A DNA stretch of 36,593 nucleotides from Candidatus Limnocylindrales bacterium (GCA_038259505.1 JBBSOS010000001.1:1-36593); one strand, 5' to 3'. Numbered from the stretch's first letter, positions 1 through 36,593 are shown. Numbers and translations are program-made. Notes: generated from the letters alone by a model not told the origin.

Positions 1-463
1 CCTGCAGCCACGTCGCCGCCAGCGCCGACCCCGTGAGGACCCCACCGACGGGGAATCCCGCCGGCACCAGGTCGGTACCCAGGTCGACGATGTCGTAGTC
101 CCGCCCGGCCGTCGTGGCGAAGCGGTACCCGAGCAGCTCGGCCAACGCATAGACGTCACGGTTCCCGGCCCAGCGTGACGTGGTGTCGGCGGAGAACCCG
201 CAGACCACGTCCTCGCACCCGATGTCGTGCAACGTGTCGACCAGCGCTTCGACCATGCGCGGATCAGTTGCCGACGGCGAGCCCGGCTCGAAGCCCTCGA
301 CCTCGGGGACGATCACCACGGGGACGGCCGCCACCGCCACGTCGGACTGCATCGCACGCGCGGCCAGGGCTCGGGCGACGCCCACCTGTCGGACCGCCCG
401 GTCCACCCGTTCGGCCGGGTCCAGCCCGGGGTGGTCGACCACGACCACGCGCGGTCCGGTCAC
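1..463 (-). CDS. DUF362-like protein, N-terminal part (3' end of gene lies beyond the left edge)
   Basis: My own minus-strand translation from GTG at 463 (alternative in-frame ATG at 520) reads VTGPRVVVVDHPGLDPAERV...AVPVVIVPEVEGFEPGSPSATDPRMVEALVDTLHDIGCEDVVCGFSADTT...YDIVDLGTDL. The frame stays open to position 1, so it is absent from the start-to-stop ORF track. The layout recalls DUF362. The family call is from memory only. Confidence 0.45.
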   Translation of the reverse strand, partial: MTGPRVVVVDHPGLDPAERVDRAVRQVGVARALAARAMQSDVAVAAVPVVIVPEVEGFEPGSPSATDPRMVEALVDTLHDIGCEDVVCGFSADTTSRWAGNRDVYALAELLGYRFATTAGRDYDIVDLGTDLVPAGFPVGGVLTGSALAATWLQ

Positions 464-489
464 CGGCCGGTCAGTCGGCGGGGCGCGAG

Positions 490-1083
490 ATGGTGCTGGA
501 CGAACTCTGGCCGGAGGCATCACCCCGGGATGCTCTCAACAGCTTGCATCAGACAATGTACTATCTTCGACGATGTATTGATCAGTGGTATGACGAGAGC
601 ACGTCCGCAGACTACGTTGTTCTTGAATCAGAACTCTTGTACCTTGATCCTGTTTTGGTCGCGGTCGACAGCGTGAATTTTCATAGAGACGCTGCTGCTG
701 CGCTCTTGACCAGCGAACCTCTCGACGCCGGGGCAATCGCCTTGGCTTGGTATCGCGGTCAATTTGCGCCTGAATTTGAGTACGAGGAATGGGCAATCGA
801 ATATCGTGGCCGTACACACGCCCAGTACCTGAGACTGGTTCAGAGGGTGGCCGAGCATCAGATGCACAACGGCGCGAACGATGCAGCCTCGTCCGGTCTA
901 ACGGCTGCGCTGCGGATCGACCCGTCCGCGTTCGAACTGGAGGGCCACCTCGTGACCGCGTTATGGCGGGGAGGCGCTCGGGCATCGGCACTTGAACACT
1001 ACAAGCACTACGCGCATGTTCACGAGAGGGAGTTGGGTCTTCCGGCCGCACCGGTTAGTGAACTCATAGGCAAACGCCCCTGA
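490..1083 (+). CDS. BTAD (bacterial transcriptional activator domain) protein. It looks like a 5'-truncated SARP/AfsR-family regulator that lacks the OmpR-type winged helix, and may be a gene remnant.
   Basis: From ATG 490 the translation is MVLDELWPEASPRDALNSLHQTMYYLRRCI...VNFHRDAAAAL...ALAWYRGQFAPEFEYEEWAIEYRGRTHAQYLRLV...ALRIDPSAFELEGHLVTALWRGGARASALEHYKHYAHVHERELGLPAAP. This matches the end of a Trans_reg_C wing followed by a BTAD/TPR-like region. The 105 codons upstream in the 175..1083 ORF are Arg/Pro-rich antisense of the DUF362-like gene, not a DNA-binding domain. Confidence 0.6.
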   Translation: MVLDELWPEASPRDALNSLHQTMYYLRRCIDQWYDESTSADYVVLESELLYLDPVLVAVDSVNFHRDAAAALLTSEPLDAGAIALAWYRGQFAPEFEYEEWAIEYRGRTHAQYLRLVQRVAEHQMHNGANDAASSGLTAALRIDPSAFELEGHLVTALWRGGARASALEHYKHYAHVHERELGLPAAPVSELIGKRP

Positions 1084-1478
1084 GCCCCACTGGCCGCATA
1101 GGTAGGACTACGTATGTGGTTGTTGGATCGGTTGCCCGAAAGTACTAGGCGGTGAGGGGTACCGATGGTGCCGACTTGCCGTAAGTATCTGTGACTCGGA
1201 CGTGTGGATGCCCTTCCCTGAACTGGGCACTTGGGGGGAGGTCGGAGCGAGTAGTGCACCCACCCGACGACTAGCCATCGTCAGGTCGAGTGGCCCAGGG
1301 TGGTCCACTCAAAGGAGGGCATGTGGTTCCGAACGCAAATATCAAGGGTTGGTGAGCGCGATGCGCAGACGCCTGACTCTCGTCTTGAGCGTGTGCGCCT
1401 CAATAGCTACCTTGGCCGCAGTGTCGGGCGCGGGACTCCGCGTTCTCTAGACTCCGGATTCCAGGGTACGAAAGTGGG

Positions 1479-2888
1479 ATGGGTGTGGCGGACAGGCTTC
1501 GCCACACTCCCTCCGTGGCAGAGTCGAGGAACGCGGCCGACCGCGTGCCATCCGAGCGGCGACTTCCAGTTCTCGTGGCGACCGTCGCGGTGGTCGCCTT
1601 TCTTGCGTTTGGGATTGCATACGCACGCTGGCCCGTCATCTCGCCTGAGTTCGACGCCGGAGACCTAGTGTTCTGGACGGCACTGACGCTGATTGTGTCG
1701 TCGTTTCCCGTCGTGGCACCCAGGGGTTCGGTCGTGAGCGTCGCAATCGCGCCCATCTTGGCGAGCGCCATCCTTGGCGGTCCGGCCGCTGGAGCCGTAG
1801 TCGGCTTCGTGGGAGTCCTCGAACTTCGCGAGCTTCGACTCGAGATCCCCTGGTATGGCACCCTCTACAACCACTGTTCGACCGTGGTGTCTATCGTTTC
1901 CGCGGGGGTCGCCTTCTGGCTGCTATCTGGAACCAGCACTGGCACGTGGAACTTGGTTACCTTGAGTGCTGCACTTGCAGCGGGTGGCATCTTCTTCGTA
2001 GTGGCGGAGCTTCAGGCGTCCGCCTCAGTGGCAGTTCGACAGCGCCGCAGTCTTGCGGCCGTCGCGAGCGGGGACCTTCGCTCATATGGCCTGGCTCTCA
2101 TGGGCCTGGTGCCGTTGGCGTGGTTGATGGCGTTCGCTTACGTTGACGTCGGGCCGGCGGTCGTGGTGCTGTTCGCGCTGCCCCTCTACACGACCCGGTC
2201 CGCGTACCAGTCCGTGGTGGAGTTGCGCCGGATGTTCACCCAGACTGTTCGCGCACTCGCGTCCGCGATCGATGCGCGCGACCCGTCAACGAAGCGGCAC
2301 TCTGAGCACGTCGCTGGCATTGCCGTCGAGATCGGACAGGAAATGCAGGTGAGTGAGGCGGAGCTCGAGATCCTCGAGTGGGCCGGCCTGTTCCATGACA
2401 TCGGCAAGATCGGCATCCCCGACGCCATCCTGCTCAAGCCGGGCCGGCTGGACAAGGCAGAGCGGATGGAGATGAACAAGCATCCGGTCAAGGGTGCCGA
2501 GATCTTGGCCAACGCGGAACGGTTGAGGCTGGTGGTGCCACTCGTCAAGTTCCACCATGAGTGGTACAACGGCAGCGGCTACCCGGACCGTCTCGTCGGC
2601 GAGGAGATCCCACTGCTTGCCCGGATCCTCGCCGTCGCGGATTCCTTCGAGGCCATGACGGCGATACGTCCATACCAGACTCGCCCAAAGACGCTCGAAC
2701 AAGCGATCGAAGAGCTGCGCCGATGCGCCGGCACGCAGTTCGACCCCGAGGTTGTGGAGGCGTTCGTACGCACACGGACGGCACGTGGCCTTGGGGAACT
2801 CGAACCGTCGAGTCGCTCGAGCGCATCCAGCGTCAGTACGCGAGCTTCCGGGCCGCAGGCGATACCGGCGACGTCCAAGGGCCACTGA
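1479..2888 (+). CDS. Membrane-bound HD-GYP domain phosphodiesterase (c-di-GMP signalling)
   Basis: The N-terminal ~230 aa form several hydrophobic helices (VLVATVAVVAFLAFGIAY, LVFWTALTLIVSSF, VSIVSAGVAFWLL and others). The C-terminal part carries HSEHVAGIAV...FHDIGKIGIPDAILLKPGRL...HHEWYNGSGYPDRL...ILAVADSFEAM, the classic HD...HHExxDGxGYP signature. Confidence 0.9.
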   Translation: MGVADRLRHTPSVAESRNAADRVPSERRLPVLVATVAVVAFLAFGIAYARWPVISPEFDAGDLVFWTALTLIVSSFPVVAPRGSVVSVAIAPILASAILGGPAAGAVVGFVGVLELRELRLEIPWYGTLYNHCSTVVSIVSAGVAFWLLSGTSTGTWNLVTLSAALAAGGIFFVVAELQASASVAVRQRRSLAAVASGDLRSYGLALMGLVPLAWLMAFAYVDVGPAVVVLFALPLYTTRSAYQSVVELRRMFTQTVRALASAIDARDPSTKRHSEHVAGIAVEIGQEMQVSEAELEILEWAGLFHDIGKIGIPDAILLKPGRLDKAERMEMNKHPVKGAEILANAERLRLVVPLVKFHHEWYNGSGYPDRLVGEEIPLLARILAVADSFEAMTAIRPYQTRPKTLEQAIEELRRCAGTQFDPEVVEAFVRTRTARGLGELEPSSRSSASSVSTRASGPQAIPATSKGH

Positions 2889-2929
2889 TCTCGTTCGCCA
2901 TGGTCGCGCGGGCGATCGGCACTCGCCAC

Positions 2930-4192
2930 TCAGATGGCCCCATCCAGCCGCATCGCCTCGACCTCCTCCCGATCGAAGCCCATTCGGGCCAGAAGCCGGT
3001 CGGTGTCCTGCCCGAGGGTCGGTGGTGGGTACCGGATGGATGCGGGCGTCTCCTGCAGCTTCCATGGCAGACCGGGCAGCCGGATCGGACCGACGACCGG
3101 ATGCTCGACCTCCACCAGCATCTCGGCCTCGATGATCCGCGGGTCGCTGAACACCTCAGCCAGGTCCCGGACACGTCCGACGGGCACGTCCGCGGCGACG
3201 AGGAGTGACTCCCAATCCTCGGCGGACCTCTCACTGAGAGCCGCCACAAGGATGGTTCGAAGCTCATCGCGGTGCTGGACGCGAGCGGCGTTGGACCCGA
3301 AGCGTGGGTCGGCAGCCAGCTCCGGACTGCCGAGCGCGGCACCCAGGTGTTGCCACTGGCGCTCCGACCCCACTGCGATGGCGATCAGGCCGCGTTGCGT
3401 GGGAAAGGTCTCGTAGGGCGTGATATTCGGGTGCCGGTTGCCCATGCGTGTCGGCACCTGACCGCCGATCAGATAGTTCGTCGCCTGGTTGACGGACGAC
3501 GCGATGACCGAGCCCAGCAATGAGGTGTCGATGCGCTGCCCGCGACCCGACCCGGGTCCGATCCCGTCCCCATCACGCCATCGGAGCGCAGCAAGGATGG
3601 CGACCGCGCCGAGCATCCCTGTCGTCAGGTCCGCCACCGCGACGCCGACCTTGGTCGGCCCTCCCCCGTCGGCATCGGACATGCCCGTGATGGACATGAG
3701 GCCGGACACGGCCTGGATGATGAAGTCGAAGCCCGGTCGTCCGCTGTCTGGTCCGGTCGGACCGTATCCCGTGATGGACAGCCGCACGAGGCGGGGGTTC
3801 AGGGTGTCGATCCGCGTATCGGGGAAGCCCAGGCGCTCCAGCGACCCCGGCCGGAAGTTTTCGATGAGCACGTCACTGGCTGAGAGCAGCCGCTCCAGCA
3901 CGCGACCGCCCGCGGGTGTGGAGATGTCGAGGCGCATGCCCTGCTTGTTGCGATTGACCGACAGGTAATAGCCCGACTCGCCGGGGACATCCGCGGGTCC
4001 GGCATGAGCCCCGCCGTCAGCGGGCACCGCGAAGGGCGGCCCATAGCGTCGGGTCGGATCACCGTCGGGTGGCTCGACCTTGATGACCTCGGCCCCCAGG
4101 TCGCCCAGCAGCATCGAGCAGTAGGGCCCCGCAAGGACCGTGGACAGGTCGCACACGATCAGACCATCGAGCGCACCATGTGACTCAGGCAT
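2930..4192 (-). CDS. CaiB/BaiF family III CoA-transferase
   Basis: From the ATG at 4192 the translation is MPESHGALDGLIVCDLSTVLAGPYCSMLLGDLGAEVIKVEPPDGDPTRRYGPP...LSVNRNKQGMRLD...DVLIENFRPGSLERLGF. The 180 codons upstream in the 600-aa ORF run into and past the divergent PIG-L gene and look non-coding. Confidence 0.9.
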   Translation of the reverse strand: MPESHGALDGLIVCDLSTVLAGPYCSMLLGDLGAEVIKVEPPDGDPTRRYGPPFAVPADGGAHAGPADVPGESGYYLSVNRNKQGMRLDISTPAGGRVLERLLSASDVLIENFRPGSLERLGFPDTRIDTLNPRLVRLSITGYGPTGPDSGRPGFDFIIQAVSGLMSITGMSDADGGGPTKVGVAVADLTTGMLGAVAILAALRWRDGDGIGPGSGRGQRIDTSLLGSVIASSVNQATNYLIGGQVPTRMGNRHPNITPYETFPTQRGLIAIAVGSERQWQHLGAALGSPELAADPRFGSNAARVQHRDELRTILVAALSERSAEDWESLLVAADVPVGRVRDLAEVFSDPRIIEAEMLVEVEHPVVGPIRLPGLPWKLQETPASIRYPPPTLGQDTDRLLARMGFDREEVEAMRLDGAI

Positions 4193-4297
4193 GAGCCCAC
4201 ACGCGAACCGGAGGATCAGCCATCGCCCACACGGTACCAAGGGTGTGCCAGCCCGTCGCTTGCCGGCACGGACCCATCGGTACAGCACCGAGCTACC

Positions 4298-5218
4298 ATG
4301 CCTGACATGCCTGCTGTCCATTCTCTGCTCACCGTTCACGCGCATCCCGACGACGAGACCATCGCGACCGGTGGCGTCATGTCGCGATACAGCCGCGCCG
4401 ACCATCGGGTGATCTGTGTCACGTGCACGGGTGGCGAGCAGGGCGAGATCGTGGTCCCGGAGCTGGACACACCCGAGAACCATGCCCGACTCAGGGAACT
4501 CCGCGACGAGGAGTTGCGGCGCGCCCTGGAGCAGCTCGGGCCCATCGTGTCGCGACGGTTGGGCTACCTGGACTCGGGCATGATGGGCACGCCCGAGAAC
4601 GAGCTCGACGGGAGCTTCTGGACCGCCGACCTGGACGAGGCGGTGGGTCGACTGGTGGCCATCGTGCGCGAGCAGCGACCCCAGGTGATCGTGGGCTACA
4701 ACGCATACGGCGGCTACGGCCACCCCGATCACATCCGGTCAGCGCAGGTGGCCGTGCTGGCGTTCGAGCGCGCCGGGGACCCGGCATGGTATCCGGAGCA
4801 ACTGGCCGAGGGGTCCCGTCCCTGGCAGCCTCTCAAGCGCTATGAAGCCGTGATGGACCTGTCACGGCGGATGGAGATGGCAGAACTGCTTCGGGAGCGT
4901 GGCATCGAGAGCTGGCTGACCGCGGCAGATGACGAGCCGGCCGAGGTCCGTCAGCAGCGTGAAGAACAGTTCGCGCGGATGACCGAAGCGACCGGGCCCA
5001 AGACAACATCCGTCGACATCAGCGGATCCATCGACCACAAGCTGGCCGCGCTCAGGGAGCACGTCACCCAGCTTCGGACCGACCAGTTCTTCCTGGCCCT
5101 GACCGCGGACGAGTGGCGGCGCTACATGCCCACGGAAGACTTCACCCTGAGCGAATCGCGGCTGCCCGTGCGCATTCCCGAGGACGACCTGTTCGCGGGT
5201 GTGCCTCCAGAGGCCTGA
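4298..5218 (+). CDS. PIG-L family deacetylase, Mca/MshB-like (mycothiol-type amidase/deacetylase family)
   Basis: Motifs seen: LLTVHAHPDDETIATGGVMSRY...VICVTCTGGEQGEI...GYNAYGGYGHPDHIRSAQV. These are the AHPDDE and HPDH zinc-site motifs, and the overall layout matches Mca/MshB. Confidence 0.85.
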   Translation: MPDMPAVHSLLTVHAHPDDETIATGGVMSRYSRADHRVICVTCTGGEQGEIVVPELDTPENHARLRELRDEELRRALEQLGPIVSRRLGYLDSGMMGTPENELDGSFWTADLDEAVGRLVAIVREQRPQVIVGYNAYGGYGHPDHIRSAQVAVLAFERAGDPAWYPEQLAEGSRPWQPLKRYEAVMDLSRRMEMAELLRERGIESWLTAADDEPAEVRQQREEQFARMTEATGPKTTSVDISGSIDHKLAALREHVTQLRTDQFFLALTADEWRRYMPTEDFTLSESRLPVRIPEDDLFAGVPPEA

Positions 5219-5308
5219 GCGCCGGTACCGGGACACGCACGATGCCGAGGCCGAGCGAGACCCGATCCCAGGCCGACCGCGGCCCGACGCCGGGTCCCAT
5301 CGGCGTGG

Positions 5309-7210
5309 CTACCAGTCGCTGATGCCCCTGGAGGCGGTTCGGATGGCCTTCAGGAGTGCGCGGCCATCGTCCGTCGCCGGGTCGAGCAGGTTGGGCTGCG
5401 CCTGATCCACCGTCAGGAACGGGTGGAGCCGGGCCTGGACGAGCTTGCTGCCGGCCCAGGTCATCTCGACCAGCACGCTCTCTGCGGTGTTGGTCGACCA
5501 GTTCTGGTCGAAGATGAAGTTCCCAAGGGAATAGAACACCGGCGTGCCGTCGATGTCGCCGATGCCGCCCGGGATGTGCGAGTGGGCGCCCAGGATGAGG
5601 TCCACGCCCATGCTCGCCCATCGCTGGGCAAGCCGTTCCTGGCTGGCCAGCCGCGCCCGGGTGTACTCCACGCCCCAATGCGGGAACACGATGAGGATGT
5701 CAGCCTTCGCCCGCGCCTCCCGGATGGCGTCGAACGCCTCCTTCGACTTGCACGGCAGGCCACCAGCGCTGTTCGCCCCCGCCCAGGATGCCGGAGCGAC
5801 CGCGACGCAGGCCACGATCCCGACGGTCTGTCCCTTGACCTTGAGGTAGCTGGGCTTGGCCGCCTGACGCTTGTTCCTGCCGGCACCCGTGTGGGCGATG
5901 CCGTACTTGTCGAGCGTCTTGAGGGTGTTCATGACGCCCGTGGCGCCGTAGTCCCGGATGTGATTGTTGGCGAGCGACATCCAGTCGATGCCGCCGCGCG
6001 TGAAGATCTGGGTCAGGTCCGGCCTGCCGCTGAAGCTGGTCCCCTGGAGGTGGAAGGTCCAGTTGGTCGGGGTCGGCTGCTCGTGGTTGGACAGGGCCAG
6101 GTCAGCGTCCTTGACCAGATCGCGGAAGATCCCCTTGGGTCCCGACAGCACATAGCTGGGGATGGTGTTGCCGTTGGCCCGTGGACAGGCGCGACACACG
6201 TAGTGTCCGGTCACCCTCGCTGTGCCGCCGTTGAACGGGTAGTCGACACCCTTCTTGCGATTGACGACCCGCTCGTACAGTCCCCGGTCGGTGAAGGAGT
6301 CACCGCCCGCGACCATCGTCCAGGTAGCGTCCTGGTCCCATGCCTCGGCGGCGGTCGCCTGGACCTGGGCGACCAGCGGCCACCTCCCGAGACGGCCGAT
6401 CCGACCATTGCCGAACAGATCCTGGCCGTCGATGCCGAGTGCCCGCACCGAGGGCTCCACGTCAGAGGCACGCAGGAGACCCAGCGTCCTGCCCTTCTTG
6501 ACGGCCGCGATGATGGCCGCGGGGGTCGCCTCGCGCACCGAGTCCGCGATGGTGATGCCCAACGCGGCTTCGAGCGGGGCGCGGTCACCGGAACTGATCA
6601 TCACCCGGGGATATCTCGATGACGACCCGCGCAGTGCCTGCTTGAGATCCGCCGTGGCGATGCTGTCGGCAGTCTCCCAGTAGCGCACGACGGGCACGAA
6701 CGGCATCCGATGGAGCGTCGTGGCAGCGTCCGGCACGCAGGTCGGTCCGGGCAAGGCCGTCGTCGCTGGACCGACGATCGGGGGATCTGGGGGCGACGAG
6801 AGTGGATCCGCAGGGGAAGGATCAGCAGAGGACACCGCCGACGGTGACGGTATCCCGGACAGGCAGTCCGCCGGGCCCGTGGACGCAGCCGGTTCCGGGC
6901 TGACGGACGGGATGGACGACGCGACGGCCAGCGACGGCGCCACCTGGAGGGCTGTCGGATCCTGCGCCTGAGCCGAGTCGACGGCCGCAGCCGGACCGCC
7001 GATGCTCGCCGATGGGGAAGCCGCCGCTCGCTGCTCATTGTGGTTCAGGACACTGGCCAGGAACCCGAGCGCACCGATCCCGAACAGGAGGGCGAAGCCG
7101 ATCACGACCAGGTGCGATGTCTCCAACACCCGTCGTGGGGGGCCATCACCCGTCGGCGGCCTGGGCGTGGCGCGAACCGCGGACGTATCGAGCGGGTCGG
7201 CGGGGGTCAT
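5309..7210 (-). CDS. Membrane-anchored CapA-family (PGA_cap metallophosphatase-like) protein
   Basis: The C-terminal half carries SLANNHIRDYG...GIAHTGAGRN...ILIVFPHWGVEY...DLILGAHSHIPGG...FYSLGNFIFDQ. The N-terminus has one TM helix (HLVVIGFALLFGIGALGFLASVL) and a Ser/Pro/Ala-rich linker. I chose the start at ATG 7210 (GAAGG lies 4 nt upstream); ATG 7273 is an alternative. The ORF-track start at 7357 lies inside tRNA-Asp. Confidence 0.8.
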   Translation of the reverse strand: MTPADPLDTSAVRATPRPPTGDGPPRRVLETSHLVVIGFALLFGIGALGFLASVLNHNEQRAAASPSASIGGPAAAVDSAQAQDPTALQVAPSLAVASSIPSVSPEPAASTGPADCLSGIPSPSAVSSADPSPADPLSSPPDPPIVGPATTALPGPTCVPDAATTLHRMPFVPVVRYWETADSIATADLKQALRGSSSRYPRVMISSGDRAPLEAALGITIADSVREATPAAIIAAVKKGRTLGLLRASDVEPSVRALGIDGQDLFGNGRIGRLGRWPLVAQVQATAAEAWDQDATWTMVAGGDSFTDRGLYERVVNRKKGVDYPFNGGTARVTGHYVCRACPRANGNTIPSYVLSGPKGIFRDLVKDADLALSNHEQPTPTNWTFHLQGTSFSGRPDLTQIFTRGGIDWMSLANNHIRDYGATGVMNTLKTLDKYGIAHTGAGRNKRQAAKPSYLKVKGQTVGIVACVAVAPASWAGANSAGGLPCKSKEAFDAIREARAKADILIVFPHWGVEYTRARLASQERLAQRWASMGVDLILGAHSHIPGGIGDIDGTPVFYSLGNFIFDQNWSTNTAESVLVEMTWAGSKLVQARLHPFLTVDQAQPNLLDPATDDGRALLKAIRTASRGISDW

Positions 7211-7304
7211 GCGGCCTTCAGGTCCTCGCTCCGAGCGGGCGGGCCCGTCCTCGTCTTCCGAGCATCCGGACATGGTCGTGGGATGGAACGGGCGACGGGC
7301 AAGT

Positions 7305-7381
7305 TGGCGGACCCGACCGGATTCGAACCGGCGATCTCCAGCGTGACAGGCTGGCATGTTGGGCCGCTACACCACGGGTCC
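7305..7381 (-). tRNA. tRNA-Asp (anticodon GUC), CCA encoded
   Basis: The reverse complement folds by hand as GGACCCG TG GTGT AGCGGCCCA ACAT G CCAGC CTGTCAC GCTGG AGATC GCCGG TTCGAAT CCGGT CGGGTCC G CCA. It has a perfect 7-bp acceptor stem, a GTC anticodon in a 7-nt loop, a TTCGAAT T-loop and discriminator G. Confidence 0.93.
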
Positions 7382-7432
7382 GCTGCGGCGAAGGCGGAGT
7401 GTATCAGGAAGTCACGCTATCCTCCGTTGCCC

Positions 7433-8503
7433 ATGCCGGACCTCATCGACCTTCGCTCCGACACCGTCACCCAACCCACGCGCGAGATGCGCCGCGCCAT
7501 GGCCGAGGCGCAGGTCGGCGACGACGTATTCGAGGACGATCCCACGGTCATCGCGCTCGAGGAGCGTGCTGCCGCGCTGCTCGGCAAGGACGCTGGACTG
7601 TTCGTGACCAGCGGCACCCAGGGCAACCTGGTGAGCCAGATGGCACACGTGCCCCGCGGTGGCGAGATCATCGCCGAGACCGACTCGCATGTCGTCCTGG
7701 ACGAGGCGGCGGGGCATGCCGTCGTCGTGGGTGCCTCGGTCCGCGCCGTCCCGGCCGTGGCGGACGGACGGATGGATCCCGACGCCATCCGGGAGGCATT
7801 CCGGGACCCGACCGATCCCCACGAACCGATCACATCGCTCGTGGTGCTCGAGAATACCCATGCCCATTCCATGGGCCAGCCCTTCGATGTGGGCTATACG
7901 AACGAGGTGGCGCGCATCGCTCACGAGCACGGTGTACCACTCCATATCGATGGTGCGCGCCTGTTCAACGCCGCCGTCACGCTTGGAGTCGATGCCCGGA
8001 CGCTCGTGGAGTCCGCAGATTCGGTGACCTTCTGCCTGTCCAAGGGACTCGCCTGTCCTGTGGGTTCGGTGGTCGTTGGTGGCCGCGAGTTCATCTGGCG
8101 CGCACGACGTGCACGCAAGCTGCTGGGTGGGGGACTGCGCCAGGTCGGGGTGCTTGCGGCGCCGGGTCTCATCGCGTTGCGGACCGGACCCTCGGGCATG
8201 ATCGAGCGGCTCGCGGACGACCATGTCACCGCGCGCCAGCTCGCCATCGGCCTGTCTGACATGCCGGGCATCCGCGATCTCGATCCGGAGCGGGTCCGCA
8301 CGAACTTCGTGATGTTCCGCGTCGCGGACCGGGCGACCTTCCTGGCCGACGTTGCCCGTGAGGGAGTCCTCATGGTGCCCTACCCCCATGGCTACGTCCG
8401 CGCTGTCACCCACCACGGCATCGGGGCCTCGGATGTGGCACGGGCAGTCGAGATCGCTGCCCGGGTCCTCGGCGCCTCGCCGGCGGCGACCGTCCGGGTC
8501 TGA
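7433..8503 (+). CDS. ltaE: Low-specificity L-threonine aldolase (PLP-dependent, GntG/LtaE family)
   Basis: From ATG 7433 the translation is [66 protein letters not shown]...[11 protein letters not shown]...[13 protein letters not shown]. The upstream part of the 487-aa ORF is antisense of CapA and tRNA-Asp. Confidence 0.9.
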
Positions 8504-8504
8504 G

Positions 8505-10217
8505 ATGGGGGTTCAGGTGGCCGACCAGCTCGACCGGATCGCGGTGCCCATCGTGGCGACAGCCGCCGACCGCGCGTTCGCGTCCCTGGTACGACGCTAC
8601 ATCGATGAGCTGATGGAGCGGGAGCCGGTCCTCGCGACCTATCTCGGCATCCATGACCACGACCATCGCCTTGGCGACATGTCGCGGGCCGCGCGCCTGG
8701 AGCTCATCGAGTTCGAGCGACGCTACCTCGCCGACCTGACCGCCATCGAGCCAGGAACCCTGTCGGAGGCGAACCGGCTCGAGCGGGAGCTGGCCATGGT
8801 GGGTGCCAGGCGTGCCCTGTTCGATGGGGAGGTACACCGCCTCTGGGAACGCCGCGTCACGGCAGGCGAGGAGATCGGCGACGCGATCTTCCTGCTCTTC
8901 GTGCGCGATTTCGCACCACTCAGGGAACGCCTCGCCACCATCGCCGCACGTCTGGAGGCGGCCCCGCTCGCGCTGACCCAGGTTCGCGATCGGCTGGGCG
9001 ACGATGCGGTCGCCCTGTGGCTGCAGTTGGAGCTGGACTCCGTGGAGAGCCTGCCCGGCTTCCTGGACATCATCGAGGAGGCAGGCGAAGCGACCTACCC
9101 AACCGGGGATCCGGGTCAGGTCCGCCTGCGGGCAGCCGTCGCGGCCGCCAAGATCGCGCTGGCTGACTACGGCTCATGGATCGGCGAGCAACTCCCCAAC
9201 GCCGGTGACGACTTCCCCCTAGGAAGGGAACGTTTCGATGCGCTGGTCGAGCTGCGAGCGTTCGACGGGCTGACCACCGACGAGATCCTGTCCATCGGCT
9301 ACGAGCAACTCGCCACGAATCGTGCAGCGCGTGCCGCGGCCGCGGCCGAGATCGATCCGGATCGTCCGGAGTCGGACGTCCTGGCGCAGGTCAAGGCAGA
9401 TCATCCGCAGGATTTCGAGGAGGCGCTCGCCGCATACCGCGACGTGATGGACCGGGCGCGCGCGTTCATCGCCAGCGAAGGCATCATGTCGATACCAGCC
9501 GATTCGCCGCTGGAGGTCGTGGCCACGCCGGAGTACATGCGTCGGCTCACGCCATTTGCCGCCTACTTCTCGCCCGCGGCGTTCGACATGCCGCGGCGGG
9601 GGATCTACATCGTGACGCCATCGGTGGATGACGACCCGGGCGCCATGCGGGAACACAATCGGGCATCGATCTCCAACACCAGCATCCACGAGGCATACCC
9701 CGGCCACCACCTCCAACTGTCGGCGGCACTCGAGCGCCCGACCATCACCCGCCTGCTCATCGACGCACCCGAGTTCGTCGAGGGTTGGGGCATGTACAGC
9801 GAGCAGTTGATGCGAGAGCACGGGTTCGATGCCTCGCCCGCCCACCGGATGATGCTCGCGACCGACGCCATCTGGCGGGCGTGCCGGATCATCCTGGACA
9901 TCCAGTTGCACCGAGGCGAGATCAGCATCGATGAGGCCATCGAATTCCTGATCGACAACACCGGCTTCGAACGGCCGAACGCCGCTGCCGAGGTCCATCG
10001 ATACACGGCGACGCCGACCTATCAGCTGAGCTACCTGCTGGGCAAGGTGCTCATCCTCCGGCTGCGCGACGACGAGCAACGACGTCTTGGCGATGCCTTT
10101 TCATTGCGGGACTTCCACGACGCCCTGTTGTGGTCGGGCAGCATCCCGGTGAGCTTCCATCGTCGGTTGCTCCGCGGCGAGGGGGGCGGGCCGTTCCGGC
10201 CGGGTGACGTCGCCTGA
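8505..10217 (+). CDS. DUF885 family protein (metallopeptidase-like HExxH-type motif)
   Basis: ATG 8505 lies 1 nt after the ltaE stop. The length (570 aa), the motif SIHEAYPGHHLQ and the C-terminal YTATPTYQLSYLLGK...LRDFHDALL are typical of DUF885 as I remember it. Confidence 0.8.
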   Translation: MGVQVADQLDRIAVPIVATAADRAFASLVRRYIDELMEREPVLATYLGIHDHDHRLGDMSRAARLELIEFERRYLADLTAIEPGTLSEANRLERELAMVGARRALFDGEVHRLWERRVTAGEEIGDAIFLLFVRDFAPLRERLATIAARLEAAPLALTQVRDRLGDDAVALWLQLELDSVESLPGFLDIIEEAGEATYPTGDPGQVRLRAAVAAAKIALADYGSWIGEQLPNAGDDFPLGRERFDALVELRAFDGLTTDEILSIGYEQLATNRAARAAAAAEIDPDRPESDVLAQVKADHPQDFEEALAAYRDVMDRARAFIASEGIMSIPADSPLEVVATPEYMRRLTPFAAYFSPAAFDMPRRGIYIVTPSVDDDPGAMREHNRASISNTSIHEAYPGHHLQLSAALERPTITRLLIDAPEFVEGWGMYSEQLMREHGFDASPAHRMMLATDAIWRACRIILDIQLHRGEISIDEAIEFLIDNTGFERPNAAAEVHRYTATPTYQLSYLLGKVLILRLRDDEQRRLGDAFSLRDFHDALLWSGSIPVSFHRRLLRGEGGGPFRPGDVA

Positions 10218-10918
10218 TGCAGCTCATTCCGAGCATCGACCTGCAGGGTGGCCGGTCACGTCTCGTCTGGTGGCCGGGTGCGGGAGCCGGACAGGGTGCC
10301 CCCACGGATCGACCTGAGCGCATCGCACGTGCCTTCGTGGAGGCCGGAGCGCCGGCCATCCACCTGGTCGACCTCGATGGCGCTCGAGCTGGCCAGCCCG
10401 CCAGCCTGGCTGCGATCGCAGCGGTGGCCCGGGCCGTCGCCGTGCCGCTGCAGGTGGCGGGAGGCGTGGACGGGCCCGACCAGATCGAACTCTGTTTCGC
10501 GGCCGGTGCGACGCGGGTCGTCGTGCCGCTGTGGGCGGTGGTGGAGGATCGACCCCGCCTGGACGCCTGTCTGGCCATCGCTGGCGATTGGCTGGCTGTC
10601 GGCGTGGACGGTCGCCCAGAACGACTCCGTGACTATCCTTGGAAGCGCTTCCTACCGCCGAGCCTCGACGAGGTCGTCGGGGAGTTGGCGGCAGCCGGAG
10701 TGGGTCGCTTCGTGCTGTCGCACGGGGGAGCGGCGCCGGACCTCGGTACGCTGACCCGGCTTGCGGGGCTCGGGGTCGAGCTCCTCGTGGCGGGTGGAGT
10801 GACATCGGTCGGAGCGCTCGCGGACCTGGCGACGCACGGCGTTGCCGGGGTGATCGTGGGCGAGGCCCTGTTCACCGGGGCCATCGACTTCGTCAGTGCC
10901 CGCCAGACGGCGGCCTGA
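10217..10918 (+). CDS. HisA/HisF-family (beta/alpha)8-barrel protein
   Basis: Motifs seen: MQLIPSIDLQGGRSRLV...AIHLVDLDGARAG...PLQVAGGV...AVGVDGR...LLVAGGVTS...GVIVGEALFTG. This is the HisA-like layout, with both catalytic Asp positions and the GG phosphate-binding motifs. The start overlaps the DUF885 stop (TGATG). Confidence 0.75.
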   Translation: MQLIPSIDLQGGRSRLVWWPGAGAGQGAPTDRPERIARAFVEAGAPAIHLVDLDGARAGQPASLAAIAAVARAVAVPLQVAGGVDGPDQIELCFAAGATRVVVPLWAVVEDRPRLDACLAIAGDWLAVGVDGRPERLRDYPWKRFLPPSLDEVVGELAAAGVGRFVLSHGGAAPDLGTLTRLAGLGVELLVAGGVTSVGALADLATHGVAGVIVGEALFTGAIDFVSARQTAA

Positions 10919-10941
10919 CCAAACAAGATCCTGGAGGATCC

Positions 10942-11715
10942 ATGCGACGTCCCCTCGGCATCGCTGCCGCGATCACCCTGGTCGGCGTGGTCGCGGCGTG
11001 CGGCAACAGCGCCCCGACTCCGACCCCCACACCGACCCCCGCACCGTCGGTCATGCCATCGGTGCCGGCCCGACCGGTGGTCGGGCCACCGGACGCGACC
11101 CCTATGGCGGTGCCACTCGCTGCGCCGGCGGGTGACGGCACGACTGCGACCATCACCACCGCATTGGGCGACATCGTCATCGCCCTGGACACCGAGTCGG
11201 CGCCGGTCGCAGCTCGCAACTTCGAGGGGCTGGCGAAGGCCGGCTTCTACGACGGCACCACGTTCCACCGCCTGGTATCCGGGTTCGTCATCCAGGGCGG
11301 CGACCCCGACGGGAACGGCCGGGGCGGCCCCGGCTACACCATCCCCGACGAGCAGGTCGTGGGTGAGTACGGTCGGGGCGTCGTGGCCATGGCACGCACG
11401 TCCGAGCCGGATTCCCAGGGCTCCCAGTTCTTCATCGTCCTCGACGACGACGCGCGCGATGCCCTGGAGCAGTTCCGGACGTACGTGATCTTCGGGCAGG
11501 TGACATCGGGCATGGATGTCGTGGACCAGATCGCCGCGATGCCCAACAGTGGCCCGCCCAGCAACACCGCGCTCGATCCCGTGGTGATGACCTCGGTGAC
11601 CATCCAGGAACCGGGCGCGTCAGCGGCGCCTGTAGCTGATTCGGGGACGCCGGCAGGTTCAGCGGCGACGGCAGCTGGTTCAGCAGCACCCAGCCCGCAC
11701 GTCTCGACCCCCTGA
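10942..11715 (+). CDS. Cyclophilin-type peptidyl-prolyl cis-trans isomerase, predicted lipoprotein
   Basis: A GGAGGA RBS lies 4 nt upstream of ATG 10942. The signal peptide and lipobox are MRRPLGIAAAITLVGVVAAC, followed by a Pro/Thr linker. The catalytic core reads NFEGLAKAGFYDGTTFHRLVSGFVIQGGDP...GVVAMART...SQFFIV. Confidence 0.92.
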   Translation: MRRPLGIAAAITLVGVVAACGNSAPTPTPTPTPAPSVMPSVPARPVVGPPDATPMAVPLAAPAGDGTTATITTALGDIVIALDTESAPVAARNFEGLAKAGFYDGTTFHRLVSGFVIQGGDPDGNGRGGPGYTIPDEQVVGEYGRGVVAMARTSEPDSQGSQFFIVLDDDARDALEQFRTYVIFGQVTSGMDVVDQIAAMPNSGPPSNTALDPVVMTSVTIQEPGASAAPVADSGTPAGSAATAAGSAAPSPHVSTP

Positions 11716-11777
11716 GGTAACCGTTCGCACGGCGCGGCAACGTTACGGAAAGTTAATCGCCGCTCGTCAATGGGGGC

Positions 11778-11806
11778 TTGAGTCGGCGGTTCCCCTCGGG
11801 TAGACT
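11778..11806 (+). promoter_or_regulatory. Candidate sigma-A type promoter (TTGAGT - 17 nt - TAGACT)
   Basis: The -35-like TTGAGT sits at 11778-11783 and the -10-like TAGACT at 11801-11806 with a 17-nt spacer. It lies in an AT-richer non-coding stretch 60 nt after the PPIase stop. This is a pattern match only. Confidence 0.35.
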
Positions 11807-11812
11807 GCGATG

Positions 11813-11990
11813 CAGTGCTGCTGGTCAGCATGACTGCCCCAGGAACAAGGTCATGGGTAGGTTGGGTTAGGGTAGCCGGTGCAGCCGGCGTGATAGATGC
11901 CCTTGTAACGTGGCAGACGACCGATTCGCAAGGATCGGTTAGCCGGGACAGTGCAGACGACCCCGCTTCGGCGGGGTCGTCTCATTTCTG
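11813..11990 (+). ncRNA. Candidate small RNA (about 170-180 nt), unclassified
   Basis: It is bounded by the candidate promoter and a strong hairpin terminator. No ORF longer than 7 codons starts near the predicted 5' end. Several local hairpins are readable by eye: GCTG/CAGC at 11816-11828, CATGAC/GTCATG at 11829-11855 with a CCCC-containing loop, GCCGG/CCGGC at about 11874-11888, and ACCGAT/ATCGGT at about 11920-11939. I could not match it to SRP, 6S, 6C, RNase P, tmRNA or any riboswitch core. Confidence 0.3.
11955..11990 (+). terminator. Intrinsic terminator hairpin (possibly bidirectional)
   Basis: AGACGACCCCGC-TTCG-GCGGGGTCGTCT forms a 12-bp perfect stem with a TTCG tetraloop, followed by CATTTCTG on the plus strand. 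It lies between the plus-strand unit and the 3' end of the convergent minus-strand gene ending at 12059. Confidence 0.6.
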
Positions 11991-12058
11991 GTGATCCGAG
12001 GTAGCAAGTCCCCGCGGGTGCGCGGGTGGACGTGCCCCGGACGCCATCGACCGGAAAG

Positions 12059-12772
12059 CTACGGTGCCGGGCTCGCCAGCGACGCCGGACTCGCCAGCAG
12101 TGCCGCGCAGGGATCAGCCGCCCCCGCAATGTCGGGGATCTCGGATGCCACGATCGATGGGCTCCGTCGCGGAACGGCGGAGCCGGAGCCCGCGACGCTT
12201 GTACCGGGCACCCCTGACGCAGTCGCGCCGTCGGTCGTGAAGCTCACGGCCGTACAGGTGTCCTGGCTGCGGTCCCTGGAGCCGTGCGCACCGAAGGTGA
12301 TGATCGCGCATGCGACGACAGCGCAATCAACGGGACCCGTCTGGTTGGTGAAACTCGATGGGATGTCGAGGGTGGTCGAGAACGAACCATCTGGTGCCAT
12401 CGGCGCCTCGGCGCCCGATGGCTGACCCGTCTGGTGGACCCACTTGAACGCGGCGTAGACGCTGGGGTCCAGGTAGTAGGCAGGTGCCGGGGTGATCGGA
12501 CCGAACACCACGTAGATCCCGTTGCCGTGGTTGCCGAGCGGATCGAAGCCTGTGCCATCCACCGTCACGGTATCGGTGCCCGCCGGGAACGGACCTGCCG
12601 GTGTCACGGTCACGCTCGGTGTCACGGTCACGCTCGGTGTCACGGTCACGCTCGGTGTCGCGGCCAGTGCCTGGGTCGTGACGCCAAGGAGAGCCAGCAC
12701 CGTGATCGCAGCGGCCAGCACGCCCCCCAGGCGCGACGGCTGGGACGACCGATGTGATGAGAGCGGACGCAT
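12059..12772 (-). CDS. Secreted protein with a neocarzinostatin-like disulfide-stapled beta-sandwich domain (paralogue of the HmuT N-terminal domain)
   Basis: ATG 12772 is preceded by AAGGAG 8 nt upstream. The signal peptide is MRPLSSHRSSQPSRLGGVLAAAITVLALLGVTTQALAA, followed by a TPSVTV x3 repeat. The domain reads TDTVTVDGTGFDP...GIYVVFGP...VDCAVVACAIITFGAHGSRDRSQDTCTAVSF. The 44 codons upstream in the ORF track lack an RBS. Confidence 0.75.
   Translation of the reverse strand: MRPLSSHRSSQPSRLGGVLAAAITVLALLGVTTQALAATPSVTVTPSVTVTPSVTVTPAGPFPAGTDTVTVDGTGFDPLGNHGNGIYVVFGPITPAPAYYLDPSVYAAFKWVHQTGQPSGAEAPMAPDGSFSTTLDIPSSFTNQTGPVDCAVVACAIITFGAHGSRDRSQDTCTAVSFTTDGATASGVPGTSVAGSGSAVPRRSPSIVASEIPDIAGAADPCAALLASPASLASPAP
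12601..12660 (-). repeat. Perfect 18-nt tandem repeat x3.3 inside the CDS (encodes TPSVTV x3)
   Basis: GTGTCACGGTCACGCTCG occupies 12601-12618, 12619-12636 and 12637-12654, followed by a partial fourth copy. Confidence 0.9.
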
Positions 12773-12978
12773 CGGACAGGCTCCTTGGTTCATTCGGCCG
12801 GGTCGCATGCGGCATGGACCCGTGCAGCGGGCGATCCGGCGGCACGCCACATGCGGCGCACGCCGTCCTACACAGGCTACCCTGTCCAGCCGTTTCAAGG
12901 GCACCTGAGTGCCGCGCGGGACCGAGGTGTATCATCCGATGCGCACCAAGGATCCATCGCGAACGAAAGTGAGTCCCG

Positions 12979-13659
12979 TTGTCCCTGCTGGCCCGTGAGC
13001 CTCGCATCGCCGCCGAGCCGTTCTCCTCCCGGATCCGAGCGGGGACGCGCGTCGACCACGAGCGCACGGAGCGGTCGCCCTTCATCAGCGATCTCCTGGC
13101 GGGCCGCGTGACCCTCGATGGATTTGCAGCCATGACCGGCCAGCTGTGGTTCATCTATGACGCGCTGGAGACGGGTGCGCAGCTTCTCCGCGACGACCCG
13201 GTCGTCGGGCCGTTCCTCGATCCCAGATTGACCCGTCGCGACGCCTTGAACACGGACCTGACCGGGTTGCTGGGCCCGGGGTGGCGTGGTGGGCTGGTTG
13301 CCAGCGAGCCGACCCGTACGCATGCCGATCGCATCGCCGAGCTGGCTCGGTCGTGGCCGGCGGGCTATCTGGCTCACCACTACACCCGCTACATGGGCGA
13401 CCTGTCCGGTGGCAAGATCGTCGGCAGGACGGCCCAGCGGGTCTACGGCCTGACGGACGAGGGCGTCCGGTTCTACCGATTCGACGACATCCCCAGTGGA
13501 CGGGCCTTCAAGGATGCGTATCGGCAACTGCTCGATGATGCGCCGTGGACCGAGGCCGAGCAGCTTCGGATCATGGACGAAGCGAGCCTCAGCTTCCGGC
13601 TGACCGGCGACATGTTCGAGGCCCTCGAACACCACGGCAGCAGCTTCGTCCCTTCCTGA
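12979..13659 (+). CDS. hmuO: Heme oxygenase (biliverdin-producing, HmuO/HO-1 family)
   Basis: Motifs seen: FSSRIRAGTRVDHERTERSPFISDLL (proximal His helix), LWFIYDALE, and HHYTRYMGDLSGGKIVGR (distal-helix GDLSGG motif). The start is TTG at 12979. Confidence 0.9.
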   Translation: MSLLAREPRIAAEPFSSRIRAGTRVDHERTERSPFISDLLAGRVTLDGFAAMTGQLWFIYDALETGAQLLRDDPVVGPFLDPRLTRRDALNTDLTGLLGPGWRGGLVASEPTRTHADRIAELARSWPAGYLAHHYTRYMGDLSGGKIVGRTAQRVYGLTDEGVRFYRFDDIPSGRAFKDAYRQLLDDAPWTEAEQLRIMDEASLSFRLTGDMFEALEHHGSSFVPS

Positions 13660-13676
13660 ACAGCGTCGCTATCCCG

Positions 13677-15233
13677 ATGTCACCGGATCATGCCGTCCGT
13701 CGCTCCGCGCGCCGTATCTGGACCCTGCCGCTGCTCGCACTCGTCGTCGCGGCCAGTTCCTTCATGGCCCTGGGCAGCCCTACGGCCAAGGCCCAGACAT
13801 CTGCGACCGGCGCCGGCGGCCAGACGCTCACCGTGTCAGACGTCAGCGACCTCGACCCGGATGGCACCACCGTCACGGTGTCCGGCTCCGGGTATGACAC
13901 GGACAAGGGCGTCTACGTCTCGTTCTGCGTGGTGCCACCACCGGGCACGCTGCCGACACCCTGCGGCGGTGGCATCGACCTCACCGGAACGGGCGGTGGC
14001 ACCGTCTGGATCTCCTCACATCCGCCCATCTACGCGACCGGGCTGACGACACCATATGGACACGGCGGCACGTTCAACGTCAAGCTGACGGTGGAGGCGG
14101 CACTCGACGACACGACCGACTGCCGCGTCGTCGCGTGCGCGGTCGTGACCCGCAACGACCACACCCGGAGCGATGACCGGTCCCAGGATGTCATCGTCCC
14201 GATCACGTTCAGCGGCACCCCGCCCACGCCGGGCGCGGTGGCATCCCCGACCGCGGGGACGACCAACCCGGGCAGCAGTCCTGCGGCGTCCGGCACCATC
14301 GTGGATCCGGCCGCTGGTTGCGGGCCGTCGACCGCCCTCGTCGGAGCCAGCGCCATCGACCCCATCACGCCCACGCCCGTGCCCGTGTTGCCGGTCACGG
14401 TCCACTCCGCGGATGGCCGTGATGTGACCGTCACCGATGTCAGTCGGATCCTGCCCGTGAACCTGTACGGCTCCATCGCCGAGATCGTGTTCAGCCTGGG
14501 CCTCGGTCCCAACGTGGTCGGTCGTGATATCGCCACCACCTTTGACGCTGCGAAGGACCTGCCCCTGGTCACGACCGCAGGCACCGACCTGTCGGCCGAG
14601 GCGATCTTCGGACTCGATCCGAGCGTGGTCCTCGCGGACGACAGCATCGGGCCTCCGGAAGTGCTCCAACAACTGCGCGATGCGGGGATCCCCGTGGTCA
14701 TGCTGCCGTCGCTCCAGACGCTCGAGGGCATCACTGGCCACATCCAGTCGATCGCCGCCGCTCTCGGCGTCCCCGAGGCGGGTGAGCAGCTCATCGAGCG
14801 CTCCGACCAGCAGATCGCGGACGCGACAGCGAGCGTGGTCCCGCCGGCGACGCCCCTGTCCATCGCGTTCCTGTACATCCGGGGTTCTGCCGGCGTCTAT
14901 CTCATCACCGGTGCCGGTGCCGGCCCGGACGCGATGATCGAGTCAATCGGCGCCGTCGATGCCGGGGCCCGACTGGGCATCGAGGGCTTCAAGCCCATCA
15001 CCAGCGAGGCACTCATCGGTGCTGCCCCGGACGTGATCCTCATCCTGTCCGATAGCCTGAAGTCCGTGGGCGGTATCGACGGGCTGCTCAAGCTGCCGGG
15101 CATCGCGCAGACACCGGCCGGTGAGCACCGGCGGATCGTCGACATGGACGACGGCGTGCTGCTCAACTTCGGCACCCGCACGGGTGCTGCCATCGAGGCG
15201 CTGGCGAAGGCTGTCTACCAGCCCTGCGGCTAG
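13677..15233 (+). CDS. hmuT: Hemin ABC transporter substrate-binding protein (HmuT-type, cluster A/class III) with an extra N-terminal neocarzinostatin-like domain
   Basis: The signal peptide is MSPDHAVRRSARRIWTLPLLALVVAASSFMALGSPTAKAQ. The N-terminal domain reads LTVSDVSDLDPDGTTVTVSGSGYDTDKGVYVSFCVV...PCGGG...TDCRVVACAVVTRNDHTRSDDRSQDVIVPITF, followed by a Pro/Thr/Ala linker. The periplasmic-binding fold reads VTVTDVSRILPVNLYGSIAEIVFSLGLGPNVVGRD...DPSVVLADDS...IAFLYIRG...APDVILI. Confidence 0.88.
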   Translation: MSPDHAVRRSARRIWTLPLLALVVAASSFMALGSPTAKAQTSATGAGGQTLTVSDVSDLDPDGTTVTVSGSGYDTDKGVYVSFCVVPPPGTLPTPCGGGIDLTGTGGGTVWISSHPPIYATGLTTPYGHGGTFNVKLTVEAALDDTTDCRVVACAVVTRNDHTRSDDRSQDVIVPITFSGTPPTPGAVASPTAGTTNPGSSPAASGTIVDPAAGCGPSTALVGASAIDPITPTPVPVLPVTVHSADGRDVTVTDVSRILPVNLYGSIAEIVFSLGLGPNVVGRDIATTFDAAKDLPLVTTAGTDLSAEAIFGLDPSVVLADDSIGPPEVLQQLRDAGIPVVMLPSLQTLEGITGHIQSIAAALGVPEAGEQLIERSDQQIADATASVVPPATPLSIAFLYIRGSAGVYLITGAGAGPDAMIESIGAVDAGARLGIEGFKPITSEALIGAAPDVILILSDSLKSVGGIDGLLKLPGIAQTPAGEHRRIVDMDDGVLLNFGTRTGAAIEALAKAVYQPCG

Positions 15234-15237
15234 CCTG

Positions 15238-16272
15238 GTGACCAGGCGGGGACGGCTCACGCTGGTGGGCCTGGTGACCGCGCTCATCATCGCGTGCATC
15301 CTTGCCGCGGGTATCGGCCAACTGCACGTGCCGCCTGACCAGGTGCTGGGATCGATCCTCCACCGTGTCGGCATCGACATCCTGCCCATGCCGACCGCGC
15401 CGCGCGGCGACGACGCGCTATGGCTGGTGAGATTCCCGCGGGTCTTGCTCGCGGTCTTGGTGGGAGCCGCGCTTGGCTGCGCTGGCGCCCTGATGCAGGG
15501 CGTGTTCGGCAATCCGTTGGCCGAGCCCGGCGTCATCGGCGTCTCGTCGGGTGCCGCCATCGGCGCCTTCGCGGTCATCGTGTTCGGGATCTCGGCGCTC
15601 GGCAGCTGGACCGTGCCCGTCGCCGCGTTCCTGGGCGGACTCCTGGCCACCCTCATCGTGTACGGCCTGGCGCGCTCGGGAGGCCGCACGGAGGTGGTGA
15701 CCCTGGTCCTGGTGGGCATCGCGGTCACGGCGTTCGCGGGCGCCGTCATCGGGACGCTGACGTTCGTGTCCAGCGACGACGCCCTGCGTTCGATCGCATT
15801 CTGGAACCTGGGCAGCATGGCTCGAGCGACATGGGATGCCGTGTTCGCGGTCACGCCCTTCGTGGTCGTTGGTGTGGTCGTCGCCATCTATTACGCCCCT
15901 CACCTGGACCTGCTGTCCCTCGGCGAACGACCGGCCCGTCACCTGGGGGTGGACGTGGAACGGTTGCGCCTCGTGCTCATCGTGGTCATCGCGCTCCTCG
16001 CGGGCGCCGGCGTCGCGTTCACCGGCATCATCGCGTTCGTTGGCCTCATCGTGCCGCACCTCATCCGACTCGTCACCGGGCCGTCCCACCGCACCCTCAT
16101 CCCCGCCAGCGTCGTTGGTGGCGCACTGGTCGTGGTCGTCGGTGACCTCATCGCGCGCACGATCATCGAGAACCAGGAGCTGCCGCTGGGCGTGCTCACG
16201 GCCCTCATCGGGGCGCCGTTCTTCTTCTGGCTCATCCGGCGCACGCGGGCGCGCGCGGGAGGCTGGGCCTGA
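15238..16272 (+). CDS. hmuU: Heme/iron-complex ABC transporter permease (FecCD family)
   Basis: GTG 15238 lies 5 nt after the hmuT stop. Motifs seen: LRFPRVLLAVLVGAALGCAGALMQGVFGNPLAEPGVIGVSSGAA...LSLGERPARHLGVDVERLR...GLIVPHLIRL...PLGVLTALIGAPFFFWLI. Confidence 0.9.
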   Translation: MTRRGRLTLVGLVTALIIACILAAGIGQLHVPPDQVLGSILHRVGIDILPMPTAPRGDDALWLVRFPRVLLAVLVGAALGCAGALMQGVFGNPLAEPGVIGVSSGAAIGAFAVIVFGISALGSWTVPVAAFLGGLLATLIVYGLARSGGRTEVVTLVLVGIAVTAFAGAVIGTLTFVSSDDALRSIAFWNLGSMARATWDAVFAVTPFVVVGVVVAIYYAPHLDLLSLGERPARHLGVDVERLRLVLIVVIALLAGAGVAFTGIIAFVGLIVPHLIRLVTGPSHRTLIPASVVGGALVVVVGDLIARTIIENQELPLGVLTALIGAPFFFWLIRRTRARAGGWA

Positions 16273-17117
16273 TGGTCGACCGTCTGGCGGCTCGCTGGAG
16301 AGAGCTCGGTCGTATCGACCTGCCGGAGGCACCCCAAGTCGGCCGCACCGCTATCGAGGTCCGCGGGCTGACGGTCGAACTGGGCGGTCGCACGGTCCTG
16401 TCCGGTATCGACCTGGACATCCGGCACGGGGAGCTGCTGGCGCTCGTCGGCCCCAATGGCGCCGGCAAGTCCACCCTGTTGGCCGCGATCGCGGGGGACC
16501 TGGCTGGGGCATCCGGGACCATCCTGCTCGACGGCACGCCCCTCGCGGATTGGGGTCCCCGCCAGCTCGCGCTTCGGCGTTCGATGCTCCTCCAGCGCAT
16601 CGACATCTCGTTCGCGTTCACAGTGGGTGACGTGGTGCGCATGGGCCGCGCCCCGTGGGCGGGCACCGATGGCGAGGAGGATGATGACGCCCAGGTGGCA
16701 CACGCCATGGCGCAGACCGATGTCGTGGGCCTGACGGCCAGGGAGTTCCCTTCGCTATCGGGCGGCGAACGGGCCCGCGCAGCATTGGCCCGGGTTTTGG
16801 CACAGCACACCGGGATCCTCCTCCTCGACGAGCCCACGGCCGCGCTCGACCTGCGCCACCAGGAGCTCGTCATGGGTATCGCTCGCGAACGCGCGAACGC
16901 GGGTGTCGCGGTCGTGGTCGTCGCGCACGACCTGGGCCTGGCTGCGGCGTGGGCGGACCGGGTCGTCATCCTGGAGCGAGGCCGGATGGCCGGGGACGGC
17001 AAGCCAGGGGCCATCCTGACCGAGGATCTCCTGGGTCGCGTGTACGAGTATCCCGTGGAGATCATCCCGCATCCCCGCACAGGCCTGCCGCTCATCGTGC
17101 CGCGTCGGGATGCATGA
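16272..17117 (+). CDS. hmuV: Heme ABC transporter ATP-binding protein
   Basis: The start overlaps the hmuU stop (TGATG). Walker A is GPNGAGKST, the signature is LSGGERARAALARVL and Walker B is LLLDEPTAALD, with the C-terminal HmuV-like region. Confidence 0.92.
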   Translation: MVDRLAARWRELGRIDLPEAPQVGRTAIEVRGLTVELGGRTVLSGIDLDIRHGELLALVGPNGAGKSTLLAAIAGDLAGASGTILLDGTPLADWGPRQLALRRSMLLQRIDISFAFTVGDVVRMGRAPWAGTDGEEDDDAQVAHAMAQTDVVGLTAREFPSLSGGERARAALARVLAQHTGILLLDEPTAALDLRHQELVMGIARERANAGVAVVVVAHDLGLAAAWADRVVILERGRMAGDGKPGAILTEDLLGRVYEYPVEIIPHPRTGLPLIVPRRDA

Positions 17118-17526
17118 GGAGCAGCAACGCGTCCGTCGGGCCACTGTCGCGCGTCGAGGATGGCTCGCGGTCGGCATGGTCGCGGTGGCCGTGCTCGCGA
17201 GCGCCGTCTGGCGCGTCGCGGAGCCGTCGAAGGGCCAGGACCCGGGGCGGTGTCCATATCTTGTCGTGTCGCGTGACGTCATGGTAACCGCCGACGACCG
17301 GAAGTCATGGCTGCGACCTCCGGGCCGCCGGCTCGACCCGGAGAGTGGCCTGCCGGTGGAACCCCGCGAGCGGCGGTCGGTGGCCGCCGAGGATCTCGCC
17401 GGCCTTCTGCCCCCGGATGCTCGCCTCGATCTGTTTGGTCACTTCGTCACGCTCGAATGGGATCCGTCAAGTGGTGCGTGGACGGTGCGGATCCCGGTCG
17501 GCACGCAGCCGGTCTGCAGGGAGTGA
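17110..17526 (+). CDS. Hypothetical membrane-anchored protein, translationally coupled to hmuV
   Basis: ATG 17110 overlaps the hmuV stop (17115-17117). There is one TM helix (WLAVGMVAVAVLASAVW) followed by a ~100-aa soluble part with two Cys. The third-codon positions are G+C-rich as in neighbouring genes. I recognise no family. Confidence 0.5.
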   Translation: MHEEQQRVRRATVARRGWLAVGMVAVAVLASAVWRVAEPSKGQDPGRCPYLVVSRDVMVTADDRKSWLRPPGRRLDPESGLPVEPRERRSVAAEDLAGLLPPDARLDLFGHFVTLEWDPSSGAWTVRIPVGTQPVCRE

Positions 17527-17586
17527 CGGACGCTGGCGAGGCGTCACGGTCGCCCCTCTCCACAGGCAGTACCATGTCGCAGTCGT

Positions 17587-17662
17587 GCGCCTGTAGCTCA
17601 GCGGATAGAGCGTCTGCCTCCGGAGCAGAAGGTCGTGGGTTCGAGTCCCGCCAGGCGCGCCA
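17587..17662 (+). tRNA. tRNA-Arg (anticodon CCG), CCA encoded
   Basis: The hand fold is GCGCCTG TA GCTC AGCGGATA GAGC G TCTGC CTCCGGA GCAGA AGGTC GTGGG TTCGAGT CCCGC CAGGCGC G CCA. Confidence 0.93.
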
Positions 17663-17938
17663 CCCCCTCGATGCCACGACATTCGATCGTGGCGTGGATG
17701 TCCGCGAGCCACCGGTTGGGCCGCCGGCCTCGCGCGGTCGGTAGGTGGGCGGGCGGGTCGGCTGGATGCCATGAGCCTCTGCACTCGCGTGCCGTCGGTG
17801 TCGCCCATCGGGATCCCCCGCCGCTCGATGATCCAGAAGTGGTGCCAACACAGGGCCGACCAGTCGTCGGCATCCACATCCTTGACGGACTGGGTCGTTG
17901 CGTAATAGTGGCTCATACGCAACGGGACGAGGTAGCGC

Positions 17939-18205
17939 ATGGTCAAGCGATTCTATTCACCCCAAGAGGCGGCAGAGATCCTCGATGTCAGTTCGTCCAC
18001 CGTCCTGAACCTTATTCACAGTGGTCAGATCCCGGCGACGCGCGTGTCCGAACGGATCTATCGCATCTCTGTGCCGGCACTTGAGCGGTTCGCGGCAGGG
18101 AGCCCGCCGACAAGCTTCGAGGTCACCTTTCGCCGAGTCGGGCAGGTCGGACCGATCGGGGAGGCCATCCGTATACCGACCGAGGCGGGACTGGCCCAAC
18201 GGTGA
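17939..18205 (+). CDS. Excisionase-family helix-turn-helix DNA-binding protein (HTH_17/MerR-like Xis type)
   Basis: The sequence FYSPQEAAEILDVSSSTVLNLIHSGQIPATRVSERIYRISVPALERF matches the excisionase-type HTH pattern (L..EAAe.LgvS..TV..li..G.lpa.r.g...ri....l..f). The gene lies in a locally AT-richer patch just downstream of tRNA-Arg. Confidence 0.75.
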   Translation: MVKRFYSPQEAAEILDVSSSTVLNLIHSGQIPATRVSERIYRISVPALERFAAGSPPTSFEVTFRRVGQVGPIGEAIRIPTEAGLAQR

Positions 18206-18265
18206 TCCGGGACGTGCCCGGGATCGCGCAGTACATCGTGTCGGGCCTGACGGACCTGGAGCGTC

Positions 18266-18676
18266 GTGGATTCCTGGTCCCTGGCAGGATCGAGCCATAG
18301 CTTGACGACGCCGGCACGCTCACCTTCTCCATCACCGGGGTGTGCCCCGAACCCGCGGCTGGTCCGGCCGCGGAGGAGCCTCGACGAGGTCTGGACCCCT
18401 GTCGACGTCAGCCTGTGGGAGCGGTCGCAATACGCCTATGATCTCGTCGACCGTCCGCGAGACCGTCGTCGAGCGTGGCACCTGCATGACCCGTCGCAGT
18501 CGCGGGCGGCCTTGGGGACTCGGGCCCATGAGCACTGCGAGGAGATGCTCGGCCGCCCGATATGTGAGCACTATCTCGGCGTCGAGATCCGGGACATCCA
18601 TCAAGGCAACGCGCTCATCGATGCAGCATGGGTGGAGCCCGAGAACCTCGGGTGCAGCGGACTGGTCTGCGCCTGA
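18266..18676 (+). CDS. Hypothetical protein (start uncertain)
   Basis: This open frame has G+C-rich third positions (about four in five by my hand count over the 3' two-thirds), which favours this strand over the antisense ORF 18332..19021. There is no recognisable family and no convincing RBS/start pair. Confidence 0.3.
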   Translation: MDSWSLAGSSHSLTTPARSPSPSPGCAPNPRLVRPRRSLDEVWTPVDVSLWERSQYAYDLVDRPRDRRRAWHLHDPSQSRAALGTRAHEHCEEMLGRPICEHYLGVEIRDIHQGNALIDAAWVEPENLGCSGLVCA

Positions 18677-18795
18677 GCCGGCCGCGGGCGAGCCTCGGCC
18701 AGCTACACCCGCGTATCGTCCCGGTCGCTGGCGGTCAGCACAGGCCGCCCTCCAATCGCTGCTCGGTCCCCGGTCGATCCTGGTCCCCACGAGCA

Positions 18796-20034
18796 TCAGC
18801 TCTGGGGCACCAACTCCGAGAGCGGCACCGACGCGTCCGCAAGGCGCTCCGGCGCGACCACCGCACGGGTCCGTACCAGTGCCTCCAATGGCTTGCGGAC
18901 GTCCGGGACATTGCCCAGCATCGTCCCGACGATGCCCCCCGCAGCAAGCCAGAACGCGACGAAGGCGCCGGGCTCCACTTCGCGGACGACCACCCGGTCC
19001 CACGTCGGCGGCACGCCCCATGCCTCCATGGACAGGTCGAACTGGTCGCTGTAGAGGTACGGCACACGCTCGTACGGGGTACCCGTGTCCAGCATGGATC
19101 TGGCTGCAGCCGGTCCACCGAACCAGGCCGCTGCCCAGTGGTCCAGGCGAACGTCCCGCCCGAACGTCGGGTGGCGCATGACCGCGATGTCGCCCACGGC
19201 CCAGATGCCTGGGTCGCTGGTCCGGAACATGGCATCGACCCGAACACCACCGTCGATCGTGAGACCGGCCTCGGCCGCGACCCGGGTCCGTGGCGTGGCG
19301 CCGATCCCGACCACCACGACCTGCGTGACATGGCGCCGCCCGTCGCTCGTCCTGATGGCGGTGACACGGCCTGCGTCGCCATCGATCGCCGTGGTGGTGG
19401 CACCCTGCTGCACGTCAACGCCGCGAGCGCGATGGAGATCAGCGTAGATGGCCGCGACCTCAGCACCCAGCGGGGTTCGCAGCATCGGCGACCTGCCGGT
19501 CAGGAGCGTCACGCCAGCGCCCATCTGACGCGCGCAGGCGGCGACCTCGGCGCCGATCCAGCCGCCTCCCACGACCACGATGCGGCCATGCTCCCGAATC
19601 GCTTCCTGGATGCGATCCGCGTCATGCCGGGTGCGCAGCAGCAGCACGCCCTCGAGGTCGGATCCGGGTACCTCCAGGTGGCGCGGCTCCGATCCGGTCG
19701 CAAGGAGCAGCCGATCGTAGTCGATCCGGATCCCGTCGGCGAGGACCACAGATCGGGCGGCGCGATCCAGCCGGTCCACTGTGGTCCCGGACCGCAGCTC
19801 GACGCCGATGTCCTGCCAGTCCTGGTCCTTGGGTCGGATGGCGATCTCGTCGGGCTCCTGCTCACCCCGCAGGTAGCCCTTGGACAACGGAGGGCGCTCG
19901 TAGGGCGCGTCTGGCTCGCTGCCGATGAGCAGCAGCCGACCATCGAAGCCCTCCTTTCTGAGGGTGATGGCGGCTCGTGCACCGGCCATGCCGGCGCCGA
20001 CGATGACGAAGGTCTGCCCGCGAATATCCATCAA
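18796..20034 (-). CDS. FAD-dependent pyridine nucleotide-disulfide oxidoreductase, ferredoxin/rubredoxin reductase family
   Basis: Motifs seen: FVIVGAGMAGARAA (FAD GxGxxG), YERPPLSKGYL, LLLATGSEPR, IVVVGGGWIGAEVAA (NAD GxGxxG), IWAVGDIA, and the C-terminal YSDQF reductase_C motif. Confidence 0.9.
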   Translation of the reverse strand: MMDIRGQTFVIVGAGMAGARAAITLRKEGFDGRLLLIGSEPDAPYERPPLSKGYLRGEQEPDEIAIRPKDQDWQDIGVELRSGTTVDRLDRAARSVVLADGIRIDYDRLLLATGSEPRHLEVPGSDLEGVLLLRTRHDADRIQEAIREHGRIVVVGGGWIGAEVAACARQMGAGVTLLTGRSPMLRTPLGAEVAAIYADLHRARGVDVQQGATTTAIDGDAGRVTAIRTSDGRRHVTQVVVVGIGATPRTRVAAEAGLTIDGGVRVDAMFRTSDPGIWAVGDIAVMRHPTFGRDVRLDHWAAAWFGGPAAARSMLDTGTPYERVPYLYSDQFDLSMEAWGVPPTWDRVVVREVEPGAFVAFWLAAGGIVGTMLGNVPDVRKPLEALVRTRAVVAPERLADASVPLSELVPQS

Positions 20035-20040
20035 CAGACC

Positions 20041-20793
20041 TTACGTCGAAGCGGGACGCCCTGGTTCCGAAGCGGCCACCGGCACGCGCACTGCTCGCTG
20101 GAGGACCGCGTCGATCATGGGTGGCGTCAGACGACCCGTGAACGTGTTCTGCTGGCTCGGGTGAAAGCAGCCCAGCATCCGGAAGCCACCAACAGACACT
20201 TCAGCACCGTGCCCGAAGGCCGGACGGCGACCTGTCCGCCTGCCCGTGCCCGACAGGGCTCGAAGGACCCCGTCCCAGCCCCAGGCACCGAGACACACGA
20301 TGGTATCCACCGCTCCGAGGAGCTCCAGTTCTCGGCGCAGGAATGGGATACAGCGATCTCGCTCGTCCGGCGTCGGCTTGTTGGCCGGTGGCGCACAGCG
20401 ATTCACGGCCGCCAGATACGCCCCGATGAGCCGCAGCCCGTCATCAGCGTGGGACGAGGTGGGTTGGTTGGCGAGGCCGTTGCGGTGGAGTGCCGCGATC
20501 AGGAAGTCGCCGGACCGATCGCCGGTGAAGACCCGGCCGGTCCGATTGCCACCGTGCGCCGCGGGTGCCAGCCCGACGATGAGGATGCGTGCGTCCGGGT
20601 CACCGAAGCCGGGCACGGGGCGTCCCCAGTAGACCTCATCCGCGAAGCGTGCCACTCGCTCACGTGCGACCCGCTCACGCCAGGTCACGAGCCGGGGACA
20701 CGCCCGGCAGGTGACGACGGCCGCGGTCAGCTCGCCCAGGTCGCGCCCGTCCCCGAGGTTGCCGTGATCGTCGGAGGTCGTCGGATCAGCCAC
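20041..20793 (-). CDS. Uracil-DNA glycosylase, Fe-S containing family 4/5 (UdgB-like)
   Basis: Motifs seen: CRACPRLVTWRE (cluster Cys), ILIVGLAPAAHGGNRTGRVFTGDRSGDFL (family-5-like GLAPAAHG.NRTGR.FTGD) and GCFHPSQQN. Confidence 0.88.
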   Translation of the reverse strand: MADPTTSDDHGNLGDGRDLGELTAAVVTCRACPRLVTWRERVARERVARFADEVYWGRPVPGFGDPDARILIVGLAPAAHGGNRTGRVFTGDRSGDFLIAALHRNGLANQPTSSHADDGLRLIGAYLAAVNRCAPPANKPTPDERDRCIPFLRRELELLGAVDTIVCLGAWGWDGVLRALSGTGRRTGRRPAFGHGAEVSVGGFRMLGCFHPSQQNTFTGRLTPPMIDAVLQRAVRVPVAASEPGRPAST

Positions 20794-23700
20794 CCGGTTC
20801 GACGGGGACGCCCAGGGACCCGACCCCGAATCCGGCGGCCTCCACTTGGGCGATCAGGGACGCCGTGGCGGCAGGAACGCCAGATGCGCCCAGCAGGATA
20901 TCGCGAGCAGCGACCGCCTCCAACCATTCCACGAATGGCTCGCGGACCACGAACGCGGCGGATCGCCACTCGTTCCAGCCCGTCGAGGCACGCACAGCCG
21001 GGGTCTCCAATGCCAGCGCGATCTCGGCCGCCGTGATCGGTGCCGGGGGGTTCCCGATGGGCGTCGCGAGCAGCGCACGGACCTCGACGGCCACCCGCTC
21101 GGCAGTCTCCGCCGCCAGGCCAAGCTCCTCGGCCATGCGCGTCACGGCGGGTCCGGCGGCCCATGCATCGAACACGCCTGCCGCAGCGCTGGGGCCAGTG
21201 GCACCCACGAGATCGCCCAGGCAGGCAGCCAGCGACCAGCCCACGACGGTAGCCCACCGGGAGCGCTCGGCACCCAGCCACGTGCTCAGCGATCGGGCAT
21301 CATCGACGGGTGCACCCGAGGCTCCCTGGGCATCGGGGGTGTCCGTGGTGCGCGTGGGACGGACGGTCCGACCCGACCGCACCAGCGCCACGAGATCGGC
21401 CAGGCGACGATCGACGATGGACCGCACTGCCGCTGGCGACGTGCCGCGACCAGCGGTGACCCCGACGGCATCGGCAACGTGGACCAGCGGCTCCGCGAGG
21501 CTCTCGAGCGCGGACCCGAGGAGTGGCGTCGCGGCCGCATCCGAGGCGGCCAGGCCCGCGCCCGCCACGTCGCGGACGACCCGGCTGAGGAACAGTCCCT
21601 CGACCGCCTGCCGGGTCGGCTCCAGGAGCTGGTCCCGGAGCGCCTCCCGCACGTCCGGCACGCCCGCCAGACCGATGCGCCACGCGAGTCTGCCCCAATC
21701 GCCGGCTGCATCGTCGCGCACTACGACCGGGTCCAGGAATACATGTGACTGGTACGCCCCCAGGTCGAACTCCAGGCCCCGGGCGTGGATGTCGTGGCAC
21801 GAGCGAAGGTATTCCAGGCCCGTCCGTGTGTCCCGCAGCACCAGCCACGCAGCCGTGTCGTCGGGGATGTCCAGCGCGGAGCCGATACCAGCGATCATGA
21901 CCCGGCCGTCCGCGAACCGGTTGCGGAACGCGACCAGCGAGCGCGCTCCGCGGACATCGTTGGTGTAGGCGTACACGTCGTCGTCGACGGAGCCGTCCTC
22001 GCGCTCCGCATCGAACATCCGGAAGTGGTCCGCGACCGCGAACCGCCATCGCTCCCGGAGGAGCGGGAAGATGGCCTGCTCGTGGCGCGCAACCAGGTCC
22101 TGGTCAGGCTGCTCGTCGAGCATCGCGCGCCGGAACTCCATGCCGTACTTCTCGCCGAACCCCTCGACCTGTCCGTGGCCGAACATGGGCAGGCCGGGCA
22201 GGGTCACGAGCAGGGTGGCGACGCCCACGTACTTGTCGCCCGAGCCGAACTGGTCCGCGGCGGTCCGCTCGTCAGGGTTGTTCATGAAGTTGACGTACCG
22301 GCCGAGGATGCGCGGATCGAAGGCCACGGTCTCCCGGATCACCGATCGATACCCGGCGTTGTCCTCATCCCGCATCATGTGCATGAACGCACTGTTGTAG
22401 ACCCGGTGCATGCCCAGGGTCCGCACGAAGTACCCCTCCAGCAGCCAGAACGCCTCCGCGAGCAGGAGCGTGTCCGGTGCCTCCGCGGCGACCCGGTCGA
22501 CCACCTCACGCCAGAACTCTGCCGGCATGGCGGCATCGAATGCGGCCTGCGTCATCGACGACTCGGCGCGTGAGGGGATCGCGCCCCCGCTGCCCGGCAA
22601 CGGGTACCACAGCCGCTGGACATGCTTCCGGGCAAGCACCATGGCGGCGTCGAAGCGGATCACGGGAAACCGGTGAGCCACCTCGATGATGGTCCGGATG
22701 ACCGCCTCCCGGACCTCTGCCTGGAGGTAGTCCAACTGCGCCGTGTCGTTCCAGGGAAAGCTGGTGCCATCATTGCCGTGGTAGATGTAGCGCGTCGAGC
22801 CGCTCCACCGGTCGACCCGCTTGAACACGACGGCGGCGTCCGAATTGTCGGCGTAGTGATCCTCGAGATAGATGCCGACCCGCTCGTCCACGGACAGGTT
22901 CGGCCCGGTCCAACTGTATGCAGGGAAGGGTGGGTCCTCCCGCTGGACGAAGTATTCGGGGTGCTCCATCATCCAGCGCGAATCGACACCCATGTGGTTG
23001 GGCACCATGTCCGAGGCCAGCCGGATCCCCCGCGCCCAGGCACGGTCCCTGAGGTCACGCCACGCGGTCTCGCCACCGAGGTCCTCGGCGATCCGGTAGT
23101 CCAGGAGCGAATAGGCCGATGCCACCGCGTCGGGATTGCCCTGCAGTTGCTTGATCCGCTGGGATGCGTAGCTGCGCTCCCACAGACCGATGAGCCACAG
23201 CCCCGTGAGACCCCAGTCCCGCAGCCGGTCGAGTTCCTCGTCCGGGATGGCATCGAGTGTCCGGATGGCGCGACCGTACGAGCGCGACAACTGGTCGAGC
23301 CAGACATAGGTGCTCTTGGCCATGAGCACCATATCGGGCATCCAGTCGAGGTCGCGGCTGAACGACTCGGGCTCGTCCGCGGTACCCGAGAATCCGACGA
23401 GGGCGGCCGCCTCCACGGTCTCCGTCGCGGTGGCATCGTGGGCGTGCCAGGTTCGCTCACTGGCTGCCTGCTCCTCTGCCAGGGTGTCCAGGCCCTGGGT
23501 GAGTCGGTCGAGCAACTCGTAGTCGACGATATCCGCCCAGTGGTCGCGGATCCAGCGCAACTGATGGGCGAGGGAGTCGGGTTCCTGCCGTCCCGGCTCG
23601 AGCAGGCGCTCGATGAGATCCTGGCCACCGGTCCGGTCTGCGTCCTTGGCGGTCTGCTTGCGGATGGCGCCGACCACGCGCTGATAGTCGGTGGAGGCGA

Positions 23701-24157
23701 CCAGCTCGCGATCGTCGAACAGGTCGTCGAAGCGCATGAACGCTGGGTTCCGGTTGGCGACCCACAGCAGCAGCATCTCCTCGGTGGTCAGCTGTCGGTT
23801 GGGCGCACCGTCGGTGCGGCCACGAAGGTGCTTCCGGGGATCGACACCGTCGACATACACCGGGTGTGACGGGAAGTTGGCCTCGAACGCTGCGAGTGCT
23901 GCGGTCCGCCCCTTGGCGGCTGCCTCTGTGATGACGTTGGCCTGGTCGATGACCCGGTGCTGGACCTCGTGAATCAGGGACAGCGCGCGGATGTCGCCGG
24001 CGGTCACGGGTCGGTCCGGGCGGTTGCCGCCTGCGCGCTCGATCTGCCACGCCGCACGGCGTGTGACTGGCCCATCGGCAGCCTGACCACGGCTGGAGAA
24101 GTACGCCGCGTCCAGTGCATACCGGTCACGGGCTGTTCGGGCGATACGGAATTCCAT
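20786..24157 (-). CDS. Large alpha-amylase-family (GH13-like) protein with uncharacterised N- and C-terminal extensions
   Basis: GH13 regions can be read in order: I is RLASDMVPNH, II is VIRFDAAMVLARKH, III is LLLAEAFW and IV is YVNFMNNPDE. The catalytic core spans roughly residues 300-700. About 300 N-terminal and 400 C-terminal residues match no family I know. The stop overlaps the UDG start by 8 nt. Confidence 0.85.
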   Translation of the reverse strand: MEFRIARTARDRYALDAAYFSSRGQAADGPVTRRAAWQIERAGGNRPDRPVTAGDIRALSLIHEVQHRVIDQANVITEAAAKGRTAALAAFEANFPSHPVYVDGVDPRKHLRGRTDGAPNRQLTTEEMLLLWVANRNPAFMRFDDLFDDRELVASTDYQRVVGAIRKQTAKDADRTGGQDLIERLLEPGRQEPDSLAHQLRWIRDHWADIVDYELLDRLTQGLDTLAEEQAASERTWHAHDATATETVEAAALVGFSGTADEPESFSRDLDWMPDMVLMAKSTYVWLDQLSRSYGRAIRTLDAIPDEELDRLRDWGLTGLWLIGLWERSYASQRIKQLQGNPDAVASAYSLLDYRIAEDLGGETAWRDLRDRAWARGIRLASDMVPNHMGVDSRWMMEHPEYFVQREDPPFPAYSWTGPNLSVDERVGIYLEDHYADNSDAAVVFKRVDRWSGSTRYIYHGNDGTSFPWNDTAQLDYLQAEVREAVIRTIIEVAHRFPVIRFDAAMVLARKHVQRLWYPLPGSGGAIPSRAESSMTQAAFDAAMPAEFWREVVDRVAAEAPDTLLLAEAFWLLEGYFVRTLGMHRVYNSAFMHMMRDEDNAGYRSVIRETVAFDPRILGRYVNFMNNPDERTAADQFGSGDKYVGVATLLVTLPGLPMFGHGQVEGFGEKYGMEFRRAMLDEQPDQDLVARHEQAIFPLLRERWRFAVADHFRMFDAEREDGSVDDDVYAYTNDVRGARSLVAFRNRFADGRVMIAGIGSALDIPDDTAAWLVLRDTRTGLEYLRSCHDIHARGLEFDLGAYQSHVFLDPVVVRDDAAGDWGRLAWRIGLAGVPDVREALRDQLLEPTRQAVEGLFLSRVVRDVAGAGLAASDAAATPLLGSALESLAEPLVHVADAVGVTAGRGTSPAAVRSIVDRRLADLVALVRSGRTVRPTRTTDTPDAQGASGAPVDDARSLSTWLGAERSRWATVVGWSLAACLGDLVGATGPSAAAGVFDAWAAGPAVTRMAEELGLAAETAERVAVEVRALLATPIGNPPAPITAAEIALALETPAVRASTGWNEWRSAAFVVREPFVEWLEAVAARDILLGASGVPAATASLIAQVEAAGFGVGSLGVPVEPGG

Positions 24158-24226
24158 GCGCCAGCCACGATACCAGCGGGTCGAGACAGCCGCGCCCCGA
24201 TGCCCGACCCTGGCAGCCGCGAGACA

Positions 24227-24535
24227 TCAGTCACCGGGATGGCTGCCGGAACGGATCGAGAACGAACCCAGACCGCCGCGGGCAGCGAGTCGACGGACCT
24301 CGACGCCCTGCACCACGCTGGAGGGGGGGCCGGAACGGAGTGCCGTCAGCAGTTCCTCGATGGCGGGCGTGGGCCCCTCAGCCACCACCTCCACGGTCCT
24401 GTCCGGACGATTGGCGACCCAGCCATCGAGTCCCAAGCGCGTACCAGCGCGCTGGACGAACCAGCGGAATCCGACCCCCTGGACCGTACCGGTGACCACG
24501 GCCCGGATGCGTTGCCGAGGTTCGTGTCCGGCCAC
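24227..24535 (-). CDS. acyP: Acylphosphatase
   Basis: Motifs seen: IRAVVTGTVQGVGFRWFVQRAGTRLGLDGWVANRPDRTVEVVAEG...GPPSSVVQGVEV. These are the canonical V.G.VQGVGFR and G.V.N signature motifs. The start is GTG. Confidence 0.9.
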   Translation of the reverse strand: MAGHEPRQRIRAVVTGTVQGVGFRWFVQRAGTRLGLDGWVANRPDRTVEVVAEGPTPAIEELLTALRSGPPSSVVQGVEVRRLAARGGLGSFSIRSGSHPGD

Positions 24536-24537
24536 CG

Positions 24538-25836
24538 CTAGCCGCCGGGGGCGCTAGAGGTGCCGGTGGCGCCGTGAGCGAGAGGGGCACCGTGAGCGAG
24601 AGGGGCGCCAGGAGCGCCGATGGCGATGCGGGTCGAGGACGGCGACACGTGTGGCCAGCGGAGCAACAGGTCGTCGAGCAGGAGCTCCGGGCTGGCATAG
24701 GCGTCGATGGCGGCAGTTGCGCCATCGAGACGGTCAAGGAAGGCGACCAGCCTGCTGATGTCCGTGTGTGCCGCCGCCGCGTCCAGCTCCTCGAGCAGGT
24801 CGATCTGGCGGATCTCCCGTCTGGCGCCAGCGGCGACCGTCGCGAGGTCGCGGCCGACCTCGCGCCAGACCGAGAGGATGCGCCGCGCCGCGCGCCGGCG
24901 CTCGGCTGGCTGTGGCCGGGTCGACCTCGAAGGTGCCGACCTCGCTGCGCGACGACTCGTGGGTGGCGTTGCGGAGGTCGCCCTACTCGCGGCGGCCGGT
25001 CCCGCATCCCCATCATCATTCGGCTCGACCAGCAGCTCCCGGTCGAGCGCCGCATCCAGCATCGCGCCATCTGCCATGAGGGAAGCCGCGGCATCGAGCC
25101 TGGTCCGTCGGTCCGCGGTCAGCAGGTCGGTCAACTGCCGCGCGAGTCGGGCACGCACGATGAGCGCGTCGGGCGACCGGGCAAGCGCGATCGCGACCCC
25201 CGGGAGTCCCGCCGAAGCAGTCGCAAGGCTCGTGGATCGTGATGCATCGGCGAGACCGCGGGCGACCAGCAGCGCGGCGACGTCGGAGGTCGGCACAGGC
25301 CCCAGCCGGAACCGGGCCGACCGGCTGGCCACCGTCGGCAGGATCGTCGCCGCATCGTCGGCGCACAGCACGATGCACGCCGCACCGACCGGTTCCTCGA
25401 GCGTCTTGAGGAGCGCGTTCTGGGCGTCCGGGTTGAGCCTGTGGGCCCCCTCGATGATGGCGACCCGGACACGGCCTTCCATGGGCAGCAACGCCAACTC
25501 GCCCACGAGTGCCTGGACCTGACCGATGCGGATCTGTTCGCCGGCACCCTCCGGGCGGAGGTGGTGCAGATCGGGATGATTAGCGTGGCCAACTTTGCGG
25601 CAGGCCGGACACATCCGACACGGCCGTGCGACCACATCCTGGTGCCCACACAGGAGCCCCGCCGCGAGATCCATCGCGAGCGTGGTCTTGCCCACCGCCC
25701 TGGGCCCGACGAGCAGGATCGCGTGCGGTGCCCGACCCTGCTCGATGAAGCGCCGCACAGCCGCGGACGCCAGTGGGTGGCCGCGGGTCAGCAGGCCTGC
25801 ACGGGCGTCTGGTCGGGTGAGGGACTCAGCCTTCAC
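24538..25836 (-). CDS. holB: DNA polymerase III subunit delta' (HolB) with an extended Ala/Arg-rich C-terminal region
   Basis: Motifs seen: HAILLVGPRAVGKTTLAMDLAAGLLC...CRMCPACRKVGHANHPDLHHL...AHRLNPDAQNALLKTLEEP...TILPTVASRSARFRL. GTG start 25836 overlaps the NYN gene stop by 11 nt. Confidence 0.88.
   Translation of the reverse strand: MKAESLTRPDARAGLLTRGHPLASAAVRRFIEQGRAPHAILLVGPRAVGKTTLAMDLAAGLLCGHQDVVARPCRMCPACRKVGHANHPDLHHLRPEGAGEQIRIGQVQALVGELALLPMEGRVRVAIIEGAHRLNPDAQNALLKTLEEPVGAACIVLCADDAATILPTVASRSARFRLGPVPTSDVAALLVARGLADASRSTSLATASAGLPGVAIALARSPDALIVRARLARQLTDLLTADRRTRLDAAASLMADGAMLDAALDRELLVEPNDDGDAGPAAASRATSATPPTSRRAARSAPSRSTRPQPAERRRAARRILSVWREVGRDLATVAAGARREIRQIDLLEELDAAAAHTDISRLVAFLDRLDGATAAIDAYASPELLLDDLLLRWPHVSPSSTRIAIGAPGAPLAHGAPLAHGATGTSSAPGG
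24572..24607 (-). repeat. 18-nt tandem duplication inside the holB 3' end (encodes GAPLAH x2)
   Basis: CCGTGAGCGAGAGGGGCA at 24572-24589 is followed by CCGTGAGCGAGAGGGGCG at 24590-24607. Confidence 0.85.
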
Positions 25837-27985
25837 CCGACTCTGCGGCGGCCGACTTGGTCGTCTTGCGACGGGTCGCCTTGGGCGCCGGCGCTGACGC
25901 GGCCTCCGCCGGGGTGTCGGCCGCTCCAGCCGTGGTCGTGGATCGCGCGGGGGACTTGGTCGCCTTGGCAGCCCGGGACGCCTTCGCCTGCGGCTCGGAT
26001 GCAGCCTCGGTCACGCCTGCGACCGGTGACTCCTTGGCGGCTGAAACAGTCGAGTCCTTGGCTGCGGTGGCCCTCGTCCGGGCGCGGGCCGGTGCCTTGG
26101 CGGCCGGTGCGCTCGCCTCGGTCGCCGCCGGCTCGGACGCCGCGGATGCGGTCGTCTCGGGCGCCGCGGCCTTGGTCCGTGGCTTGCGTGCAGGTGCCTT
26201 CACGGCCTCGACCGGCTGCTCGGCGACTGCGGTCGCGTCCGGTCGCGTGGCCTCGTCGGCCACAGCCTTGGGGGCCCGTCGAGGGCGACCCGTCGACGAG
26301 CTGGGCGTGCTCTCCCGGGTGGCTGTCTCTGGTTGCGGCCGGGCACTCGGCGTCTTGCGCGCCAACTCGGCGCGAAGCATCTCCTGCACGTCGGCGGGCA
26401 CCTCGCTCCAGGGTTCGGTCGACACGGTTGGGCGCTCGATCCGCTCCCGAGGCTCGGCACTCACCGGCCGCGGCTGTCGTGTGGGCGCCGGAGCCCGACC
26501 CCCCTGACCGCTCCGATCGCGGGCCGGTTGACGGTCGCGCTGTGCGCTGCCAGCTCCGGCGCCTGGGCCACCGAAACCGCCCGAACCGGCGCTGCCGCCG
26601 CGGCCATACCGCTCACGATCGACAGCCGAGCGATAGCCCGACGCCTGACCGCCGCGATTGCCGGGTGCGCCCCGGCCTGAACGCTGGTCACGACCACCGC
26701 GGCCGCGCCCACCCTGTTGTCGGCGCTCGGCCAGCAGGTACTCTGGGACCTCCGGCTCGTCGTCGTATCCCTCCTGGTCATCCGCGCTGGGCACGGCACT
26801 CACGACGGCAGGTGCGGTGCCCAATTGTCGTTCCCACACTGAGCCGAACGTGGAATGCTGGGGCAGCGTGGAGACTTCCTCTTCGAGGTAGTCGTCCTCG
26901 ATGTCGATCGGATCGACGGTGTCGACAGGCACGTGCGAGGCTGTGACGGTCACAGGAGTCTCGCCCGGTTCGCCGCCATCGGTGGAGGTGCCCTCACCCT
27001 CACCGCGTCGGCCCCGGCCCCGGCCGCGGCCGCCCCGGCGTCGCCGCCGCCGGCGACCCTCGCCATCCCCCTCGCCATCACCCTCACCGTCGGCCTCGAG
27101 GCCCTCGGTGAGCGCAGCAGCGGTCTCGAGCCCCTCGGCGACCGGAGCGACCGTCCCGGCCTCGAACTCGACCGCTTCCGCGTATCCCTCGGTCTCCTCG
27201 CCGATGTCACCAGCAGCGGCGCGGGACAGGCGCTCGCCAGGCATCGCGATGACGTTGCCCGTAACGGCCCCCGGCAGCTCATCCGTACTGGGCACCGGAC
27301 GCGGACCCCGGGAGCCACGCTCCGGGCGCTCGACGCGGACCGGGCGTTCGGTGCGCTCGCCACGGTCGGGTCGCTCGGCGCGATCCGGGCGCTCGGTGCG
27401 CCGGCCCTCCCCGCGTCGCCGCCTGACGCCGTTGTCGGTCTCCTTCTCGGGCACGGCCGTCATGGACAGGTCGTCCTCGGCGGCGACTCGTCGGCCGCTG
27501 CGCTCACCCTTCTCGACGCGCGCGAGCTGCGAGATGTCCGTGAACACATCGGCGACCTCGATCAGGTCGCTGCTCGTGTTGCCACGGAAGCTGACCACCT
27601 CGACCCGGACGCCCAGTTGCTGGACAGCACGGATGGCGGGCGCGAAGTCACCGTCGCCCGAGACGACCACGGCGATATCGATGTGCTGGGCCATGCGCAT
27701 CATGTCCACGACGAGCTCGATGTCCAGGTTCGCCTTGATGCGCCCGTCGCCGTACTTGCGGATGTCCTTGCTGATGACCTTGTAGCCGCTGCGGCCAAGG
27801 AACGCATGGAACTGCCGCTGGTTCTCATTCTCCGGGTCCAGACCGGTGTAGGCGTACGCACGGACGAGGTCTCGTCCGGCGCTCGACGCCTTGAGGAGGG
27901 TGACGTAGTCGATGTCCACGCCCGCGGCCTTGGCCGCATAGAAGATGTTCGCGACGTCCACGAAGACGGCGACGTTCTTGCTCAC
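25826..27985 (-). CDS. NYN (LabA/DUF88, PIN-like) domain protein with a ~550-aa intrinsically disordered Arg/Gly/Glu/Pro/Ala-rich tail
   Basis: GTG 27985 is preceded by AGGAG 7 nt upstream. The NYN core reads NVAVFVDVANIFYAAK...AYAYTG...KANLDIELVVDMM...IAVVVSGDGDFAPAIRAVQQLGVRVEVVSF. The remainder is low complexity: ERPDRAERPDRGERTERPVRVERPERG, GEGDGEGDGEGRRRRRRRGGRGRGRGRRGEGEG, GGRGRGGRDQRSGRGAPGNRGGQASGYRS, and a long Ala/Pro/Thr/Lys tract. Confidence 0.85.
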   Translation of the reverse strand: MSKNVAVFVDVANIFYAAKAAGVDIDYVTLLKASSAGRDLVRAYAYTGLDPENENQRQFHAFLGRSGYKVISKDIRKYGDGRIKANLDIELVVDMMRMAQHIDIAVVVSGDGDFAPAIRAVQQLGVRVEVVSFRGNTSSDLIEVADVFTDISQLARVEKGERSGRRVAAEDDLSMTAVPEKETDNGVRRRRGEGRRTERPDRAERPDRGERTERPVRVERPERGSRGPRPVPSTDELPGAVTGNVIAMPGERLSRAAAGDIGEETEGYAEAVEFEAGTVAPVAEGLETAAALTEGLEADGEGDGEGDGEGRRRRRRRGGRGRGRGRRGEGEGTSTDGGEPGETPVTVTASHVPVDTVDPIDIEDDYLEEEVSTLPQHSTFGSVWERQLGTAPAVVSAVPSADDQEGYDDEPEVPEYLLAERRQQGGRGRGGRDQRSGRGAPGNRGGQASGYRSAVDRERYGRGGSAGSGGFGGPGAGAGSAQRDRQPARDRSGQGGRAPAPTRQPRPVSAEPRERIERPTVSTEPWSEVPADVQEMLRAELARKTPSARPQPETATRESTPSSSTGRPRRAPKAVADEATRPDATAVAEQPVEAVKAPARKPRTKAAAPETTASAASEPAATEASAPAAKAPARARTRATAAKDSTVSAAKESPVAGVTEAASEPQAKASRAAKATKSPARSTTTAGAADTPAEAASAPAPKATRRKTTKSAAAESGEG

Positions 27986-28546
27986 GCAGGACTCCTGTGC
28001 GCTGCGATGGCGAACCTCCGCCGGTGGCGGGGATCGCACGGATCGGTATGGAGCGGGGCTCGATGCCGTCGATGGTTGTCATCCACGAACGTAGGCGTAT
28101 CCCTGTGGCTCCTGATGGGCGCTCCGATGAAGCGCACCACATGACGTCCCTGGCAGCCGCGGCTCCGCCCGATGCAGGGTCGGCGACCCGCTCGCCTGAT
28201 GGGCCTCGGCGACGCTCCGAGCGCGCCGCACCGGGTGATCGCAGGACCCTGATGGGGATCACTGCCCGCACACGTCCCGGGGCGCTCGGACGTCTTGCAT
28301 TCGAGACGTCGATGACTATCATACGCGAACGCGTCGACAGCCACGCAGACGCATCTGGTCGTTCGTGGCCGTTCCAGCATCCGCCGGAATCAGGAGGAGG
28401 TTCCCCGGGGACGTGACCCAGTGCGGGTCACGACGTCGGTTACCCCTGTTCTGCGTTCCTTCGGACCACCGGAGCGGTCGTGGGCGCCGAGACGTCCGTT
28501 CGTGGCGGACCTGACGGATCAGGCAATCAGGAGGAAAGAGGAACAC

Positions 28547-29854
28547 ATGAAGTTGAGGAATCTCGGCGTGCTCGGTGCAGCGGGCCTGCTCGCTGTGAGC
28601 ACCGCCGTACCCGCATTCGCGCAGGACAAGGGGACGCTCAAGATCGGCGTCGATCTGCCGCTCTCCGGTGGTGAGGTCGCCAACGGCCAGCCCACCCTGA
28701 ACGGCATCCTGCTTGCCATCGCACAGGCCAACGAGGCCGGTGGCGTCGGCGGCTACACGATGGACTCCAACGTCCAGGACGACGCGGTCAACGGCGCCCA
28801 CGATCCGAACCAGGGCGCCACCAACGCTGCGACCCTGGTCGCTGACGCAGACGTCGTGGGCATGGTGGGTGCATTCAACTCGAACGTGTCCCGGGCCATC
28901 ATCCCGGTCACCAACGAGGCCGGGCTGGCCCAGTGCAGCCCCTCCAACACCGGCGTGGACCTGACCAAGGAAGGGTCCGAGGCATACCGCCCGGCCAACC
29001 CCGACGTGCGCAACTTCTTCCGCGTGGCCACCCCGGATGATGTCCAGGGACCCGGTCTCGCGCAGTACGCCTACAACGACCTGGGCAAGCACAAGGCGAT
29101 GGTCGTCGACGACACCGAGGCGTTCGGCGTCGGCGTGGCCAATGCCTTCAGCGACGAGTTCGTCAAGCTCGGTGGCGAGGTCGTCGATCGCCAGGGCAAC
29201 GACTACAGCCAGAACAAGAGCTTCGTCAACATCCTCACCGCAGCCAGCGCGCTGGGCGCCGACGTGGCGTTCTTCGGCGGCACCCAGACCACCGGTGGCG
29301 GCCAGTACCGCAAGGACATGGGCCAGCTCGGCCTCCTCGACATCCCGCTCGTCGGGCCTGACGGCATCACCGACCTGCAGCCCGGTGGCAGCGATGGTGC
29401 CTTCATCACGCTTGCCGGCGTCGAGAACTCCGGCAACGTCTTTGGTTCCGTGGCTGGCATCCATGACATCCCCGACCCTGATGCATTCGGGAACGCCTAC
29501 ACCACGATGTTCAGCGCCCCGCCAGGTGCCTACAGCGCGCTCGCCTATGCGTGCACCCAGATCCTGCTGGGTGCCATCGACAGCGCGGTCGCCGGTGGCG
29601 CATCCGATCCGGCAGCCATCCGGGAAGCGGTCCGCGCCAACGTGTTCGCTGGCCAGCAGTTCGATACCGTGCTCGGCCCGCTGAGCATCGACCCGAATGG
29701 CGACTCCAGCCAGAAGTTCCTGTCCTTCTACAAGACCGATACCACGCTCAATGACGGCGCCGGTGGCTGGGTCTTCGACAAGCAGCAGGACTTCGCGGGC
29801 ATGTTCGACAACCCAGCGGAGTCCATGGCTCCGACGGAGTCGGCGGCCCCCTAA
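28547..29854 (+). CDS. livJ: Branched-chain amino acid ABC transporter substrate-binding protein (LivJ/LivK family)
   Basis: An AGGAGGAAAGAGG RBS precedes ATG 28547. The signal peptide is MKLRNLGVLGAAGLLAVSTAVPAFAQ. Motifs seen: LKIGVDLPLSGGEVANGQP..NGILLAIAQANEAGGVGG...VVGMVGAFNSNVS... Confidence 0.92.
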   Translation: MKLRNLGVLGAAGLLAVSTAVPAFAQDKGTLKIGVDLPLSGGEVANGQPTLNGILLAIAQANEAGGVGGYTMDSNVQDDAVNGAHDPNQGATNAATLVADADVVGMVGAFNSNVSRAIIPVTNEAGLAQCSPSNTGVDLTKEGSEAYRPANPDVRNFFRVATPDDVQGPGLAQYAYNDLGKHKAMVVDDTEAFGVGVANAFSDEFVKLGGEVVDRQGNDYSQNKSFVNILTAASALGADVAFFGGTQTTGGGQYRKDMGQLGLLDIPLVGPDGITDLQPGGSDGAFITLAGVENSGNVFGSVAGIHDIPDPDAFGNAYTTMFSAPPGAYSALAYACTQILLGAIDSAVAGGASDPAAIREAVRANVFAGQQFDTVLGPLSIDPNGDSSQKFLSFYKTDTTLNDGAGGWVFDKQQDFAGMFDNPAESMAPTESAAP

Positions 29855-29867
29855 CCAGTCGACAGAG

Positions 29868-29903
29868 CGACGAAGCCGGGGACATCGCGCCCCGGCTTCG
29901 TCG
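29868..29903 (+). terminator. Strong intercistronic hairpin between livJ and livH (attenuator or partial terminator, no U-tract)
   Basis: CGACGAAGCCGGGG-ACATCGCG-CCCCGGCTTCGTCG forms a 14-bp stem 14 nt after the livJ stop. No T-run follows. Confidence 0.4.
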
Positions 29904-29958
29904 TACCCACAAGCGGCTCCCCAGGAGCCGCACTTGACATCCATCATGGAGGGCGGGG

Positions 29959-30891
29959 TTGGATCCACAGACCGTCGCGACCCTCACGCAGCAGTTCTTC
30001 AACGCGCTCACGTTCGGCGGCATCTATGCCCTGATCGCGCTCGGGTACACGATGGTCTACGGCATCATCGAGCTCATCAACTTCGCGCACGGCGACGTGT
30101 TCATGGTGGGCGCCTTCGTCTCCATGTCCGTCATCGTGGGCATGGGCTTCACCGGTGCCATCAACGATCCGGTCACCCTGCTGTTCGTGCTCGTAGTCGC
30201 CTTCGGCGTGACCATGCCGCTGATGGGACTGCTGGGCGTCGGTATCGAGCGGTTCGCCTATCGACCACTCCGGAACGCTCCCCGGCTCGCGCCGCTCATC
30301 ACGGCCATCGGCGTCTCGTTCATCCTCCAGAACGTCATCCAGATCATCTACGGTCCGTCGCCCAAGTCGACGCCCCAGATCATCCCGTTCACCGCGCGGT
30401 TCGAGCTGTTCGGGGCCAGCATCGCCTGGATCAGCGTCTTCATCTTCGCCGTGACCGTGATCCTGACCCTTGGCCTCTCCTTGTTCGTGGCGCGTTCGCG
30501 GCTGGGGCGCGCGATGCGCTCCACGGCCCAGGATCGTGAGGCGGCCCAGCTCATGGGCGTCAACATCAACACCACCATCGCCCTGACGTTCTTCCTGGGA
30601 TCGGCACTCGCGGGTGCTGCGGGAGTCGTCTACGGCATGAGCATCGGCACCATCTCGTTCGCCCTTGGCTTCAGTGCCGGCCTCAAGGCCTTCACCGCGG
30701 CCGTGCTGGGCGGTATCGGCAACCTCACCGGCGCCGTGCTGGGTGGCTTCCTCATCGGATTCCTGGAGGTCGCGGCAGCCCAACTGGGTTACGCCAGTTG
30801 GTCGGAGGCGATCACGTTCGGGGTCCTGGTCCTGGTGCTGGTATTCCGGCCATCGGGACTCCTCGGTCAGCCGTTGGGAGAGCGGGCATGA
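29959..30891 (+). CDS. livH: Branched-chain amino acid ABC transporter permease (LivH type)
   Basis: The sequence reads TLTQQFFNALTFGGIYALIALGYTMVYGIIELINFAHGDVFMVGAF...STAQDREAAQLMGVN.... The start is TTG, with GGAGGG upstream. Confidence 0.92.
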   Translation: MDPQTVATLTQQFFNALTFGGIYALIALGYTMVYGIIELINFAHGDVFMVGAFVSMSVIVGMGFTGAINDPVTLLFVLVVAFGVTMPLMGLLGVGIERFAYRPLRNAPRLAPLITAIGVSFILQNVIQIIYGPSPKSTPQIIPFTARFELFGASIAWISVFIFAVTVILTLGLSLFVARSRLGRAMRSTAQDREAAQLMGVNINTTIALTFFLGSALAGAAGVVYGMSIGTISFALGFSAGLKAFTAAVLGGIGNLTGAVLGGFLIGFLEVAAAQLGYASWSEAITFGVLVLVLVFRPSGLLGQPLGERA

Positions 30892-32099
30892 GCGCACAGG
30901 CGGCGCCCCTGAACGGCGGTCGGATCAGCCGCGGCGGCGTCAGGGGGCCGATCGGGGCGTTCACGTCCCGGCATCGCTCGATCACCATCATCCTGGGCAT
31001 GGCGCTCGTCACAGCCCTGCTCCCGCTCATCGTGACCCTTCCACCGCTCAGCGGGTTCAGCGCCCAGACGGTCTGGATCGACAGCTTCTCGAAGGCAGGC
31101 ATCTTCGTGCTGCTCGCCCTGGGCCTGAACGTGGTCGTGGGCATGGCCGGCTTGCTGGACCTGGGGTATGCGGCGTTCTTCGCGATCGGCGCCTACACAT
31201 ATGCGTACGGCGCCTCGACCTTCACCGACCTGCACGTGCCGTTCTGGATCCTGCTGCCCATCGGGGCGGTCGTGGCCGCCGTGTTCGGCATCCTGCTGGG
31301 CGCTCCCACGCTCCGATTGCGGGGCGACTACCTGGCCATCGTGACCCTTGGCTTCGGCGAGATCGTGCCCATCGTGTTCAAGAATGCGAGTACCTGGACC
31401 AACGGCACCAACGGCATCGCAGGCATCGACCGACCGCTCGTGCCGGGTATGGACTGCATGCCGGCCGCCGGACAGGCCCTGTGCTTCGGTGGCACCGCCC
31501 CCGTGCCCTACTACGTCGTGATGGCCGTGCTCATCACGCTGGTGCTCATCGTGCTGTACCGGCTCCAGGATTCCCGCCTGGGTCGGTCGTGGCAGGCCAT
31601 CCGCGAGGACGAGCTGGCCGCGGCCAGCAACGGCGTGAACACGGTCACGACCAAGTTGCTCGCGTTCGCCCTGGGTGCTTCGACCGCAGGCCTGGCAGGC
31701 GTCTTCGGTGCCTCCAAGCTGGTGTTCGTGTCACCTGACCAGTTCCTGTTCCAGGTGTCGTTCACGGTCCTGGCGATGGTCGTCCTCGGTGGACTCGGCA
31801 ACATGTGGGGCGTCGCCCTCGGTGCATTCATCATCTACATGATCCAGAACGTGTTCCTCAAGCAGCTCAACAACTTCTTCGACGGATTCCACGTGCCCAT
31901 CCTGAGTGATATCGACTTCCTGCAATATCAGTTCCTGCTGTATGGCGTCGCTCTGGTGGGCATGATGCTGCTGCGACCCGAAGGTCTGTTCCCCAGTCGT
32001 CGTCGGGCAGCCGAATTGCATACCTCCGCCGACCTGGCCGGCTCGGATACCGAGGGTCCCGACCCCCTGGGCCCGGAGGGGCGCGGTGACGAGGCATGA
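30888..32099 (+). CDS. livM: Branched-chain amino acid ABC transporter permease (LivM type)
   Basis: The start shows an ATGA overlap with the livH stop. Motifs seen: GLNVVVGMAGLLDLGYAAFFAIGAYTYA...GAPTLRLRGDYLAIVTLGFGEI...WQAIREDELAAASNGVN. Confidence 0.92.
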   Translation: MSAQAAPLNGGRISRGGVRGPIGAFTSRHRSITIILGMALVTALLPLIVTLPPLSGFSAQTVWIDSFSKAGIFVLLALGLNVVVGMAGLLDLGYAAFFAIGAYTYAYGASTFTDLHVPFWILLPIGAVVAAVFGILLGAPTLRLRGDYLAIVTLGFGEIVPIVFKNASTWTNGTNGIAGIDRPLVPGMDCMPAAGQALCFGGTAPVPYYVVMAVLITLVLIVLYRLQDSRLGRSWQAIREDELAAASNGVNTVTTKLLAFALGASTAGLAGVFGASKLVFVSPDQFLFQVSFTVLAMVVLGGLGNMWGVALGAFIIYMIQNVFLKQLNNFFDGFHVPILSDIDFLQYQFLLYGVALVGMMLLRPEGLFPSRRRAAELHTSADLAGSDTEGPDPLGPEGRGDEA

Positions 32100-33162
32100 C
32101 CGGGCAGGCCGGGGACCCCACGACACCCGCAGCACCCGCAGGAACGCCGGCAGTCGCAGATGTCCGGGATCAGGAGGTGCTCCTCCACGCCAAGGCGATC
32201 ACCAAGCGGTTCGGCGGCCTGGTGGCCGTCAACAGCGCCGAGCTGGTCGTGCCGAAGGGGTCCATCGTGAGCCTCATCGGTCCGAACGGCGCCGGCAAGA
32301 CGACGTTCTTCAACGTGGTCGCGGGCATCCTCGACCCGACCGATGGCGAGATCACCTTCCGGGGCCGCCGGATGGTCGCCCGCCCCGAACGGGCCTGGAT
32401 CGAGCCGTTCGTGTGGTTCATCCCCGCGGTCATCGCGATCCTCGTGCTCCTGCCGCTCCAGGGCGTGCTGGCTCCCGACAACATCGAGGCACAGCTACTG
32501 GTGGCCACCGTGGCGCTGGGCGTGCTCATCGTGAGCCTGCTCATGGGCATCGTGCGCCCGCCGTGGTACGACGCGCTGCTCCACCACCTGGGCGTATTCA
32601 AGAGCGCCCGCCCGAACGATATGGCCAAGGCGGGCATCGGCCGCACCTTCCAGAACATCCGATTGTTCCAGAACATGACCGTGCTCGAGAACGTCATGGT
32701 GGGCATGCATGTGCGACTCCACAGCAACCTGCTCGACGCGGCCCTGTCGACCCCTCGCCAGGCTCGTGAGGAGGCACGGGCACGGGCACGGGCACGGGAG
32801 TTGCTGGAACTGGTCGGGCTCGGTGGCCGCGACGATGTCACGGCGCGCAATCTGCCATATGGCGACCAGCGCCGGCTGGAGATCGCACGCGCTCTCGGCG
32901 CCGAGCCGGTGCTGCTCCTGCTGGACGAGCCCACGGCGGGCATGAACCCCAACGAGACCGAGACGACGCGTCAGCTCATCGCCAAGCTGCGTGCCGAGCT
33001 GGGCCTGACCATCCTGCTCATCGAGCATGACATGCGCGTCGTCATGGGCGTCAGTGATCGGATCACGGTCCTCGATCACGGTGAGTGCATCGCGGAAGGG
33101 ACCCCCGAGGAAGTGCGCGCGGACCCCCGGGTCATCGAGGCGTACCTGGGCGCTCCCGCGGC

Positions 33163-33166
<4 letters not shown>
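32096..33166 (+). CDS. livG: Branched-chain amino acid ABC transporter ATP-binding protein (LivG type) with an internal hydrophobic insertion
   Basis: Walker A is GPNGAGKTTFFN, the Q-loop is GIGRTFQNIRLF, the signature region is YGDQRRLEIARAL and Walker B is LLLDEPTAGMNP, with the LivG-type C-terminal IEAYLG. About 78 extra residues sit between ITFRGRRM and the Q-loop. See the finding at 32375..32611. Confidence 0.9.
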
Positions 33167-33924
<758 letters not shown>

Positions 33925-33969
33925 CCTGATCGAGTCAGTCCGGTCCGTTCCTCGGGCGGGGCCGGTAGG

Positions 33970-34743
33970 TCACGCGTCGAGGAACCGGCGCAGAAACTGG
34001 CGTGTCGCATCCTCCCGTGGCGCATCGAGCACCTGTTCCGGTGGGCCTTCCTCGACCACCACGCCGCCCTCCATGAACAGCACCCGGTCGGCAGCCTCGC
34101 GGCAGAACTGCATCTCATGCGAGACCACGATCATCGTCGTGCCCTCGTTGGCAAGCTCCCGCATGACCCCCAGCACCTCGCCCACGAGCTCCGGGTCGAG
34201 GGCACTGGTCGGCTCGTCGAACATCAGGACCTGCGGATCCATGCACAGCGCCCGGGCGATGGCGACGCGCTGCTTCTGACCGCCCGACAGGCGCGACGGG
34301 TATTCATCGCGCTTGTGGAGCATCTGGACCTTGTCCAGATACCGCTCCGCGGTGGCGACCGCCTGATCCCGTTGTGCGCCCTTGACGTGGGTCGGCGCCT
34401 CGATGCAGTTCCCGAGCACGGTCATGTGCGGGAACAGGTTGAAATCCTGGAACACCATGCCGGCGCGCAGCCGCAGCTGACGGATCCGTTCCCGATGGCC
34501 GCGGCTGCGGGTGTTCAGCGGGTCGGCCTCGACGCTGATGTCACCGATGCGCACGGTACCCACGGTCGGCTCCTCCAGGAAGTTCAGGCATCGGAGCATC
34601 GTCGTCTTGCCGCTGCCGGAGCGACCAATGAGCATCACCGTCTCATGCTGGTGGACCTCGAGGCTGACGCCCCGCAACACATGGTTGTCGCCGAAGTATT
34701 TCTCGATCCCAGTTGCCGACACGATCGCCTCGCTCGATCCCAT
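33970..34743 (-). CDS. Polar amino acid ABC transporter ATP-binding protein (GlnQ/ArtP type)
   Basis: From ATG 34743 the motifs are IEKYFGDNHVLRGVSLEV...GRSGSGKTTMLRCLNFLEEP...MVFQDFNLFPHMTVLGN...LSGGQKQRVAIARAL...LMFDEPTSALDPE. The start overlaps the permease stop. The ORF-track extension to 35391 is out of frame with the overlapping permease gene. Confidence 0.93.
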   Translation of the reverse strand: MGSSEAIVSATGIEKYFGDNHVLRGVSLEVHQHETVMLIGRSGSGKTTMLRCLNFLEEPTVGTVRIGDISVEADPLNTRSRGHRERIRQLRLRAGMVFQDFNLFPHMTVLGNCIEAPTHVKGAQRDQAVATAERYLDKVQMLHKRDEYPSRLSGGQKQRVAIARALCMDPQVLMFDEPTSALDPELVGEVLGVMRELANEGTTMIVVSHEMQFCREAADRVLFMEGGVVVEEGPPEQVLDAPREDATRQFLRRFLDA

Positions 34744-35552
34744 CAGCGATCGCTCCGGGCCATACGCCGCTCCAGGCGCTGCTGGATGTAGGAGAAGAAC
34801 AGGGTCAGGATCCAATAGACCACGGCGGCGAACAGGGACGCCTCCATGATGTTGATGGTCTGCCGCCCGGCCGAGTTGGCCCGGAACAGGAGCTCCTGGA
34901 TACCAATCACGATGACCAGTGAGGTGTCCTTGATCATCGCGATGAAGTCGTTGCCGATGGCCGGGATCACGATGCGGATGGCCTGGGGCATGACGATGCG
35001 GCGCATGATCAGCCGCTCCGGCAGGCCCAGCGCCTGCGCGGCTTCGCGCTGACCGCGTGGGACAGCCTGGATGCCCGCCCGGAAGATCTCCGTCATGTAT
35101 GCCCCGTAGTTGACCCCCAGCGAGATGACACCGGCCCAGAACAGCGGCAGGACGAGACCCAGCTCCGCGAGACCGAACGTCCACACGAAGATCTGGACGA
35201 GCAACGGGGTGCCTCGGATCAGGGACACGTACAGGGACGCGACCCCATTGGCGACGGGGTTGGTCGACAGGCGCCCGAGCGCGCCGAGGACGGCCAGCAC
35301 ACAGGCGAGCGTGATGGAGGTGACGGTGAGCTCGATGGTCACCTCCGCGCCGCCGAGGATGAATTGCCACCACTTCTCGAGGAAGGGCCAATCGAAACGC
35401 GTCGTCAGTGCGAGCACGATCGCCGCGATGAGCACCACCCAGGTGGCGCCGAAGATCAGCTGGTAGCCACGCCTCCTGCGGCGCTGGGCAGCCGCGATCG
35501 CCATGACGATGGGCGCGGGTGCCACCGACCCGGGCGCGTTGACCACTGCCAT
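34743..35552 (-). CDS. Polar amino acid ABC transporter permease (HisM/GlnP type)
   Basis: Motifs seen: LYVSLIRGTPLLVQIFVWTF...GAYMTEIFRAGIQAVPRGQREAAQALGL...MRRIVMPQAIRIVIPAIGNDFIAMIKDTSL (the EAA-loop region). Confidence 0.92.
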   Translation of the reverse strand: MAVVNAPGSVAPAPIVMAIAAAQRRRRRGYQLIFGATWVVLIAAIVLALTTRFDWPFLEKWWQFILGGAEVTIELTVTSITLACVLAVLGALGRLSTNPVANGVASLYVSLIRGTPLLVQIFVWTFGLAELGLVLPLFWAGVISLGVNYGAYMTEIFRAGIQAVPRGQREAAQALGLPERLIMRRIVMPQAIRIVIPAIGNDFIAMIKDTSLVIVIGIQELLFRANSAGRQTINIMEASLFAAVVYWILTLFFSYIQQRLERRMARSDR

Positions 35553-35632
35553 TGCGACCTCCTCCTCGGGTGAATCAAGAGCGGGGCCGCCTCAGGCGAC
35601 CCCGCTCGGATCTGCGATCGGGACGATGCCGG

Positions 35633-36593
35633 CTACTGGGCCGTGACCCTGTCCTTGCCGTCGAACCACTGCTCGGAGAGGCTCAACAGCGAGCCATCGT
35701 CACGCATCTGACCGATGATCGTGTCGACCGCAGCGACCATGGACGCGTCGTCCGGGACGGTGTTGTCGAATGCCACGCCCAGCGATTCAAAGAACACGGG
35801 GTCCCCGACCTCGACCATGGGCGTGCCGTTCTTGATGGCGTCCTCGACCGTATCCGCGCTGGACAGCCAGCCCGTGAAGTCCGCGCGTCCTGACTGGACG
35901 TTCTGGGCACACACCTGGTCGGTGTCCAGCGGGAAGGCCGTCGCCCCCGGAGGAGGAGTGGCGGGAGTCGGTGCATCGACGAGCACCAAGGTGCCCTCGA
36001 GCCACTGCTGATAGGTCGTGGCCGCCCCAACGCAGATCTTCTGGTCGGCGAAGCCATCGACCGTCGTGATGCCCGAGGCAACCGTGGCGGCAAGCTGGGC
36101 TGGGTTGTACGCATACGGGCGGGTGAAGTCGAGGACCTTCTTGCGCGCCTCGGTGATGGTCACCGAGCCGACGCTCATGTCCCAGCGATCATTCCAGCCG
36201 CCAGCAACGACCAGGTCGAAGCTGGGGATCTCGAACTGGACCGCCACGCCGAGGCGCTTGGCGATCTCCGTGGCCACGTCCACATTGAAGCCCGAGAACG
36301 AACCGTCGGGGTTCTGCATGGAATATGGGGCGTAGTTCGGCTCGATGCTCACCCGGAGGACACCGGCCTGCTTGATCCTGGCCAACAGACCGCTCGGGGC
36401 GACGGATGGAGCCATGCTCGGGGCGAGCGACGGAGCCATGCTCGGCTCGGGCGTCGGCGGCAGGGTCGGCTCGGGCGTCGGCGGCAGCGTCGGGGCCAGG
36501 GTGGGCTCCGGGGTCGGCGGCAGGGTCGGCTCGGGCGTCGGCGGCAGCGTCGGGGCCAGGGTGGGCTCCGGGGTCGGCGGCAGCGTCGGGGCC
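35633..36593 (-). CDS. Polar amino acid ABC transporter substrate-binding protein (SBP_bac_3), with a Pro/Thr-repeat linker; the 5' end lies beyond the right edge
   Basis: Motifs seen: IKQAGVLRVSIEPNYAPYSMQNPDGSFSGFNVDVATEIAKRLGV...VAGGWNDRWDMSVGSVTITEARKKVLDFTRPY. Upstream of Met 36439 the same frame stays open to the window end and reads ...PTLPPTPEPTLAPTLPPTPEPTLPPTPEPS, so the true start (signal peptide or lipobox) is outside the window. Confidence 0.85.
   Translation of the reverse strand, partial: APTLPPTPEPTLAPTLPPTPEPTLPPTPEPTLAPTLPPTPEPTLPPTPEPSMAPSLAPSMAPSVAPSGLLARIKQAGVLRVSIEPNYAPYSMQNPDGSFSGFNVDVATEIAKRLGVAVQFEIPSFDLVVAGGWNDRWDMSVGSVTITEARKKVLDFTRPYAYNPAQLAATVASGITTVDGFADQKICVGAATTYQQWLEGTLVLVDAPTPATPPPGATAFPLDTDQVCAQNVQSGRADFTGWLSSADTVEDAIKNGTPMVEVGDPVFFESLGVAFDNTVPDDASMVAAVDTIIGQMRDDGSLLSLSEQWFDGKDRVTAQ
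36440..36593 (-). repeat. 60-nt tandem repeat (about 2.5 copies, with 24/36-nt sub-repeats) encoding a Pro/Thr/Leu/Glu linker
   Basis: 36481-36521 and 36541-36581 are identical nucleotide for nucleotide. Shorter GGCGTCGGCGGCAG(G/C)GTCGG units recur throughout. The array is cut by the window edge. Confidence 0.85.

Follow-up and report, generated by a model that had tools for sequence, protein, structure and literature searches.

The locus analysed here raises the question of what a domain resembling neocarzinostatin does beside the genes of a bacterial heme importer. It lies in a 36,593-nt stretch of DNA (hereafter the window) from a Candidatus Limnocylindrales bacterium (GCA_038259505.1, JBBSOS010000001.1:1-36593). 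According to the original prediction, the domain occurs there twice, in a stand-alone secreted protein and at the N-terminus of the heme-binding protein HmuT, and might be a new heme-capture module.

Organisation of the locus

The features of the locus are collected in Table 1. The open reading frames originally given match the translated ones, and the peptide strings quoted from them are present in the translations. The start codon of hmuU is probably a GTG at 15238, directly past the hmuT stop. Beside hmuO and hmuTUV, the window neighbours scanned comprise hisA, a PPIase and housekeeping genes; none of the scanned ORFs looked like a polyketide or enediyne gene.

Table 1. Features of the heme-uptake locus (positions counted from the first nucleotide of the window)
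Feature	Position	Strand	Basis
Gene of secreted type-1 neocarzinostatin-like (NCS-like) protein	12059..12772	-	ORF and translation, 237 aa, start MRPLSS
C-terminal ADPCAALL motif	12095..12118	-	alignment of type-1 homologues
Type-1 NCS-like domain, residues ~52-180	12233..12619	-	AF2 core pLDDT >90, fold match 2mcm, invariant columns
Intergenic divergent promoter region, secreted-protein gene and hmuO	12773..12978	.	sequence, alignment with orthologous regions
Operator-like palindrome ACAGGCTACCCTGT	12872..12885	.	core AGGCTAcCCT resembles IdeR/DtxR box centre; single exact match in the window
Second conserved element, TTTCAGG-N4-CCTGAG type	12893..12909	.	perfect palindrome in L006 and L148
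TATCAT within GGTGTATCAT, candidate -10 of hmuO-hmuTUV operon	12930..12935	+	kept in five orthologous regions
Heme oxygenase (HmuO-type)	12979..13659	+	PF01126, E 9.5e-54
HmuT fusion protein, 518 aa, start MSPDH	13677..15233	+	ORF, Pfam; equivalent fusion in L001, L006-L008
Type-2 NCS-like domain, HmuT residues 39-185	13791..14231	+	AF2 pLDDT 92, Foldseek, PF00960 sub-threshold, homologues
HmuT substrate-binding core	14367..15230	+	phmmer against C. glutamicum HmuT 5az3, E 8.9e-67
HmuU permease	ORF 15121..16272	+	FecCD, E 1.8e-95
HmuV ATPase	16272..17117	+	ABC_tran, E 3.4e-30

The secreted protein consists of a signal peptide with an AxA-type cleavage site (cut between AxA and the following A), three TPSVTV repeats and the NCS-like domain, from which a Pro/Ala/Ser linker leads to a C-terminal DPC motif; its translation and alignment contain no transmembrane (TM), LPXTG or lipobox anchors. 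The type-1 domain is marked by the motifs GFDP..GNGIYVVFGP, W111, DGSFSTTL, VDC150..xAC155 and AH163GS.DRSQDTC173. The C-x(10-12)-C loop of the original prediction is C-x11-C in HmuT. This first Cys pair is missing from the secreted copy, where the family conserves a different one, C173 of the DTC motif and C222 of the C-terminal DPC motif. Each of them is kept in at least 90% of the aligned type-1 homologues and, judging from the sequences, the two probably form a disulfide. In the AF2 model of the protein, pLDDT is 74 at the C-terminal Cys motif versus about 50 in the linker. Homologues of the secreted protein form 29 clusters (43-80% identity), and those clusters with a named source come from Chloroflexi bacterium MAGs. 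Type-1 orthologues in actinomycetes are anchored. As to a role as free hemophore, the conserved C-terminal Cys motif could tether the window protein to the cell.

The HmuT fusion protein begins with a signal peptide, followed by the type-2 NCS-like domain, a Pro/Ser/Thr linker and a heme-type substrate-binding core (Peripla_BP_2 match at residues 263-492, E 2.7e-31). Its N-terminal domain carries the motifs G.GYD..KG(I/V)YV.FC-x11-CGGG, W, SS.PP.Y, DC..xAC and DH.R..DRSQD, and has homologues in more than 200 clusters. Heme is bound in HmuT of Corynebacterium glutamicum (CgHmuT) by His141, Tyr240 and Arg242 (PMC4926363). The window core keeps the equivalents of Tyr240 and Arg242, and the position of His141 is occupied by Thr, as it is in two other loci (L003 and L006). 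Translations of the window proteins contain no lipobox.

Two paralogous copies of one domain

Over 149 alignment columns the secreted copy and the first ~150 mature residues of HmuT are 34% identical (BLASTP E 2e-11 with composition adjustment), and the profiles of the two families align with an hhalign probability of 99.4% (E 3.3e-21). This similarity is far above chance, and it confirms that the secreted protein and the N-terminal part of HmuT carry one common domain. Its paralogues fall into two types of old divergence: type 1 has AHG..DRSQD and no first disulfide, type 2 has C-x11-C and DH.R..DRSQD, and the two usually co-occur and adjoin a heme-type hmuT. The family comprises 1398 representative proteins, at least 593 GTDB species genomes encode the domain, and in hundreds of Actinomycetota and Chloroflexota it is found alongside heme importers.

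Relatives are anchored by TM, LPXTG or WxL tails, and the domain is also found in CwpG of Actinoplanes missouriensis, a listed candidate cell-wall-anchored sortase substrate (PMC13251363). The picture of a stand-alone copy plus an HmuT fusion holds for the window but not in general: this layout is a lineage-specific variant, and the common form is a pair of anchored paralogue types (membrane, sortase or WxL) adjoining hmuT.

Two residues shared by the copies had been proposed as axial ligands, the Tyr in G(I/V)YV and a His preceding DRSQD. Within each paralogue family they vary little or not at all, and they are kept in ThiX of Corynebacterium as well. Across ThiX and both types, the invariant positions are G-x-Y, the Trp, the DC..xAC pair, the His and a final Phe. 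Neither of the two ThiX loci examined is in a heme-uptake context, so not all family members are linked to heme, and the G-x-Y Tyr, His and Trp may serve something besides heme capture. The Tyr lies in a core beta-strand and, being kept in ThiX, may be structural; the His appears to be the better candidate for a heme ligand.

Relationship to neocarzinostatin

In Foldseek searches of the PDB with the AF2 models, macromomycin (2mcm) was the sole significant match of the secreted copy (E 3.7e-6), while the HmuT copy matched 2mcm (E 2.9e-6) and neocarzinostatin (2cbq, E 2.6e-4), with target-normalised TM values of 0.66-0.73; neither copy had other PDB matches at E <= 1e-3. The predicted structures fit the seven-stranded Ig-like sandwich of PF00960 with its small hairpin subdomain and ligand cleft. 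The resemblance to neocarzinostatin originally suspected is thus borne out at the level of the fold, but in sequence it is weak. Against a PF00960 gathering threshold of 25 bits, the HmuT copy scores 19.1 bits as the full protein and 21.3 bits as the domain alone, and the secreted copy has no match; at E <= 0.01 the model detects 19 of 39 type-2 homologues and one of 30 type-1 homologues. An hhalign comparison with one neocarzinostatin sequence was likewise weak (E 0.012). Distant multi-repeat relatives exceed the threshold (P0208 with 54, P0209 with 62 and P0259 with 190 bits).

The disulfides of neocarzinostatin are Cys37-Cys47 and Cys88-Cys93. The DC..xAC pair, the second of the two, is invariant in both window copies, and the first is found in HmuT only; both are putative disulfides, and the Cys pairs are in register. 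The shared module is best read as an outlying branch of the neocarzinostatin (enediyne-apoprotein) family of beta-sandwiches. Membership among the enediyne chromoproteins themselves was rejected: the window proteins score 27.3 and 24.9 bits against NF040680, each with partial coverage of the model and below its equivalog cut-off of 86 bits, hmuT is present in all 65 fully flanked loci, and no enediyne cluster was seen among the scanned neighbours.

Association with heme uptake

The link to hmuTUV and hmuO, for which a survey had been suggested, extends well beyond the window, as does that to HtaA. Of the 80 best-scoring of at least 593 loci, which are not a random sample, 78 have an HmuT-type gene no more than 1.5 kb from the domain, as do all 65 of the loci whose flanks reach 3 kb or more on both sides. 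Within 6 kb are found HmuU (54/80), HmuV (59/80), heme oxygenase (38/80), a WxL-like domain (27/80) and a true HtaA domain (31/80), and 49 of the 80 loci, the window included, have no HtaA domain nearby. HtaA is a domain type proven to bind heme and could capture heme alone in the 31 loci that hold it. The adjoining HmuTs keep all three CgHmuT heme ligands (His/Tyr/Arg) in 75 of 82 loci.

NCS-HmuT and NCS-NCS-HmuT fusions occur in ten loci besides the window, the domain is also fused to Peripla_BP_2, HtaA and WxL, and arrays reach 11 repeats. A 1131-aa protein of L001 combines fn3, HtaA and an NCS-like segment detected by tblastn, and the NCS-like-WxL protein of L026 parallels the HtaA-WxL protein of L005. 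Given this context, the domain is probably a module for heme capture or heme relay that has gone unrecognised. In the literature, NEAT and HtaA/CR are the only named hemophore domains of Gram-positive bacteria, and a single genome-mining paper of 2026 notes the gene adjacency, in passing.

Neither of these known domains was recognised in the module, as had been predicted. Models of HtaA (PF04213), NEAT (PF05031) and other heme domains gave no match at E <= 1 on either window protein and none at E <= 0.01 on 69 aligned homologues, tblastn of two HtaA proteins against the window returned nothing, and HtaA positive controls were matched at 1e-44 to 1e-76. No CR or NEAT structures stand among the 50 Foldseek matches listed, and both identities were rejected.

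IdeR/DmdR-type iron boxes within 600 nt upstream were found 78 times versus 4.0 expected, in 52 of 82 loci, in Actinomycetes. Loci of the Limnocylindria type have a separate conserved operator; the operator-like palindrome of the window is kept 5' of hmuO in eight loci (L001, L003, L006, L008, L115, L148, L171 and L175). A generic promoter scan of the region upstream of hmuO found nothing.

Proposed mechanism and alternative explanations

The best explanation of these data as a whole, to which we give a probability of about 0.6, is that the NCS-like domain acts as an extracellular heme-acquisition component in monoderm Actinomycetota and Chloroflexota. The chromophore cleft of neocarzinostatin would be remodelled, with a disulfide-stapled Gly-rich lid as one wall, the ordered DH...DRSQD loop past the DC..xAC staple as the other and the invariant Trp at the floor. 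Such a cleft may bind hemin, the invariant His coordinating the iron, possibly with help from the Tyr, and Arg, Ser and Gln contacting the propionates. The His and the DH...DRSQD loop are presumably missing from neocarzinostatin itself. In the window, the anchor-less type-1 protein would capture extracellular heme and hand it to the HmuT-tethered type-2 domain, and this in turn may load the Tyr/Arg site of the HmuT core; HmuUV would then import the heme, and HmuO would degrade it with release of iron. The locus may be repressed by a regulator acting via the conserved CAGGCTACCCTG and TCAGG-N4-CCTGA operators.

Another explanation could be that the domain belongs to the heme-uptake machinery without binding heme, as an Ig-like stalk, a spacer or a docking module, which may set the distance between HtaA and HmuT across the cell wall, make contacts between relay components, or bind hemoproteins such as cytochromes or haemoglobin-like proteins. 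Even with all these variants taken together, we consider it unlikely, although it deserves serious attention. The fold is Ig-like, Ig domains fill the tail of the Foldseek matches, and the long tandem arrays include fn3, I-set and Big_3_5 spacer domains; an invariant polar DH...DRSQD loop with Trp and His over two phyla is, however, rare for spacers, and the conserved motifs fall on segments that we take to form the ligand cleft of neocarzinostatin. The HtaA domains in 31 of the 80 loci and the part of ThiX as a subunit of a protein complex also speak for this explanation, but where HtaA is not found nearby NCS-like proteins are the sole extracellular candidates, and the linkage of the domain to HmuT is tighter than that of HtaA.

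The domain could also bind a different small ligand, for instance a metalloporphyrin other than heme, a corrinoid, a siderophore, or a toxic aromatic compound that it would hold at the surface in the way enediyne apoproteins sequester their chromophore. This is improbable. The neocarzinostatin family does bind hydrophobic aromatics (the engineered variant 2cbq binds testosterone hemisuccinate), Peripla_BP_2/FecCD transporters carry siderophores and B12 too, and weak matches to BtuF and F420 models were obtained, but the partner binding protein is close to CgHmuT and conserves heme ligands, a heme oxygenase gene adjoins in the window and often elsewhere, fusions join the domain to heme-binding HtaA, and the scanned window ORFs are free of polyketide and enediyne genes. 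Chance resemblance, between the copies or to neocarzinostatin, arising from Thr/Val/Gly-rich high-GC sequence might be suggested by the biased composition, the sub-threshold Pfam and NCBIfam matches and the weak hhalign result, but it is refuted by the composition-adjusted BLASTP and hhalign scores, the size of the family, the confident models with neocarzinostatin-family folds as sole significant matches and the Cys register.

Comparison with known systems

The enediyne apoproteins (neocarzinostatin, macromomycin, actinoxanthin, kedarcidin and C-1027; PF00960, NF040680) are secreted proteins of ~110-150 aa. They share with the window domain its TV.V.G.G start and its last strand (V.F), a Trp at an aligned position, the DC..xAC staple and, in type 2, the Cys-loop-Cys lid. 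The window domain differs in being ~20-35 residues longer with a larger Gly/Pro lid and, in type 1, in lacking the first disulfide. NCS-like genes reside in heme-import loci with iron boxes rather than in enediyne polyketide clusters, and the domain is anchored, arrayed, or fused to HmuT, HtaA or WxL.

The binding core of the window HmuT aligns with C. glutamicum HmuT (5az3) over its whole length and has the Tyr240/Arg242 pair in common with it; CgHmuT has a lipoprotein anchor, whereas the window protein has an N-terminal NCS-like domain.

Of the sequences with a PDB entry, the closest to the window domain is Corynebacterium ThiX ('thiamine biosynthesis protein X'; E 2.8e-5 with a single sequence, 5.5e-9 with a profile), a lipoprotein that in C. 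glutamicum is a subunit of the cytochrome bcc-aa3 supercomplex (PDB 7qhm/7qho, chain M). It shares G-x-Y, the C-x-C lid, W, DC..xAC, DH and V.F, and all ThiX homologues match PF00960, but it has a lipobox Cys and no DRSQD; its structure is known without the soluble domain, which is not resolved in the cryo-EM maps. The window domains were therefore rejected as ThiX-like lipoproteins: they are related, but lack the lipobox, and the two ThiX loci examined are not linked to heme uptake.

The CR domains of HtaA, HtaB and ChtA in Corynebacterium (PF04213) resemble the NCS-like domain in its proposed role, that of an iron-regulated, anchored or secreted beta-sandwich next to hmuTUV that would relay hemin to HmuT. 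Both are anchored by a C-terminal TM segment or, in actinomycetes, by WxL, and they are found in shared loci and even in single polypeptides, but they match neither in sequence nor in fold. CR domains have 11 strands and two helices and bind hemin by a Tyr of helix alpha1, assisted by a His or another Tyr, whereas the NCS-like domain lacks these helices and its candidate ligand is the loop His. In the known heme-relay domains of Gram-positive bacteria, the axial ligand is Tyr rather than His (PMC12494546), a point against the proposed mechanism.

The NEAT domains of the Isd systems differ from the NCS-like domain in their YxxxY heme motif and their phylum, Bacillota, and have no sequence relationship to it. 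By analogy only, they are similar: NEAT is an Ig-like beta-sandwich that occurs singly or in tandem on sortase-anchored wall proteins, its secreted versions are hemophores, and it relays heme to the lipoprotein IsdE and an ABC importer.

Organisation of the locus

The locus consists of a divergent gene pair and an operon. A gene for a secreted protein with a neocarzinostatin-like (NCS-like) domain diverges from the heme oxygenase gene hmuO, and hmuO is followed by hmuTUV, encoding a heme ABC importer. The secreted protein is composed of a Sec-type signal peptide (...TQALA, then ATP), three TPSVTV units, a domain of about 130 residues, a Pro/Ala/Ser linker and a C-terminal ADPCAALL; no transmembrane segment, LPXTG motif or lipobox was seen in it. 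The TPSVTV units at the mature N-terminus are encoded by an 18-nt tandem repeat and, since homologues have a single copy, represent a recent local expansion. The core of HmuT is closely homologous to Corynebacterium glutamicum HmuT (CgHmuT, PDB 5az3, E 8.9e-67). Among the matches listed, the closest locus (L006) belongs to a Candidatus Limnocylindrales MAG and is 84% identical by tblastn across the 147 aa of the domain, which places the source organism most likely within the Limnocylindria (Chloroflexota).

Features of the heme locus and its surroundings in the window
Feature	Position	Strand	Evidence or remark
Candidate structured small RNA	11771..11992	+	flanked by the PPIase gene and by the 3' end of the gene for the secreted protein
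Promoter-like TTGAGT-17-TAGACT	~11771..11799	+	
Candidate RNA transcript	~11806..11992	+	
Terminator hairpin of candidate RNA	11955..11982	+	
Secreted NCS-like protein, 237 aa	12772..12059	-	ORF translation
18-nt tandem repeat	12599..12663		3.6 copies, 97% matches
Palindrome ACAGGCTACCCTGT	12872..12885		upstream of hmuO
TCAGG-N4-CCTGA-type element	12893..12909		3' of the palindrome
Heme oxygenase	12979..13659	+	PF01126, E 9.5e-54
HmuT, 518 aa	13677..15233	+	Peripla_BP_2 at residues 263-492, E 2.7e-31
HmuT residue 303 (Thr)	14583..14585		
HmuU			FecCD, E 1.8e-95; 3' of hmuT
HmuV			ABC_tran, E 3.4e-30; 3' of the HmuU gene
tRNA-Arg	17587..17662		
Ferredoxin-reductase-type flavoprotein	18796..20034	-	Pyr_redox_2 and Reductase_C

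Residue 303 of HmuT is a Thr at the position of the CgHmuT axial ligand His141, as it also is in L006 and another related locus, L003, while Tyr240 and Arg242 are kept. This would leave a Tyr-only site in HmuT, and it is conceivable, if speculative, that the fused NCS-like domain makes a contribution. The flavoprotein encoded 1.7 kb downstream of hmuV, past the tRNA-Arg gene, could provide electrons for the heme oxygenase, although conserved synteny in L003 gave no support for such a link.

In a related Chloroflexi MAG (L001, 3489..7868) hmuO is separated from the secreted NCS-like gene by two additional genes, which the window does not have. Their products are a 250-aa protein with an NCS-like segment and a protein of 1131 aa that contains fn3, two stretches of HtaA, a SpaA-like domain and an NCS-like segment found by tblastn.

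The candidate structured RNA beside the secreted-protein gene has nucleotide identities of 87-90% in L006, L001 and L002, and its predicted folding energy is -90.9 kcal/mol (z = -4.7). Its 24-nt core was found exactly in 102 metagenome contigs, and an alignment of 44 sequences contains 38 consensus pairs, 16 of them with compensatory double changes. Rfam has no family for it, returning only sub-threshold, terminator-driven matches. Of 70 contigs, 61 have the RNA 3' of DUF885-hisA-(PPIase) and on the strand of these genes; an NCS-like gene is its neighbour in just 3 of 55. The RNA thus follows hisA/PPIase and was placed outside the heme locus.

Domain family and predicted fold

The original prediction, that the secreted protein (type 1) and the N-terminal part of HmuT (type 2) share one domain, was borne out: the alignment of the secreted protein with HmuT residues ~39-185 spans 149 columns (34% identity, E 2e-11), and profiles of the homologues of both copies align with 99.4% probability (E 3.3e-21). 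The motif strings proposed for the two copies are correct in the translations, except that the Cys loop is C-x11-C in HmuT and the secreted copy does not have the first Cys pair. In the secreted copy C173 (DTC) and C222 (DPC) are each kept in at least 90% of 29 homologues, suggesting that a C173-C222 disulfide may staple the C-terminal tail, for which AlphaFold2 (AF2) gave a pLDDT of up to 74, onto the domain.

Type 1 is characterised by GFDP..GNGIYVVFGP, the absence of the first disulfide and AHG..DRSQDTC, and type 2 by KG(I/V)YV.FC-x11-CGGG, W.SS.PP.Y and DH.R..DRSQD. Both types are present in Actinomycetota and Chloroflexota, often within one locus. A G-x-Y, a Trp, the DC..xAC pair, a His and the last Phe are kept across type 1, type 2 and the corynebacterial lipoprotein ThiX, whereas DRSQD is common to types 1 and 2 only.

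As anticipated, no HtaA, NEAT or other heme-domain model matched either protein or any of 69 homologues. The proposed resemblance to neocarzinostatin stands in that the domain forms a divergent branch of the neocarzinostatin superfamily; its scores stay below the curated cut-offs for membership, and it is no enediyne apoprotein. The HmuT copy scored 19-21 bits against PF00960 (neocarzinostatin; threshold 25), and NCBIfam NF040680 gave partial matches of 27 and 25 bits (threshold 86), while multi-repeat relatives reached 54-190 bits on PF00960. The AF2 model of the HmuT domain had a pLDDT of 92, and that of the secreted copy exceeded 90 in its core. The fold comparison with the PDB that had been suggested gave macromomycin (2mcm) as a significant match (E 3.7e-6 and 2.9e-6, target-normalised TM 0.66 and 0.73), and the only other significant one was neocarzinostatin (2cbq, E 2.6e-4, TM 0.70), all remaining matches being generic Ig folds. 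Alignment with the neocarzinostatin sequence by hhalign was weak (E 0.012), with the motifs in register. As this direct link is weak, the family assignment rests on the fold matches and on the relatives that pass PF00960.

The chromophore cleft of neocarzinostatin is lined by the Trp39 region, the loop after Cys93 and the Cys37-Cys47 loop. In the alignment with neocarzinostatin the Trp of the domain is opposite Trp39, its His is opposite an Ala, and the DH...DRSQD loop takes the place of the loop after Cys93. Thus, the cleft looks to have been kept and re-equipped with polar, metal-competent residues.

Association with heme uptake genes

When one genome per GTDB species was scanned, the domain turned up in at least 593 genomes. 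Association was counted in the best 80 of these at least 593 loci, which are the top-scoring matches to the type-2 domain and not a random sample, by tblastn with a few reference proteins. The survey confirmed the expected co-occurrence with heme genes: a HmuT-type gene is located within 1.5 kb of the domain in 78 of the 80 best loci, and in all 65 that have at least 3 kb on both sides. Within 6 kb, HmuV was found in 59/80, HmuU in 54/80, heme oxygenase in 38/80, a genuine HtaA domain in 31/80 (counted on the HtaA domain alone, as the reference proteins also contain WxL and Ig parts, which inflate the figure to 57/80) and a WxL-like wall-binding domain in 27/80. Two or more NCS-like copies occur in 60 of the 80. 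The CgHmuT heme ligands His141, Tyr240 and Arg242 (PMC4926363) are all kept by the adjoining HmuT in 75 of 82 loci.

Gene fusions are a second line of evidence for the link to heme, beside the gene neighbourhood. The NCS-HmuT fusion is present in the window, L001 and L006-L008, and an NCS-NCS-HmuT fusion in loci of Chloroflexia, Tepidiformales, Dehalococcoidia and Acidimicrobiia. An exhaustive search yielded 1398 representatives at E <= 1e-3 (692 at <= 1e-10), a family of about 1400 protein clusters at 50% identity, and in some proteins 3-8 NCS-like repeats are combined with HtaA domains, Peripla_BP_2 or WxL; repeat arrays contain up to 11 repeats. An NCS-like-WxL protein of Thermomonospora (L026), encoded alongside a WxL-interacting peptidoglycan-binding protein, parallels an HtaA-WxL protein of Thermobifida (L005).

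Some long-contig assemblies give the fusion as an overlapping gene pair or in truncated form (L003, 1484..2936; proteins P0030 and P0033). Such calls seem to reflect frameshift errors in, or pseudogenes of, one and the same NCS-HmuT fusion and were left out as evidence for separate genes. In Streptomyces loci (L027, L036, L042, L051-L053, L056, L059, L064, L066, L067, L070, L071, L073, L078, L082-L085) a hmuT-like gene is divergent from the NCS-like gene and two further NCS-like copies lie downstream. No hmuU was detected within the examined Streptomyces loci; the permease may be encoded elsewhere or be too divergent for detection.

Iron boxes and candidate operators

In loci of the class Actinomycetes (L004-L085) the domain-coding segment is preceded, about 140-250 nt upstream, by an IdeR/DmdR1 box that matches TTAGGTTAGGCTAACCTAA with at most 5 mismatches and in many cases with 3 or fewer. 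Within 600-nt upstream windows 78 boxes were counted against 4.0 expected, in 52 of 82 loci, in agreement with a medium-confidence DmdR1 site in Jiangella (PMC13608877). In Streptomyces loci there is another box ~1.7-1.9 kb downstream, ahead of the further NCS-like copies. The box is missing from the 600-nt upstream windows of Chloroflexota and Acidimicrobiia loci. The divergent promoter of the window contained no IdeR or Fur boxes, a generic sigma-70 scan of that region gave no match, and no IdeR homologue was found in the window.

An operator-like palindrome upstream of hmuO (consensus across Limnocylindria-type loci CAGGCTACC(C/T)TG) is shared by the window and eight Limnocylindria-type loci (L001, L003, L006, L008, L115, L148, L171 and L175), giving CAGGCTACCCTG as a candidate Limnocylindria operator sequence. 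Its core resembles the centre of the IdeR/DtxR box, while the full box is unmatched. The TCAGG-N4-CCTGA-type element and then a conserved TATCAT follow, and a similar site is located upstream of the HtaA/fn3 gene of L001.

Possible function of the domain

The best-supported reading is that the NCS-like domain is an iron-regulated extracellular heme-binding or relay domain feeding HmuT. Homology, predicted fold, surface-display signals, gene linkage, fusions and iron boxes are observed, while heme binding, the identity of the ligand residues and the direction in which heme is transferred are inferred. In the window the anchor-less type-1 protein would act in a hemophore-like manner, with heme received by the type-2 domain on HmuT. 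We estimate at a little under one in two (about 0.45) the probability of the full proposal. In it, the domain would join NEAT and HtaA/CR as a third class of heme-binding hemophore or relay domain of monoderm bacteria, structurally independent of both and using a loop His in the enediyne cleft, and no other component would be as tightly linked to HmuT in the Actinomycetota and Chloroflexota of soil and freshwater.

The main rival, a stalk or docking domain that binds no heme, finds support in the Ig-like fold, the repeat arrays and the precedent of ThiX, but the invariant polar loop speaks against it, as do the 49 of the 80 loci, the window included, that have no HtaA nearby; it is rather unlikely. 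Binding of a different small ligand is more improbable still, with a heme-type HmuT and HmuO present. Chance similarity is excluded.

If heme relay is the function, the neocarzinostatin fold, so far treated as a specialised antibiotic carrier and protein-engineering scaffold, would gain a physiological role, and the enediyne apoproteins would have branched off from an ancient domain for heme uptake. The domains are small, disulfide-stabilised and easily expressed and lend themselves to a direct test of the hypothesis.

Comparison with known systems

The nearest PDB entry by sequence is C. glutamicum ThiX, chain M of the cytochrome bcc-aa3 supercomplex (E 2.8e-5 with a single sequence, 5.5e-9 with a profile), and it was the only PDB sequence matched by the family alignment used as profile. 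PF00960 is present in all ThiX homologues. Like the heme-locus domains, this NCS-fold lipoprotein has the invariant Trp, DH and Cys staple, and the common residues raise the question of whether ThiX binds a tetrapyrrole; if the heme reading is true, ThiX would bind a tetrapyrrole as part of the respiratory supercomplex. The domain offers a lead on an unexplained subunit, the soluble domain of which is unresolved in cryo-EM maps (PMC8795186) and which was not mentioned in two C. diphtheriae proteome papers. Two Corynebacterium thiX genes, annotated as 'thiamine biosynthesis protein X', were considered as a bridge to heme (L086, 7001..7558; L087, 7001..7576); the gene context at both loci is unrelated to heme. 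As the neighbours are unrelated to thiamine as well, the name is probably a misnomer.

Some relatives already carry the PF00960 tag in databases, e.g. as 'neocarzinostatin apoprotein domain-containing protein', and CwpG of Actinoplanes missouriensis, listed as a candidate sortase substrate anchored to the cell wall, has an NCS-like domain with no function given (mBio 2026, PMC13251363). In the literature searched, neocarzinostatin and heme were found together only in a passing remark on adjacency (PMC13608877) and in the note on the CwpG domain (PMC13251363). The searches found no functional or structural study of the heme-locus domain, and none on heme scavenging in the environmental lineages that carry it (Limnocylindria, Acidimicrobiia, Streptomyces, Actinoplanes and Thermobifida).

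A structural study of ChtA/HtaA (JBC, 2025; PMC12494546) recognises two types of Gram-positive hemophore domain, found in Bacillota (NEAT) and in Actinobacteria (CR/HtaA), beside which the NCS-like domain is a third candidate module. What would be new is the use of another domain in a known type of arrangement, a surface heme relay that works with HmuTUV and HmuO; this domain is coupled to the heme importer more tightly than HtaA.
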